A program made the translations under genes and the position numbers. This document shows, one piece after another, positions 1 to 57,763 of a DNA stretch of 57,763 nucleotides; within the stretch, counting starts at the first letter, position 1, and each line of letters starts with the position of its first letter. Below the pieces are notes generated by a model, which had not been told where the DNA came from, ran no database searches, and worked only from the letters and a program-made list of their open reading frames with translations. The stretch is taken from sequence record SRR22947727_1950; one strand, 5' to 3'.

Positions 1-1290
1 CTGGTCCATGAACTGCGAGAGCTGGCTGGTACCAAAGAACTCTTTGATCGCAGCAACCACGGGACGCACGTTGATCAGGGTCTGAGGAGTAATGGCCTCA
101 ATGTCCTGAGTCGTCATGCGCTCGCGAACCACGCGCTCCATCCGGGAAAGACCGGTGCGGACCTGGTTCTGGATGAGCTCACCCACGGCACGAATACGAC
201 GGTTACCGAAGTGGTCAATGTCATCAACGTCCAAGCGGATGTCGACCTTCTTGCCCGAGCGTGAACCCTCGATGTGGGTGCGGCCATCGTGCAGCGCCAC
301 CAAGTACTTGATGGTGGCAACGATGTCGTCGATGGTGAGCACCGTGGTGTTCAAAGGAAGCTCGATACCGAGTTTGCGGTTGATCTTGTAACGACCCACC
401 TTTGCCAGGTCGTAGCGCTTGGAGTTGAAATAGAAGTTGTCCAACAGCAAGCGCGCAGCTTCGGCGGCAACCTGCTCGCCTGGACGCAACTTGCGGTAGA
501 TGTCCTTGAGGGCTTCTTCCTTGGTGAGGATGGTGTCCTTTTCCAGGGCTTCCTCAATGGAGGAGAAACCAGCGAAGTGCTTCGCGATTTCTTCAGTGGT
601 AAGACCGAGGGCCTTCAGGAAGACGGTGACGGACTGCTTGCGCTTGCGGTCGATACGGACACCGACCTGGTCGCGCTTGTCGACCTCGAACTCGAGCCAT
701 GCTCCGCGGCTAGGGATAACGCGAACGGAGTGAATCTCTTTGTCGCTGAGCTTGTCCAGCGAGGTTTCGAAGTAGACACCGGGGCTTCGCACCAACTGGG
801 AGACAACAACGCGCTCGGTTCCGTTGATGATGAAGGTTCCCTTTTCGGTCATCAGGGGGAAGTCACCCATGAAGACGGTCTGGGTCTTGATCTCACCGGT
901 CTGGTGGTTCATGAACTCGGCTTCGACGTAGAGCGGAGCGGCGTAAGTCTTGCCGCGCTCCTTGCACTCGTCGATGGAGTACTTCTCGTCCTCGAGGTAA
1001 GGGTTCTGGAACGACAGTTGCATCGTCTCGGAGGAGTCCTCGATGGGGGAGATCTCTTCGAAGATCTCCTGAAGTCCGCTGCGCTCGGAAACAACGGGCA
1101 GCCCCTGGGCTTTCGCCTCAGCTACTCGTTTCTTCCATACAGGAGAACCGACGAGCCACTCGAAGCTCTCGGTCTGCAACGCGAGCAGATCCGGGACCTC
1201 AAGGGTGTCATTGATTTTGGCGAACGAGAGCCGCTGGGCGACTCGACCGTTCTTGGCAGAAGAAGTGGATGCAGAACGTGCAACAGCCAA
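1..1290 (-). CDS. rpoB: RNA polymerase beta subunit, N-terminal part (runs off window start)
   Basis: Manual translation from TTG at 1290: [46 protein letters not shown]…; window begins in …[15 protein letters not shown] (rifampicin cluster I). GGAGG RBS at 1301-1305. Not in ORF track. Confidence 0.98.
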
Positions 1291-1457
1291 GAGTAATTAA
1301 CCTCCAGGGCTCACAGATGGAGCCTCATCGTGGGTGACCAAACCGAACCAGAAGCAACCGCTGGAACTCAGCACAAAGAGTTCACCCCGCCGCTATACTC
1401 GGGGCTCTCGTGTCGACCGCAATATGACGGCACAAGAAGTCAGGGAAGCAAACCTTT

Positions 1458-1487
1458 AGTGTATACGGGTTTATAACGATTTGTCTA
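1458..1487 (-). promoter_or_regulatory. Putative sigma-A promoter of rpoB
   Basis: Minus strand TAGACA-N18-TACACT, giving a ~160-nt 5' UTR. Confidence 0.6.
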
Positions 1488-1555
1488 CTCCCTGATTTCC
1501 CGACTCTCTGGGGATAACTTCTGCGCTAGTTTCACGGCCCCGCTAGCCTGTCGAC

Positions 1556-2008
1556 GTGGCGGATGAAACGTGGGTGGAACGGGAAGCAGTGCGTCTTTTT
1601 GGTGCCCACCAGATCGCCGGGACCTGGTCGTTTCGTTTTGACCGCGCCACCACCAGGCTTGGCCAATGCGACCACCGCACGCAGAGCATTTCGGTGTCGC
1701 GCTACCTCACCGAAAAAGCAACAGCAGACGAGGTCACCCAGGTTCTGCTCCATGAGATTGCTCACGCGCTCGCCGGGCCCCGGGCTGCCCACGGTCCGAA
1801 GTGGAGGGCGATTGCTCGAGAAATCGGGTACGAGGGTGGTCGAACTCACACCGTCGAGCCCGCGCATGACCGAGCGAAATGGGTGGGCGAGTGCCCCAGC
1901 GGTCACGAGATTGTGCGCTTCCGCCGACCCGGCAAACCAGTGTCCTGCGCGAAATGCGACCGAAGCTTCAACACCAGCTATTTGATTAGCTGGCGGGCCA
2001 AGACTTAG
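1556..2008 (+). CDS. SprT-like zinc metalloprotease domain protein
   Basis: RLGQC, LLHEIAHAL (HExxH), HGPKW and C-terminal CxxC (CAKC); TAGCCT 6 nt before the GTG. Confidence 0.9.
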   Translation: MADETWVEREAVRLFGAHQIAGTWSFRFDRATTRLGQCDHRTQSISVSRYLTEKATADEVTQVLLHEIAHALAGPRAAHGPKWRAIAREIGYEGGRTHTVEPAHDRAKWVGECPSGHEIVRFRRPGKPVSCAKCDRSFNTSYLISWRAKT

Positions 2009-2307
2009 TCCTCGACCGTGATCTCTTTCCAGAACGCTACGTAACCGGCGAAATCACTTCCCACGCGCTCCACTGCTCCGGGGCGAAGATCATCGTAGGA
2101 AAAGGCCCGGTCCTGGTAGGACTGGCCGTCGACGGTGACCGTGTAATAGTGGCAGGCACCCTTCCACGGGCAGGTATACGGGGTGGAACTGTCGGTCAAG
2201 AATTCGCGGTTCACCGATGCAGGAGGGAAATACCAGTTCCCCTCGATCTTCACCAGATCAGATTCGGGCGCTTCGGCAATCACAGTTCCGTTTAGGTGTG
2301 CTCTCAT
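2005..2307 (-). CDS. DUF427 domain protein
   Basis: Likely start ATG at 2307 (MRAHLNGTVIAE…IEGNWYFPP…YTCPWKG); the longer tracked ORF overlaps the divergent gene. Confidence 0.88.
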   Translation of the reverse strand: MRAHLNGTVIAEAPESDLVKIEGNWYFPPASVNREFLTDSSTPYTCPWKGACHYYTVTVDGQSYQDRAFSYDDLRPGAVERVGSDFAGYVAFWKEITVED

Positions 2308-2358
2308 AGTGTGCAGAGTAGTCCGCCATTCTGAACACCCGATGTAGACAAGGTCTCC

Positions 2359-3441
2359 ATGAAGTTTTCTCTCCAGGTGTCCCTCCCCTGCACCGTCGCC
2401 CAAGCCTTTGATGCCCTCCACAACCCCGATGTCTTCCGGGCCGTCTCGCGGCCCTTCCTCGGGTTTGAGGCTCTTCGGCCCATCGAGTTTCCCGCTCGCT
2501 ACGAGTCGGGACAGTCCTACGTCGTTGCCGTGAAAGCATTCGGCCTTATTCCCCTGGGGACGCAGGAAATTAATCCGAAGACCAGTGCTTCGGGAATGAC
2601 GCGCGTTTTTCAGGATCACGGGCGTGGTCTGAGTGGTGCTCTCCCTCAGGTGACCAGGTTCCAGCACACGATGACGCTTCGCCCCTCCGGTGTGGGTCCG
2701 ACGATCCTCGAAGACGAGCTCGATTTTGATGCCGGCCTCCTCACCCCGTTCATGGGACTGGGCTTTCGCCTCTTCTGGTGGTGGCGCCACCGAATGATGA
2801 AGCGCCTCGCGCCTGAATGGCAAAGCGAGAGCACCCGCATGTGGGAATCCCGATATAGCTCCACCATGTGGAGTGGCCGAGTCAACCCCAGCCTGACCAG
2901 CACGGTCACAGGGCTTCCGCCTGGTCGTGCTCTGGAGGTTGGCTGCGGCGAAGGAGCCGATGCTCTCTGGTTGGCCGAACAGGGATTCGACGTAACCGCC
3001 ATCGATGCTTCACCCACCGCTCTCGCGCGGGGCGAAGCGGAGCGAGTTGCGCGGGTGGCACACGATGGGCGTTCCCGCGTGATTCGCTGGGTCGCCTCCG
3101 ACGTTGTTGGAGACGATCTCCCCACACCACCCGAACAGTACGACCTGGTGACTGCTCACTTCCTCCACATTCCTGCGGAGGAGCGGAAGATTCTCTGGGC
3201 AAAACTCGTGGAAGCCGTGGCCCCGGGTGGATCGCTGGTGATTGTTGGCCACTCTCTCGAAGACTTGGACGCAGGTCTTCGCCGACCTCCCGCATCACTC
3301 ATGTTTGACAAAAAGGAGCTGATGGCAGCGATGCCTCGGTCGTGGAGCACGCGGAAGGTCACTTTGGTAGAGCGTGAGCAGAAGGCCCCTGATGGCGCGA
3401 GTGTTATCGCCCGAGACATCGTGGCGTGGGGTGTTCGCTAG
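2359..3441 (+). CDS. Fusion of SRPBCC-like N-terminal domain and class I SAM-dependent methyltransferase
   Basis: C-terminal half has WSGRVN and RALEVGCGEGADALWLA (SAM motif I); N-terminal ~150 aa ends in FWWWRHRMMKRL, resembling SRPBCC/cyclase-like proteins. Confidence 0.8.
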   Translation: MKFSLQVSLPCTVAQAFDALHNPDVFRAVSRPFLGFEALRPIEFPARYESGQSYVVAVKAFGLIPLGTQEINPKTSASGMTRVFQDHGRGLSGALPQVTRFQHTMTLRPSGVGPTILEDELDFDAGLLTPFMGLGFRLFWWWRHRMMKRLAPEWQSESTRMWESRYSSTMWSGRVNPSLTSTVTGLPPGRALEVGCGEGADALWLAEQGFDVTAIDASPTALARGEAERVARVAHDGRSRVIRWVASDVVGDDLPTPPEQYDLVTAHFLHIPAEERKILWAKLVEAVAPGGSLVIVGHSLEDLDAGLRRPPASLMFDKKELMAAMPRSWSTRKVTLVEREQKAPDGASVIARDIVAWGVR

Positions 3442-3977
3442 GGCAAAGCTCCCACACTGGCCAGCGCGGCCTTCACCAGGGAACCACGACCGCCCTCCAT
3501 CTCCACGAGGACCTCGTGCGAGGTTGCTTGCTCGGGGCTCATCCAGGTGAGCTCGAGTGCATCTTGGCGGGGATCGCACGTTCCGGTGACGGGAACGACA
3601 TAAACCAGAGAGACCGCGTGCTGTCGGGAGTCTTGGTACTTGGCCCCCGGAAATGGGAAATATTCCGCGATGTGGGCCGGCTGGGGTGTGGGAGGAATCT
3701 GGGGGAACGCCATCGGTCCAAGGTCTTTCTCCAAATGCCGGAACAGTGCGTCACGAACTGTTTCTCCAAACATGACACGACCCGCCACCAGCGCCCTGGC
3801 GATTGCGCCCTCTGAGGAGACACGAAGAAGCAGTCCCACCTCGCTGACATTTCCGGCACCATCTAATCGGACGGGGACAGCCTCCACGTAGAGAAGCGGC
3901 AAGCGGTGACGAATATCGGCAAGCTCTTCTTCGGAAAGCCAGCCTGGATTGGGATCGGGAGTTCTGGTGGAGGACAT
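3438..3977 (-). CDS. NUDIX-fold protein (DUF4916-like)
   Basis: GRVMFGETVRDALFRHLEKDLG degenerate Nudix box; PGWLSEEEL…LPLLYVEAVPVR typical of the actinobacterial family. Confidence 0.8.
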   Translation of the reverse strand: MSSTRTPDPNPGWLSEEELADIRHRLPLLYVEAVPVRLDGAGNVSEVGLLLRVSSEGAIARALVAGRVMFGETVRDALFRHLEKDLGPMAFPQIPPTPQPAHIAEYFPFPGAKYQDSRQHAVSLVYVVPVTGTCDPRQDALELTWMSPEQATSHEVLVEMEGGRGSLVKAALASVGALP

Positions 3978-3986
3978 AGGACTTTT

Positions 3987-4265
3987 TTACTCCGAATCTT
4001 TCTCACGGGGAAGGGCCCCAGCCTGCAGAAGTGACCCGCGAAAAATCTCTTCGTTCACTCGCCAGTACCCATGCTCGACGCCTTCAATCAGAATGACGGG
4101 AACCTTGTCGGTGTAAAACTCGAGCCACTCGGAACTCTCCTCCACGAGTCGCTTCTCGAGCGAGACGTTGTGAAAATCTGTGAGAACCGACTCGATCAGG
4201 TCTGTCGCATCATCACAGAGGTGGCACGATTCCCTGCCGATGACGGTGACCTGAACACTTCCCAT
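3987..4265 (-). CDS. Glutaredoxin-like protein (DUF836)
   Basis: CHLC redox motif, VPVILIEG, YWRV. Confidence 0.85.
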   Translation of the reverse strand: MGSVQVTVIGRESCHLCDDATDLIESVLTDFHNVSLEKRLVEESSEWLEFYTDKVPVILIEGVEHGYWRVNEEIFRGSLLQAGALPREKDSE

Positions 4266-4289
4266 GGCAAAAGCCTATGCTGAGACACC

Positions 4290-5042
4290 ATGACTCCCCC
4301 CAGGAACTCCTCCGCTGGATCCGCACGGGTCTTGGTGTTCGTCGATGTGGACAACACTTTGGTCAAAGGGGCGTCCATTTACATGTTCGCTATTGAGGCC
4401 TGGAAATCTGGCTTCATCAAATGGCACCACGTGATCCCTGCTCTGTTCCAGCAGCGCTACTTCATCCGAAAAGGTGAGACGACGAAGCGAGTGAAGTCGA
4501 CCAGGGAACGTGCGCAAGCTCTCGTGGCGGGCCACCAGGTAAAAGATTTCGAGAAAGTGGCCGAGAGCGCGTGGCGACGATCCATCGCCCCCAAAGTGTT
4601 CCCGGAAATGATCGAGCGCATCAATCACCACAAGGCACAAGGGCACGAGATTTGGTTGCTGACGGCAAGCCCCCAAGGTCTCGCCTCTGTCATGGCGCGA
4701 GACCTGACCCTCACGGGGGCCATCGGAACAACCCTGGAAGAAAAGGACGGAGTCTTCACGGGAGAGATCGACGGGGAGTTGCTGCACGGGCCGCTCAAAG
4801 CAAAGGCTGCGGTGCAGCACGCTCTCGAGTCCGGCGTGAATCTCGCGCACTGCTACGCGTATTCAGACTCGGCTGCCGACATTCCTCTGTTAGAGAGTGT
4901 GGGCCACCCGGTTGCGGTCAACCCCGACCACACGCTCTTGGCTCACGCCACAGAACTGTCGTGGCCAATCCTGTGGCCCGAGTCCACAAACCGGCACCAA
5001 ACCCAACGCTCAAAAAAGGCAGAGAAAAACGCTGGTCACTAG
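4290..5042 (+). CDS. HAD-IB family hydrolase (SerB1-like)
   Basis: DVDNTL motif I, LLTAS motif II, YSDSAADIPLL…VNPD motif IV. Confidence 0.9.
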   Translation: MTPPRNSSAGSARVLVFVDVDNTLVKGASIYMFAIEAWKSGFIKWHHVIPALFQQRYFIRKGETTKRVKSTRERAQALVAGHQVKDFEKVAESAWRRSIAPKVFPEMIERINHHKAQGHEIWLLTASPQGLASVMARDLTLTGAIGTTLEEKDGVFTGEIDGELLHGPLKAKAAVQHALESGVNLAHCYAYSDSAADIPLLESVGHPVAVNPDHTLLAHATELSWPILWPESTNRHQTQRSKKAEKNAGH

Positions 5043-5072
5043 CAGGTGACCAGCGTTTCCCATCAAAACTCG

Positions 5073-5171
5073 CTACTTCTTATTGCGACGCTGGTGGCGA
5101 GTCTTACGAAGCAACTTGCGGTGCTTCTTCTTCGCCATACGCTTGCGGCGCTTCTTGATAACAGAACCCAT
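5073..5171 (-). CDS. 30S ribosomal protein bS22 (AURKAIP1/COX24 family)
   Basis: Manual translation MGSVIKKRRKRMAKKKHRKLLRKTRHQRRNKK*; AAGGA RBS; below ORF-track size cutoff. Confidence 0.95.
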   Translation of the reverse strand: MGSVIKKRRKRMAKKKHRKLLRKTRHQRRNKK

Positions 5172-5250
5172 GAAGTTTCCTTTAGACCTGGTGTCGTTGG
5201 TGGTTATCTGCGAGCAGACAACTTAGGGAGTCTAGCGCAGAGCCGAATGC

Positions 5251-5460
5251 TCAGCCGACTTCGCCCATTTCGCGGAGCTCACCAGCTGAGTACACGATGC
5301 TCGACACCGCAGATTCGGGGATGCGGAAGGAGCGCCCGAACCGCACTGCGGGGAGCTCCCCCGAATGGACCAGTCGATACACCGTCATGGTGGATACGCG
5401 CATCATCTGTGCAACCTCACCGACGGTGAGGAATCGCATCTGAGACAGGGACTGGGACAT
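5251..5460 (-). CDS. Small excisionase-family/MerR-like HTH DNA-binding protein (Rv0500A-like)
   Basis: FLTVGEVAQMMRVSTMTVYRLVHSGELPAVRFGRSFRIP; conserved actinobacterial position next to bS22. Confidence 0.9.
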   Translation of the reverse strand: MSQSLSQMRFLTVGEVAQMMRVSTMTVYRLVHSGELPAVRFGRSFRIPESAVSSIVYSAGELREMGEVG

Positions 5461-5522
5461 GAGAGCTTTCTGTGGTGTGTTACCCGCACAACCCTAGAGC
5501 GAGCGCTGCTAGCTGTAAAGGG

Positions 5523-5897
5523 TTAGAGGCGAACCTTTGCCACCACGTCATCAATCCAGGTCATCAGGTCTTTCGCTAGTGAGCCCACGGCAACACCAGG
5601 TGCGCGCAAGTCAACGAAGGGTTCGTGGGGCGCCGTAGATAGTGAGGGCGATCCACCCACCCACGAGCGCACCTCTACGAGAGAGCTCTCATCGAAGCGG
5701 TAATAGCGGTGCTGACCTTCCTCCCGCGCAACCACAACGCCAGCATCACGCAACACCTTGAGGTGCTTAGACACGGTGGGTTGGGTAATTCCTAGAGCCT
5801 CCACGAGCTGACCGACACTCTTCTCCGAGCCTGACCGCAACAGATCGACGATGTCACGGCGGGTGGGATCAGCAAGCACATCAAACACATCACTCAT
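5523..5897 (-). CDS. ArsR/SmtB family transcriptional regulator
   Basis: FDVLADPTRRDI…TQPTVSKHLKVLRDAGVV…GQHRYY; probable start ATG at 5897. Confidence 0.9.
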   Translation of the reverse strand: MSDVFDVLADPTRRDIVDLLRSGSEKSVGQLVEALGITQPTVSKHLKVLRDAGVVVAREEGQHRYYRFDESSLVEVRSWVGGSPSLSTAPHEPFVDLRAPGVAVGSLAKDLMTWIDDVVAKVRL

Positions 5898-5981
5898 AAA
5901 CGGGTAGCGTACTCGCACCCTGGTGGGAGTACCATGGCTGGCGGTTGTCTGAAGTTCAAATCAGAAAGAAGGCCACGTGAC

Positions 5982-7511
5982 GTGTCGTCATGGCTAGGGA
6001 CGTTGAAGCGCCGCTCCACTAGGCGCCGTCGACGCCCCCTCTCACCGGTTCCGGGTCTCGCCCCCTACTCCGCCCCCTCGGGTATGCGGGGTCTACTGTT
6101 CCGCGCCCAGGCAGTGTTGGGCGGCGGTGCCGCCACCGCCACAATCTTCATTTTCCTCTTCCTGATCACCATCACCACGGTGTTGCTGATGTTGCCGATG
6201 GCGTCGGCTTCTGGAGAAATCACTCCTCTCGCGGACGCGCTCTTCACCGCGGTCTCAGCCATTTGTGTGACGGGTCTCACCGTGGTGAACATGGCCACCC
6301 ACTGGTCGCCTTTCGGACACCTCGTGGTGTTCTTGGGTCTCCAAATCGGGGGCATAGGCGTGATGACCTTGGCCACAATTCTTGCCGTGATCGCCTCGAA
6401 GCGATTGGGGCTTTCGGTACGGAAAATGATGGCCGGTGATGTTGACCCCTCCCGCCTTCATGACCGAGAGGGTCAGGACTCCCACGGAATGCGCCTTTCC
6501 GAAGTCAAAGGCTTGCTCAAAACCGTCTTCATTAGCGTGCTCGTCATCGAACTGGCGCTCGCGGCCGTCATCGTCCCCAGCCTTATTGTCTGGGGCCTCG
6601 ACCCGCTGACGGCACTATGGCAGGGCGGTTACCTTGCAGCCTCTGCTTTCACCAACACTGGGTTTGTTCCCCTGGTGGATGGATTGTCCCCCTTCGCCAC
6701 CGACCCCATCATGGTGTTCACCATCGGGATCGGAGTATTCCTGGGGAGCATCGGTTTCCCGGTCATTTATGCGATCGCACGAGCCTTCAAGACAGCCCGC
6801 TTGCGCAGACTACGGAAAACCCTCGATCATGCTCGCCTGGGCATCCACGCGAAACTGACCTTGACGACCACCACCATTTTGTTGGTCGTGGGTTCGCTCG
6901 CTATTGGAGCGCTCGAGTGGGACAACGAGAGAACTCTCGGGTCACAATCCGGCGCCTATCGACCTATGACCGCACTCTTCGTCTCCATGATGTCGCGCTC
7001 TGGCGGGTTCAGCACCGTGGACACCTCGGAGATGAGCGGCGCGACACTCCTGGTGCTCGACATGCTGATGTTTGTGGGCGGAGGCTCAGCCTCCACCGCA
7101 GGGGGAATCAAGGTCACTACCCTGGCAATCCTGTTCCTCGCCGCTTTCGCTGAGGCCAGAGGAAACCAGGACATCGTCGCCTACGAGCGACGTATTCCCT
7201 CGGACACTGTTCGCCTCGCGGTGAGCGTGGTGCTGTGGGGGGCAAGCATCGTGGCAATCTCGACCATCACGATTCTCCGCATCACCGACGCACCTCTGGA
7301 GAGAGTACTTTTTGACGTCATTTCCGCGTTTGCGACCTGTGGTCTGAGCGCAGGTCTCACCAGCAATGACCTCCCTGACTCTGCGAAGTATGTCCTCTCG
7401 GCCACCATGCTGTTGGGACGTGTTGGTACAGTGACACTCGCTACCGCTCTCAGTGGCACCCACCGCCAGACGGTGTACCGCCGGGCAAAAGAAAGGCCGA
7501 TCGTTGGTTGA
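5982..7511 (+). CDS. trkH: TrkH/KtrB potassium uptake membrane subunit
   Basis: SAICVTGL, AFTNTGF, SRSGGF, GSASTAGGIKVTT, SAFATCGLS pore loops; start uncertain (5934/5982/6084). Confidence 0.9.
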   Translation: MSSWLGTLKRRSTRRRRRPLSPVPGLAPYSAPSGMRGLLFRAQAVLGGGAATATIFIFLFLITITTVLLMLPMASASGEITPLADALFTAVSAICVTGLTVVNMATHWSPFGHLVVFLGLQIGGIGVMTLATILAVIASKRLGLSVRKMMAGDVDPSRLHDREGQDSHGMRLSEVKGLLKTVFISVLVIELALAAVIVPSLIVWGLDPLTALWQGGYLAASAFTNTGFVPLVDGLSPFATDPIMVFTIGIGVFLGSIGFPVIYAIARAFKTARLRRLRKTLDHARLGIHAKLTLTTTTILLVVGSLAIGALEWDNERTLGSQSGAYRPMTALFVSMMSRSGGFSTVDTSEMSGATLLVLDMLMFVGGGSASTAGGIKVTTLAILFLAAFAEARGNQDIVAYERRIPSDTVRLAVSVVLWGASIVAISTITILRITDAPLERVLFDVISAFATCGLSAGLTSNDLPDSAKYVLSATMLLGRVGTVTLATALSGTHRQTVYRRAKERPIVG

Positions 7512-8175
7512 GAAAATTCCCCATGATGCCCCTGTCCTGGTTATCGGTCTAGGACGATTCGGTGCCGCCACTGCGGGTGAGCTCGATAAGCTCGGACGAG
7601 ATGTCCTCGCAGTTGATGAAGACCCGGCATTAGTTCAGAAGTGGTCCGACCGCGTGAAGCACACCGCCGTGTTGGACGCCAGGAACATGAACGCCCTGGA
7701 GCAAATCGGTGCGAGGGACTTCCCTATCGCCGTTGTCGCGACCGGATCCTCCATTGAGGCAAGCGTTCTCATCACCACCAACTTGGTCGACATGAAGATC
7801 CCCCAAATCTGGGCAAAAGCCATCAGTGAATCTCACGGAAAAATCCTGACTCGCATTGGTGCTCACCGAGTCATCTATCCCGAGCGTGAAGCCGGGGAGC
7901 GCGTAGCGCACCTGGTGTCGGGCCGCATGATTGACTTCATCCGCTTCGACGACAACTTCGCCCTGGTGAAGATGTACCCACCGAAGCCGATTCGTGGACT
8001 GTCACTCACCGACTCTCAAGTCCGCTCGAAGTACAACATCACGGTGGTCGGCGTGAAGTCGCCGGGTAAGCCCTTCACCTACGCCACGGAGAAGACCGTG
8101 GTGACCAACCACGACCTGATTATCGTCTCGGGAACCAACGAAGACATCGAAACCTTCGCAGCCCTCGACAAGTAA
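7504..8175 (+). CDS. trkA: TrkA/KtrA potassium uptake RCK subunit
   Basis: VLVIGLGRFG Rossmann motif, YPEREAGERVAH; TTG start overlaps the trkH stop. Confidence 0.9.
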   Translation: MVEKIPHDAPVLVIGLGRFGAATAGELDKLGRDVLAVDEDPALVQKWSDRVKHTAVLDARNMNALEQIGARDFPIAVVATGSSIEASVLITTNLVDMKIPQIWAKAISESHGKILTRIGAHRVIYPEREAGERVAHLVSGRMIDFIRFDDNFALVKMYPPKPIRGLSLTDSQVRSKYNITVVGVKSPGKPFTYATEKTVVTNHDLIIVSGTNEDIETFAALDK

Positions 8176-9000
8176 TTAGCCCTTGGCCATCTCCTCGGCG
8201 CGCGCAATAGCGGCGGCGCTGGCCTCCCGGATGATGGCACTGAGGTCCGCCGCCCGATAGACCTCCAGGGCGGCTTGGGTCGTCCCACCCGGGCTGGTCA
8301 CTGCCTCCCTGAGTTCTTGTGGGGTTTTCCCCGAGTGCTCCAAGAGCTCCATGGCTCCCGCGAACGTTCCCTGCACCATCGTGGTCGCCTGCTCCGGTGT
8401 AAAACCGTGCTCGTGTGCGACCTCCATGAACCGCTCGATGAAGAAATATACGAAGGCCGGACCCGAACCCGAGAACGTGCTCAACGCATTCAAAGAACTC
8501 TCGTCGACCTGAAGAACACTTCCCACTGTCTCAAAGACACGGGTCACTGCCTGGAGTTGATCCTCGGTGACCCGCGAACCAGCGCTCAACCCCGTCACCC
8601 CTTTCCCCACCTGAGACGGGGTGTTGGGCATGGTCCGAATGAGCGCGCCAGCCCACAGCTGCTCCATGTGTTCCACGGTGATTCCCGCAGCAATACTGAC
8701 CATCACGGCGGACTCTGGCGCGTGAGGAGCCACCTCGCGAAGGAGTCCAAGAAGATAGTGAGGCTTGACTCCGAGGATGATGATGTCTGCCTCATCAAGT
8801 GCCCACTGATTTGCGCCAGCGTCGTCCTCGAGGCTCCTGACCTCCACTCCCCTCTCGGCAAGCGCTCGGGCAGACGCAGCTGTGGCACACGTCACTCGAA
8901 TGCTCTCGAAAGCGTCCTGGGTTTGTATCAGTCCACCAAGAATCGCACCGCCCATATGTCCGGTGCCAAGAATTGCAATACGAGGAAGTGAGAGGGTCAC
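8176..9000 (-). CDS. proC: Pyrroline-5-carboxylate reductase
   Basis: GTGHMG, IRTMPNTP, SGSGPAF, VTSPGGTT motifs. Confidence 0.96.
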   Translation of the reverse strand: MTLSLPRIAILGTGHMGGAILGGLIQTQDAFESIRVTCATAASARALAERGVEVRSLEDDAGANQWALDEADIIILGVKPHYLLGLLREVAPHAPESAVMVSIAAGITVEHMEQLWAGALIRTMPNTPSQVGKGVTGLSAGSRVTEDQLQAVTRVFETVGSVLQVDESSLNALSTFSGSGPAFVYFFIERFMEVAHEHGFTPEQATTMVQGTFAGAMELLEHSGKTPQELREAVTSPGGTTQAALEVYRAADLSAIIREASAAAIARAEEMAKG

Positions 9001-9059
9001 GGTGCCAGTGTAGATTGGACAGACGTTGTTGGCACCGTTGCTAGGAATGGAAGAACACT

Positions 9060-9383
9060 ATGGGTGACAAGAAGAAGTCCAAGGGCTCGCTTCCTCCCCG
9101 AGAACCCATCCTCGCCGCCCTGTTGGATGGACCCGATGCTGACGCAGTCCTGAGACTCTCCGTCACCGCCGAGCCCGATGGCCACTGGGTCATCGCTGCG
9201 ACAATCCAGCTCGCCGACTCCTTGCCCAACTATGTCCTCGCGCACGCTCTCAACGATGCGAAACGACGGGTTCGGGAGGTACTGGGAGAGACGGCCGAAA
9301 TTTACGTGGAACCCGAGTTAGTGCGTGACACCTCAGAAACGGAACCACCCACCGATGTCATCGTCATCAAAGCGTCTGACTAA
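9060..9383 (+). CDS. Hypothetical protein resembling the cytoplasmic C-terminal domain of CDF transporters
   Basis: ALNDAKRRVREVLGETAEIYVEPE resembles CDF C-terminal ends; no TM segments. Confidence 0.6.
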   Translation: MGDKKKSKGSLPPREPILAALLDGPDADAVLRLSVTAEPDGHWVIAATIQLADSLPNYVLAHALNDAKRRVREVLGETAEIYVEPELVRDTSETEPPTDVIVIKASD

Positions 9384-9396
9384 CTGAAGGAGAACC

Positions 9397-9795
9397 ATGG
9401 AACTCGTCCGCGATACCTCGTTGATCTTGCACTTCATCGGGCTCGCCATGATTATTGGGCCGTTCCTCGTTCAGATGCGTGCTCACTCGGGCTACTACTT
9501 CGGATGGGTGATGACCGGATCCCTCGTTCAACTCGTGACCGGCTTGCTTTTGACCGGTCTCGCAGAGATGCGCCTCGCGGATGACCCGGACATGGCTGTC
9601 AATCACACCAAAATCGCGGTCAAGTCCGTTATCGCGACCGTGATTGTGATTGCCGCCATTAGTGCCTACCGGAAGCAAAAGAAGCTTGCCGGCGGGGACA
9701 ACGAGCGCAAGTTGCTCCCCTACCTCCACACCGCGGGGGCCTTAGCGATCGTCAACGTGATTCTCGCCGTGGTCTGGACCGGAGTCGTTCGCTAA
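9397..9795 (+). CDS. Small integral membrane protein (~4 TM)
   Basis: AAGGAG RBS; hydrophobic helices, LHFIG and NHTKIAVK motifs. Confidence 0.8.
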   Translation: MELVRDTSLILHFIGLAMIIGPFLVQMRAHSGYYFGWVMTGSLVQLVTGLLLTGLAEMRLADDPDMAVNHTKIAVKSVIATVIVIAAISAYRKQKKLAGGDNERKLLPYLHTAGALAIVNVILAVVWTGVVR

Positions 9796-10248
9796 CTACT
9801 TCTGGGAGAAGAAGTCCGTGAGGAGTGCTCCGCACTCGCCTGCAAGAACACCACCCACAACTTCATCGACACGATGAGGCAGAGTCCGATCGCGAACCAG
9901 GTCGTGCTTGCTGCCGGCCGCTCCGGCTTTGTCATCCCAGGCGCCAAAGACAAGGCGGGAGATGCGGGCTTGGGTGATCGCTCCTGCGCACATCACGCAC
10001 GGTTCAAGGGTGACCACCAGGGTGTGATCACTGAGGTTGGTGTTCTCCAGGGCGTGACCGGCTAGTCGCAACGCCACAACCTCGGCGTGAGCTGTGGGAT
10101 CGTGATCCCGCTCCTTCGTGTTCGTCGCGCTCGCGATCACCAGGCCGGAGGGGTCAACAACCAGTGCCGCTACCGGCACATCACCGGTTGCAAGAGCCTC
10201 AGAGGCCAGCTCAAGTGCCATCCTCATCAGGGACGTGTCATCCATCAC
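9796..10248 (-). CDS. tadA: tRNA adenosine(34) deaminase
   Basis: [25 protein letters not shown]. Confidence 0.9.
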
Positions 10249-10293
10249 GAGCCCACCTTATCCAGAGCGCTGGCCTCGGGTAGTGTGAGGACC

Positions 10294-10929
10294 ATGCAGG
10301 TGCACGTAGCGGATCACCCCCTCATCTCCCACAAGCTCTCGGTTTTGCGAGATGAGACAACACCCTCTCCGGTTTTCCGTGCACTCACATCAGAGCTCGT
10401 CACCCTCCTCGCCTATGAGGCGACCCGTCACATTCGGGTGGAAGATCACCAGATCACGACCCCGGTGACCACCACCACGGGCAAGAAGCTGGCGAAGCCA
10501 CGACCCGTTGTCGTACCCATCCTCCGAGCTGGGCTCGGGATGCTGGAGGGCATGACCCAACTGTTGCCGAGCGCCGAGGTGGGCTTCTTGGGCATGGTGC
10601 GCGACGAGAAGACGCTGCAACCGAGCGTCTATGCAGAGCGTCTCCCTGAGGACCTCTCTGATCGGCAAGTCTTCATTCTCGATCCCATGTTGGCCACCGG
10701 TGGTTCGCTGCTGCAGGCCATCAACTACGTCTTTGACAAAGGCGCCACCGAAGTAACGGCGGTGTGTCTCCTCGGCGCGCCAGAAGGACTTGCGGCCCTG
10801 GAAGAAGCCACCAAGGGGCGCAACGTGACAATCGTGTTGGGGGCTCTCGATGAGAAACTCAACGAGCACGGCTTCATTGTTCCGGGCCTCGGTGATGCCG
10901 GTGACCGACTCTACGGAACTGTCGGATAA
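10294..10929 (+). CDS. upp: Uracil phosphoribosyltransferase
   Basis: [36 protein letters not shown] at 10294. Confidence 0.97.
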
Positions 10930-10940
10930 CGTCATACGAC

Positions 10941-10970
10941 TTGACGCTCCACCCAGCATGGCCCGATAAT
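10941..10970 (+). promoter_or_regulatory. Sigma-A promoter producing a leaderless transcript that starts at the poly-Cys uORF
   Basis: TTGACG-N18-GATAAT, then 6 nt to ATG at 10977. Confidence 0.7.
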
Positions 10971-10976
10971 CAAGCC

Positions 10977-11048
10977 ATGCAGAGCTCTCGTGTCACCCTG
11001 GTGCCCGCGGGTATCCGTGGCCTCTGTTGCTGTCGAATGTGTGGCTAA
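10977..11048 (+). CDS. Cysteine-rich leader peptide (uORF), 23 aa
   Basis: MQSSRVTLVPAGIRGLCCCRMCG*; 4 Cys in the last 7 codons; Cys codons complementary to 11080-11096. Confidence 0.75.
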   Translation: MQSSRVTLVPAGIRGLCCCRMCG

Positions 11049-11098
11049 TCCCCCGTTCACCGTCCTTGAGCCCTCTGCCCCTCACGAATCGACAGATT

Positions 11099-11698
11099 AT
11101 GACAACCTCTCCTCGCGAACCACGAGGGTTCGCCCTCTATGTGGGTATCACTGAAGCTGATGCCCAGGCGGCGGGCATCAGCCTGCAGCAACTCGTCACC
11201 GACCTCAAGAAGACCGTGACAGATCACGTCCCGGGGACGGAAACCCACGCTGCTATCGCTCTAGCGCCCCTCGGTGCTGGCGGTAAGCACCTCGACATTG
11301 TCCGCATGGCTCTGCACGACCCCATCGCCCTCGGGAAGCTTGCGAAGGACGCTAAACCACAGGATTCCGAGGTTGTCATCGACATTTCCCGGAAGCGGGT
11401 TCTGATTGATGATGAGCAAGCGCCGCTCACCTACAAGGAGTTCGCACTCTTGCAATTCCTTGTCTTGCGCGAAGGGCAAACGGTAAACCGCGAGGTGATC
11501 ATTGAAGCATTGTGGGCGGAGGGAGACGAGGATGCTCCAGTCGCTCGCACCATCGATGTCCACGTTCGCAGGTTGCGATCAAAGCTCGGTCGCTACGAGG
11601 ACATCGTCCGCACCGTCCGAGGGGTTGGGTACCGCTTTGACCGTCACGCTGATGTCACCATCAACTACGGTGTTGCCCAGTCTCCCGACATGATTTAG
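11099..11698 (+). CDS. Orphan regulator with OmpR/PhoB-type winged-helix DNA-binding domain and non-receiver N-terminus
   Basis: LTYKEFALLQFL…RTIDVHVRRLRSKLG…IVRTVRGVGYRF; no recognisable receiver domain; ATG 11099 preferred over tracked TTG 11027. Confidence 0.9.
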   Translation: MTTSPREPRGFALYVGITEADAQAAGISLQQLVTDLKKTVTDHVPGTETHAAIALAPLGAGGKHLDIVRMALHDPIALGKLAKDAKPQDSEVVIDISRKRVLIDDEQAPLTYKEFALLQFLVLREGQTVNREVIIEALWAEGDEDAPVARTIDVHVRRLRSKLGRYEDIVRTVRGVGYRFDRHADVTINYGVAQSPDMI

Positions 11699-11724
11699 GG
11701 CGTTTTTCCGCAGAAAAACAGCCC
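11698..11724 (+). terminator. Stem-loop after the regulator gene
   Basis: GGGC-GTTTTTC/CGCA/GAAAAAC-A-GCCC inverted repeat; no strong U tail. Confidence 0.5.
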
Positions 11725-11726
11725 AC

Positions 11727-11761
11727 TAGACACCGTTACCATTCTGTTATATATTCGTCAC
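11727..11761 (+). promoter_or_regulatory. Promoter overlaid by three 11-bp-phased direct repeats
   Basis: TAGACA-N17-TATATT; GTTAC(11735)-N6-GTTAT(11746)-N6-GTCAC(11757). Confidence 0.65.
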
Positions 11762-11864
11762 ATCGTCAGTTGTTTGCTGTGACAGCTCTCGTAAATGTGA
11801 TTGCAAGACACTCTTGGTGCAAGGGAATAGGGCCGGTCGCTCGCCTCAGCGGCCGGCCCTTATC
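11762..11864 (+). ncRNA. Candidate ~100-nt small RNA
   Basis: Own promoter upstream, no credible ORF, 13-bp GC-rich hairpin at 11829-11860; the next gene has its own -10 (TACGCT). Confidence 0.55.
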
Positions 11865-11909
11865 ACGTCCCGAACCCCGCTCCCAGGACGGGGCTCTACG
11901 CTCTCTGGT

Positions 11910-13283
11910 ATGACTTCTGGGCCTGCCATCGTGTGGTTGCGAAACGATCTCCGACTCCACGACAACCCCGCTCTTGATGCAGCGGTAGCCACGGGTGAAC
12001 CAGTTCTCATCGTGTATGTCCGGGATGAGGTGACCCCCGGTTCGCGTCCGCTCGGGCGAGCATCACAGTGGTGGCTTCACCATTCGCTGACCACTCTGCG
12101 CACCTCCATCGAGGCTCTCGGGGGCTCGCTGGTCCTCCGCACGGGATCGGGTCCCGATGTCATTCGAGAACTGGTGGCAGTGACCGGTGCGTCGGCAGTG
12201 TTCTGGAATCGACGCTATGGAATCGCGCGCGAAGCCGACGCTCTCCTGAAGGAGTCGCTCCGGGGAGCAGGTCTCACCTGTGAGAGTTTTGCCGGCAACC
12301 TCCTCTTTGAGCCTTGGACTGTTCGTACCGGAGAGGGAAACCCCTTCAAGGTTTTCACCCCTTTCTGGCGAGCAGCCCTCGCCGGTGAGCCACCACGCAC
12401 CCCGCTCGCGGCCCCCACAGCACTGCGCGCGCCGGAGGGTGTGCCGAGCGAGAACGCCGAAGACTGGGATTTACTCCCCACCAGTCCCGATTGGTCGAAC
12501 GGCCTTCAGGACATGTGGACCCCCGGTGAAGCCGGCGCCCACCAACGGCTCGAGGATTTTGTCGAGAACACGCTGAAGCTCTATCACCGACGGGATGAGC
12601 CGGGCCCGGTCACGACCTCGCGCCTCAGCCCCCACCTCAGTTTTGGGGAAATCAGCCCCCATCAGATTTGGGCGGAACTCGATCGCTCTCTTCCCGCCGA
12701 GGCAGAAAAGAACAAGGCCAAGTTCCTCTCCGAAGTGGGATGGCGGGAGTTTTCCTACAACATCCTGTTTCACTTTCCCGAGCTTGATACGAAGAACTTT
12801 CGTGCCGAGTTTGATCACTTCCCCTGGGGAGACGTTGATCCAGCGTTGCTGAAGGCTTGGCACAGAGGCACAACGGGAGTTCCCCTGGTGGATGCTGGAA
12901 TGCGGGAGCTGTGGCACACCGGTTATATGCATAACCGTGTGCGCATGGTGGTCGCCTCGTTCCTGATTAAGAACATGCTGGTCGATTGGCGTGTGGGTGA
13001 AGCCTGGTTCTGGGACACCCTCGTCGATGCCGACGAGGCCAATAATCCCGCAAGCTGGCAGTGGGTGGCCGGTAGCGGTGCAGATGCTGCCCCCTACTTC
13101 AGAGTGTTCAACCCGATGTTGCAAGCTGAGAAATTTGATCCCCAGCAGGACTACATCCGACGGTGGATTCCCGAGTACGGAACCCCTGACTACCCCAGTG
13201 AGCCAATCATCGACCTCAAAGCCAGTAGAGATCGAGCGCTCAGAGCGTTCGACGAGCTCAAGGCCTTGCGCCAGCCTTCGTAA
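11910..13283 (+). CDS. phrB: Deoxyribodipyrimidine photolyase (cryptochrome/photolyase family)
   Basis: WLRNDLRLHDNPAL, TSRLSPHLSFGEISP, GYMHNRVRM, WQWVAGSGADAAPYFRVFNP. Confidence 0.93.
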   Translation: MTSGPAIVWLRNDLRLHDNPALDAAVATGEPVLIVYVRDEVTPGSRPLGRASQWWLHHSLTTLRTSIEALGGSLVLRTGSGPDVIRELVAVTGASAVFWNRRYGIAREADALLKESLRGAGLTCESFAGNLLFEPWTVRTGEGNPFKVFTPFWRAALAGEPPRTPLAAPTALRAPEGVPSENAEDWDLLPTSPDWSNGLQDMWTPGEAGAHQRLEDFVENTLKLYHRRDEPGPVTTSRLSPHLSFGEISPHQIWAELDRSLPAEAEKNKAKFLSEVGWREFSYNILFHFPELDTKNFRAEFDHFPWGDVDPALLKAWHRGTTGVPLVDAGMRELWHTGYMHNRVRMVVASFLIKNMLVDWRVGEAWFWDTLVDADEANNPASWQWVAGSGADAAPYFRVFNPMLQAEKFDPQQDYIRRWIPEYGTPDYPSEPIIDLKASRDRALRAFDELKALRQPS

Positions 13284-14139
13284 TGCACAGAGAGGCCACC
13301 GCGATTCCTCTGTTAATGGCGTTCTCCAGAGAGTCGCCCTGAACCAAGCCCGCCAAGAGCCCCGCATTGAAGGAGTCTCCAGCGCCTGTCGGGTCCACGC
13401 TCTTCACCGACTCTGCGAGGGGGATGTGAGCCACCGAACCCCCATCAGCACGCCAGACACCCTGTGCTCCTTGCGTAACCACCACAGTGGGGAAGAGTTG
13501 CCCCAGAAATTCCACAGACTCTGCGAGGGATTCACGTCCCGAGAGAGTGAGCGCCTCGTCCTCATTACATCGCACGAGAGATACGTCCCGAATGGCCTCG
13601 AGAAACCGCTCCACCCCAAAGTCAACGAGAAACCCACTGGATGAGGCGTCCACCATGACGTTGGTGCCCCGAGAGCGAGCGAGAGCGATGAACTCCGGAA
13701 TCGACTCAGGACTGGAGTGATGGAACATGCTGTATCCGGTCAGATGCACCCACGATGAGTCATCCATCAGGGCGGGGTCAATGCCCCCGAAGTCCAGCTG
13801 GGTGTTGGCGCCACGATCGGTCAGCATTGTCCGTGATTCAGCCTCCACCACGATCACGATGGTGCCGGTGGGGTTGTCGCTATCGGCGCTGAGGTGAGCC
13901 TGCACCCCCGCGCCCTCAAACTCCTCCAGGAATCGGTGGATGTCCGCTTCCCCTACGCGTCCCACAAAGTCGACCCCAACTCCTTGGTGAGCGAGCCACA
14001 CAGCGGTGTTTGCGGCCGACCCACCAGAGCTCCTCGTAATTCGAGCAGGAGTATCGGTGTTGTGTCGAAGGGGAAGGGAGATTGTGGCGAGGATGTCGTC
14101 GATCACATCCCCCACCACCAGCACACGGGGTGGAGTCAC
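13258..14139 (-). CDS. PfkB-family carbohydrate kinase, probable pseudouridine kinase
   Basis: GGSAANTA and DPTGAGDSF PfkB signatures; GTGA overlap with psuG. Confidence 0.85.
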   Translation of the reverse strand: MTPPRVLVVGDVIDDILATISLPLRHNTDTPARITRSSGGSAANTAVWLAHQGVGVDFVGRVGEADIHRFLEEFEGAGVQAHLSADSDNPTGTIVIVVEAESRTMLTDRGANTQLDFGGIDPALMDDSSWVHLTGYSMFHHSSPESIPEFIALARSRGTNVMVDASSSGFLVDFGVERFLEAIRDVSLVRCNEDEALTLSGRESLAESVEFLGQLFPTVVVTQGAQGVWRADGGSVAHIPLAESVKSVDPTGAGDSFNAGLLAGLVQGDSLENAINRGIAVASLCITKAGARP

Positions 14140-15044
14140 GACAGTGCCGCCCACGCCTTCGCAATATCGGTGGCAACGGCAATGTTGTTCGACACCAGAT
14201 CCAGGTTCACCCCAAGACTCTCGCCCTTGGAGTGCTCAACAATGTAGGAGAGGACAAAGGGTGTCACCTCTTTACCTCGGATGCCAGCAGCCATTGCGCT
14301 CGTGAGAGCTTCCTCCAGCATCCGATCATGGGTGGCGGGGTCCCACTGCTGATCATGGGGTACCGGATTCGCGACCACGAGGCCATGTTTGTATCCCAAA
14401 CCATCTCGCGCCTGCATGATGGCAGCTACCTCCGTGGCATCCTCGACTCTCCAATCCAGGGCGTAGCTACTTTCACTGAGCCAAAAAGCCGGAAAGACAT
14501 CGGTGCGATAGCCCAAAACAGGAACGCTGAGGGTTTCGAGGCGCTCAAGAGTTGCCGAGATGTCGAGGATCGACTTCACTCCGGCAGAAACCACAGTGAT
14601 GGGTGTGGTCGCCAGGACTGAGATATCGGCAGACTCGTCAAAGGTTTCGTGTGCTCCTCGGTGGACCCCGCCCAACCCGCCGGTAGCGAACACTCGGACG
14701 CCTGCAAGAGACGCCAGCGATGCGGTGGAGGCCACCGTGGTTGCTCCTGAGATTCCCTTGCCGATGACAATCGGAAGGTCTCGAACGCTGGCTTTCGCGA
14801 TGTCCTCGGTCGCAATTCGCTCCACCTGGGAGTCGCTCAGTCCCACAGTGGGGACACCATCGAGGACAGCAACGGTGGCGGGCGTCACCCCGGCAGCGCG
14901 AATCTGGTCTTCAAATTGCCTCGCCGCTGCGAGGTTGTCAGGCCTCGGAAGCCCGTGAGCAATGATTGTTGATTCGAGGGCAACAATCGGCCCGCCCTGC
15001 GAGAGAGCATCCTGAACTTCTTCGGAAACACGGACCATAGTCAT
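14136..15044 (-). CDS. psuG: Pseudouridine-5'-phosphate glycosidase
   Basis: VALESTIIAHGLP, GATTVAST, FATGGLGGVHRG, GVKSILD, GKEVTPF. Confidence 0.94.
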   Translation of the reverse strand: MTMVRVSEEVQDALSQGGPIVALESTIIAHGLPRPDNLAAARQFEDQIRAAGVTPATVAVLDGVPTVGLSDSQVERIATEDIAKASVRDLPIVIGKGISGATTVASTASLASLAGVRVFATGGLGGVHRGAHETFDESADISVLATTPITVVSAGVKSILDISATLERLETLSVPVLGYRTDVFPAFWLSESSYALDWRVEDATEVAAIMQARDGLGYKHGLVVANPVPHDQQWDPATHDRMLEEALTSAMAAGIRGKEVTPFVLSYIVEHSKGESLGVNLDLVSNNIAVATDIAKAWAALS

Positions 15045-15111
15045 ACGCTTAGCGTATTCGTCCAGCGAATCCTCATTGCCTTCCTTATACCCCCCAGGGT
15101 ATGCTGAATCT

Positions 15112-15684
15112 ATGGCGCGCACCCGAGACGAAACCTACGACTTCGGCGAGAAAGTCGAGGGTATTGACATTCCCGTCTTCAACGAGCGTGCCGTGAGAGC
15201 CTCTGCAGGAATTCTGTTCCTCCTGGGTTTCAGCGCAGTCTCCTATGCCTTCTTCACCGGCGACTTCCAGCCTGTACGTGGTTTCGCCATCCTGTTTTTA
15301 GTGGACATGGGAATTCGGATTGGGTTCAACCATCGCTTTGCACCCTCTATAGCGCTGGGAGCATTGATCGTGCGACGACAGCGGCCCGAATGGGTGGGTG
15401 CAGCGCAGAAGCGACTCGCCTGGTCCTTGGGTTTTGGAATGGCCTTCGTTGCCTGCCTCGGAATGGGGTTCCTGGGCCTCCAAAACGAGTACATGCTCCT
15501 CTTTTGTGGATTCTGCCTCAGCCTGATGTTCTTAGAGACGGCTTTTGGAATCTGTGTGGGATGTGAGCTCTATCGGGTCTTCGCCAAAGAGAAGCCACAG
15601 TTATGCCCGGGCGACGTGTGTGACTACACCCCACCCCAGCGTCGAACCCTGTTTAGCTCAGACACCCACTCTCACACCCCTTAG
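15112..15684 (+). CDS. DUF4395 membrane protein
   Basis: NERAVRASAG, QKRLAWSLG, ETAFGICVGC, CPGDVC. Confidence 0.8.
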   Translation: MARTRDETYDFGEKVEGIDIPVFNERAVRASAGILFLLGFSAVSYAFFTGDFQPVRGFAILFLVDMGIRIGFNHRFAPSIALGALIVRRQRPEWVGAAQKRLAWSLGFGMAFVACLGMGFLGLQNEYMLLFCGFCLSLMFLETAFGICVGCELYRVFAKEKPQLCPGDVCDYTPPQRRTLFSSDTHSHTP

Positions 15685-16517
15685 AGCTGGCTGCGAATCG
15701 CCCACAAGTCGGGGAACACCGGGTTGAACAGCGTCGACGCCAAGTAGCCCACACCCGAGGACCCACCACTTCCCGGCTTGCGACCAATGGTGCGCTCCAC
15801 CATCTTCACGTGGCGATAGCGCCATTCACCCAATCCCTCATCCAGATCGACCAACGCCTCACACACCATCGAGGACTCGGGATCATGGTGATGAAGGGTC
15901 ACTAATACCGCCTGGACATCCTCCCGAGGTTCCCAGGACACAGTCACGTCACGCTCAAGGACGTCCTGAGGCATCTCATGACCCCGAACATGGCAATATC
16001 GGAGCGCCGAATCCCACACACTAGGCCTCGCCATCGCAGCCTCGACTCGATTTCTCGCTGAGGACCCCGGCACTAAATGCTCCGCCATTTTCATGCCGGT
16101 TCCCTCTGTGGCGTTCTCTCCCGCGTGATCTCTGCGACCGAGCACCGCTTCCACTTCTCGGAACTGCGCGGACTGAAAGCCACTGGCCGAGGACAAGCGG
16201 GAGCGAAACGACTGAAACTGCAGAGGCGTCATGGTCTCGAGCACATCGATCTGCTGAACACAGGTTTTCATGATGGAGCGAACCCGACCGAGAAGGGCAA
16301 GCGATCGGTGAGTGTCACCGTTTTCCAGAGCGGGCTGCAGAGCCGAAAGCTCGTGGAGAATCTGCTGGAACCAGAGCTCATAGACCTGATGAATGGTGAT
16401 GAACAACAACTCATCGTGCTCAGGTCCATCGGAGAGTGGCTCCTGCAAAGACAGGAGTTCATCGACCTTGAGATAGGTCGTGTAGGTGACGGCTTTCTGA
16501 TGATCTGCAGGAGGCAT
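15681..16517 (-). CDS. kynA: Tryptophan 2,3-dioxygenase
   Basis: YTTYLKVDELLSLQ, HDELLFITIHQVYELWF, ASGFQS, ERTIG…GGSSGVGYL. Confidence 0.95.
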   Translation of the reverse strand: MPPADHQKAVTYTTYLKVDELLSLQEPLSDGPEHDELLFITIHQVYELWFQQILHELSALQPALENGDTHRSLALLGRVRSIMKTCVQQIDVLETMTPLQFQSFRSRLSSASGFQSAQFREVEAVLGRRDHAGENATEGTGMKMAEHLVPGSSARNRVEAAMARPSVWDSALRYCHVRGHEMPQDVLERDVTVSWEPREDVQAVLVTLHHHDPESSMVCEALVDLDEGLGEWRYRHVKMVERTIGRKPGSGGSSGVGYLASTLFNPVFPDLWAIRSQL

Positions 16518-17830
16518 TAGGTAACCCTAGTCTCCTGCGGAGCCACCTCTCGATACGCACCAGACTCCATCAGGCCTCGAAGTCGGTCGAAACCATCCCA
16601 CACCTCCACATAGGACGTGGGCAGGGGAGAGATCGCGAGACGGATTGCATCCGGCGAGCGATAATCAGGCACCACATTGACCAGCTGCCGAAGGGCCAGC
16701 GCGATGGTGGCAGCCTCGGGGTGGCGGATGATGATGTGCCCACCCCGGTGGGAGGCTTCCCTGGGTGTTCCCAGAGTGAAACCATGAGGAACAAGCCAGG
16801 CGTCGACCAACTGAATCATCAGTTCGGTGCCGAGCGCTGCTTTCTTTTCGATCTCCGCAATTCCCGCGCGCTGAATCATCTCGTAGCTCGCTTGAACACC
16901 TCGAATTCCCACGATCGAGGGGCTTGCCACCTGGAAGCCTCGGATTCCTCGGGCTTTCTCGAACCACGGACCCATGATGAACTGGTCCTCTTGAGCGAAC
17001 CACCCCTTGATCGGCACCTGGAGCTCCTGCTGCAGCTCAGAACGGACGAACAACCATGCCGGGGAGCCGGGGCCTGAGTTTCCGTACTTGTAGGTACAGC
17101 CCACTGCGAGATTAATCTTGTTGCCATCAAAATCAAGATCGATGGCACCGCCTGCGTGCGAGCAATCCCAGAGCATGTGGGCACCGGCCGCGGTTACCGC
17201 GGCTTGAATCTCCGCTATTTCAGAACGTGCACCAGAGCGATAGTTGATGGCCTGAAGGGTCACGAGTGCCACATCATCACTGAGATAGGGGGAAAGAGCC
17301 TCTGCTGTGACGCGCTCGTGCTCTACTGAGACTGACACGGCTCCGGGCCCTCCCTGACCGTCAGTATCCAGTGTGAGGAGGCTTAACCCGAGGTCAGCAG
17401 CGATCCCCTCGAGGATGTAGCGGTCGGTCGGAAAGTTTGCCGAGTCGATGATGACGGTCTTTCGTCCTGGTCTGGATCGAATGGCAGCGATAGCGAGCTG
17501 GTAGAAGTTCATCGATGTTGTGTCACACACCAGGGTCTGGCCAGGTCCCGTTCCCAACGTCGCTGAGGCAAGGAGGTCTCCGGCCACTTGGGCCTCATCA
17601 ATCCAGTGCCCCCATCCCTCGACGAGCTCGGTCCCCCATTCGTGTGTCACAAAAGAGGCAACAGAGTCCCTCGTCGCAAGGGGGAGCTTCCCTAGAGAAT
17701 TTCCATCCAGGTAACACTGATGTGGGTCAGCATGAAAGAACTCGGACCGAAAGGAGCCGAGGGGGTCACGGCTGTCCAGGAGCTCAGCAGTGGTGCGCTC
17801 CGTTGCCACCCCCGGTAGTTCTACCGTCAT
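16517..17830 (-). CDS. kynU: Kynureninase
   Basis: YLDGNSLG, NFPTDRY, WDCSHAGG, GCTYKYGNSGPGSP (PLP lysine); TAATG coupling to kynA. Confidence 0.95.
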   Translation of the reverse strand: MTVELPGVATERTTAELLDSRDPLGSFRSEFFHADPHQCYLDGNSLGKLPLATRDSVASFVTHEWGTELVEGWGHWIDEAQVAGDLLASATLGTGPGQTLVCDTTSMNFYQLAIAAIRSRPGRKTVIIDSANFPTDRYILEGIAADLGLSLLTLDTDGQGGPGAVSVSVEHERVTAEALSPYLSDDVALVTLQAINYRSGARSEIAEIQAAVTAAGAHMLWDCSHAGGAIDLDFDGNKINLAVGCTYKYGNSGPGSPAWLFVRSELQQELQVPIKGWFAQEDQFIMGPWFEKARGIRGFQVASPSIVGIRGVQASYEMIQRAGIAEIEKKAALGTELMIQLVDAWLVPHGFTLGTPREASHRGGHIIIRHPEAATIALALRQLVNVVPDYRSPDAIRLAISPLPTSYVEVWDGFDRLRGLMESGAYREVAPQETRVT

Positions 17831-17864
17831 TCCCCCAGCTTAGGGTTCTTGCTGGACCGCTTCC

Positions 17865-18644
17865 TTACCCAAACTTTCCGGACACGTAATCCTCGGTCGC
17901 TTTGACGGACGGATTGGAAAACATCTTCTCTGTGGTGTCGTACTCAATGAGCTTTCCTGGCATTCCTGTGCCCGCAATATTGAAGAAAGCCGTCATGTCA
18001 CTCACTCGGCTTGCCTGTTGCATGTTGTGGGTCACGATCACGATGGTGTACTCGGACTTGAGCTCTTCAATAAGGTCCTCAATCGCAAGAGTAGAAATGG
18101 GGTCCAGAGCGGAACAAGGTTCATCCATCAAAATGACTTCTGGCTCGACCGCGATGGTGCGAGCAATACAGAGACGCTGCTGCTGACCTCCTGAGATTCC
18201 TGAGCCTGGCTTGTCGAGACGGTCTTTCACCTCCTCCCAGAGGTTCGCTCCCCGCAAGGACTTCTCCACCAGTTCATCAGCGTCTGACTTAGAAATCCTC
18301 CGATTATTCAATTTCACCCCGGCCAAAACGTTGTCACGAATCGACATCGTCGGGAACGGGTTAGGGCGCTGGAACACCATGCCAATCTGGCGGCGAACGG
18401 ATACCGGGTCAACGCCTGAGGCGTACAGATTGTTTCCGTCCACAAGAACTTCACCATCCACATATGCGCCGGGAATAACTTCGTGCATTCGGTTCAAAGT
18501 ACGGATGAGCGTCGATTTGCCACACCCAGAAGGTCCGATGAACGCGGTCACACTTCGAGGAGCAATCTCCATACTGACGCCCTCAACAGCCAGGAACTTT
18601 CCGTAATACACGTTGAGGTCCTTGATTTCTATGCGCATTGACAT
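17865..18644 (-). CDS. pstB: Phosphate ABC transporter ATPase
   Basis: [39 protein letters not shown]. Confidence 0.97.
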
Positions 18645-18661
18645 GGGATTTCCTACTTTTC

Positions 18662-19747
18662 CTATCGGCCTGTCTTGGGGGCGAAGAAGCGGGTAATAAG
18701 TCGCGCTCCAAGGTTCAAAATCATCACAATCAGAATGAGGGCTAGGGCTCCTGCCCACGCACGATTCAGAGCTGCGTCAGGATTAGAACCCTGCGCGACA
18801 TAGGAGTAATACACGAAGTTTGGCAGACTCTGCATCCGGTCTTGGAAGAGATTGAAGTTAAAGTCATTGGAGAATCCTGCAGCAATCAACAACGGCGCGG
18901 TCTCACCCATTACCCGAGCAATTGCCAACATGATTCCTGTCGTAATTCCTGCGATGGAAGTGGGAAGAACAACTTTCAAAATTGTCAGCCACTTGGGGAC
19001 ACCTAACGCGAACGATGCCTCCCTCAACTCGTTCGGAACAATCCGGAGCATCTCCTCGCTGGAGCGCACCACAATCGGAATCATCAATACGGTGAGAGCA
19101 GCCGCACCAGAAATTCCCACACGAGTTCCCGGACCAAGGATGATCTCAAATAACGAGTACGCGAAAAGTCCGGCGACAATGGAGGGAATTCCTGTCATGA
19201 CGTCGACAAAGAATGTGATGTATCGAGTCAGGCGCTTACCTGACCCATACTCCACGATGTAAATCGCTGTCAGCAGCCCCACCGGCACAGATACCGCACT
19301 CGCCGCAAGTGTCATGAGTAGCGTTCCGATCATGGCGTGTGCGGCTCCTCCGCCCTCACCCACAACGTTGCGCATGGACAAGGTGAAGAATTCGCCGTCA
19401 AACCTCACTAAGCCGTTGGTGAGAACAACGATCACCAAAGAGATGAGAGGGGTCAGAGCGGCCAGGAAGGCGATAGTGACGAGCAATGTCGCTAGTCGAT
19501 CGGTTGCTCTACGTTGTCCTTCGACCTTTCGGGAGACTGCATAGAGCAAGATGCCAAAGAAGATGATCGCAACAAGGCCCACCAAGATGAGATTGATCTG
19601 AAATTCCTCATCCGCAGGGCGAAAGATCGTGAAAAGTAACCATGACAGCACAAGGGAGGTGAGAAGCAAGAGGCCGGGAACATATCCCTGAAGCCGACCC
19701 GCTGAGAACACGTTACGAGCAGGCGATGTCATGGAGTGAGAGGTCAT
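18662..19747 (-). CDS. pstA: Phosphate ABC transporter permease
   Basis: [28 protein letters not shown]. Confidence 0.96.
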
Positions 19748-20712
19748 CAGTTCGCTCCCGAGAATTCAGCTCGTCGCTCGATAATCCACCGGGCAATGGA
19801 GTTCACCACCAGCGTGATGGCGAAGAGGATGAGGCCGGAAGCAATCAAAGCGTTCACATTGAGTCCGTATGCCTCAGGGAAGCTGAGCGCGACGTTCGCT
19901 GCAATCGTGGAGGGGTTCACCGAACTAATCAAATTCACCGTAATTACTCCCGTGGCCGAGAGAACCATCGCCACGGCGAGAGTTTCACCTAGTGCTCGAC
20001 CCAGACCCAGCATGGCGGCCGAGATAATTCCTCCCCGCCCCACGGGAAGAACCACGTCTCTGACCATTTCCCAGCGCGTGGAACCCAACGCGAGAGAAGC
20101 TTCGACGTACAACACAGGAGTTTGTAGGAAAACTTCGCGCGACACCGCCGTGATGATAGGCAGGACCATGACGGCGAGCACCACTGCGGCGGTGAGAATC
20201 GTTCGACCAGTTCCTGACGCGGGCCCTGCAAAAAAGGGAATGAAGCTAAGGTTTTCTGCCAGCCAGGCGTAGGAAGGCTGCAACGCTGGAGCAAGCACCG
20301 TGCCGCCCCAGAGTCCGTAGACCACCGACGGAACTGCAGCCAACAAATCTACGATGTAGCCCAGCGGAGCGGCGATACGACGGGGCGCGTAATGGGAAAT
20401 GAAGAGAGCGATTCCTATCGCCAGCGGAAAAGCGATGATGAGTGCGATGAGTGCTGCCCAGAGGGTTCCAAACACGAGAGGAATCACCCATTGGGCGAAA
20501 GTGTCACCGTCGAGAAGACCAATTTCTGCTGGATCTGCCACCAGCGCGGGGTATCCCTCGAGAATGAGGAACGCTGACACCCCGGCCAGCATGACGAGGA
20601 TGAAGACTCCAGCCCCCCGGGCCGACCCGGAGAAGATTCTGTCTCCGGGTCTCTCCACAGTCTTAGGGGCTCGGATTTCGGGAATCAGTCCCTCATCCTT
20701 ATCTTTCGCCAT
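19747..20712 (-). CDS. pstC: Phosphate ABC transporter permease
   Basis: LLAAVPSVVYGLWG, EASLALGSTRW, GRALGET. Confidence 0.96.
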   Translation of the reverse strand: MAKDKDEGLIPEIRAPKTVERPGDRIFSGSARGAGVFILVMLAGVSAFLILEGYPALVADPAEIGLLDGDTFAQWVIPLVFGTLWAALIALIIAFPLAIGIALFISHYAPRRIAAPLGYIVDLLAAVPSVVYGLWGGTVLAPALQPSYAWLAENLSFIPFFAGPASGTGRTILTAAVVLAVMVLPIITAVSREVFLQTPVLYVEASLALGSTRWEMVRDVVLPVGRGGIISAAMLGLGRALGETLAVAMVLSATGVITVNLISSVNPSTIAANVALSFPEAYGLNVNALIASGLILFAITLVVNSIARWIIERRAEFSGAN

Positions 20713-20779
20713 AACGATGCGCTCCCGATGCTTTCGACAATTCCTGCGGAGTCTGGTGAGTCACTAGTGCGAGTCTAGA

Positions 20780-20818
20780 GGAGAGGTGGAGAGGGGATAT
20801 TCCCCTCTCCACCTCTCC
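20780..20818. terminator. Perfect 18-bp hairpin between pstS and pstC
   Basis: GGAGAGGTGGAGAGGGGA-TAT-TCCCCTCTCCACCTCTCC. Confidence 0.8.
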
Positions 20819-20826
20819 GTAGGGTG

Positions 20827-21939
20827 TTACTGAATTGCAGCGATAACTGCTTCTGCCTTGGCACGAAGGTCGGCCGAGATCGGCGCGTTGCCTGCGTTTG
20901 CCTGAGAAGCAGCCTGTCCCTCTTCGCTAATCACGTACGAGGCATATGCCTTCATCAGGTCGACCACGGAGTCATCCTTGTAGTCGTTGCAACCGATGAA
21001 GTAGCTGACGAGCACGATGGGGTAAGTGCCCGAAGCGTCAGTGGCGCGGTCCAGAGCGATAGCGAGGTCAGTCTCACCGCGCTCGCCGGGGCTGTCTGCA
21101 GGAGAAGCATCCACAATCTTTGCGGCGGCTTCTGCGCTGTAGGGGACGTACTCCGCGCCGACCTTGACAGCTACGGTTCCGAGGTCACCGGCACGGGAAG
21201 CATCTGCATAACCGATGGTTCCAGTTCCGTTGGTGACCGCGTCAACCACACCAGAGGTCTGGGGAGCACCTTCTCCACCCCACTCCGCGGGCCACGCCTC
21301 AAAGTTGCCGGCGTTCTCACCGTTCAGCAACCACGTGTTGGGAGCAGCCTTAGCCATGTAGTCAGTGAAGTTGTCGGTGGTGCCAGACTCGTCAGAGCGG
21401 TGGACCGCCGTGATTGTCAGGTCAGGAAGATCAACGCCGGGGTTCTGGCTCGTGATGGCGTCATCACTCCAATTGGTGATTTCACCGGTGAAGATCCCGG
21501 CAAGAGTGTCGGGGTCAAGGTCGAGACTGTCAACCCCGTCGAGGTTGAAAATGACGGCAATGGGAGAAATGTAAGCAGGAATTTCCCAGATGCCGGTACC
21601 GGGTTCGCAGGAACCGAAGTTGTCTTCAGCGATTTCGTCCACCTTGAATGCTCGATCTGAACCAGCAAAGGACGAAGCTCCGCTCTGGAAGGTCTCGCGA
21701 CCTCCGCCCGATCCGATGGGGTCATAGCTAACAGTTACGTCAGGGTTTGCGGTCTGGAAACCGGCAACCCATGCCTCTGCAGCAGCACCCTGAGATGACG
21801 CGCCAGCGCCAACGAGGGTTCCACTGAGGGCTGAAGCAGATTCTTCCGCGGGCTCTGCCTCAGCCGCACACGCGCCCAGCACGAATACGGAGGAAGCGAG
21901 GAGAGCAACGCTAGCGAGACTCTTGCTTGATGTGATCAT
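20827..21939 (-). CDS. pstS: Phosphate-binding lipoprotein
   Basis: Lipobox LGAC, GAGASS, GSGGG, HRSDESGTT. Confidence 0.96.
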   Translation of the reverse strand: MITSSKSLASVALLASSVFVLGACAAEAEPAEESASALSGTLVGAGASSQGAAAEAWVAGFQTANPDVTVSYDPIGSGGGRETFQSGASSFAGSDRAFKVDEIAEDNFGSCEPGTGIWEIPAYISPIAVIFNLDGVDSLDLDPDTLAGIFTGEITNWSDDAITSQNPGVDLPDLTITAVHRSDESGTTDNFTDYMAKAAPNTWLLNGENAGNFEAWPAEWGGEGAPQTSGVVDAVTNGTGTIGYADASRAGDLGTVAVKVGAEYVPYSAEAAAKIVDASPADSPGERGETDLAIALDRATDASGTYPIVLVSYFIGCNDYKDDSVVDLMKAYASYVISEEGQAASQANAGNAPISADLRAKAEAVIAAIQ

Positions 21940-22014
21940 GTGTTTTCCATCCTTGATAACAGGGTTTTATTGTGCCGACATCGCGTGATGTCTGTAGAAA
22001 TCTCTCCACCTCAG

Positions 22015-22053
22015 GTGTCACGGAAGGTTCCATCCGGTGAATAGAGAGTGAAC
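22015..22053 (-). promoter_or_regulatory. PHO-box-like direct repeats (PhoP/RegX3 type) upstream of pstS
   Basis: Minus strand GTTCAC-N5-ATTCAC-N5-GGAACC-N5-TGACAC, 11-nt period; the last two units are degenerate. Confidence 0.65.
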
Positions 22054-22089
22054 AAATATTGAGCGGGGATGATGTGGCAAGGTGTTGGG

Positions 22090-23058
22090 GTGACCCAACT
22101 TGCGCCCATCATCACCTTGACCCCTGCGCCGGCTGTTGATCGAACCTACATTTTCGACACTTTGCTGCCTGGCGAGGTCCATCGGGCATCGGAGGTTCGG
22201 GCCGAACTCGCCGGTAAAGGTGTCAACGTCACCCGAGGGCTAGCACTAGCAGGAGTGCCCTCTTTCGCTGTCGTACCTCTGTCGCAGGCTGATGTCTCTT
22301 CACTGGAAGATGAGCTCATTCACCCTCACCTCGTCGATACCGCATTGAGGGTTAACATCACGCTTCTAGAAGCGGGCGGGCGGACCACGAAAGTTAATGA
22401 AAAACCCTCGGCACTCAGCGCAGATGACTGGTCGGCAATGATCGAGAAGGCTCTCAATCTCTCCTCTCTCAATCACGGATCGTGGATTCTTCTGGCCGGA
22501 ACAATTCCTCCAAATAAACAGGGAGGCCCACTCAACCTCCTTCCGCTTTTTCATGAAGCCAAAGAACTCGGTATAGCCGTTGGGTTGGACACCTCAGGCG
22601 CTCCACTGTTGGAGCTGGCTCGCACAGGGCTTCCTGATGTCATCAAACCCAACGCTCCGGAACTGGCAGAGTGCGTAGGCCGATCACTACAAACTCTTGG
22701 AGACGTTATCGACGCAGCCCAGGAGGTCCATGACTGGGGAGTTGCTCATGTCCTCGTGTCGCTGGGGGCAGATGGAATGGTGGGGGTTTCAAACGCCGAC
22801 GTCTTCCATGCGCACACGGAGCCGGTGACAGTCACGAACACGATCGGAGCGGGGGACGCCAGCGTCGCGGGTTTTCTCTCACACATATCCCATAGACCTT
22901 CGGAGTTTGGTGAAGCGATCTCTCGAGCAGTGTCGTGGGGTGCCCTCAAGGTCCAAGAGCAGAGCTCCCAGTTACAGAGCCTGGATGGACTCGTTCCCGC
23001 GATCCTTACCGACAATCCCGATAGATCGAAAAAGCTTCGTGAGCCGGGGCTTTTCTAA
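22090..23058 (+). CDS. 1-phosphofructokinase/LacC/PfkB-type sugar-phosphate kinase
   Basis: TLTPAPAVD, AGKGVNV, IKPNAPEL, NTIGAGDASVAG; GTG start at 22090 preferred. Confidence 0.88.
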   Translation: MTQLAPIITLTPAPAVDRTYIFDTLLPGEVHRASEVRAELAGKGVNVTRGLALAGVPSFAVVPLSQADVSSLEDELIHPHLVDTALRVNITLLEAGGRTTKVNEKPSALSADDWSAMIEKALNLSSLNHGSWILLAGTIPPNKQGGPLNLLPLFHEAKELGIAVGLDTSGAPLLELARTGLPDVIKPNAPELAECVGRSLQTLGDVIDAAQEVHDWGVAHVLVSLGADGMVGVSNADVFHAHTEPVTVTNTIGAGDASVAGFLSHISHRPSEFGEAISRAVSWGALKVQEQSSQLQSLDGLVPAILTDNPDRSKKLREPGLF

Positions 23059-23074
23059 CCTTCATCGCCATATT

Positions 23075-23125
23075 TATGGTTTTTTGTGGTTTTGAATGTT
23101 GTTATGTGTGGTTTTGTGTTACCTT
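23075..23125 (+). promoter_or_regulatory. 10-bp-phased T(G/A)TGGTTTT-like repeats over an extended -10 promoter; probable DeoR operator
   Basis: Units at 23075, 23085, 23095, 23105, 23115; TG-T-TACCTT at 23117-23125. Confidence 0.6.
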
Positions 23126-23164
23126 TCTGTCAGGTAATTCATAGAAACGTGAAGGACAACGACG

Positions 23165-23923
23165 ATGTTGGCAGAAGAACGACGACTCTTGATCGTCGAC
23201 TGGACGCGTAATGAGGGTCGCCTCAACGCCGCCGAGGCTGCCGCAAAACTGAACGTTGCTACCGAGACAGTCCGCCGTGACTTGGATGTTCTCCAGCGTC
23301 GCGGCGCACTTCGCAAGGTTCATGGTGGAGCGATTGCCATGGAACGCTTCGCTCACGAGTACACCATCCCTGAGCGCCAGAACCTCAACCCCGACGCGAA
23401 GAAGCGCATCGCCGAGACCGCATCGGAGTACATTCCCGACGAAGGTTGCATCTTCGTGGACGGTGGGACGACGACCGAGTTCCTTGCCCCCGCTCTTCGC
23501 AACCGCCCTGACCTGCTGGTAGTCACCAACAGCGTCACCCTCGCGTCACAGATTGCCGACAGCTCCACAAAGACCTACATGCTCTCCGGCCGCGTTCGCC
23601 CCACCACCTTAAGTTCCGTCGGTGCACGGACCGTAGAAGATTTGAGTCAACTCAACGCGGTTGTTGCCTTCGTGGGCGCGAATGGAATCTCGAAGGACCT
23701 CCGCATCACGGCTTTTGATACAGATGAAGCACTCGTGAAGAAGGTCTTCATCTCCCATTCGGCCGAAACGATCCTCCTTGCCGATAACAGCAAGTTCGGC
23801 TCGACGTATCCCTCGACGTTCGGGGAACCCTCAGATTTTGACCGACTCGTCACGGACCTGGGCACTGACTCCTCATTTATTGAGGGGTTCACCCAGCGTG
23901 GCGTCGAAGTGGTGGTCGCATGA
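23165..23923 (+). CDS. DeoR/GlpR family regulator (FruR-like)
   Basis: ETVRRDL…KVHGGA HTH; FVDGGTTT, VVTNS, ADNSKFG. Confidence 0.94.
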   Translation: MLAEERRLLIVDWTRNEGRLNAAEAAAKLNVATETVRRDLDVLQRRGALRKVHGGAIAMERFAHEYTIPERQNLNPDAKKRIAETASEYIPDEGCIFVDGGTTTEFLAPALRNRPDLLVVTNSVTLASQIADSSTKTYMLSGRVRPTTLSSVGARTVEDLSQLNAVVAFVGANGISKDLRITAFDTDEALVKKVFISHSAETILLADNSKFGSTYPSTFGEPSDFDRLVTDLGTDSSFIEGFTQRGVEVVVA

Positions 23924-24062
23924 CCCACCGCGAATTAGGTTTCGTCTCCAGCCTTGGGGACGGAAGTGCACGAGAAGCCAGAGAGGGGTGCTTATTCTCC
24001 CTGAGCTCCCCACTCTGGCAACTCGCGCAAACAATACAACCTCTCGAAGGAAGGTAGTACCA

Positions 24063-25175
24063 ATGAGTGATTTTATTCCCTCTGGTAGCGACGGCCAAGG
24101 TGGCTGGCGTGCCGGATTGCAGAAGCTCGGAGGCAACCTCGCGGGAATGGTGATTCCGAACATCGGAGCCTTCATTGCCTGGGGTCTGCTGACAGCTCTG
24201 TTCATCCCCACAGGATGGCTGCCCAACGAGAACTTCTCGTCCATGGTCGGCCCCATGATTCTGAACCTGCTTCCGATTCTTATCGGATACACGGGTGGTC
24301 GAATCGTTCACGGTCAGCGCGGTGCGGTGATTGGTTCGGTCGCGACTGTCGGTGTGATTGTGGGAACGGATATCCCCATGTTCCTCGGCGCCATGATTAT
24401 TGGTCCGCTGATGGCATGGATCCTCAAGTACATCGACAAGGTACTTGACCCCATTACCCCTCCCGGCTTCGAAATGCTGATTGGCAACTTCTCGCTGGGT
24501 ATTGCTGGAATGCTCGGCGCCATGCTCGGTTACTTGGGAATTGGACCGATCGTCTCGGCCATCACCAACGTGCTGGGTAACGGTGTGAGCTGGCTCGTGG
24601 ACAACTCTCTTCTCCCGATCGCATCAGTGCTGATTGAGCCGGCGAAGATCCTGTTCATGAACAACGCGATCAACCACGGTGTTCTAGGGCCGCTCGGTGT
24701 GGTTCAGGCGGAAGAGGCAGGCAAGTCCATCCTCTTCATGCTCGAGACCAACCCTGGTCCTGGTTTGGGAATTCTCGTTGCCTTCTGGCTCGCTGGACCC
24801 AAACTCCTCCGTGGTTCCGCACCCGGCGCCATCATCATCCACTTCCTCGGTGGAATCCATGAAATCTACTTCCCCTACGTACTGCTGAAGCCTCAGGTTG
24901 TCCTGGGTGCAATCGTCGGTGGCGCCGTGGGTGTTGCAACCTTCATGGTGACTGGCGTGGGACTGGTAGCAACACCATCCCCCGGATCGATCTTTGCCTA
25001 CCTGGCAGTGACCCCTCCCGGAAACCACCTTGGTGTGCTTCTCGGTATCGTCCTCTCCGCCGCTGCGTCCTTCGTTGTGTCGTGGTTCATTCTCAAGCTC
25101 TCGAAGGTTGACGCCTCCGAGGCAGAGTTTGACGCTGCCAAGCAGCGCAGCAAAGAGATGAAGGCTGGCAAGTAA
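24063..25175 (+). CDS. mtlA: PTS mannitol-family EIIC
   Basis: MVIPNIGAFIAWG, NNAINHG, ETNPGPG, HFLGGIHEIYFPY; AAGGAAGG RBS. Confidence 0.9.
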   Translation: MSDFIPSGSDGQGGWRAGLQKLGGNLAGMVIPNIGAFIAWGLLTALFIPTGWLPNENFSSMVGPMILNLLPILIGYTGGRIVHGQRGAVIGSVATVGVIVGTDIPMFLGAMIIGPLMAWILKYIDKVLDPITPPGFEMLIGNFSLGIAGMLGAMLGYLGIGPIVSAITNVLGNGVSWLVDNSLLPIASVLIEPAKILFMNNAINHGVLGPLGVVQAEEAGKSILFMLETNPGPGLGILVAFWLAGPKLLRGSAPGAIIIHFLGGIHEIYFPYVLLKPQVVLGAIVGGAVGVATFMVTGVGLVATPSPGSIFAYLAVTPPGNHLGVLLGIVLSAAASFVVSWFILKLSKVDASEAEFDAAKQRSKEMKAGK

Positions 25176-25177
25176 CC

Positions 25178-25492
25178 ATGGCCTCAGTATCGGCGAGTGA
25201 CGTCAAGCAAATTGTTGTTGCCTGCGAAGCAGGCATGGGCTCCAGCGTTATGGTGGCCCGGCAATTAGCGAAACAGCTCAAGAGTCAAGGCATCACCGTT
25301 GTTCATTCACCGGTGAATCAATTGGCAGAAACACCGCACGAGATCGTGCTTGTTCACCGGGGCCTTAGTGCTCGGGCGAAGCAGGCTGTTCCCGAGTCGG
25401 TGGTGATCATCTTCGACATGTTCTTGGGTGATCTCAACATTGCCAAGCTGGTCGGGGCTCTTCAGAATGGAGACACCATCTCAGATGGCTGA
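25178..25492 (+). CDS. PTS mannitol-family EIIB
   Basis: ACEAGMGSS phospho-Cys motif. Confidence 0.9.
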   Translation: MASVSASDVKQIVVACEAGMGSSVMVARQLAKQLKSQGITVVHSPVNQLAETPHEIVLVHRGLSARAKQAVPESVVIIFDMFLGDLNIAKLVGALQNGDTISDG

Positions 25493-25916
25493 TTTACTCC
25501 AACTGGCCGGTATCACGCTCGATGCGACGGCCTCCTCGCGAGAGGAGGCCGTCCGCATCTGCGGCTCACTCCTGGTGGACCTGGGAGCTGTCTCCTCGGA
25601 ATACGCAGAGGCCATGTGGGAGAGAGAGCAGATTTTCCCCTCTGAGCTTGGGGACGGTTTCGCGATTCCCCATGGGACTGATGAGTCCCGACCGTTCGTG
25701 AACTTTGACCAACTCGTCTTTGTTCGGTTTACGACACCCGTGACCTGGGTGAACGAAGAAATCTCGGTGTGCGTGGGAATCGCATCACAGGGAGACGGTC
25801 ACGTCGAAATCCTCGGCAACTTGGCGGACCTTCTGATGGATGAAGCTTCCGCCCACACACTTCGCACAACATCCGACGCAGAGGTCATTAGAGACCTCAT
25901 TCTGAAAGGCGCATAA
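25485..25916 (+). CDS. PTS mannitol/fructose-family EIIA
   Basis: GFAIPHG phospho-His motif, HVEIL. Confidence 0.9.
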   Translation: MADLLQLAGITLDATASSREEAVRICGSLLVDLGAVSSEYAEAMWEREQIFPSELGDGFAIPHGTDESRPFVNFDQLVFVRFTTPVTWVNEEISVCVGIASQGDGHVEILGNLADLLMDEASAHTLRTTSDAEVIRDLILKGA

Positions 25917-25919
25917 AGC

Positions 25920-26969
25920 ATGAAGGCTGCACTTTTCCAGGGACCTGGCGACCTAAGTGTCATTGAGGTTGACACCCCAAGCCCGGCGGCCGATGAGCTC
26001 AAGATTCGAGTTGAGTCCTGCGCGACCTGCGGAACAGACGCAAAGATTTTCCATCACGGACACCCACGCCTCGAGCCACCTCAGATCATTGGCCACGAGA
26101 TTGCGGGAGAAATTATTGAGGTGGGAAGTGGCACCACCGGCTACAGCGTCGGCCAACGCGTGCAGATCATTGCCGCTGTGCCATGCGAAGAGTGTTGGGC
26201 CTGCAAAGCGGGCAAGCAGGGTATTTGCATCAACCAAACTTCCATGGGTTACCAATTCCCTGGAGGATTCGCTCAGGAGATGGTTGTCCCTCAAGCAGTC
26301 ATCAAGGCAGACGGCGTCAACACGATTCCTGAGGGCCTCAGCTTCGATGAAGCCTCAGTAGCGGAACCACTTGCCTGTGTTCTGAACGCGCAACGTCTCG
26401 TCAACGTCGGCCCAGGCGACACCGTGCTGGTGATGGGGGCAGGGCCTATTGGGTGTCTCCACATCAGATTGGCGCGAGCGCTGGGTGCCACCAAGGTCAT
26501 GCTCGCCGACATCAATGGAGGGCGGCTCAAGCTCTCCGCCGACGCTGTGAAGCCAGACCGAGCTATCGATATGTCGTCTGAGAACCTCGAGGAGATCGTC
26601 TCCGCGGAGACCGACGGAATTGGGCCCAGTGTGATCATCACCGCTGCGCCGTCTGGTCAAGCACAGGAACAAGCCATCGCCATGGCAGCGCCTGGTGGCC
26701 GGGTGAGCTTCTTTGGAGGGCTTCCCAAAGACAAGCCCATGATCCAGGTTGACTCCAACGTTGTTCACTACAAGGAACTCATCCTTGCCGGCGCTAATGG
26801 CTCCTCCCCCGCGCAGAACAAAGAAGCTTTGGCCCTTATCGCCTCAGGAGCCGTTCCTGTCGCCGACTTAATTACCCACCGTCTCCCACTCGACCAGGTA
26901 CAGGACGCGATCAGCGCGGTAACGTCAGGGGAAGCCATCAAAGTCGTAATCAAGCCTCAGGGGGTCTAG
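25920..26969 (+). CDS. Zinc-dependent (MDR) polyol or polyol-phosphate dehydrogenase
   Basis: CGTD, GHE, CxxCxxC(x7)C structural Zn, GAGPIG. Confidence 0.9.
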   Translation: MKAALFQGPGDLSVIEVDTPSPAADELKIRVESCATCGTDAKIFHHGHPRLEPPQIIGHEIAGEIIEVGSGTTGYSVGQRVQIIAAVPCEECWACKAGKQGICINQTSMGYQFPGGFAQEMVVPQAVIKADGVNTIPEGLSFDEASVAEPLACVLNAQRLVNVGPGDTVLVMGAGPIGCLHIRLARALGATKVMLADINGGRLKLSADAVKPDRAIDMSSENLEEIVSAETDGIGPSVIITAAPSGQAQEQAIAMAAPGGRVSFFGGLPKDKPMIQVDSNVVHYKELILAGANGSSPAQNKEALALIASGAVPVADLITHRLPLDQVQDAISAVTSGEAIKVVIKPQGV

Positions 26970-26971
26970 GG

Positions 26972-27244
26972 ATGAGCGCACACGTTCACACCGTCACCGT
27001 GGAAGACCCGATTGGCCTCCACGCACGCCCTGTCGGTCAGATCGTGACACTGGTGAGAGAAACAGGAGCGACCGTCACGCTGCGAAGCGCTGCTGGAGCA
27101 GAAGCGCTCGCCACCTCGGCGCTCAAAATGTTGGCTCTCAAGGTCAAGACGGGTGAGACTCTCGAGATCGTCATCGACTCCGCAGGATCGAGCGATCCCG
27201 AGACGCTCGCTGGTGAGATCGAAAACCTCATCAACCAGGGTTAG
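26972..27244 (+). CDS. ptsH: HPr phosphocarrier protein
   Basis: GLHARP His15 motif; ATSALKMLAL Ser46 region. Confidence 0.92.
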   Translation: MSAHVHTVTVEDPIGLHARPVGQIVTLVRETGATVTLRSAAGAEALATSALKMLALKVKTGETLEIVIDSAGSSDPETLAGEIENLINQG

Positions 27245-27261
27245 GCCCGGGCCCACCACTC

Positions 27262-28863
27262 ATGGAACTCACCGGGATTGGAGTCGGCTCTCACGCGGCC
27301 GTGGGTGAGGTCTTTGTCTTGCGCACCTCGGATGAGGTCTTTGAGCACAAAACCTCGACCCATTCACCGGATGAGGAAGCCAGCATCCTCGGCACCGCCA
27401 TAGCCACCACAGCGGCGACTATTCGTGATGAGGCATCCTCCGGTGACACCACCACTCGAGAGATTCTCGACGCCTTACTGATCATCCTGGAAGATCCCGA
27501 ACTTCAGGAGATGGCCCGTCCCCATCTGGATGCAGGCGCAGACGCTCCCACAGGCTTATTCAGAGCTCTCGATGAATTTGCTGACCTCATGGGAGATGAC
27601 GAGGACTTTCAATCTCGAATCGGAGACTTGCGCGGCATTGCCGCTCGCATCTCCGCATGGACCAGAGGTCTTGCCGCCGGTCCAGGAATTCCTCGCGAGG
27701 GCAGGTGGATTATTGTCGCCGAGGACCTCACTCCGCTGGAAACATCCCAGTTTGGGGACTCCGTGGTGGGGGTGATCACAGAACTGGGAGGTCCCACCTC
27801 TCACACGGCAATCATTTGTCGAGCTCTGGGGATTCCCGCGGTCGTGAGCGCCACAGGTGCCATGTCTCTCGAGCAAGGGACGAGCATCTTGGTGGACCCC
27901 GAAGGCAACCGTGCTGTTGTGGGGGGCGACATATCGAGTGCGACCACGGCCATATCGTTCATTCCCCAGGCTGATGCTCCCCTCATTACCGTTCGGGCCA
28001 ACATCGGTGGGGTTGCAGACGCAGAAAAAGCCTCCACAACCTCGGCGCGAGGAGTGGGACTCTTTCGGACCGAAGTCCTCTATCTGGCCGCTTCGACGAT
28101 GCCGAGTGTGGACGAGCAAACATCGCTCTACATCGATGTCCTCAAGGCTGCTCCTGCCGGCAAAATCATCATCAGGACAATCGACGCGGGCAGTGACAAG
28201 CCTGTGCCATTTCTGGCTCTTCCTCACGAGGAAAACCCCGCCCTGGGCGTTCGAGGATTCAGGCTCACGGCCGAACACCACGAGTTTCAGCGCTCCCAAC
28301 TGACCGCTATTGCGAAGGCCATTGCTGCGACCGGGCGCGATGTCGGTGTCATGGCACCGATGGTGTCGACCGTGTCGGAGGTCAGGGAATTCAAGGCCCT
28401 CTGTGATGAGGCCGGCATCACTCAGGTGGGAATCATGATTGAGACTCCCGCCATCGTCCCTGTGATGACCGACCTCGTGGGTCTCCTGAGCTTTGTGAGT
28501 ATCGGGACAAATGACCTCTCTCAATATCTTTTTGCTGCTGATCGCATGCACCCCCGGCTCGGCGCACTCAATGACCCGTGGCAGCCGGGTCTTCTGCGGA
28601 CCATCAGGACCATCGCCGAGTCAGCAAGAAGCTTGGGAATCCCTGTGGGTGTGTGTGGAGAGAGTGCCGCCAATCCGCTGCTGTCGATCGTCTTTGCGGG
28701 GTTGGGAATTGACTCCGTCAGCGTCGCACCCAGCGCTGTCGATTCTGTGAGCACTGCACTCAGTGCAGTGGGTGCCGACTCGGCCTCCACTGCCGCACGG
28801 GTTGCCCTTGCCGCGAGCACCCCCGCCGAAGCCGAAGCAGCTGTTCGGGCCCTCTACTCTTAG
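27262..28863 (+). CDS. ptsI: PTS enzyme I
   Basis: GGPTSHTAI, GVGLFRTE, ENPALGVRG, SIGTNDLSQY, GVCGE. Confidence 0.94.
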   Translation: MELTGIGVGSHAAVGEVFVLRTSDEVFEHKTSTHSPDEEASILGTAIATTAATIRDEASSGDTTTREILDALLIILEDPELQEMARPHLDAGADAPTGLFRALDEFADLMGDDEDFQSRIGDLRGIAARISAWTRGLAAGPGIPREGRWIIVAEDLTPLETSQFGDSVVGVITELGGPTSHTAIICRALGIPAVVSATGAMSLEQGTSILVDPEGNRAVVGGDISSATTAISFIPQADAPLITVRANIGGVADAEKASTTSARGVGLFRTEVLYLAASTMPSVDEQTSLYIDVLKAAPAGKIIIRTIDAGSDKPVPFLALPHEENPALGVRGFRLTAEHHEFQRSQLTAIAKAIAATGRDVGVMAPMVSTVSEVREFKALCDEAGITQVGIMIETPAIVPVMTDLVGLLSFVSIGTNDLSQYLFAADRMHPRLGALNDPWQPGLLRTIRTIAESARSLGIPVGVCGESAANPLLSIVFAGLGIDSVSVAPSAVDSVSTALSAVGADSASTAARVALAASTPAEAEAAVRALYS

Positions 28864-28906
28864 GCCGCATCGGCGTATTCTGGGGTCACCCAAGGAAAGG
28901 TGATCT

Positions 28907-29875
28907 GTGCGAGCAATTGTTGTGTCCCAGACCGGAGGGCCTGAGGTCCTCGTTTCCTCGGAGGTGCCGGAGCCAACCGGTGGCGAGCGCGACATCATCG
29001 TCGATGTCCACGCGGCAGGGGTCAACTTCATTGACATCTACCAACGTGAGGGCCTTTATTCTCTTGCTCTTCCTTACACCCCGGGTCTCGAAGGAGCGGG
29101 GGTCATCCGGACGGTCGGTGCTGCGGTCACCGAGTTTTCCCCGGGTGATCGGGTGGCGTGGACGGGCCACCTCGGAAGCTACTCCGAGGTCGTCGCCATG
29201 CCAGCGGATGTAGCTGTCCTCGTTCCGGACTCCCTGAGTCTGGAGACAGCTGCCGGAATGATGTTGCAGGGCCTTACCGCCCACTATCTCGTGACCAGCG
29301 TCCACAAGATAGTGCCGGGGGATACTGCCCTGGTTCACGCCGCTGCCGGTGGCGTCGGGCTGCTCTTGTGTCAGATGATTCGGGCCCGCGGTGGTGAGGT
29401 GATTGGCACAGTGTCTACGGACGCGAAAGCTGACGCCGCTGTGGCCGCAGGCGCGCACCACATCATTCGATACGACCGAGAAGATGTCGCCCAGAGAGTG
29501 AGAGAAATTACGAGCACTGAAGGTGTGCGGGTTGTCTATGACGGCGTGGGGCGAGACACCTTCGACGCGAGTTTGCACAGCCTCGCACCGCGAGGCGTCA
29601 TGGCGCTTTTTGGTCAATCCAGTGGCCCCGTGGAGTCCTTCGATCCGCAAATTTTGAACCAGTTGGGATCGCTGTTCTTGACACGTCCCAGCCTCACGCA
29701 TTTCACCGGGACTCCCGAGGAACTGAGGTGGAGAGCATCTGAAGTATTCGAGGCGCTTGAAAATGGATCGCTGTCCTTCTCTCTGCACGGGACTTACCCG
29801 CTCGAGAACGCTCATAAGGCCCACGCGGATCTTGCCGCTCGTCTCACCTCAGGCAAACTTCTTCTTCTTCCCTAG
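28907..29875 (+). CDS. NADPH:quinone oxidoreductase (zeta-crystallin-like)
   Basis: AGVNFID, LQGLTAHYL, HAAAGGVG, YDGVG, SLFLTRP. Confidence 0.92.
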   Translation: MRAIVVSQTGGPEVLVSSEVPEPTGGERDIIVDVHAAGVNFIDIYQREGLYSLALPYTPGLEGAGVIRTVGAAVTEFSPGDRVAWTGHLGSYSEVVAMPADVAVLVPDSLSLETAAGMMLQGLTAHYLVTSVHKIVPGDTALVHAAAGGVGLLLCQMIRARGGEVIGTVSTDAKADAAVAAGAHHIIRYDREDVAQRVREITSTEGVRVVYDGVGRDTFDASLHSLAPRGVMALFGQSSGPVESFDPQILNQLGSLFLTRPSLTHFTGTPEELRWRASEVFEALENGSLSFSLHGTYPLENAHKAHADLAARLTSGKLLLLP

Positions 29876-30044
29876 GTTGCGCTGGCATAACCCCCGGGGT
29901 GATGTTCACCCATGAAACCAATGTCCCGCCGGTCTGTCCATGACCGGCAGTGGATCAAGCGATGACATCATGGCCCGTATTGCCCAGGTCGATGCTGTTT
30001 CTTCCAAGGGGACAAAGTAGACCCTTTCGCACTAGCGTTGAAGT

Positions 30045-31328
30045 ATGAAAATTCTGCTTGTTGGCGCCGGAGGCGTTGGGAACTCTCTCGCGAAACTACT
30101 GGCGACACGTGACTTCTATGAATCAGTAGTCGTCGCTGACTATGACCTCTCGCGGGCGGAATCCGTGGTGGCGTGGATTGAGAAACGATTCCCCGCGGCT
30201 CACCCCCGATTCAGCGCGGCCCACATAGACGCGTCACAGCCCTCGAACGTGACCGACGCTGCTCGTGCACACGGATCCACCATCGTGATGAATGCTGTGG
30301 AGCCCTCGTTCGTGGAGAGCATCTTCGATGGCGCGCTAGCCGCGGGGGCCGACTACATGGACATGGCCATGAGTCTCTCTAAGCCCCACCCAAGCGACCC
30401 ACACACCACTCCCGGAATCAAGCTCGGCGACTACCAGTTCGAGAAGGCTTCGGAGTGGGAGAAGGAAGGGCGTTTGGCGCTTGTTGGAATGGGCGTGGAG
30501 CCTGGCATTTCAGATGTCTTCGCTAAATACGCTTCCGATCACCTGTTCAGCGACATTGACGAAATTGGTGTCCGCGATGGAGCCAACCTCGTGGTCACCG
30601 ATGAGAACGGGCGCGAAATCTTCGCGCCCTCGTTCAGCATTTGGACCACGATTGAAGAGTGCCTCAACCCTCCCCTCATCTGGGAGAAAAGCAAAGGCTG
30701 GTTCACCACCGCACCCTTTAGTGAGCCTGAGGTGTTCACCTTCCCTGCAGGTATCGGTCCGGTCGAGTGCGTCAATGTTGAGCACGAAGAGGTCGCGCTG
30801 GTCCCACGCTATCTCGACGCGAAACGTGTGACCTTCAAATACGGTCTCGGGGAGGAATTCATTGGGGTTCTGAGAACCCTCAACCTTCTCGGTTTGGATT
30901 CGATCGAACCGACATCGGTGCGCACCGCACCCGACTCCGAGGGCAAGCGTTCCCTCGCTTCTGTGTCACCCCGCGACCTGGTCGCTGCAGTGTTGCCAGA
31001 CCCGGCCACACTGGGTGATCGCATGAGCGGGACCACGTGTGCGGGAACCTGGGTGACCGGAAAAGGCAAGGATGGGGCGCCCCGCGAGGTCTATCTGTAT
31101 CACGCGATTGACAACGCCTGGACGATGGAGCACTACGACGCCCAGTGCGTCGTGTGGCAAACAGCCCTCGCCCCTGCTTTGGCTCTGGAGCTTCTCGCCA
31201 CCGGTGTGTGGTCAGGCTCCGGAGTTCACGGACCCGAAGCCTTCGATGCAAAGCCCTTCCTGGATCTCATGGCCACGCCAGAGTCCGAGGGTGGTTATGG
31301 CCAGGCGTGGGGTCTCGAAGAGCGCTAA
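30045..31328 (+). CDS. Saccharopine dehydrogenase / carboxy(nor)spermidine dehydrogenase-like oxidoreductase
   Basis: GAGGVG Rossmann motif, YMDMA, GMGVEPG, VEHEEV, GPEAFD. Confidence 0.85.
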   Translation: MKILLVGAGGVGNSLAKLLATRDFYESVVVADYDLSRAESVVAWIEKRFPAAHPRFSAAHIDASQPSNVTDAARAHGSTIVMNAVEPSFVESIFDGALAAGADYMDMAMSLSKPHPSDPHTTPGIKLGDYQFEKASEWEKEGRLALVGMGVEPGISDVFAKYASDHLFSDIDEIGVRDGANLVVTDENGREIFAPSFSIWTTIEECLNPPLIWEKSKGWFTTAPFSEPEVFTFPAGIGPVECVNVEHEEVALVPRYLDAKRVTFKYGLGEEFIGVLRTLNLLGLDSIEPTSVRTAPDSEGKRSLASVSPRDLVAAVLPDPATLGDRMSGTTCAGTWVTGKGKDGAPREVYLYHAIDNAWTMEHYDAQCVVWQTALAPALALELLATGVWSGSGVHGPEAFDAKPFLDLMATPESEGGYGQAWGLEER

Positions 31329-32116
31329 CTCGGAGTGAATCGGAGAGACAGGCACGACAACCCGCCGTCAATTTTCTGGCATTCGGAGTTCTCTAACTCG
31401 ATCACGACGAACCCAGCGTCTCGCACCCGCTCGGTGGTGAGAGGGAAACCCGAAGGCATAAACACGACATCGTTGACTCGGATGCTATTGGCCGCTGGCT
31501 CTTCACCCTCGGCAACATCGACCACGGTGTAGCCCTCGAAGCAGCCACTCGCACTGAGGCGCGGGGTGGACAGAATCGTCGAGCCATCGATCAGAGAACA
31601 ATCGGACTTGAAGTGCAACACGCCAGGAGGAGTTGTCACTTCCCGGACGGTGTACCCCCAGCTCGCAACCGCTTCACGGAGCTCTGCGATACCGTCGGCA
31701 TTGGTCCGAGCTGATCGCCCCACCAGAATTTCTGTTTCCGTGGTCAAGATGTCTCCACCCTCAACGAACCCAGGACCCGCGAGTTGTCGAACGTCTGAAT
31801 ACACGTCACCGAGGTGGGGCGCCATCGCCATCGATTCGCCAAATCGAGTGGGCGCTCCCGGGCGCAACACCACCGCACCCTCCTGAAGACAGAGAGCCGT
31901 GTCCTCCACAAACAACGAGTCGGGGAACTCTTCGAGAGCATCGAGGACACTTACGTCCACACCCGCCTGGTGCAATGCCAGGACATAAGCGTCGTGGTGG
32001 CGCATCAGGACGTCACTATCGGGGTTTCCCACGTCCTCTGCGCGTAACCCGTGAACAGCACTGAGGGGTGGGCGGCGCGTGATGGCGTGACTAAACCGAA
32101 ACGATCGTTCAGACAT
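31325..32116 (-). CDS. Dimethylarginine dimethylaminohydrolase family protein
   Basis: PDSLFVED, EGGD, LHFKS, DGGLSCLS (catalytic Cys). Confidence 0.9.
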   Translation of the reverse strand: MSERSFRFSHAITRRPPLSAVHGLRAEDVGNPDSDVLMRHHDAYVLALHQAGVDVSVLDALEEFPDSLFVEDTALCLQEGAVVLRPGAPTRFGESMAMAPHLGDVYSDVRQLAGPGFVEGGDILTTETEILVGRSARTNADGIAELREAVASWGYTVREVTTPPGVLHFKSDCSLIDGSTILSTPRLSASGCFEGYTVVDVAEGEEPAANSIRVNDVVFMPSGFPLTTERVRDAGFVVIELENSECQKIDGGLSCLSLRFTPS

Positions 32117-34239
32117 CAGGCAAACTTACTGGCCGTGAGTTTCTTCCGCGGCCACCAGAAGGAATCCCCCGTGATGAAGGCGAGGGCTGGCACGACCACT
32201 GTTCGCACGAGCAGGGTGTCAATCAGCACTCCGATACCGACGATGATGCCGATTTGGAACAGCGCAATCAGCGGAAGAACACCCAAGACCGCGAACACGG
32301 CAGCCAAGAGAATTCCTGCGCTGGTGATCACTCCACCGGTAGCGCCCAAAGCCTTGATCATCGCCTGACGGGTGGGCTGACGTGACGTCGTCGCCATATT
32401 TGCCGACTCTTCTCTTGCCCGGGAGACCAAGAAGATGTTGTAGTCAACGCCCAACGCCACCAGGAAGAGGAATGAGTAGAGGAAGACACTGAAGTCCAGA
32501 CCCGACATCCCAAACACATTCTGGAAAATTAGCCAGGCCGCACCCATAGCGGAGAAGAACGAGAGCACCACGCTTCCCAGCAACAGAATCGGCGCAACCA
32601 GTGCCTTCAACAGCAGGACCAAGACAATGAAGACCAACACCAGAATCAAGGGGATGACCAGAAGCTGGTCTCGCTCATATGCCTGCTTCACCGCGAGGCG
32701 GGTGGCGTCATCACCACCCACGAGTGCATTGGCCCCAGGGACCGCCTGAACGTTCTCACGAAGACTCTCGATAGCCCCGTAGGCCTCTTCACTGCCGCCC
32801 TCGGCATCGAGGACAACATCAATGCGAGAGAAGTCATCGTTCTGGTTGACAATCTCCGCCGATGCCACGAGGGGTGATGCCAGAGCGGCCTCGACGACAT
32901 CTTCTGCCCGATCATTGACGGCAATGACCTGTGTGGGAGCGCTCGCTCCCGCGGGGAATGCTTCCGCCAGGACCTCAATACCGGTGACCGCCTCCGGCTT
33001 GACCCGGAATTGCTCCGTCTCGGGAAGCCCAATCGTGATGCCGGTGGCCCCAACGCTCAGTCCTCCCAGGACGGCAATACCCAGAATCGCGACGGTGATG
33101 GGTCGCCTGCTCACACCTTTGCCAAGCTTCGCCCACCAGCCAGTATCAGACTTGTTTACTCCCCCAAATCGAGGAACGAAGGGCCAGAACAACCCCCGCC
33201 CAAAGACCACAATGGCTGCAGGCAAAACACCAAGGGCGGCGATCATCGCGACCACAATTCCACTAGCGCACACCAGACCCAATGCTCTGTTGCCACCGAG
33301 CTCCGCAAAGCTCAAGGTGAGTAGAGCCAGCGCGACTGTGCCTCCAGAGGCGAGAATCGCAGGACCGGCGCCCTTCACAGCTTTCGCCATCGCTTCATGA
33401 CGATCTTCAGTGGTGAGCAACTCCTCTTTGTAACGAGCAATCAGCAAGAGGGCGTAGTTGGTGCCGGCTCCAAAGACAAGAACGGAAAGAATTCCCGTGA
33501 TGGAACCGTCCGCGGTGATATTGAAGAAAGCCGCGACGTTTCGACCAATCTGGCCTGCCATGCCATCCGCGGTTCCCACCACGAGCAGAGGAACGATCCA
33601 CAAAATGGGGCTTCGATACGTGACCAACAGGAGGAAAATCACGATGAGCACAGTCGCCAAGAGAAGTGTGAAGTCCGCGCCGGCAAAAACCCCCGCTAGG
33701 TCGACCTGGAAACCCTCGGGACCTGTGACGTAAGGCTCAATCCCCGCGGGCACGTTCTCTGCGATGATCGCCCTGACTTCCACAATGCGCTCGGCCTGCT
33801 CATCGACGTCGTCGATCTCGTCCATCGGAATAGTGAGCACGGCTGTCGTGTTGTCCTCCGAGATGGTGGCAGGCGGAACAAAGAGTTCACCCATCACCTC
33901 GACGTTGCTGAACTCGGTGAAGAGCTCGTTGGCGCCTCCCGTGGGCATCTGAATCATCGGGTCAAATTCACCCTGCAGCCAGACAATGTCCTCATCAGTG
34001 AACTCGCCCGAAGACTTTGCGAGAACCACGACCGCGGCCGTTCCCTCAGACCCAGGCATCTCGGCCAGAGCCTGCTCCACCAGAATCACTTCAGAGTCAT
34101 CGGGGAGACCGTTGTCCGGGCTGACGTTGGTCTCTTCGGCGGCGAACACCGTGAAGGACAACACGGCGAAAATCAATCCGATGAGGAGAGTGACCCATGC
34201 GGTCTTGGGCCCAGTAATAAAGCGAATTATGGCGTTCAC
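32116..34239 (-). CDS. MMPL/RND family transporter
   Basis: VTGPEG, FGAGTNYALLL, ALGVDYNIFL, GGVITSAG; two TM blocks. Confidence 0.93.
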   Translation of the reverse strand: MNAIIRFITGPKTAWVTLLIGLIFAVLSFTVFAAEETNVSPDNGLPDDSEVILVEQALAEMPGSEGTAAVVVLAKSSGEFTDEDIVWLQGEFDPMIQMPTGGANELFTEFSNVEVMGELFVPPATISEDNTTAVLTIPMDEIDDVDEQAERIVEVRAIIAENVPAGIEPYVTGPEGFQVDLAGVFAGADFTLLLATVLIVIFLLLVTYRSPILWIVPLLVVGTADGMAGQIGRNVAAFFNITADGSITGILSVLVFGAGTNYALLLIARYKEELLTTEDRHEAMAKAVKGAGPAILASGGTVALALLTLSFAELGGNRALGLVCASGIVVAMIAALGVLPAAIVVFGRGLFWPFVPRFGGVNKSDTGWWAKLGKGVSRRPITVAILGIAVLGGLSVGATGITIGLPETEQFRVKPEAVTGIEVLAEAFPAGASAPTQVIAVNDRAEDVVEAALASPLVASAEIVNQNDDFSRIDVVLDAEGGSEEAYGAIESLRENVQAVPGANALVGGDDATRLAVKQAYERDQLLVIPLILVLVFIVLVLLLKALVAPILLLGSVVLSFFSAMGAAWLIFQNVFGMSGLDFSVFLYSFLFLVALGVDYNIFLVSRAREESANMATTSRQPTRQAMIKALGATGGVITSAGILLAAVFAVLGVLPLIALFQIGIIVGIGVLIDTLLVRTVVVPALAFITGDSFWWPRKKLTASKFA

Positions 34240-34323
34240 CTACCAAAACTTACTCCTGAATTGACGTCTCATCCCGCAAACGCCCAGTTGACTTTGGGAG
34301 AGTGGAGACGAGAGGAGGTCGTG

Positions 34324-34818
34324 GTGAAACTACTGCCCTGGGTTTTTCTGTCCGCATTCGTCATGAGCGGCTGTGCTCCCGCGGAGTCGAGCCCTGCGCC
34401 TCCCCCGGAGACGTCGATGGAGACCGAAACGACAGAACCGTCACCGCGGAGCGCACCTGGACCATGTGACGTGGTGAACGAGCGCGAGATGGGCGAGTCC
34501 ATCGGTGCTCAAATCACGGCACTCAGGGCCGGTGACTACGCCGCCGCCTATGAATGGGCCGCTCCGGCGTTCCAGATGAATGTCCCCCTCGAGGTTTTCG
34601 AAATTGTCATCCAAGACGGCTATTCAAGCCTCGTGGAATCCCGCTCTCACACCCTGAGCGACTGCGTGCTCTTTCCAAGGGACCTGGGCAACACCGTCGT
34701 GACCGTGAGAACAGTGTCCGGTGAGGTGTTCACCTACTACTACGAGATGATCAACACCGACGAGGGCTGGCGCATTCTCGGCGCCGCCGAAATCGCTCCC
34801 GTTAGTTCCGGCGCTTAG
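34324..34818 (+). CDS. Putative lipoprotein, DUF4864-like
   Basis: GGAGG RBS, lipobox MSGC, QITALRAGDYAAAY, GWRI. Confidence 0.7.
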   Translation: MKLLPWVFLSAFVMSGCAPAESSPAPPPETSMETETTEPSPRSAPGPCDVVNEREMGESIGAQITALRAGDYAAAYEWAAPAFQMNVPLEVFEIVIQDGYSSLVESRSHTLSDCVLFPRDLGNTVVTVRTVSGEVFTYYYEMINTDEGWRILGAAEIAPVSSGA

Positions 34819-34821
34819 AAG

Positions 34822-35781
34822 CTAGTCCCGCCACGGAGGGCTCGGCTCGAGCTCTTCAGAGCGAGGCAAGCTCTCGGGCAACGATGCGCTCAGAGCATCG
34901 CGTTCCTCGTCCGTGAGAGCAATCCCCGCGGCCGACACAGAGTCTCGAATGGACTCAGCTCTTGTTGCTCCGGGAATCGGGATGATGACGGGTGAGTAGG
35001 CGAGTAACCACGCAAGAACTAGTGATTCGGGGCTGACTGATTTGTCCTTGGCCATACTCACGAAGGAGCCCACCTCACCAGTGGTAATGCGATTGACCTT
35101 CTTCGACCCTCCTAACGGAGACCACGGAAGGAAGGCAATGCCCTTGTCCTCACAGATCTCGAGAACCTCGAGATCGTGGCGATAAAGAGGACTGAACTCG
35201 TTTTGAACCGAAATGAGGCCACCCTGATCGGGTCCACCCCCTATCTCGAGCGCTCGGGTGAGATGGGCTGCGTTGTAATTCGAGACGCCGATTTCGCGAA
35301 CAATGCCGCGACTCTTGAGCTCGAGGACGTTCTCAAACTGGGTCTCAAAAGGGAGTTCCGGGTCGAGCCTGTGGTGCTGCCACAAATCAATGACATCAAC
35401 ACCGAGACGATCGCGAGAGCGCTCCGCTGCGCCCACGAGATAATCCAGACTTCCGTTTCGACCCCACTTTTCGCCATCGCTACGGGTGATTCCGCCTTTC
35501 GTGGCAATCAGGACCTGATCCTTCTGCTCCGGCTGCGCCTCCCATGTGCCAAGAGCCTCCGCCACAAACGTCTCATTGTGCCCGACCTGGTCCCACGCGG
35601 GTGCATAGATGTCTGCGGTATCCAGAAGTGTGACGCCTGCGTCGAGGCCCGCATGAATTCCCGGAATAGCGCTCGCCTTGCGGGTGTCCTCTGCGACGGC
35701 CGCACCTCTAGGCCAGGACACGTTCATACATCCCAGGCCAATGGGATAGACCTTCCAAGGCCCCAGTCTGCGGGTTGTCAC
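34822..35781 (-). CDS. Aldo/keto reductase
   Basis: IGLGCM, DTADIY, ATKGG, IGVSN, PWSPLGG, PIPGA. Confidence 0.93.
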   Translation of the reverse strand: MTTRRLGPWKVYPIGLGCMNVSWPRGAAVAEDTRKASAIPGIHAGLDAGVTLLDTADIYAPAWDQVGHNETFVAEALGTWEAQPEQKDQVLIATKGGITRSDGEKWGRNGSLDYLVGAAERSRDRLGVDVIDLWQHHRLDPELPFETQFENVLELKSRGIVREIGVSNYNAAHLTRALEIGGGPDQGGLISVQNEFSPLYRHDLEVLEICEDKGIAFLPWSPLGGSKKVNRITTGEVGSFVSMAKDKSVSPESLVLAWLLAYSPVIIPIPGATRAESIRDSVSAAGIALTDEERDALSASLPESLPRSEELEPSPPWRD

Positions 35782-36911
35782 GATTGTTCTCCCTCCGGTA
35801 ACGGCATGATGTCGACCATCGTGGGTTCAGGTAACTGAATAACCCCGTCTTCGAGAGAGATTACCGCCGATGCGTTCCACGGTTCACTACCGTGCCTCAT
35901 GATGTAGCCGGGCACCAGCCAGGCTGTTCCCGATGCATCCCACACGAGGAGAGGCGCTTCCTCCGAGCTCTCCACCGTGAGGGTGATGACCTCACCGGGC
36001 TCTGGATAATAAGGCTCATCCATCAGTAGTCCGTCAGCAAAAACACTGTCAAAACCTGAGTGGTACAGGGGCGCGGGACTTCCCCACCATTGGCCAGAGG
36101 CAAGCCTGTCCACAGCCGCTAAGGGGCTCACCGTGGTGAACTCTCCCCGGGAAATGGGCGTAGCAGCGTGGCCTGACACTGAAGCGAGGGTTGGCCCTGG
36201 AGCAAAGAAGACGCTCCACTCCAGTGCAGTATCAACGCCATCGAGTTCCTGGATTGCGCTCAGTCCCACTCCCCAGTCATCATTCGCCAAGACAGTCAAG
36301 TCGGACTCAACGACGTCGAGCCCTGATTTCTGGAGTAAGTCCACCGCCAATGCCGTGGCTTCCTCAACACTAGGGAGCGGCCCGCTTGGTTCTGGGTTTT
36401 CGCATTCGAAACCGCCCAGATCCTCGGATCCTTCCTCGGGAATAATCTCACGACAGGTCGGCTCCTGATAGGCCGCAGGGTTGCTGTAATACCAGGGTCC
36501 TGTGCCACTCCATGTGAGGTTCAGAGTTGGACCACTCCAGTCCTCAGGACCGAGAACGTAGCCCGGCCACTGCTCATCAAAATATTGGCTCGGCCCGGAG
36601 ACTCCCTCAACACCGTAAACACTGCCTAGTTCGGTCAGTAGGTCAAGCGGATTTCCTTGCAAGGAGAGTTCATAGACCCGGCCCGACCCCTCGGCATTGG
36701 AGAGCCCAGGACCCGGAATGTAGTCGTAGTCGACAGCAAAGGACATCTCGTCCCAAGTCTCCGCGGAGGTTCCCCCAGAGTTGCCTAACACAATCAACGT
36801 TCGTGGGTCCGGAGGAAAAGCAGTCTGGAATAACACACCCACGGCGAGTGCAACCGCCCCCATCACCGCGACAAACACTGTCGAACGATTGCCACGTTCA
36901 GCAGAACCCAC
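35778..36911 (-). CDS. Hypothetical acidic membrane-anchored protein
   Basis: Single N-terminal TM helix, long D/E-rich domain ending WLVPGY; GTG 36911 has a GGAAGAGG RBS (track start 36950). Confidence 0.7.
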   Translation of the reverse strand: MGSAERGNRSTVFVAVMGAVALAVGVLFQTAFPPDPRTLIVLGNSGGTSAETWDEMSFAVDYDYIPGPGLSNAEGSGRVYELSLQGNPLDLLTELGSVYGVEGVSGPSQYFDEQWPGYVLGPEDWSGPTLNLTWSGTGPWYYSNPAAYQEPTCREIIPEEGSEDLGGFECENPEPSGPLPSVEEATALAVDLLQKSGLDVVESDLTVLANDDWGVGLSAIQELDGVDTALEWSVFFAPGPTLASVSGHAATPISRGEFTTVSPLAAVDRLASGQWWGSPAPLYHSGFDSVFADGLLMDEPYYPEPGEVITLTVESSEEAPLLVWDASGTAWLVPGYIMRHGSEPWNASAVISLEDGVIQLPEPTMVDIMPLPEGEQS

Positions 36912-36975
36912 TACGACCTCTTCCGTTGAGAAAGAGTGTACGGGCCGCAATGGCTCCCCGACATAGACTTATGGG

Positions 36976-37686
36976 GTGAGTGACAGTGAGCAGTTTGAAC
37001 CAAATCGGCTCGCCTTCGCCTCACGTCTCAATTGGCTCCGAGCAGGGATTCTGGGCGCAAATGATGGCATCGTTTCCATCGCGGCGCTTGTGGTGGGTGT
37101 TGCTGCGGCAACCACAGACCTTCGCACCATTCTTATCGCAGGGGTTGCGGGAATCGTTGCTGGCTCGATCTCGATGGCGGCCGGTGAGTATGTTTCAGTC
37201 TCATCTCAACGTGACAGCGAAAAGGCTCTCATCGCTCGAGAGCGGAAAGAACTTCTTGAGCAGCCAGACGAAGAAGAAGCTGAACTTGCACAAATCTACG
37301 AGTCGAAAGGGTTGACTCCGAGCACCGCGCGCTTAGTGGCTCGCGAGCTCACAGCGCATGACGCAATTAGCGCACACTTGGAAGCAGAACTCGGAATCAA
37401 CGAACGTCAACTCACCAATCCGTGGCACGCCGCACTGTCCTCAGCCCTAGCGTTTCTTGCCGGAGCGCTGTTGCCCATGCTCGCCATCACCCTTCCTGCC
37501 GCTGATTCGCGCATCCCCTTTGCTTTCGCCGCCAGCCTGCTGGCACTTGCCATCACCGGTTTTGTGGGAGCGAGGCTCGGAGAAAGCCCAGCCCTAAAAC
37601 CCGTCCTGAGGGTGCTCGCCGGGGGAACCTTCGCACTATTGCTGACTTGGGGCATCGGCACCGCGCTGGGGGTGGCGGGAATCTAA
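36976..37686 (+). CDS. VIT1/CCC1 family Fe/Mn transporter
   Basis: [35 protein letters not shown]. Confidence 0.93.
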
Positions 37687-38573
37687 GCTCTCGCGGAACT
37701 CTTCGCGCGGTCTTCTTCGCACAAAAACTCCTGTTCTGAGCACTCGTCACAGACAACTGACTCAACAGTGCACGAGAGACTCGAACAGTTTTGCATCCGC
37801 GAGGAGCGTGCTCCGCACAGAACACACTGACCAATGACTGCCGGATTGGATGAAAACGTCACCGCCTTGCGGTTGTCAAAAACGTAGAGGGAGCCTTCCC
37901 AGAGTCCCGAGTCTCCAAACTTTTCTCCGTAGCGAACAATCCCTCCTTCCATTTGGTAAACCTCCTGGAAGCCACGCTTGATCATCATGGCGGAGAGCAC
38001 TTCACACCGGACACCGCCGGTGCAATAGGTCACCACGGGTTGATCTTTGAGGTGGTCATATTTTCCGCTCTCGATTTCCCGCACAAAATCATGCGAGGTG
38101 CGAGTGTCAGGGACAATGGCGTCCTTGAACCTGCCGATATCTGCTTCCCATTTGTTGCGACCGTCAAAGAAGGTGACCGGCTTAGTCTCGACTAGTTCAT
38201 GCAGTTGCTCCGGGCTCAAGTGTTGCCCACCGCCTGTGACGCCGTGATCCCCCACCACAACTTCCTCAGGGGCCCCGAACCCGACCAATTCATCTCGAAC
38301 GCGGACGCTCAACCTCGGAAAATCCTCAGGGCCACTACCCTCGCTCCATTTGAAATCGATGTCGCGAAAAGCGGGATATTCTCTGGTTTTTCGCCAGTAC
38401 TTTTTGACTGCACTCAGCTCGCCGCCGACCGTGCCATTGATGCCATGAGGCGCAATGATGATGCGACCGCCCAAGCCCAACGACTCGCATACATCGCGCT
38501 GCCACAGGCGAATGGCATCAGGATCTGCCAACGGAGTGAAGCAGTAGTAGAGCAGAACCTTGTAGAGCGCCAT
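37683..38573 (-). CDS. trhO: Rhodanese-related tRNA U34 hydroxylase (TrhO/YceA family)
   Basis: GINGT, DGRNKWE…[31 protein letters not shown] at 38573. Confidence 0.88.
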
Positions 38574-38596
38574 AGTCTCAATCCTGGGGCAAAAAC

Positions 38597-38686
38597 TGGC
38601 GGTACCGGTGGGATTTGAACCCACGGTGGGCTTTCACCCACACAACTTTTCGAGAGTTGCACCTTCGGCCGCTCGGACACGGTACC
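38597..38686 (-). tRNA. tRNA-Ser(CGA)
   Basis: GGTACCG/CGGTACC acceptor stem, CT-CGA-AA loop, long variable arm, GGTTCAAATCC, encoded CCA. Confidence 0.96.
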
Positions 38687-38755
38687 GCCCGCTAGTTTAC
38701 ACAGACACCCATCCCGCCTTCAGCCCCGGTCAGTGGGGAGCTTTAGGCTCTAAGC

Positions 38756-40108
38756 ATGGCCAAGACCGAGTCCCCCTATCGCTGCGATGAATGCGGATGG
38801 ACCACCCTCAAATGGGTGGGGCGCTGTGGTGAGTGCCAGGCCTGGGGAACTGTCATCGAGGTCGGAGCTCCCACGAGCGCGTCGCGACAAGCGGTCGCTG
38901 TTGTTCCCAGTGCCGAGCGGATAGCAAGACCGATCACGGAACACTCCGGGAACGAAAGTGGTCACGTGCCCACCGGGGTGGGGGAATTTGATCGGGTTCT
39001 CGGTGGTGGCATTGTGCCAGGTGCCGTCATTTTGCTCTCCGGCGAACCAGGGGTTGGGAAATCCACACTTCTGCTGGATGTGGCTGCCAAAGCTGCTCAG
39101 GGTGGGAAGAAAGTTCTCTACGTCAGTGCGGAAGAGTCGGCAGGCCAGGTGTACTTGCGCGCGTCTCGCACCAACGGCCTCGACGACAATCTTTTCCTTG
39201 CCAACGAGACAGACCTCGGCGGTGTACTAGGACACATTGATCAGGTGCAGCCGGAGCTCATGATTGTCGACTCCATTCAGACCGTGTCCTCTGGCGTCTT
39301 GGAGAGTTCAGCTGGTGGAGTCGCTCAAGTCAGGGAAGTTGCTGCGACCCTCATCAGGGTCGCGAAGAACTCCCATTTGCCGATCATTCTGGTGGGGCAC
39401 GTCACCAAAGATGGACAAGTAGCTGGTCCCAGGACTCTCGAGCACTTGGTTGATGTCGTCTGCCACTTTGAAGGAGACCGGCAGACCTCGTTGCGCTTTG
39501 TGCGGGCGCTGAAGAACAGATTTGGTCCGACCGACGAAGTGGGCTGCTTCGAGATGAGCGGGGAAGGCATCCTGGAAGTGCCAGACCCCAGCTCTCTGTT
39601 TCGCTCTCACACCACCAAGGCAGTCAGCGGGACCTGCACCACCATTGCCCTCGAAGGACGCCGGGCCCTGCCCGTCGAAATCCAGGCGCTCGTCGTACCA
39701 AGCACCGCAGCCCAACCCCGTCGCGTCGTCAATGGTGTGGAGTCCTCGAGAGTGGCGATGATTCTGGCTGTTCTGGAGCGCCGGGCCGGCTTACCTGTCT
39801 CCTCAGCAGATGTCTATGTATCGACAGTCGGTGGCATCAAGGTCTACGAACCAGCCACAGATTTAGCCATCGCGTTAGCAATCGCCAGTGCCACAAAAGA
39901 CATCCCGCTTTCTCAAGAGATGGCAGCAATTGGAGAGATTAGCCTCGCCGGCGAAATACGCGCTGTCACCCAAGCACCGCAGAGGGCTTCGGAAGCCTCT
40001 CGGTTGGGCTTTACGTCGGTGCTCGATCACACCACGCCGAGTATTCATGAAGCCATCACCAGAGCGTTCTCGGGAAGCCCGAAGAAGCAGAAAGAGCCGA
40101 CCTTTTAG
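38756..40108 (+). CDS. radA: DNA repair protein RadA/Sms
   Basis: N-terminal C4 zinc finger, GEPGVGKST, KNRFG. Confidence 0.97.
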   Translation: MAKTESPYRCDECGWTTLKWVGRCGECQAWGTVIEVGAPTSASRQAVAVVPSAERIARPITEHSGNESGHVPTGVGEFDRVLGGGIVPGAVILLSGEPGVGKSTLLLDVAAKAAQGGKKVLYVSAEESAGQVYLRASRTNGLDDNLFLANETDLGGVLGHIDQVQPELMIVDSIQTVSSGVLESSAGGVAQVREVAATLIRVAKNSHLPIILVGHVTKDGQVAGPRTLEHLVDVVCHFEGDRQTSLRFVRALKNRFGPTDEVGCFEMSGEGILEVPDPSSLFRSHTTKAVSGTCTTIALEGRRALPVEIQALVVPSTAAQPRRVVNGVESSRVAMILAVLERRAGLPVSSADVYVSTVGGIKVYEPATDLAIALAIASATKDIPLSQEMAAIGEISLAGEIRAVTQAPQRASEASRLGFTSVLDHTTPSIHEAITRAFSGSPKKQKEPTF

Positions 40109-40683
40109 TTCAGAAGGAACTGCTTGGTCTCGGCGGATTCCAAGCTGCCCAGCTCAACCGAGAGGTGATAGCTCGCGCCACCTGCTGGCATCACGGGGCG
40201 TTCACCATCACACGTGTCGGGTGTCGACCGGGTGCGATCCCAGGGAATAGAGGAGGTCTCTTGCTCTGAACCGGGAGCGAGAGTGAGCTCATACGGAACA
40301 GCGTCGGTCTGACAGTCATCTGAGGACCAGATGAGGTCGGGTCCAGAGGAAATCACATACTTTTGCACGTCTGTTCCTGCGTTCACCTTGCACTCCACCG
40401 ACGACACGTTCTTCACGCCCATCCACAGCTGGGGGTTCATTCCTGAGTCATAACTGGACTGATCGGTGCGAGCGGTGATTTCGAGCTGACTGGGGAGGCA
40501 GTTGGGTACTTCAACGACCGCAAGCTCTTCAGTGACCTCTTCCACGGGCTCCGCAGTAGTGCCAAAACCAGGGCGCACGACAATCAGCACGATGACGGCG
40601 ATGACCCCGAGTAGGCCACCGAGCACCACGAGTCTCCTCCTCCAGTAGACCGAGGAGGGGAGGGGGCGTTGAGCCTGTGACAT
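40105..40683 (-). CDS. Conserved actinobacterial membrane-anchored protein
   Basis: PSSVYWRRR followed by a TM helix; IWSSDDCQ. Confidence 0.8.
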   Translation of the reverse strand: MSQAQRPLPSSVYWRRRLVVLGGLLGVIAVIVLIVVRPGFGTTAEPVEEVTEELAVVEVPNCLPSQLEITARTDQSSYDSGMNPQLWMGVKNVSSVECKVNAGTDVQKYVISSGPDLIWSSDDCQTDAVPYELTLAPGSEQETSSIPWDRTRSTPDTCDGERPVMPAGGASYHLSVELGSLESAETKQFLLN

Positions 40684-40752
40684 AGCCCTAGGGTACGACT
40701 GGAGTGGTGAAAACTCAGGCCTTAGCGCCGGCGAGCCTAGGAACTTACAGGT

Positions 40753-41268
40753 TTAGCCAAGGTCTTTCACCAAACGGGAATTACCCAGCGTGTTGGGCTT
40801 AACCCTGGCCAGATCGAGGAACTCCGCAACACCTTCATCGGGCGAGCGCACCAACTCCACGTAGATCTCGGGATCCACAATCTGGTCATCTTGGAGATGG
40901 AAACCGTTGCGTCGGAAGAATTCCACCTCGAAGGTCAGACAGAAGAGCGTGTCCAGTCCGAGCTCTCGAGCTTGCTCTTCAAGAGCTCCCACCAGTGCTG
41001 TGCCAATTCCTTCCCCTAGATGGTCAGGAGACACGGCCAACGTCCTGATTTCTCCCAGGTTTTCCCAAAAAACGTGCAAAGCACCGCATCCCACAACGTC
41101 CCCAGAAGGGGTGGCTGCCACGGTGAACTCTTGGACTGCTTCATAGAGCACCACGAGGTCCTTGCCCAGAAGCACACGTGCTTCGACCAGGGGTTCGATC
41201 AGAGCGGCGATGGCACGGATATCCGACGTGCGCGCACGTCGAATTGTCCACTTCTGAGCCTGGGTCAC
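40753..41268 (-). CDS. argA: Short GNAT amino-acid N-acetyltransferase (ArgA-like)
   Basis: GCGALHVFWENLGEIRTLAV, FCLTFEVEFF, EFLDLARVKPNTLGN. Confidence 0.85.
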   Translation of the reverse strand: MTQAQKWTIRRARTSDIRAIAALIEPLVEARVLLGKDLVVLYEAVQEFTVAATPSGDVVGCGALHVFWENLGEIRTLAVSPDHLGEGIGTALVGALEEQARELGLDTLFCLTFEVEFFRRNGFHLQDDQIVDPEIYVELVRSPDEGVAEFLDLARVKPNTLGNSRLVKDLG

Positions 41269-41284
41269 CAGGAAAGCGTAGCGC

Positions 41285-43762
41285 TTAGGACTCGAGCACT
41301 CCGGCTTCCAGTGGCTCCGCTTCACGCTTCTTACTCACAAAGGTGAACTCGGTGCCATCGAAGTCGACGGTGATGTGCTCGCCAGGGTTCAATTCGCCCT
41401 GGAGGATGCGCTCACTCAACGGGTCCTCGATGCTTTGCTGGACTGCTCGACGCAGTGGGCGTGCCCCCATGGTCGGATCCCAGCCAAGAACAATCAACTG
41501 CTTCTTGGCCTCATCGGAGACACTCATCGTCATATCGCGATCCAGCAGGCGGTCACCGAGTCGCTTGATGAAGAGGTGCACAATCTCCATCAGTTCGTCC
41601 TGGTTCAGCTGCGGGAAGACGATGGTCTCATCCACACGGTTGAGGAACTCGGGCTTGAAGTTCTTCTTCAGCTCCTCCACAACCTTGGCGCGCATCGACT
41701 GGTAGCTAGCCTCCGTGTCACCCTCCACCGTGAAGCCCACCGGACCACCGGTGATGTCCTTGGTTCCCAGGTTCGTGGTCATGATGATCACGGTGTTCTT
41801 GAAGTCCACCACACGACCCTGGCCATCGGTCAGGCGACCCTCCTCCAGCACCTGCAACAGAGAGTTGAAAATGTCGGGGTGTGCCTTTTCGATCTCGTCA
41901 AAGAGCACAACACTGAAGGGCTTACGACGAACTTTCTCCGTCAACTGCCCACCGTCTTCGAATCCGACGAATCCGGGAGGAGCACCGAACAGGCGCGAAA
42001 CGGTGTGCTTTTCACCGAACTCGGACATGTCCAAAGCAATCAGGGCGTCTTCGTCATCAAAGAGGAACTCCGCCAGAGCCTTGGCCAGCTCAGTCTTTCC
42101 CACACCAGTGGGGCCGGCGAAGATGAAGGAACCGCTGGGACGCTTCGGGTCTTTCAGACCCGCGCGAGTCCGGCGAATGGTCTTGGAGAGAACAGAGATC
42201 GCCTGTTCTTGACCGATCACACGCTGGTGAAGAGCCTTCTCCATGAACATGAGGCGTGCAGTCTCTTCTTCGGTGAGCTTGAAGACAGGGATGCCGGTTG
42301 CTGCGGCCAGAACCTCGGCAATGACGCCCTCATCAACGACCCCGGTGCCACCGGCCTCGCCACTGCGCCACTTCTTTTCCAGCTGCAGACGCTCGCCCAG
42401 GAGACTCTTCTCCTCATCGCGCAGCGATGCTGCCTTCTCAAAGTCTTGACCTTCGATGGCTGCTTCCTTACGAGAGCGGACGTCGGCAATCTTCTCGTCG
42501 AACTCCCGGAGCTCGGGAGGGCTCGAGAGGATGGACAGGCGAAGACGTGCTCCGGCCTCATCAATCAAGTCGATGGCCTTGTCCGGCAGGAAACGATCCT
42601 GGACGTAACGGTCAGAAAGGTTCACGGCTGCCTCGATGGCACCATCGGTGATCGACACTCTGTGGAATGCCTCGTACTTGTCGCGCAAACCCTTCAAGAT
42701 GTTGATGGTGTGAGCAGGACTGGGCTGGTGAACCTGAACCGACTGGAAGCGACGCTCCAGAGCGGCGTCCTTCTCGAAGTGTTTGCGGTACTCATCCAAG
42801 GTGGTGGCGCCCACAGTCTGGAGCTCACCACGAGCCAACAGAGGCTTCAGGATGCTGGCAGCGTCGATGGCGCCCTCAGCGGCTCCCGCACCCACCAGGG
42901 TGTGGATCTCATCGATGAAGACGATGATGTCACCACGGGTGCGAATCTCTTTCGTGACCTTCTTCAAACGCTCTTCAAAGTCACCGCGGTAGCGCGAACC
43001 GGCAATTAGGGAGCCGAGATCCAGCGAGTAGAGCTGCTTGTCCTTCAGCGTCTCCGGAACGTCGCCCTTCACGATTGCTTGAGCGAGACCCTCCACAACA
43101 GCGGTCTTTCCCACACCGGGCTCACCCACCAGAACAGGGTTGTTTTTCGAGCGACGAGACAGGATCTGCATGACCCGCTCCATCTCACGCTCGCGACCAA
43201 TGACGGGGTCAAGCTTTCCTTCACGGGCTGCTTGAGTCAGGTTGCGGCCGAACTGGTCCAAAACCTGTGAACCCTTGTCGCTACCGCCGGTCTCCGAGCC
43301 ACCCACCGATACGGGGTCTTTGCCCTGGTATCCCGAGAGCAATTGAATGACTTGCTGGCGAACACGGTTCAAATCCGCACCCAGCTTCACGAGAACCTGA
43401 GCGGCAACGCCTTCGCCTTCACGAATCAGGCCGAGCAGGATGTGCTCGGTGCCGATGTAGTTGTGTCCCAGCTGGAGTGCCTCTCGGAGGCTCAACTCCA
43501 AAACCTTCTTCGCGCGAGGAGTGAAAGGAATGTGTCCGGTGGGGGCCTGCTGACCCTGACCGATAATCTCCTGCACCTGCTCGCGGACAGCTTCGAGCGA
43601 GATCTCGAGTGACTCCAGCGCTTTAGCGGCGACACCCTCACCCTCGTGGATGAGACCCAGGAGGATGTGCTCAGTGCCGATGTAGTTGTGGTTCAGCATC
43701 TTGGCTTCTTCTTGCGCCAAGACCACGACTCGGCGTGCCCGGTCGGTAAACCTCTCAAACAT
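41285..43762 (-). CDS. clpC: ATP-dependent Clp protease ATPase subunit ClpC1
   Basis: [20 protein letters not shown]; two AAA+ Walker A motifs ([16 protein letters not shown]). Confidence 0.98.
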
Positions 43763-43811
43763 CTTCATCACTCCTTTACGGCGAGAGTCCTCGCCAATGC
43801 TCGTGAACACG

Positions 43812-43861
43812 AGAATAAGCGCTCGCCCTCGTCCATGGGGCGGTGTTCGCCCCTAGCGTGA
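43812..43861 (-). promoter_or_regulatory. clpC promoter with ClgR-like operator
   Basis: GTTCGC-N5-GCG at 43845-43858; -10 TATTCT at 43812-43817. Confidence 0.65.
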
Positions 43862-43903
43862 GATGTCAGCAAACCTGAGGTTTCTCCCCATAAACTTCGA
43901 GCC

Positions 43904-44011
43904 GTGGCTCCTTCTTCCAAAAAGTCGGCGCTCCCCCCTGCCAGGGTGGGGCTTCTGATCATGATGGGCGGGATTGCCGTAACCGTCGCGCTTGGCGCGC
44001 TTCTGAGCTAG
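43904..44011 (+). CDS. Putative 35-aa single-TM small protein
   Basis: MAPSSKKSALPPARVGLLIMMGGIAVTVALGALLS*; TAAACT 7 nt before the GTG. Confidence 0.5.
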   Translation: MAPSSKKSALPPARVGLLIMMGGIAVTVALGALLS

Positions 44012-44020
44012 GACAACAGG

Positions 44021-44197
44021 ATGATTGAAAACTTTTGGGCCAACGCACTGTTCTCCGTGACGCCCACCATCCTGATCGGCCTCATCTTCTGGTTCATTAT
44101 GCGCGCGATTCTCTCTGCCGATCGCGGCGAGCGCGAGTCCTACAAGAAGCTCGAGCGGGAAGAACGCGCGAAGCGCGGTCTACCAGTCGACGACTAA
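44021..44197 (+). CDS. 58-aa small membrane protein
   Basis: MIENFWANALFSVTPTILIGLIFWFIMRAILSADRGERESYKKLEREERAKRGLPVDD*; TM helix plus charged tail. Confidence 0.8.
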   Translation: MIENFWANALFSVTPTILIGLIFWFIMRAILSADRGERESYKKLEREERAKRGLPVDD

Positions 44198-45696
44198 GTC
44201 GATTTCACCAGCGGGAACAGGACCGTTTCCCGAATTCCCAGGCCGGTAATCGCCATTAGAAGGCGATCAATTCCCATGCCCATTCCTCCCGTAGGAGGCA
44301 TTCCGTGCTCGAGGGCGCGGAGAAAGTCTTCATCCACCTTCATTGCCTCGAGGTCACCCTTGGCGCCAAGTTTTGCTTGCTCGAGGAACCTCTCGCGCTG
44401 AATGACGGGGTCGACAAGTTCGGAATATCCGGTTGCCAGCTCAAAACCGCGGACATACAGGTCCCATTTCTCCACCACACCGGAAACCGAGCGGTGAGCC
44501 CGAACTAGAGGAGACGTGTCTAGGGGGTAATCCATAACAAACGTGGGAGTAGTGAGGGACTCCTTGACGAAGTGCTCCCACAGCTCCTCGACATATTTAC
44601 CGGGGGTGGGCTGAGCAACCTCAATCCCAACCTTCTGCGCCATCGACTCTAGGTCGGACAGTGAGGTGTCCGGGGTTATGCGTGTGCCACTGGCGTCGCT
44701 GAGGCTCTCGTACAGACTCAGGCGATCCCACTGGCCACCCAGGTCATACTCAGTTCCATCAGCCCAAGTAACCGTGGTGGAGCCAGCCACGGCAAGCGCC
44801 GCCTTCTGAATGAGCTCCTGGGTCAGATCCGCCATCTGGTGGTAGTCCCCGTAGGCCTGATACGCCTCGAGCATCGCAAACTCTGGGCTGTGAGTGGAGT
44901 CAGCCCCTTCGTTGCGGAAGTTGCGGTTGATTTCGAATACTCGCTCGATTCCGCCGACCACTGCCCGCTTGAGGTAGAGCTCGGGAGCAATTCGCAGGAA
45001 AAGGTCAGTACTAAACGCGTTGGAATGGGTGATGAAGGGTCGCGCGGAGGCCCCACCGTGCTGAACCTGCAGCATCGGGGTTTCCACTTCGAGGTATTCG
45101 TGCTCACCAAACGTGGAGCGAAGCGACGCATTGACCTGTGCGCGGGCGCGCACCGTCTCGCGAGCTTGCTCGCGCACGATCAGATCCAGGTAGCGCTGGC
45201 GAACTCGGGTTTCTTCGTTGAGCTCGCTGTGCAGGTTGGGCAGTGGCATGAGTGCTTTGGCGGCAATGGCCCACTGCGACACCATGATGGAGAGCTCACC
45301 GCGTTTGGAGGCAATAACTTCACCTGACACAAAGACATGGTCGCCAAGGTCAACGAGGTCTTTCAGGAGCTCAAAGGACTCTTCGCCTACCTCGCCGAAG
45401 GAGACCATGGCTTGGAGGCGCTCCCCAGATCCCTCTTGCAGGGAGAGGAAGGCAAGCTTTCCGGTAACTCTCATATGGACCACTCGCCCGGCAATCCCGA
45501 CAACCTCGCCAGTGGCGGCCTCGGGCTCTAAATCGGGGTGAGCGTCTCGAACAGCAGAGATAGTGGTCGTTACCGGGACCGCGACAGGGAAAGGTTCCAG
45601 CCCTGCGGCCAGCATCTGCTCACGTTTGCCCAAACGAACGGCATGTTGTTCGTCAATATCGTCGACGTCTGGCTCGACGTGGGGGGCATCAGTCAT
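44194..45696 (-). CDS. lysS: Lysine--tRNA ligase (class II)
   Basis: LRIAPELYLKR, FRNEG, HSPEF, GMGIDRL. Confidence 0.98.
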   Translation of the reverse strand: MTDAPHVEPDVDDIDEQHAVRLGKREQMLAAGLEPFPVAVPVTTTISAVRDAHPDLEPEAATGEVVGIAGRVVHMRVTGKLAFLSLQEGSGERLQAMVSFGEVGEESFELLKDLVDLGDHVFVSGEVIASKRGELSIMVSQWAIAAKALMPLPNLHSELNEETRVRQRYLDLIVREQARETVRARAQVNASLRSTFGEHEYLEVETPMLQVQHGGASARPFITHSNAFSTDLFLRIAPELYLKRAVVGGIERVFEINRNFRNEGADSTHSPEFAMLEAYQAYGDYHQMADLTQELIQKAALAVAGSTTVTWADGTEYDLGGQWDRLSLYESLSDASGTRITPDTSLSDLESMAQKVGIEVAQPTPGKYVEELWEHFVKESLTTPTFVMDYPLDTSPLVRAHRSVSGVVEKWDLYVRGFELATGYSELVDPVIQRERFLEQAKLGAKGDLEAMKVDEDFLRALEHGMPPTGGMGMGIDRLLMAITGLGIRETVLFPLVKST

Positions 45697-45737
45697 GAGT
45701 GTGAAATTCCTGCGTGGGGGCGCTGTACCCCGTTAGC

Positions 45738-46589
45738 CTACTGACCAAAGTGCAGAAGCTTGTTGTCTATTAGCCGCACGCCACCAATGGTGACGGCCAC
45801 GATCAGTCGGGCGGGCTCCCCCACTCCGGTATCTCCCCCGGGCTGAAAGGTGTCTGGATCGACCACCTCGACATAGTCAACCCCCACTCCAGGGGCGCTC
45901 TCCAGGATTTCTCGAGCACGATTGCGGGCGTCCATAGCGCTGGGCTGGTGGGAGGCCTCCTCCAGCGCCCTCGGAATCTCGAGCGCCTGAGCCAACGAAG
46001 TCTCACTCAACTGGGCATTCCGACTGGACAGGGCGAGACCGGAAGAATCTCGAACGGTGTCCACCTCCACTATGCGAAGTGGAAGCTTCTGATCCTGCAC
46101 CATCTGCTGAACCAGGAACAGTTGTTGGGCGTCTTTAGCGCCAAAGACAGCCACCTCGGGTTCTACATAATCGAACAGTCTTTTCACCACCGTGAGCACA
46201 CCATCAAAGTGTCCCGGTCGGGAGGTTCCCTCATAGGTGTCACCAACCCTGCCGGCGCTCAGGCTGGGTGCAGCATCGAGTCCTTCGGGATACATAACCT
46301 CAACAGTGGGTGCAAAAATCACGTCCACCACGGTGTCAGCGAGAAACGCTTCATCGGCGTGGAGCGACCGTGGATACTCCTCAAAGTCTTCGCCTGCGCC
46401 AAATTGCAGAGGGTTGACAAAAATACTGACCACACATCGATCCGCTTGACTAGTCGCCTCCACCACAAGAGCCTTGTGACCCTCGTGCAGGGAACCCATC
46501 GTGGGCACCAGCGCCACCGATTCTCCGGCGCTCCGCCAGGTTTCCCGAATCCCCTGGAGCTCCTCGAGTGAGTGGACGATGGCTGGCAT
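45738..46589 (-). CDS. panC: Pantoate--beta-alanine ligase
   Basis: PTMGSLHEGH, FVNPLQF, RPGHFDGV, ALSSRN, RLIDN. Confidence 0.96.
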   Translation of the reverse strand: MPAIVHSLEELQGIRETWRSAGESVALVPTMGSLHEGHKALVVEATSQADRCVVSIFVNPLQFGAGEDFEEYPRSLHADEAFLADTVVDVIFAPTVEVMYPEGLDAAPSLSAGRVGDTYEGTSRPGHFDGVLTVVKRLFDYVEPEVAVFGAKDAQQLFLVQQMVQDQKLPLRIVEVDTVRDSSGLALSSRNAQLSETSLAQALEIPRALEEASHQPSAMDARNRAREILESAPGVGVDYVEVVDPDTFQPGGDTGVGEPARLIVAVTIGGVRLIDNKLLHFGQ

Positions 46590-47296
46590 CAGGCCTCTCC
46601 CCCGAGTTCACGCTCATTTCCCGCAAACAACCGGAGAGCATTCTCAATGCTCGAGCTCACCAGGGGTTGCATGACAACGCCTGGATTATCAATTCCCGCA
46701 GCTTTCAGCCGGCTCGCCGCCTCGTGAATAGTGGTGTGCGAGAAGCTCGTGGCCAAGGCGATCGCCGAGGCGACCTGCGCTCGCTTGTCCTCTGCGACGA
46801 CCAGGGGCTCCATTCCCATTTCCACCGCGAGAGCGCTCGCAATGGGCTCCGCAACGGCTGGTGCACTGATCACACACCATGCTCCGGACATCCTGGAGAG
46901 ATCCATGCTGGTTCCGGTGAACTCCATCAAGGGGTGCAGGGCCAAGGGAATTGCTCCCTGTGCCCGGGCGCTATCCCACACATCGAGACCATGGGTAATG
47001 GAGGTGTGTAGGACCAATTGCCCTGTGTTCCACGCATTCTGGAGGCTGAGGCCCTCAATGAACCCCGGTAGCTCATGGTCCGGAAGAGCCACCACGACTA
47101 ACTCACTGCGCTCAATAATCTGCAGCGGATCGGCATAAACCACTCCGGGGAGAATCGCCTCCACTCGCTCCTGCCCGCTCTCTGAGGGCGGAGTGATCCC
47201 CACCAGAGAATGTCCTGCGCGCGACAGCGCGGCTGCAATCAAAGGACCCACTCGGCCGGCACCAATAATGCCTACTCCGAGCCTCGTGGAATTCAC
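46589..47296 (-). CDS. Rossmann-like + DUF2520 protein (PanG-type ketopantoate reductase candidate)
   Basis: GIIGAGRVG, LHTS, LALHPLMEFTG; coupled to panC. Confidence 0.82.
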   Translation of the reverse strand: MNSTRLGVGIIGAGRVGPLIAAALSRAGHSLVGITPPSESGQERVEAILPGVVYADPLQIIERSELVVVALPDHELPGFIEGLSLQNAWNTGQLVLHTSITHGLDVWDSARAQGAIPLALHPLMEFTGTSMDLSRMSGAWCVISAPAVAEPIASALAVEMGMEPLVVAEDKRAQVASAIALATSFSHTTIHEAASRLKAAGIDNPGVVMQPLVSSSIENALRLFAGNERELGGEA

Positions 47297-48780
47297 GCTG
47301 GTGTCCTCCGCCTTCGCCGTGTCGTCGTCGTGTCTCCAATGGCGCCCACGGTCAGCGCATGAACAGTGTCCCACCATCTCCAGGCGTCCTTGGTGTCAAG
47401 GCCCACAACACGAGTCGACACGGGTCCCTCCACGCTCTCCACTGCGAAGACGGAGAGGCCCAAAGCTCGATGCCAGGGTCCCTGAGAAACACTCGAGCTC
47501 TGAATTCGAGCCAAGGGGACAAGGGCCAGCTTGGTAATCCATCGGCCACTTCGCAGTGCGACAACCCCGCGAATCACCGCACTACCGGTCACGCCATAGC
47601 TCAACGGAATCCGAAAGCGTGCCCGCCGAGAGGCTCCGACATGAGACTCATCCTCCACGCCCGCTTCTGCCCAGTGCGCGTGGGGCTGTAGGAGAAGGGT
47701 GGTGACCTGAGCCATTGCGGACTCATCCTGAAGGCTCGGTAAGCACAGCTCCACCATCCGCACCATTTCGCGCGTAGTAGCCACGGGGAGTAACAGGGTG
47801 TGGGCGGGAGTCTTCTTGTTCGCAGAGCCCGGCGAGGACGCAAGGTTCGCATCGACCCTCCACCATCCTAAGAACTTCCACGGCCATGGCTGAGAGATTT
47901 GCAGGGCGTGAATCCGGGCGGGAGGAATGGTTTCCACGCTGGTGGAGAGCAATCCCAACGAGACTCGCACGTCGCCTTCAATCGAGTCGATGACAAAGTT
48001 CCCGACCCTCAAGAACCGATCGGCCAGGTACACGACATATCCAAAAACCACCGCAATCGGGCCCAGCCAGGCAGCGAGCTCGCCCGCGGTCAACGCTCCC
48101 ACCAACACCGCGATGAAGGCCGCACCAAAAAACACTGTCTCCACACTCACGACTAGCGATGCCAGGTATCGGAAAAGCGACACCTCGAGTTCTCGGGTGA
48201 TGACCTGAGGCTCAGGCTCGCTGTCATCATCACGGTGCCCCGGTGTCTGCAAGATTTCGCGCCGTACCGCTGTCGCCACACTGTAGGGGAGGTACGCGAG
48301 GACGACATTGGCATCGTTCCCGGCGGCCTGAATATCGAGCTTTGCAAGTCCCAACAGTCGAGGAATAAGTGGGCGCCTCACACCAATCGTGTTGATGCGG
48401 TCTCGCCGGGCATGGCGGGACGATTTTGCGAGGATGCCCTTCTTTACCTCGAGAACATCGTCATCCATGCGAACCAGATGGACTCGCCATTGAAGCCAAA
48501 AGACCAGTGCGGACACCACGACAACGACAACGGCGCCCAAAAAGATCAGGGCCAGTGAGTCAGCAATCAGAAAGGCGATTCCACCGCCCTCATCGTCATC
48601 CTCCACGCCCGCGAACTGGAGTATGGCTCGCAGGATGACAGTTTCCCAAAGCGCTGCAAACCCTGCTCCCAAGAGGCCCACAAGAACCACACCACCCTGA
48701 AGCAACGGTGTCAGCGGGTGTAGCCGAAACCACTCACCGCCTCGCAGATCCGCGGCGCTGCGCAGTACCGCAGCTGTCAT
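47293..48780 (-). CDS. Bacterial PH-domain membrane protein (YdbT-like)
   Basis: RLHPLTP; repeated bPH_2-type segments (RIHALQISQPW, RIQSSSVSQGP). Confidence 0.85.
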   Translation of the reverse strand: MTAAVLRSAADLRGGEWFRLHPLTPLLQGGVVLVGLLGAGFAALWETVILRAILQFAGVEDDDEGGGIAFLIADSLALIFLGAVVVVVVSALVFWLQWRVHLVRMDDDVLEVKKGILAKSSRHARRDRINTIGVRRPLIPRLLGLAKLDIQAAGNDANVVLAYLPYSVATAVRREILQTPGHRDDDSEPEPQVITRELEVSLFRYLASLVVSVETVFFGAAFIAVLVGALTAGELAAWLGPIAVVFGYVVYLADRFLRVGNFVIDSIEGDVRVSLGLLSTSVETIPPARIHALQISQPWPWKFLGWWRVDANLASSPGSANKKTPAHTLLLPVATTREMVRMVELCLPSLQDESAMAQVTTLLLQPHAHWAEAGVEDESHVGASRRARFRIPLSYGVTGSAVIRGVVALRSGRWITKLALVPLARIQSSSVSQGPWHRALGLSVFAVESVEGPVSTRVVGLDTKDAWRWWDTVHALTVGAIGDTTTTRRRRRTPA

Positions 48781-48782
48781 CG

Positions 48783-49265
48783 CTAGAGGCCTGCCCGGCG
48801 GGTCTCCGCCACCGCGATCAAACGGTCCCGGAGTTCCTCCGCGACGGGCAGGGGGAGCCCGGGGATTGTCACTCCCGTTGATGCAGCCGCCGTCACGAGC
48901 TTCAGCTCCGAGAGACCTAGAAGGCGCGACAGAGGACCCCTCGTGACATCGACAAGTTGCAAGCGCCCGTAGGGCACTGCCACCTGACGCTGAAAAATTA
49001 TTCCTCGACGGAAGACCAGGTCATCAGCCCGCAGCGCATAGCCAAACGCCTTGACTCTGCGAGGAATGAACCCCACGACCGCCGCCACGACGGCGAGCGT
49101 TATCGCCAGCGGATACCAGGATGCCCACGTGAGTGCGGGATCACTGATCCACAGGGGCACACTGGACACAGCAACGGGGACAAGCGACCCGCCCACAGTG
49201 TGGACAAGTGCCTCCACTTGGTAGCGCGGACTTACCCGTTCCCAGACGGTTTCCTCGGCACTCAT
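48783..49265 (-). CDS. Bacterial PH-domain membrane protein (YdbS-like)
   Basis: VPYGRLQLVDVTRGPL, IPGL. Confidence 0.87.
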   Translation of the reverse strand: MSAEETVWERVSPRYQVEALVHTVGGSLVPVAVSSVPLWISDPALTWASWYPLAITLAVVAAVVGFIPRRVKAFGYALRADDLVFRRGIIFQRQVAVPYGRLQLVDVTRGPLSRLLGLSELKLVTAAASTGVTIPGLPLPVAEELRDRLIAVAETRRAGL

Positions 49266-49744
49266 GACAGTTCTCCTCCGGACACGATGTCAGCTCCGCC
49301 GTCTGATGAATCGGGTGGGAGGGTGCACCACCGCTCGGCGATGAGTGCTCCCACCATCAACACTACGGCGCCGACGAACGCCACAAACGTGGGCACTAGC
49401 GTCTCAGCTAAGACCACGGGTCGACTGGCAAAAAACAGCACGAAGCCCACACCCATCCCTCCAAGCGCCGAGCCAGCCAAGGCTCCTGCCTTCGCCAGCA
49501 GCACAACCCTCGTTGCATAGAACGGATCGACCGGTGTCGTGGCGCGATCTGTCCTCACCTGACTCCGAATCGGCCAGGCCAAAGCCAACAGAATTGCGCC
49601 CAATGCCGCTAGCGCTGCGCCCCAGGTATAGGGAGGAATAAGCGCTGGGATTCCTGAGGTCACCAGAAGCCACTGCCCAGCCCACCCGAATACTCCTCCG
49701 ATCACACCCCCGATCAGAACAGCGATGGCTGAGGTGTGGCTCAT
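49262..49744 (-). CDS. DUF3180 membrane protein
   Basis: LAKAGALAG, AERWCTLP; conserved position after folK. Confidence 0.85.
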   Translation of the reverse strand: MSHTSAIAVLIGGVIGGVFGWAGQWLLVTSGIPALIPPYTWGAALAALGAILLALAWPIRSQVRTDRATTPVDPFYATRVVLLAKAGALAGSALGGMGVGFVLFFASRPVVLAETLVPTFVAFVGAVVLMVGALIAERWCTLPPDSSDGGADIVSGGELS

Positions 49745-50241
49745 GACGGGTCTGGCGGGAGAGATGCGAGGAGCTGAGAGATAGGCCCGTGGCCAGGGAA
49801 CATTGCGTCGGGATCAATTTCCTGCCACGGTTCCAACACAAATCTGCGTTGGTGCGCCCTGGGGTGAGGAGTGGTCACGAAGGGATCATCACTCACACGA
49901 TCGCCGTACACGATGAGATCCAAATCTAAGGTGCGGTCAGCGTATTGTTCTCCGGTTCGCTCACGACCGTGTTGACGCTCGATGTCCATGAAGTGCTCGA
50001 GGGTTTTCTCTGCTGACCAGGCGCTCTCCAGAAGAATCACCTGGTTCACATACGCGGGCGCATCGGGATTGGGGCCATCAGGTCCCAGCGCCACTGTCTC
50101 GTGCAGTGAGGAGGCTGCGGTCACCCGGAAGCCCTCAGTAGCTGCCAAGTCCGCAAGTGCTCGAAACGCGATGTCTTCGCGGTTGCCGAGGTTTGTCCCC
50201 AGCGCCACCACGCATGAAACCCAGCTGTCCTCCGTCATCAC
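49741..50241 (-). CDS. folK: HPPK, 2-amino-4-hydroxy-6-hydroxymethyldihydropteridine diphosphokinase
   Basis: ALGTNLG, RTLDLDL, PHPRAHQRRFVL. Confidence 0.95.
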   Translation of the reverse strand: MMTEDSWVSCVVALGTNLGNREDIAFRALADLAATEGFRVTAASSLHETVALGPDGPNPDAPAYVNQVILLESAWSAEKTLEHFMDIERQHGRERTGEQYADRTLDLDLIVYGDRVSDDPFVTTPHPRAHQRRFVLEPWQEIDPDAMFPGHGPISQLLASLPPDPS

Positions 50242-50603
50242 GCGCCCACCTCTCGTCGTCTCGAAACGGAAACCCCGGCAAAAGGAACCGAAATGGGGGC
50301 CTGGGGTTTATGAATAGTGACGCGGGTGGCCTTCACGCGCTCGAGTGATAACACCATGGTGACAATCCGATCACACACCGTTTCAATCAGGTCGGCGGGC
50401 TCTCCTTGAATAATCTCTGCGACCCGCTCTGCAACGACCCCGTAGTCCACCGTGTACGCGACGTCGTCATGGGCGATGGCCTCATCAAACGATGTCTCAA
50501 TATCGACATCCACCAGGAAAGTTTGGCCTTCTCGTTTCTCCTGGGGAAAAACTCCGTGATAGCCGAAGGCCTCGATTCCCTCAATCCTGATCACGTCACT
50601 CAC
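50238..50603 (-). CDS. folB: Dihydroneopterin aldolase
   Basis: GYHGVFPQEKREGQTF, TVDYG, LIET, HKPQAP. Confidence 0.95.
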   Translation of the reverse strand: MSDVIRIEGIEAFGYHGVFPQEKREGQTFLVDVDIETSFDEAIAHDDVAYTVDYGVVAERVAEIIQGEPADLIETVCDRIVTMVLSLERVKATRVTIHKPQAPISVPFAGVSVSRRREVGA

Positions 50604-51417
50604 GGGGACCCCCTTCGTGGAAAGCCTGCCAGACATCCAATGCCTCTCGGTGCGCTTTCACATTGTGAACCCGCAGAGCGAAGACTCCAGCCTCCGCCAA
50701 CAGCACACCTAAGGCCGCCGATGCTCCATCGCGCTCCGTGGGATGGTGTTCTCCCGGCAGAAGCTCACCCAGGAAACGTTTCCTCGACGCCCCGACCACC
50801 ATCCGCATACCCGAGGGAACGAGGTCATCCAGGTGAGACAGCAGAGACCAGTTGTGCTCCGGAGTTTTCGCAAATCCGAGACCTGGATCAACAAGGAGGC
50901 GAGAGGGGTCGATGCCCGCCTGCGATGCCTCCTCCAGTCGTACCCGAATCTCGTGGGCAACGTCACTGACAACGTCGTCATACTGCGCCAGCGAGTCCAT
51001 GGTGTCGCTGTGTCCTCGCCAATGCATCAGCACATAATCGACACCAGCCTCTGCCACGACCGAGAACATGTCAGGATCCGCCAATCCTCCGGACACATCA
51101 TTGACGATGCGAGCACCGGCGTCCACAGCCTTACGGGCTGTCGACGCTCTCATGGTGTCAACACTCACCACAACCCCTGCTTCGGCCAAAGCCCTCACCA
51201 CGGGGACAACGCGCTTCTCTTCCTCCTCAAGAGTCACACGATGCGCTCCGGGTCTGGTGGACTCGCCTCCGACATCAATGACGGAGGCGCCCTGCTCCAC
51301 GAGAGCCAGGCCTTGCCTAATTGCGGCATCAGCCTCCTGGAAGAGACCTCCATCGCTGAACGAGTCGGGAGTCGTATTCACAACCCCCCACAGCTCGGGC
51401 CGCCGACGAGCGCTCAC
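50596..51417 (-). CDS. folP: Dihydropteroate synthase
   Basis: NTTPDSFSDGG, GGESTRPG, DPGLGFAK, SRKRF, RVHNV. Confidence 0.96.
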   Translation of the reverse strand: MSARRRPELWGVVNTTPDSFSDGGLFQEADAAIRQGLALVEQGASVIDVGGESTRPGAHRVTLEEEEKRVVPVVRALAEAGVVVSVDTMRASTARKAVDAGARIVNDVSGGLADPDMFSVVAEAGVDYVLMHWRGHSDTMDSLAQYDDVVSDVAHEIRVRLEEASQAGIDPSRLLVDPGLGFAKTPEHNWSLLSHLDDLVPSGMRMVVGASRKRFLGELLPGEHHPTERDGASAALGVLLAEAGVFALRVHNVKAHREALDVWQAFHEGGPRE

Positions 51418-51989
51418 GCCCAGTCCTCGCCTCCCGCGAGGAGCAGGGCTTCGTGCCTCTTGGTGTCTTCTGAGAGCGTTCCCTCAGTGGCAACTGTGAC
51501 TGTTGTCAGTCGCTGCTTAGGTCCGCGATAGGCCACACATCCGTGTACCGCAGACACCAGAACAAGAGCACCTCTAGCAACACCGGAGCTCACTAGCGCC
51601 TGCGCCACCATCTCGCCGACCCGCTCTTGGAGCTGTGGTCGCCGTGCCGTCACCTCGACCAGTGTCGCCAGCGTCCCTAGCCCCACGATGGACGAGTCCG
51701 GTTCATAGACCACGCTGGCGTGACCTTCAAACGGCAGCAGGTGGTGTTCACACAGGGAGATAAAGGAGATGTCCCGGAGGGCCACCATCTCACCTCGCTC
51801 AGATTCTGCGGCAGGAACCTCTTTTGCATCCCGAAGCACACTCACCGGATCGACACCCACACCCGAATACAGGTCAGCAAAGAGCTCAGCGACGCGATCT
51901 GGCGTGGTGGCAAGGCCCTCGCGGGTGGGGTCCTCACCGACCGCGAGAAGAATGTCCCCTACCGCTTTCTTGATTGCCTCGCTATCCAC
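51414..51989 (-). CDS. folE: GTP cyclohydrolase I
   Basis: [28 protein letters not shown]. Confidence 0.93.
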
Positions 51990-54045
51990 GGGTACGTCCG
52001 GTCGACGACGGTGGCGTCTTCTTCGCAGCAGCCTTGGGCGTCGCAGGCTTTTTCACCGCTGGCTTCTTGGTGGTGGTTTTCTTAGCGACAGGCTTCTTGG
52101 CTGCCGGCTTCTTCGGCGCGGCAGCAGCTTTCCTCCGAGGAACACTGACTGGTCCTTTTTTCGAGGGAGGACGATCTCCACTGGAGAGCCACAGCGGGCG
52201 CTCGGGAAGCTGTTTTACGCCCTCGAAGATAGTGGCGAGCTGGTGGTGATCGAGGGTCTCCTTCTCCAGCAATTCGGTCGCCAAGCGATCGAGGATGGCT
52301 CGGTTGTCCATGAGGACTGTCCACGCCTCGGTGTGAGCGCGATCAATAAAGTTGCGGACTTCGGTGTCTACCGCTTGAGCCACGGAATCGGAGTAGTCAC
52401 GTTGGTGACCCATGTCACGACCCAAGAACACTTCACCACTTGCCTGACCGAGCTTCACCGCGCCAATGTCTGTACTCATGCCGTATTCGGTCACCATCCG
52501 ACGAGCAATAGCGGTCGCCTTCTCAATGTCGTTCGATGCGCCCGTGGTGGGGTCATGGAAGACAATTTCTTCGGCGACACGACCACCCATGGCGTAGGTG
52601 AGCTGGTCGAGTAGTTCGTTTCTGGTGACTGAGTACTTATCGTCCAGCGGAAGCACCATGGTGTATCCGAGCGCTCGACCGCGAGGAAGAATAGTGACTT
52701 TCGTGACGGGGTCAGTGTTGCGCATCGCAGCAGCGGCTAGAGCGTGACCACCCTCGTGATACGCGGTGACCAGTCGCTCTTTGTCGCTCATCACTCGAGT
52801 CCGCCTCTGAGGTCCGGCCATCACTCGATCCACAGCTTCATCGAGGAGCTCGTTGGTGATTTTTGTCGCATTCTCACGAGCTGTCAGAAGTGCTGCCTCG
52901 TTGAGAACGTTGGCGAGGTCGGCTCCGGTGAAACCGGGAGTCTTCCGTGCGAGCACAGCGAGGTCCACACCCTTGGCCATGGGCTTACCTTTGGCGTGAA
53001 CCTCCAGAATCTTCTGGCGACCCTTCATGTCCGGTGCATCCACCTGAATCTGGCGGTCGAAACGACCGGGGCGCAGCAGTGCTGGGTCCAAAATGTCAGG
53101 ACGGTTGGTCGCGGCAATCAAAATAACGTTCGTCTTGGGGTCAAAACCGTCCATCTCCACCAAAAGCTGGTTGAGGGTCTGCTCACGCTCATCGTGGCCT
53201 CCGCCCATGCCAGCCCCACGGTGACGCCCCACCGCATCGATCTCATCAACGAAGATGATGGCGGGTGCATTTTCCTTGGCTTGAGTAAAGAGGTCTCGCA
53301 CGCGAGACGCTCCCACACCGACAAACATCTCCACGAAGTCAGAACCCGAAATGGAATAGAACGGCACATTGGCTTCGCCTGCCACGGCCCGTGCCAGCAA
53401 AGTCTTGCCGGTTCCCGGAGGGCCATAGAGAAGAACACCCTTAGGGATGCGGGCACCGACCTTTTGGAACTTCTCGGAATCCTTCAGGAACTCCTTGATT
53501 TCGTGGAGCTCCTCGATTGCTTCATCCGCCCCCGCCACATCCTCGAACGTGACCGTGGGGGTTTCTTTCGACACAAGCTTTGCCCGTGACTTTCCAAACT
53601 GCATGATCCGGGATCCACCGCCCTGCATGCTCGAGAGCAGGAACCAGAAAATCAGACCAATGATGACAAAGGGCAAGAGGAGACCCAGGAGCGAGACAAA
53701 CCAGTTGGTCCGGGGGACCTCATCCGTGAACTCCGCTACATCCGAGTTCGAGACGGCCGCAATGATCTCCTCGCCTCGGGGAGCAACGTAGTAGAACTGC
53801 ACTTGGGTTCCGAGGCCATTAAAGGACGAGCGCAACTCCATATCTACTCGCTGCTCACCATCGATGATGGTGACCGAACGAGCCTGGTTGTCTTTCAGAA
53901 GCTCAAGGCCCTGCTGAGTGCTCACGGGTCGAAAACCGCTCGCGGTGAGCAACGAAATACCAATCACCACAATGAGCGAACCCACGAGAACATAGGGAAG
54001 GGGTCCCCTGATCAGCGATTTCAGGGTGATTTTCTTCTGAGCCAT
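51982..54045 (-). CDS. ftsH: ATP-dependent zinc metalloprotease FtsH
   Basis: Two TM helices, [20 protein letters not shown]. Confidence 0.98.
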
Positions 54046-54089
54046 GACGAGAGTCTGGAGCCTTTCGGTGGACCGGGAGTCAAGCTAAC

Positions 54090-54139
54090 AGGCTAGCGCG
54101 ATGCGGAAGCCAAAAGCCACGTGTTCGCCCGAGGCACAG
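54090..54139 (-). promoter_or_regulatory. ftsH promoter with ClgR-like box
   Basis: GTTCGC-N5-GCA at 54123-54136; -10 TAGCCT at 54090-54095, same 27-nt gap as at clpC. Confidence 0.55.
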
Positions 54140-54146
54140 GGTGGTC

Positions 54147-54701
54147 TCAGCCCCCGTAGACAGCAGGTTTGAGAACCCCCACACCACTGAGATTGCGGTA
54201 AGACTCTGCATAATCCAAACCGAAACCGACGACAAAATCATTGGGAATATCGAACCCGAGATAGTCAATGGGGACATCAACTTTCATCGCATCAGGTTTG
54301 CGCAGCAGGGTGGCAACGCTCACCGAGGCTGCCTGGCGACTCTCAAAGTTCTCCAACAGCCAGGACAGGGTCAACCCTGAGTCGACAATGTCCTCCACGA
54401 TGATGACGTGGCGACCCTCGAGGGAAATTTCGAGGTCTTTGACGATGCGCACCACACCGCTTGATTTGGTGGAGGCGCCATAACTCGACACCGCCATCCA
54501 ATCCATCTCTATCGGAATGTGCAGCTCCCGGGCAAGATCCGCCATCACCATGACGGCGCCCTTCAGCACACCAATCAAGAGAGGTGTGTGACCGGTGTGA
54601 TTGTTCTCAATCTCTCGGGCAATCCGAGCGATGCCCTCAGCAATCTGCTCTTTAGTGAGAACAACTGATTCGATGTCAGAGTTGACGTCCTCGAATTCCA
54701 T
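54147..54701 (-). CDS. hpt: Hypoxanthine phosphoribosyltransferase
   Basis: VLKGA, SSYG, VEDIVDSGLT, FVVGFGLD. Confidence 0.97.
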   Translation of the reverse strand: MEFEDVNSDIESVVLTKEQIAEGIARIAREIENNHTGHTPLLIGVLKGAVMVMADLARELHIPIEMDWMAVSSYGASTKSSGVVRIVKDLEISLEGRHVIIVEDIVDSGLTLSWLLENFESRQAASVSVATLLRKPDAMKVDVPIDYLGFDIPNDFVVGFGLDYAESYRNLSGVGVLKPAVYGG

Positions 54702-54712
54702 GGTTTTTCGCC

Positions 54713-55729
54713 CTACCTACTCGCTCGGGCCACAATTCGCCCGTCCCTGCGCTCCACACTAGCGCCGGAAACATCCACGGCCGATTGCCCTTTCCACTGC
54801 TCGAGAAGGCGCCTCATCTGGGCTGTGTGTGCATAGGTGGGAGCGTCGCCACCGGCCCGAACCACCAGCATCCGTAGGGCCCTCGTCTGCAGTGCCACAC
54901 TGACCTGCTCAAGGTCTGCGACCTCGAGTGCCCACGACCCATCGTCCAGAGTTGTCGCATGGGCCTCAAACCAGGTTGCGGCCTCGTCATCCAAGGCGGT
55001 CGCATCAGAGCGGAACAGTTCTGCGGTGCGGGCCAGCGCTTGGGCAACTCCCGGGCCCATTTCCCGCTCGAGGACCGGAAGGACTTGGTTGCGCACCCGC
55101 ACTCTGGTGAAACGCTCATCCGCGTTGTGTGGATCCTCCCACCACGTCATCCCCGCATCCAGAAGAGCCTGGCGAAGCGTTGCGCGCGAAAGGCCGAGAA
55201 AAGGACGGTGCAAAATGCCGTCCTGACCGGGCATTCCTTTGAGTCCGCTTGGTCCACTCCCTCTGGTCAACCCCATCAACACCGTCTCGGCCTGATCGTC
55301 CAGAGAGTGCGCGAGCACGACACCCTGAGCGCCGGTTTCGCGCAACGCCTCAGTGAATGCTCGGTGTCGAGCCACCCGAGCAGCGTCCTCCAGATTGGCG
55401 GTCCCTTCCACTGTTACCGACTTGATCAAGACCGGCTTGAGACCCAGGGCCTCCGCTTCCGCTGCGGCTGCCTGAGCGATGTCGAGGGAACCTGGTTGAA
55501 GGCCGTGGTCAACAATGACAGCACCAATGTCCAGTCCCAGAGATCCCGCCTCGTGAGACAGGGCCCAGGCTAAAGCGAGGGAATCCCCTCCGCCACTCAG
55601 CCCCACCAAATACAGAGCGCGACCAGGAGACGCATCAAGGCTTCCCGCCCACTCTCGGGCCGCCCGGCGGACATCCGCCATGGCAGGCGTCAGGCGGGGA
55701 CGCGCTCCCGAGCTCGTAGTCTGGGCCAC
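54713..55729 (-). CDS. tilS: tRNA(Ile)-lysidine synthetase
   Basis: SGGGDS PP-loop, [17 protein letters not shown]. Confidence 0.95.
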
Positions 55730-55776
55730 CCGGTAAGGTTACTTCACGAAACTTTCTCTCAAAGGAGTCACCTGTT

Positions 55777-56262
55777 ATGGCCGAATACCCCGCCATCATT
55801 GAAATCCCCCGCGGTAGCCGCAACAAGTACGAGGTAGACCACAAAACCGGTCGGGTCTTCTTGGACCGTGTCCTCTACACAACCTTTGTGTACCCCACGG
55901 ACTATGGCTTCTTTGAGAACACCCTGGGATTAGATGGCGACCCCGTCGACCTTCTTCTCCTCACCGAATACCCCTTGTTTCCAGGAGTGGGCGTCACCGT
56001 TCGCCCGGTCGGTGTCTTCAACATGACCGATGACGGCGGCAGCGACGCCAAAGTGGTGGGCGTTCCCGCTGGCGACCCGCGCTGGGACCACATTCAAGAC
56101 GTGAACGACATTCCCGAGTACACCCGCAAAGAAATCGAGCACTTCTTCGAGCACTACAAGGACCTTGAGCCCGGCAAATGGGTCAAAACCGAAGGCTGGG
56201 CGTCAGCAGCTGAAGCAGAAAAGATTGTCCAAGCCGGTATTGAGGCGTTCCCCGGCCACTAA
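55777..56262 (+). CDS. ppa: Inorganic pyrophosphatase
   Basis: [35 protein letters not shown]. Confidence 0.97.
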
Positions 56263-56266
56263 GTGA

Positions 56267-57511
56267 CTATCCGAGCCGGATTCCTCGGTTGAGGAAGAAG
56301 GGGTAGGGGTCCTGGGCGACCATGTTCTGCCGGGTCTCCAAGTGCAGGTGGCATCCAGTTGATCCGCCGGTGTTACCGATGCGCCCAATCAGCTGCCCGG
56401 TCACCACTGATTCGCCCAACCGTACATAAAGCGAGCCGCTCTGCAAGTGTGCATACCCCGTCGTATAACCATCCTCGTGTGTGACGCGAATGAAGTTTCC
56501 TGAGGTCCCCAACCATCCGGAGTAGCTCACACGACCCGATCTGGCCGCATACACCGGTCGGCCACACGGAGTCGCGAGGTCAATTCCGGCGTGGAGGCGA
56601 GCAATTCCATAAATCGGGTGGATGCGCGGTCCAAAGTGGCTGGAGATGTATCCACTGGAGGGGCGGGCCCAGCCAGAGGCGCTGATTTGGCCGGGATCAA
56701 TCATGCCCATGATCTCGGATTGCTGGCGAGCAATCACGCCTTTTTGGTAGTCGGCCTCGGTTGCTTCACGCTGCTCAATCAAGACCTCTAACTGTGCTTC
56801 CAGGCGTGCACTGTTCTCCAGTTGTGCCTCAACAGCGGAGTACGCCCGCATCGCTGCAGCGTTCGCCTCGCCATAGGCAGCCTCCGCGACGAGCTGAAGC
56901 TCCTCACGGATTTGTCGGGCAACCTCAGCCTGGTCACTCAACGCTTGGGCGGTGTTCTGATCAGACAGCGCCCTGGCATAAATGCCATCGGTCTGTTCGG
57001 CGATCTTGGCGGCATAGCCAATTCGACTGAGAAGCTGGTTAGCGTCATCGCCACTAATGAACAGCGTCGCGGTGAGATCGGCGCCACCCACACGTGCAAG
57101 CTCGGCCACGAACTGACCCGCCTTCATGCGAGACTCCTCCGCCACTACCGCCGCGGAATCGGCTTGCGATTGCAATTGGGCCTGCTGGAAAGTGGCTTCG
57201 TCCAGTTCATAGAGCGCCTCGTAATAAATCTCACCCAGACGAGCAGCTTCTTCTTCAGCTTCGGCCGCCGCAACTTCGAGCCTCTCGAGGAGGGCCATAA
57301 TCTCTTTTACCTTGGCCTCAGCGCGAGCAACGTCTTTCCGGGCCTCCTGGACTTCCTCCCAGGTCGGATATTCGTCGGCGTAGGCGGGGCTCTGTGAGGG
57401 CAGGCCCAGGCTCAAGACCATCACCAACGCACCAAGGGTCGCGATGGCAGGCCAGAATCGGCGTGCGCTAAGGGCTCTCACGGAAGATAACGATAACCAC
57501 ATCTCCCCCAC
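56267..57511 (-). CDS. Secreted M23 peptidoglycan endopeptidase with coiled-coil N-terminus
   Basis: Signal peptide (AYA-D), long coiled coil, HAGID, YAH, STGCHLHLE; start may be 57502. Confidence 0.92.
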   Translation of the reverse strand: MGEMWLSLSSVRALSARRFWPAIATLGALVMVLSLGLPSQSPAYADEYPTWEEVQEARKDVARAEAKVKEIMALLERLEVAAAEAEEEAARLGEIYYEALYELDEATFQQAQLQSQADSAAVVAEESRMKAGQFVAELARVGGADLTATLFISGDDANQLLSRIGYAAKIAEQTDGIYARALSDQNTAQALSDQAEVARQIREELQLVAEAAYGEANAAAMRAYSAVEAQLENSARLEAQLEVLIEQREATEADYQKGVIARQQSEIMGMIDPGQISASGWARPSSGYISSHFGPRIHPIYGIARLHAGIDLATPCGRPVYAARSGRVSYSGWLGTSGNFIRVTHEDGYTTGYAHLQSGSLYVRLGESVVTGQLIGRIGNTGGSTGCHLHLETRQNMVAQDPYPFFLNRGIRLG

Positions 57512-57552
57512 CCACCGGGGTTTCAGGCGGTGTGGCGAGTGACTCTAGGGGT

Positions 57553-57581
57553 TTGCATAACTCCGCAAGGCTCTCTAGACT
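57553..57581 (+). promoter_or_regulatory. tRNA operon promoter
   Basis: TTGCAT-N17-TAGACT. Confidence 0.65.
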
Positions 57582-57614
57582 CAATCCCTGTTGCTGTGCT
57601 TCGGCTCACGAGAC

Positions 57615-57690
57615 GGCCCCATCGTTTAGTGGCCTAGGACGCCGCCCTTTCACGGCGGTAGCACGGGTTCGAATCCCGTTGGGGTCACCA
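57615..57690 (+). tRNA. tRNA-Glu(TTC)
   Basis: 76-nt cloverleaf, CT-TTC-AC loop, GGTTCGAATCC, encoded CCA. Confidence 0.97.
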
Positions 57691-57707
57691 TATAATTTAA
57701 TACGCAA

Positions 57708-57763
57708 GGCCCTGTAGCGCAGTTGGTTAGCGTGCCGCCCTGTCACGGCGGAGGTCGCGGGTT
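57708..57763 (+). tRNA. tRNA-Asp(GTC), truncated by window end
   Basis: GGCCCTGTAGCGCAGTTGGTTAGCG…CT-GTC-AC loop…GGTT. Confidence 0.95.

Follow-up and report, generated by a model that had tools for sequence, protein, structure and literature searches.

Within a 57,763-nt stretch of DNA from sequence record SRR22947727_1950 (hereafter the window), the locus studied here (10,941-11,864) is probably an undescribed, conserved sulfur-amino-acid module built of known types of parts, with an adjoining undescribed small RNA that is probably wired separately. Judged from sequence, we lean towards a circuit in which a GlnR-related regulator, attenuated through its leader, would activate genes of methionine synthesis and uptake by way of a box with a 10-bp period. 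The same locus is found, with 99% protein identity, in G001, the genome nearest to the window, and homologues and RNA-bearing contigs have names that identify the family concerned (f1) as Microbacteriaceae. The upstream gene, upp (uracil phosphoribosyltransferase; 10294..10929, + strand; PF14681, NF001097), is a conserved neighbour outside the circuit: most loci with enough upstream sequence show it 5' of the regulator, and regulator members from each of the families f8, f9 and f21 likewise stand behind it.

A leader rich in methionine and cysteine precedes the regulator

A sigma-70-type promoter for leader and regulator (10941..10970, +) has its -35 element at 10941-10946 and its -10 element at 10965-10970; promoter-like sites number 2 per 3 kb, compared with 0.7 +/- 0.7 in shuffled sequences. 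The leader ORF (10977..11048, +) opens with an ATG at 10977, 7 nt behind the -10, matching the transcription start predicted from promoter geometry. Its 23 codons translate to MQSSRVTLVPAGIRGLCCCRMCG, with four Cys, three of them consecutive, and a single internal Met, and promoter geometry, in the window as in most of the family, predicts that it is leaderless.

The initial annotation had described this element as a leaderless poly-Cys uORF, a reading that holds across the family with the correction that the leaders are Met-rich too. We sampled 80 of the 149 genomes carrying the regulator (the 30 best matches, 10 more with RNA loci reaching the regulator and 40 mostly from the weak end) and defined a leader as an upstream ORF with at least four Met or Cys in its last 15 codons, using the reverse strand as control. 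By this rule a leader precedes the regulator in 75/80 Microbacteriaceae genomes, compared with 5/80 for the control, and a -35-like word stands 35-38 nt 5' of the start codon in 63/75. Three or more internal Met occur in 72/75 leaders and three or more Cys in 57/75, with two or more consecutive Cys codons in 52/75.

The end of the leader is highly constrained. Arg-Met is found near the end of 70/75 leaders, the Arg being encoded by CGA in 70/70, against a background of 96 CGA among the 1632 Arg codons of the regulator genes, and in 67/70 the pair falls four codons before the stop. The resulting Arg(CGA)-Met-x-x-stop ending (11034..11048, +) is the sole such site within the window. Distant leaders share their Met/Cys composition and little else, several of them lacking the Arg-Met ending, and this likeness in composition alone argues for codon sensing rather than for a peptide product. 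Among f8, f9 and f21, 13/20 loci pass the leader rule, and f21 carries poly-Met leaders. Within the f21 series L160-L165, loci L160, L161, L163 and L165 combine a poly-Met leader and the conserved ending with a divergent orthologue whose N-terminal domain was missed by the family profile.

The ending is also found before metY in families without a regulator match, at 14/40 loci compared with 0/84 control upstream regions and 0/40 reverse strands, which provides independent support for the leader reporting methionine status. On these sequence patterns, the leader very probably senses sulfur amino acids, and Met is likely to be the signal at least as much as Cys. The leaders before metY are mostly 7-8 codons long (L392, L398, L405, L465, L466, L471, L473, L474, L386, L393, L394, L397, L399 and L402); the seven-codon versions hold a single internal Met, and 9/14 lie directly behind a SAM-IV-like motif, with which they possibly form a tandem of riboswitch and ribosome sensor. 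A bolder proposal, which we regard as unlikely, is that Arg(CGA)-Met-x-x-stop would be a portable Met-sensing ribosome switch of Actinomycetales, placed on metY in some families, often in tandem with SAM-IV, and moved here onto a GlnR-derived regulator in which a new domain replaces the receiver. The product would be a GCN4-like sulfur master switch with the adjacent RNA as its post-transcriptional arm.

Of the five sampled genomes that did not pass the leader rule, G015 offers no upstream DNA, and the other four are small genomes without a leader (G010 at L067, G030 at L066, G074 at L025 and G104 at L084) that form natural controls for its role; in G030, the regulator start overlaps the end of upp. 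Both G010 and G030 have lost the leader and retained the regulator and the metY box, indicating either that the leader is dispensable or that the N-terminal domain of the regulator gives a second input.

Polycysteine leaderless sORFs such as Ms5788A and Rv2334A are described as attenuators of mycobacteria in parts of bioRxiv 10.1101/834739, and Cys leaders appear likewise in passages of PMC1262725. The leaders here resemble the mycobacterial sORFs, as those parts present them, in being leaderless, in carrying consecutive Cys near the stop and in coming first in a sulfur-linked transcript. Unlike them, they are also Met-rich, bear the Arg(CGA)-Met-x-x-stop ending and stand before a transcription factor, whereas the gene behind the leader in the mycobacterial systems covered there encodes an enzyme or transporter.

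Attenuation at the leader

We propose that the leader would set the amount of regulator through ribosome-read attenuation. When charged tRNA-Met and tRNA-Cys are ample, the ribosome would complete the leader and depart, Rho would load on the C-rich spacer and transcription would halt; a ribosome stalled on the last leader codons would let transcription proceed, and a shortage of Met or Cys would in this way yield more regulator. The spacer (11049..11098, +), a candidate Rho loading site, is C-rich and G-poor, its 50 nt including 22 C and 8 G. C exceeds G in 70/70 spacers, at a C/G ratio of 1.82 versus 0.98-1.38 in control leaders. In the window, the stretch from the leader to the regulator gene yielded no intrinsic terminator.

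We also considered folding around the ribosome-binding site (RBS). In the predicted fold for the window's genus, nucleotides 11089-11095, just 5' of the regulator start, can pair with the Cys-Arg codons of the leader, and in 27/70 predicted folds, those of the window's genus among them, leader and RBS region are paired. A simulated stall, however, freed the RBS in only 3 of the 70 leaders and hid it in 4/70, and in G001 it lowered predicted RBS access from 0.47 to 0.38. RBS masking as a general mechanism was dropped as unsupported, and in this predicted respect the leaders differ from Ms5788A. Because the C-rich spacer is general and RBS masking is not, Rho-dependent attenuation is favoured over masking; a C-rich spacer is weak evidence for Rho, and we regard the matter as evenly balanced. 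Rho has been proposed for Cys leaders in passages of PMC1262725, where the prediction is called weak.

The leader might instead work without tRNA charging or Rho, either as an arrest peptide, with free Met, Cys, homocysteine or SAM stalling the ribosome on Arg-Met-x-x-stop, or by RBS masking of the Ms5788A kind. The fixed distance from Arg-Met to the stop, the invariant CGA and the seven-codon single-Met versions before metY, together with their frequent position behind a SAM-IV-like motif, are what an arrest peptide would lead one to expect, but several distant leaders keep their Met/Cys richness without the ending. For masking, the pairing of the RBS region in a minority of folds is offset by the simulated stalls, and we consider either of these mechanisms quite improbable.

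The regulator is a receiver-less relative of GlnR

The gene behind the leader (11099..11698, +) encodes an OmpR/PhoB-type regulator of 199 aa, whose only Pfam match is the winged-helix Trans_reg_C domain (PF00486, E 8e-22, residues 106-180), with fold matches in agreement. No receiver domain (PF00072) was detected in the regulator at E 0.1, and the model of its N-terminal domain gave no receiver-like match. The view that a receiver-less OmpR-type regulator lies directly behind the uORF was borne out. The regulator is present in 149/151 Microbacteriaceae genomes (E <= 1e-30), nearly always as a single copy. An order-wide sample placed it in 10/10 genomes of Microbacteriaceae, 9/9 of f8, 9/9 of f9 and 7/8 of f21, and it was absent from 115 genomes of 17 other families (E <= 1e-28). 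A few genomes carry a second, more distant copy at 46% identity (G145:C1:438690-439226 and G102:C20:11530-12138).

By sequence and by fold, the DNA-binding domain is closest to that of GlnR, the orphan OmpR-family nitrogen regulator of actinomycetes (best matches PDB 8HIG, 8HML and 8HIH), and its recognition helix is near-identical to that of GlnR. In a tree of 21 rows, the 15 regulator members formed a clade of their own (support 98/99) that excluded the single GlnR in the tree, and GlnR came out as their sister group in this small tree (89/83, not starred). Unlike GlnR, the regulator lacks the GlnR_1st domain (PF21695), which is present in G001 at locus L002, and its predicted box has a period of 10 bp rather than the 11 bp seen at glnA. 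That the regulator is simply the family's GlnR was ruled out, as G001 encodes a true GlnR and an MtrA in genes of their own. The N-terminal domain (approximately residues 5-80) is conserved and was modelled from 92 sequences with a pLDDT of 88.6; a fold search with this model returned no clear match, the best (Z 3.0) being MinE-like, and an Atlas search likewise gave none that was usable.

A 10-bp box marks methionine genes

The metY promoters of Microbacteriaceae contain a direct repeat whose period is 10 bp. We built a box matrix on 28 of them and applied a threshold score of at least 10, which detected the box in 27/28 training promoters (26/28 with leave-one-out), in 8/8 held-out promoters of the same family and in 6/7 from f9. 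In families without a regulator match, 0/21 and 1/20 metY loci scored (1/41), while glnA gave 3/30, cysK 3/26 and shuffled sequences 0-7%. The box lies 30-32 nt 5' of the -10 element in 34/35 cases, and this placement just upstream of the -35 is the position of an activator. In G001, the metY promoter reaches a score of 17.5, and the gene after metY encodes an alpha/beta hydrolase and resembles metX.

Boxes were also detected at 14/16 metQ promoters, 5/21 metQ loci having been omitted as apparently inside operons, and at 2/4 sir operons. The regulator's own promoter carries one in 17/61 loci, mostly reversed over the -35 and recurring in both Microbacteriaceae and f9; the corresponding promoter in the window scores 8.1. 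Applied genome-wide, the loose matrix performed near control level, and a search for the box plus a -35 pattern gave 15 matches in 10 genomes, compared with 3 in the control, of which 7 were at metY and 1 at metQ.

These results suggest that the 10-bp box is likely to be the activating site of the regulator, the link between the two being a correlation across related, non-independent lineages. We consider it probable that the regulator would bind the box just 5' of the -35 and activate metY-metX, metQ and some sir operons, and that it would repress its own promoter in some genomes. The initial annotation had raised a possible sulfur regulon, to which the predicted boxes at metY, metQ and some sir operons give content. 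It had also named cysteine as the signal; the leaders are indeed Cys-rich, but Met is likely to be at least its equal, and the box is placed at metY and metQ and not at cysK.

One could equally accept the leader as a sulfur sensor and assign the metY/metQ box to GlnR, MtrA or some further factor, with the targets of the regulator elsewhere. Its half-site is similar to the motifs of GlnR and MtrA, related genomes do not count independently, and the two families f8 and f21 carry the regulator while fitting the matrix poorly at metY (1/7 and 0/6, respectively); f8 mostly keeps SAM-IV there, and f21 shows a variant repeat by eye. Set against this are the 10-bp period, one base pair shorter than that of the GlnR box at glnA, the absence of the box from 40/41 metY loci in genomes without a regulator match, and its recurrence at the regulator's own promoter in two families, and we judge another owner of the box to be rather improbable.

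Two candidate targets were set aside during this analysis. A sir-promoter box at L557 was dropped since the gene encodes an ABC ATPase, and cysK, which appeared box-like by eye, was dropped on its matrix result. No sir gene was found within the 5 kb covered at three other cysD loci, and a cysD match occurred in just 8/61 of these genomes. A search for metE yielded two loci.

Relation to known systems

The SAM-IV riboswitch (RF00634) controls metY too in related families, where an Rfam match was obtained at 8/20 loci tested, but the motif is absent from all 28 Microbacteriaceae metY upstream regions, which carry the protein box in its place; in f8, SAM-IV and the regulator occur together. The locus accordingly offers a candidate sulfur regulator for Microbacteriaceae, along with its input and its binding box, in a family whose metY genes have no SAM-IV motif (0/28).

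In whiB7/wblC of actinobacteria and in yeast GCN4, the amount of a transcription factor depends on how ribosomes progress along an upstream ORF. We propose that uORF-set abundance would similarly replace phosphorylation here, so that an OmpR-type DNA-binding domain has apparently been rewired from phosphorylation to ribosome control of its amount. Unlike in those systems, sulfur amino acids would be the specific signal, and the protein family is unrelated. The leader ending is widespread and may be a new methionine sensor.

No description of the regulator, the box, the leader ending or the RNA was found in openly searchable full text, and the sORF tables of bioRxiv 10.1101/834739 could list similar leaders. 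Likewise, no Met/Cys regulator was described for Microbacteriaceae in the literature searched, most subscription papers being outside its scope.

A conserved small RNA with its own promoter lies behind the regulator

A hairpin at the regulator stop codon (11698..11724, +; z -3.5), not conserved in sequence, is possibly a terminator. It is followed by a promoter (11727..11755, +) with its -35 at 11727-11732 and its -10 at 11750-11755, whose spacer contains an 11-bp-period direct repeat (11734-11750). A hairpin and then a repeat-covered promoter had been predicted and both are present, but of the three GTnAC-type half-sites proposed, GTTAC at 11735 and GTTAT at 11746 are conserved and GTCAC at 11757 is not.

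The conserved non-coding RNA (11762..11864, +) consists of a 5' hairpin with a conserved loop (11773-11781), a near-invariant core (11796-11824) and a terminator-like hairpin (11828-11862). The unit as a whole (from about 11762) folds with a z of -3.8 and its last hairpin, of 13 bp, with a z of -5.4, in keeping with the earlier view of a non-coding unit of about 100 nt ending in a strong hairpin. The 29-nt core occurs once each in 107/151 Microbacteriaceae genomes with 0 control matches, and a covariance model matched 126/150 (123 at E < 1e-7), leaving 24 without a match. Outside the family this model gave 3 weak matches among 140 genomes, and no convincing match in the regulator-bearing families f8, f9 and f21. 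In 57 aligned RNAs, double changes were found in 9/10 pairs of the 5' hairpin and in 12/13 of the terminator; the middle helix barely varies and is therefore uninformative on covariation. A consensus fold pairing the 5' loop with the core was rejected, as it showed almost no covariation and the 5' hairpin covaries instead. The RNA matched no Rfam family, either at the gathering score or at E up to 5, and so represents a family-wide small RNA missing from that collection.

Among eight RNA-library runs, two have contigs ending at 11763-11764 and a third has one ending at 11758, a weak hint of the 5' end. Runs X2 and X14 cross the 5' end of the RNA and X10 has a gap there; such contigs show neither level nor strand. 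Two other identities were discarded: as coding sequence, the Cys-containing frame seen in the window is interrupted in relatives by stop codons and indels, and a role as leader of the next gene is unlikely because that gene varies and marR has its own -10.

Because the initial annotation had the regulator binding the 11-bp repeats and controlling the RNA, we compared the two kinds of promoter. The 11-bp repeat pair is present in 158/159 RNA loci, with a second, inverted pair upstream in 67/159. On the sulfur-box matrix 0/53 RNA promoters scored (48 distinct sequences), and on the 11-bp model 0/28 metY promoters did so. The RNA is on the same contig as the regulator in 99/107 genomes and behind it on the same strand in 98/99, but the distance is 400 bp or less in just 37/98 same-strand cases, with a median of about 1.8 kb and a range up to 38 kb. 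Behind the RNA stands marR in 77/116 loci, with its own -10 word in the loci examined. Given the 11-bp period, the absence of matches to the matrix, the variable distance and the tie to marR, the RNA is probably not under the regulator. Leader and regulator are conserved behind upp; the RNA has no convincing match in f8, f9 and f21 and is often kilobases away.

The predicted binding site in the RNA promoter fits the published MtrA consensus and differs from the GlnR box at glnA. Parts of PMC5650626 and PMC13718301 give the MtrA box as two imperfect direct repeats of 5-6 bp, which in the former are five bases apart, with one site over the -10 region. MtrA is the foremost candidate for the binder, though we hold this tentatively, since cell-wall hydrolase promoters of Microbacteriaceae carry the repeat just sometimes and the support from them is thin (M23 peptidase 3/20, NlpC/P60 2/8, dacB 0/20). 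Binding by the leader-controlled regulator is doubtful, and GlnR and some other factor are each less probable still. The 11-bp repeat was seen before the hydrolase genes at L652, L658, L660 and L112 (M23 peptidase) and at L349 and L355 (NlpC/P60), and most of 30 Microbacteriaceae glnA promoters (L289-L318) show canonical paired GlnR boxes.

A full cascade would have the leader-controlled regulator bind the 11-bp repeats as well and use the RNA as the post-transcriptional arm of the sulfur response. The consistent position of the RNA behind the regulator, directly so in the window, the GTTAC half-site common to the sulfur box and the RNA promoter, and a GlnR-like recognition helix, with GlnR boxes at glnA having an 11-bp period, all agree with it. 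Yet the period is 11 and not 10, neither model recognizes the promoters of the other, the spacing reaches tens of kilobases, and the RNA has no convincing match in three regulator-bearing families and none in 24/150 Microbacteriaceae genomes. In addition, predicted pairing of the RNA with metY, cysK, glnA and leader regions was not above that of shuffled sequences, and the cascade appears unlikely. We favour instead a separately promoted transcript that would share the neighbourhood and most likely act in trans by means of the conserved loop and core. Sequence-predicted traits of a trans-acting sRNA (own promoter, terminator and covarying structure) are present, and no recurring target emerged from 39 seed loci in 5 genomes or from four sets of 5' regions.

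Several arrangements of the locus were noted besides. In some genomes, including Cryobacterium, the RNA is inverted and faces the regulator (L051 in G090, L187 and related loci), and in some Microbacterium records and G289 there are two copies 1.3-10 kb apart (L174, L198, L199, L244, L245, L570 and L575). The marR gene (e.g. L012:2568-3008, and many other loci) is often leaderless by promoter geometry, and in loci lacking the RNA it comes after the regulator. In the window, the place that marR usually occupies in relatives is taken by a DNA photolyase gene (11910..13283, +), identified by a domain match. Elsewhere in the window there are three tRNA matches, at 38600-38686 (-), 57615-57687 (+) and 57708-57763 (+), the last being truncated by the window end.

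Follow-up and report, generated by a model that had tools for sequence, protein, structure and literature searches.

What is the role of a short open reading frame that carries a run of cysteine codons near its end and lies just upstream of a gene for a winged-helix transcription factor? We consider this question for a stretch of 57,763 nucleotides from sequence record SRR22947727_1950 (hereafter, the window) and, for the genome-wide work, for genomes of its relatives. Judged by its closest named records, the window derives from a Pontimonas-like bacterium of the Microbacteriaceae. A sequence-only reading of the locus had proposed a poly-cysteine leader peptide whose Cys codons sequester the downstream initiation region, so that a ribosome stalled on them would open the helix and permit translation of the regulator. 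As we describe below, our analysis points instead to a leader that senses both methionine and cysteine and gates an activator of a sulfur regulon, a reading to which, taken as a full chain, we assign a probability of about 0.6. The features on which the argument rests are collected in Table 1.

Table 1. Features of the leader–regulator locus in the window.
Feature	Position	Strand	Basis or remarks
Sigma-70-type promoter	-35 TTGACG 10941-46; -10 GATAAT 10965-70	+	10/12 positions match
Leader ORF, 23 codons	10977-11048	+	ORF reading; homologous leaders at 125/135 regulator loci
Putative sensor codons Cys-Cys-Cys-Arg(CGA)-Met-Cys-Gly-stop	11025-11048	+	codon statistics over 117 leaders containing Arg-Met
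Invariant core CGA-ATG	11034-11039	+	CGA in 117/117 leaders containing Arg-Met
5' strand of predicted sequestering helix	11030-11036	+	pair probability 0.93-0.98; invariant in 12/12 clade sequences
3' strand of helix, in regulator initiation region	11089-11095	+	pair probability 0.93-0.98; invariant in 12/12 clade sequences
Spacer, 50 nt, C-rich (22 C, 8 G)	11049-11098	+	small hairpin 11055-11071; possible Rho loading site
Regulator, 199 aa	11099-11698	+	novel N-terminal domain and OmpR/PhoB winged helix; no Cys
Small RNA, conserved, with its own promoter	11727-11865	+	11-nt-period repeat 11734-11750

A Met- and Cys-rich leader precedes the regulator across its family

The upstream ORF claimed at 10977 is present as described, and its translation is MQSSRVTLVPAGIRGLCCCRMCG followed by a stop codon. 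Both hexamers of the promoter in front of it occupy positions that are conserved across the Pontimonas clade, and more broadly, in 102 of the 112 cases where a fit was obtained (searching 30-44 nt), a -35 hexamer lies 36-37 nt 5' of the leader ATG. Because the -10 box in the window ends 6 nt 5' of the leader ATG, this geometry predicts that transcription starts at the ATG itself and that the mRNA is leaderless. One RNA contig spans 11001-11214, and thus both the leader and the start of the gene, and none covers 10910-10970; since the contigs (all contigs, obtained from 4 of 20 runs) carry neither strand nor 5' end and do not establish a single transcript, we do not count them as support. At six loci (L018, L020, L029, L030, L038 and L058) the leader promoter carries, overlapping its -10 box, an inverted repeat of the type TGCAAG-n3-CTTGCA that could be a repressor site in some genera.

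We compared 135 regulator sequences, made up of 134 loci and the window (L014, near-identical to L001, was dropped from later counts). A script recovered leaders at 122 of them, and inspection added L103, L107 and L109, giving 125/135; the ten sequences without a leader comprise eight orthologous loci and two paralogues. At L011-L013, L033 and L095-L097 the regulator has been kept and the leader lost; at L011-L013 and L033 the regulator gene itself looks leaderless, and at L095 the last part of upp overlaps its start. A typical leader peptide has about 33 residues and ends in ..GMMMP..VMCCRMCx before the stop codon. Leader residues are 13% Met and 11% Cys, compared with a total of only 7 Cys codons in 122 regulator ORFs, although the Cys counts are partly built in because the leader search demanded at least two Cys. 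Two or more consecutive Cys codons occur in 104/122 leaders (the window has three), and a Met run in 91/122. Among the 117 leaders with an Arg-Met core, Cys stands at position -1 in 113, at -2 in 96 and at +2 in 109. The core stands two codons before the stop; in these 117 leaders, which were chosen by their amino acids, the Arg of Arg-Met is encoded by CGA in every case, as against 172 of 2863 Arg codons (6%) in the regulator ORFs. In the streamlined lineages L098-L101 plain Met/Cys runs take the place of the core, and in families f55 and f64 Met/Cys-rich leaders of unrelated sequence precede the regulator homologue.

Consecutive Cys codons, whose conservation in homologous leaders the sequence-only reading had proposed to check, are common, and complementarity between leader core and regulator start is found in 28/121 leaders. 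A pure cysteine sensor is not supported by the comparison, in that Arg(CGA)-Met is what stays constant and most leaders carry a Met run. Searches of the leader peptide against NCBIfam, Pfam and Rfam gave no match, and hence no homology to catalogued leader families. Spacers between leader and regulator range from 50 to 309 nt (median 168), and their lengths modulo 3 (43/38/40) indicate no fixed frame, which rules out a fusion of leader and regulator by frameshifting or readthrough. Taken together, we are highly confident that the leader is a real and strongly conserved sulfur-amino-acid leader.

A predicted helix joins the leader codons to the regulator start

In the window, CTGTCGA and TCGACAG are perfect complements, as the sequence-only reading had noted, with TCGACAG ending 3 nt short of the regulator ATG at 11099; throughout the Pontimonas clade this initiation region is without a clear Shine-Dalgarno sequence. 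Of the proposed extensions of the helix, GTG with CAC (11039-41 with 11083-85) is predicted with a pair probability of 0.94 and the GG/CC pairing, in the form of GGC 11043-45 with 11077-79, with about 0.69. The T11038-A11087 pair was not recovered, T11038 being predicted to pair with G11086 instead (0.71). Pairing of 11023-29 with 11090-96, the alternative register, is complementary by eye with one G-U pair but stays below a pair probability of 0.3.

Folding energy distinguishes this region from shuffled sequences modestly at best: the 161-nt region is as stable as its shuffles (z -0.06) and the 86-nt core somewhat stabler (z -2.16), and a complement of equal length arises by chance in 67 of 5000 random 20-mers from the window. 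Our judgment that the helix is non-random rests on conservation, as both strands are invariant in all 12 clade sequences while the first 15 leader codons vary among them. There is no compensatory change in the helix among these 12 sequences, whose invariant pairs are uninformative on covariation, and the GTG/CAC extension is disrupted in 2-3 of them.

To represent a ribosome on the leader, we forced a 28-nt footprint to be unpaired and computed the cost of opening the regulator start region. For the window, this cost falls from 5.96 to 3.55-3.62 kcal/mol with codons 16-22 in the A site, in line with the predicted effect of a footprint, and is higher with most earlier codons. The gain of about 2 kcal/mol is modest, and the site also opens with the ribosome placed at the stop codon (3.94 kcal/mol) or at codon 7 (4.6 kcal/mol), so control would have to rest on dwell time. 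In the Pontimonas clade, placing the ribosome on the Met codon lowers the cost in 12/12 leaders, by a mean of 3.86 kcal/mol, compared with 0.31 for an early position. These calculations make it fairly likely that a stalled ribosome relieves occlusion of the start site in this clade.

Outside the clade the picture changes. For the other 109 leaders the mean fall is -0.05 kcal/mol, with the modelled ribosome helping in 22 and hindering in 28, and the pairing of core with start that is present in all 12 clade leaders is infrequent overall. The claim that a stalled ribosome opens the helix is thus supported by the model within the clade, with no net effect beyond it, and the helix of the window is not supported as the general mechanism. 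Start regions outside the clade nonetheless contain complements of the leader more often than control starts do: TCGAC occurs in 21/109 vs 8/395 controls and CATCAT, which pairs with Met runs, in 38/109 vs 7/395, ratios that overstate the enrichment because kin are not independent. The two motifs are almost mutually exclusive, co-occurring in 1/121, and neither is found near the start in 50/121 leaders.

The regulator is a receiver-less winged-helix protein

The sole Pfam domain of the regulator is PF00486. It has no match to a receiver domain, which rules out a two-component response regulator, and nearly all of its NCBIfam matches cover the C-terminal half only, all of them far below cut-off. 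The DNA-binding domain is closest to that of GlnR in both sequence and fold, but the protein is not GlnR: it lacks the PF21695 N-terminal domain, and a separate true GlnR gene is present in G001, G030 and G007. The N-terminal domain is modelled as short helices, and a homodimer model scored 0.76, compared with 0.00 for the best control, with runs agreeing in at least 87% of contacts and pLDDT of at least 73; the mark applied admits 21 of 30 known homodimers and 0 of 23 monomers. On the basis of this model, the N-terminal domain probably self-associates and the regulator probably dimerizes constitutively. Homologues occur in 147/151 genomes of the family and in 13/251 of the class. Within the order they are confined to families f1, f2, f55 and f64 (20/91 genomes), and an f64 query detected the regulator in two further f64 genomes. 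An Atlas search returned only unnamed winged-helix clusters.

A candidate sulfur regulon

Clustering of neighborhood ORFs, many of which were in the wrong frame, revealed no conserved sulfur gene beside the main copy of the regulator. Both of the paralogues that we examined, by contrast, are divergent from sulfur genes: L112 faces a tandem rhodanese gene, and L113 faces metQ-metN-metI together with an SfnB-like gene. In the promoters of metQ, cysK, metY, sfnB-like and cysD genes we recognized a repeat of 10-nt period, GTnAC-n5-GTnAC, which with at most one mismatch occurs in 39/87 sulfur upstream regions vs 12/308 controls, with the caveat that the motif was picked after these promoters had been viewed. 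By gene, the counts are 17/27 for metY, 12/23 for metQ, 7/24 for cysK, 3/8 for sfnB and 0/5 for cysD. The enrichment peaks at a spacer of 5; other spacers, such as 7 with 17/87 vs 19/308, show little. At metY the repeat lies about 10 nt upstream of the -35 hexamer, and therefore in an activator position. With the same mismatch limit, the repeat is absent at L112 and present twice at L113. A genome-wide scan of G001 with the strict pattern showed no enrichment (6 vs 18 control matches, mostly in coding DNA).

Across the order, the repeat precedes metY at 32/52 loci in regulator-bearing families (f1 22/36, f2 2/7, f55 5/5, f64 3/4) vs 2/47 in the others, a comparison in which 30 of the 36 loci from the family of the window itself (f1) were already in the discovery set. 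The four regulator-bearing families may also form a single clade, and would then provide one independent contrast. GlnR scores over cut-off in all five genomes examined that lack both regulator and repeat, in 2/4 of f55 and in 0/3 of f64, and was not found in five genomes that have the repeat; GlnR thus does not explain the repeat. Considering these lines of evidence together, the regulator is likely an activator of the sulfur regulon, and the suggestion that control of a transcription factor would amplify the signal gains support from the candidate regulon, namely from the neighbors of the paralogues and from the repeat.

The Arg(CGA)-Met core occurs on its own in sister families

In families without the regulator, 14/47 metY loci carry mini-leaders, mostly of 7-8 codons, which end in CGA-ATG-x-x-stop; none was found at the 52 loci of regulator-bearing families, and the background of the pattern is 9 per 1.16 Mb. 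Several mini-leaders have no Cys ahead of Arg-Met, and one lacks Cys altogether; a metX-like gene follows one of the mini-leaders, and seven have a -10-like box just 5' of the ATG. In 6 of the 14 cases a pattern of our own making finds, upstream, a motif that we take to belong to a SAM-riboswitch family. The mini-leaders that we noted in other families of the order (L340, L345, L346, L349, L351, L355, L383, L385, L387, L391, L392, L399-L401 and L406) often fold into a hairpin that spans the stop codon of the mini-leader itself.

Reading of CGA by I:A wobble is slow. No tRNA-Arg(UCG) is present among the 46 tRNAs of G030, a complete genome of the same genus, and CGA must therefore be read there by this wobble. 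A tie between CGA and sulfur through TtcA-dependent tuning of decoding was discarded, as TtcA exceeds its cut-off in 0/5 genomes. Just 5' of the leader, the window also contains upp (10294-10929, + strand) and, divergent from it, a gene (9796-10248, - strand) that by its motifs is presumably tRNA adenosine deaminase-like and would make the inosine for reading CGA; its position beside the leader probably reflects old synteny and not a functional link.

A conserved small RNA lies downstream of the regulator

The core of the small RNA is found in 106/151 genomes of the family, in single copy in all but one, and it follows the regulator on the same strand within 330 nt at no fewer than 39 of the 135 loci. 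It is predicted to form three hairpins (z -3.54), the first and last of which show covariation across 67 distinct copies, and a search of Rfam gave no match, so that it is apparently uncatalogued. A repeat of 11-nt period overlies its promoter in 66/67 copies. We rejected this repeat as a site for the regulator because sulfur loci yielded 0 sites in a three-box scan and the strict repeat pointed to genes of cell-wall type and of mixed kinds; at the small RNA, it may be an MtrA site. At L232 and L233 the repeat also precedes a conserved gene that follows a DivIVA-like gene, which, with annotation made by eye, would fit a cell-wall regulon.

Proposed mechanism and alternatives

In the scheme that we favor, where we infer translation, stalling, the direction of control and DNA binding, a leaderless mRNA would start at the leader ATG. 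With tRNA-Met and tRNA-Cys charged, the ribosome would pass the last codons, and the Cys-Arg codons would pair with the regulator initiation region; the regulator would then be poorly translated, and Rho might in addition terminate the untranslated C-rich RNA. Under shortage of Met or Cys, the ribosome would linger on C-C-C-R(CGA)-M-C, aided by the slow I:A decoding of CGA, and would cover the 5' strand of the helix, which according to the computed opening costs would free the start site. With no phospho-receiver and probably a constitutive dimer, the amount of the regulator would be its switch. The protein would probably bind GTnAC-n5-GTn(A/T)C just upstream of the -35 hexamer and activate metY, metQ/metNI, cysK and organosulfur-scavenging genes, and this single sensor would replace the per-operon leaders and SAM riboswitches found before metY in sister families.

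A classical attenuator of the trp/his type was rejected, as a search of the + strand over 10880-11950 gave no terminator-like site. The same sensor might instead act mainly through Rho-dependent transcription attenuation, the stalled ribosome shielding or refolding a C-rich Rho site after the stop codon and pairing at the start being secondary or clade-specific. Spacers contain more C than G in 122/122 leaders, with a median C-skew of 0.28 (0.58 in the window), where control 5' regions have 0.06-0.07; they are mostly long, no consistent opening effect is seen outside the clade, and Rho-type control has been weakly proposed for actinobacterial cys leaders in the available part of PMC1262725. 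The spacer of the window, however, is just 50 nt, 7-14% of control regions reach the median C-skew of the spacers, complements at the start are enriched over controls, and the accessible text on the mycobacterial leader Ms5788A describes its attenuation as translational (bioRxiv 10.1101/834739). We therefore consider Rho an unlikely main output, while the skew means that it may contribute, or dominate, in lineages with long spacers. Another possibility would accept the leader as a real attenuator but have the n5 repeat bound by a different OmpR-family protein, leaving the regulator with other targets such as the adjacent small RNA. GlnR half-sites are GTnAC, and the half-sites of the n5 repeat resemble those of GlnR and MtrA; the small RNA lies close to the regulator at many loci, with its 11-nt repeat almost universal among copies. 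Across families, however, the n5 repeat tracks the regulator and not GlnR, and the 11-nt repeat is also found before cell-wall-type genes, as would fit MtrA. We regard this arrangement as improbable, if less so than the one centered on Rho.

Two further proposals concern what is sensed, and both strike us as very doubtful. The CGA-AUG core could arrest the ribosome in response to a metabolite or tRNA state (e.g., SAM, or inosine-34 on tRNA-Arg), with the Cys and Met runs as secondary tuning: CGA is invariant though its RNA partner varies by lineage, mini-leaders stand in tandem with SAM-riboswitch-like elements in 6/14 cases, and wobble alone reads CGA in G030. Against this, CGAATG is usually base-paired, which may itself explain the codon, lineages L098-L101 have plain Met/Cys runs where the core would be, and the search for TtcA was negative. 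A pure cysteine attenuator of the Ms5788A kind would fit the Pontimonas-clade leader, with 4 Cys and one internal Met only, and all counted leaders have at least two Cys, but the search required as much; the frequent Met runs and the several metY/metX mini-leaders without Cys ahead of Arg-Met speak against it.

Comparison with known systems

Canestrari et al. (bioRxiv 10.1101/834739) describe, in the part of the preprint available, polycysteine leaderless sORFs of mycobacteria, including Ms5788A, as a 'Cys ribulon'; translational attenuation was demonstrated for Ms5788A, and per-operon Cys leaders are set against a dedicated factor with binding sites as alternatives. Like Ms5788A as presented there, the leader of the window is a short ORF with Cys codons by the stop, sensor codons predicted to pair with the next start and a likewise predicted relief by stalling, its leaderless status being predicted. 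The system considered here departs from Ms5788A in its Arg(CGA)-Met core, which is invariant, in the Met run that most of its leaders add, in a helix of 7 bp where Ms5788A has an extended duplex, and in placing one leader ahead of a transcription factor. Seliverstov et al. 2005 (PMC1262725) reported actinobacterial Cys leader peptides upstream of cys operons and of cbs, and in that account they share with our leaders the Cys codons near the stop, the lack of an intrinsic terminator and a pyrimidine-rich spacer; for methionine operons its available text reports that no RNA regulatory structure is conserved upstream, and neither this text nor the abstract mentions the regulator.

Rv0485A is named as a Cys attenuator in the accessible part of PMC13096801. 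Both Rv0485A and the whiB7 uORF resemble the leader of the window as uORFs that gate a DNA-binding protein, with a different factor family, and the whiB7 uORF differs further in sensing antibiotics through termination. Rv0485 is a regulator; to our knowledge, neither Met sensing nor a sulfur regulon is known for Rv0485A or the whiB7 uORF. GlnR (PF21695 and PF00486; PDB 8HML, 8HIG, 8HIH), the best match to the DNA-binding domain, is likewise a non-phosphorylated OmpR-type protein; its repeat has a period of 11 nt, that of the candidate repeat here being 10 nt. In the open-access literature that we searched, we found no description of the leader, the regulator, the n5 repeat or the small RNA, nor of a methionine-sensing attenuator as a type.

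Implications

A broader interpretation, which we advance tentatively and at slightly less than even odds, is that Arg(CGA)-Met-x-x-stop is an old and portable ribosome-based methionine sensor. Four actinobacterial families would use a Met/Cys-rich leader (in two of the four it contains the core together with Cys and Met runs) to gate one receiver-less activator, the ribosome replacing a sensor kinase and running the whole sulfur regulon, and sister families would use the core operon by operon. The regulator is at present annotated merely as a winged-helix domain; if our reading is correct, it would give a name to a sulfur regulator and its operator for many actinobacteria of soil, plants, water and cheese. 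It would also establish a methionine-sensing attenuator with an invariant rare-codon pair, and a system in which attenuation and a transcription-factor regulon, which the mycobacterial work framed as alternatives, are combined.
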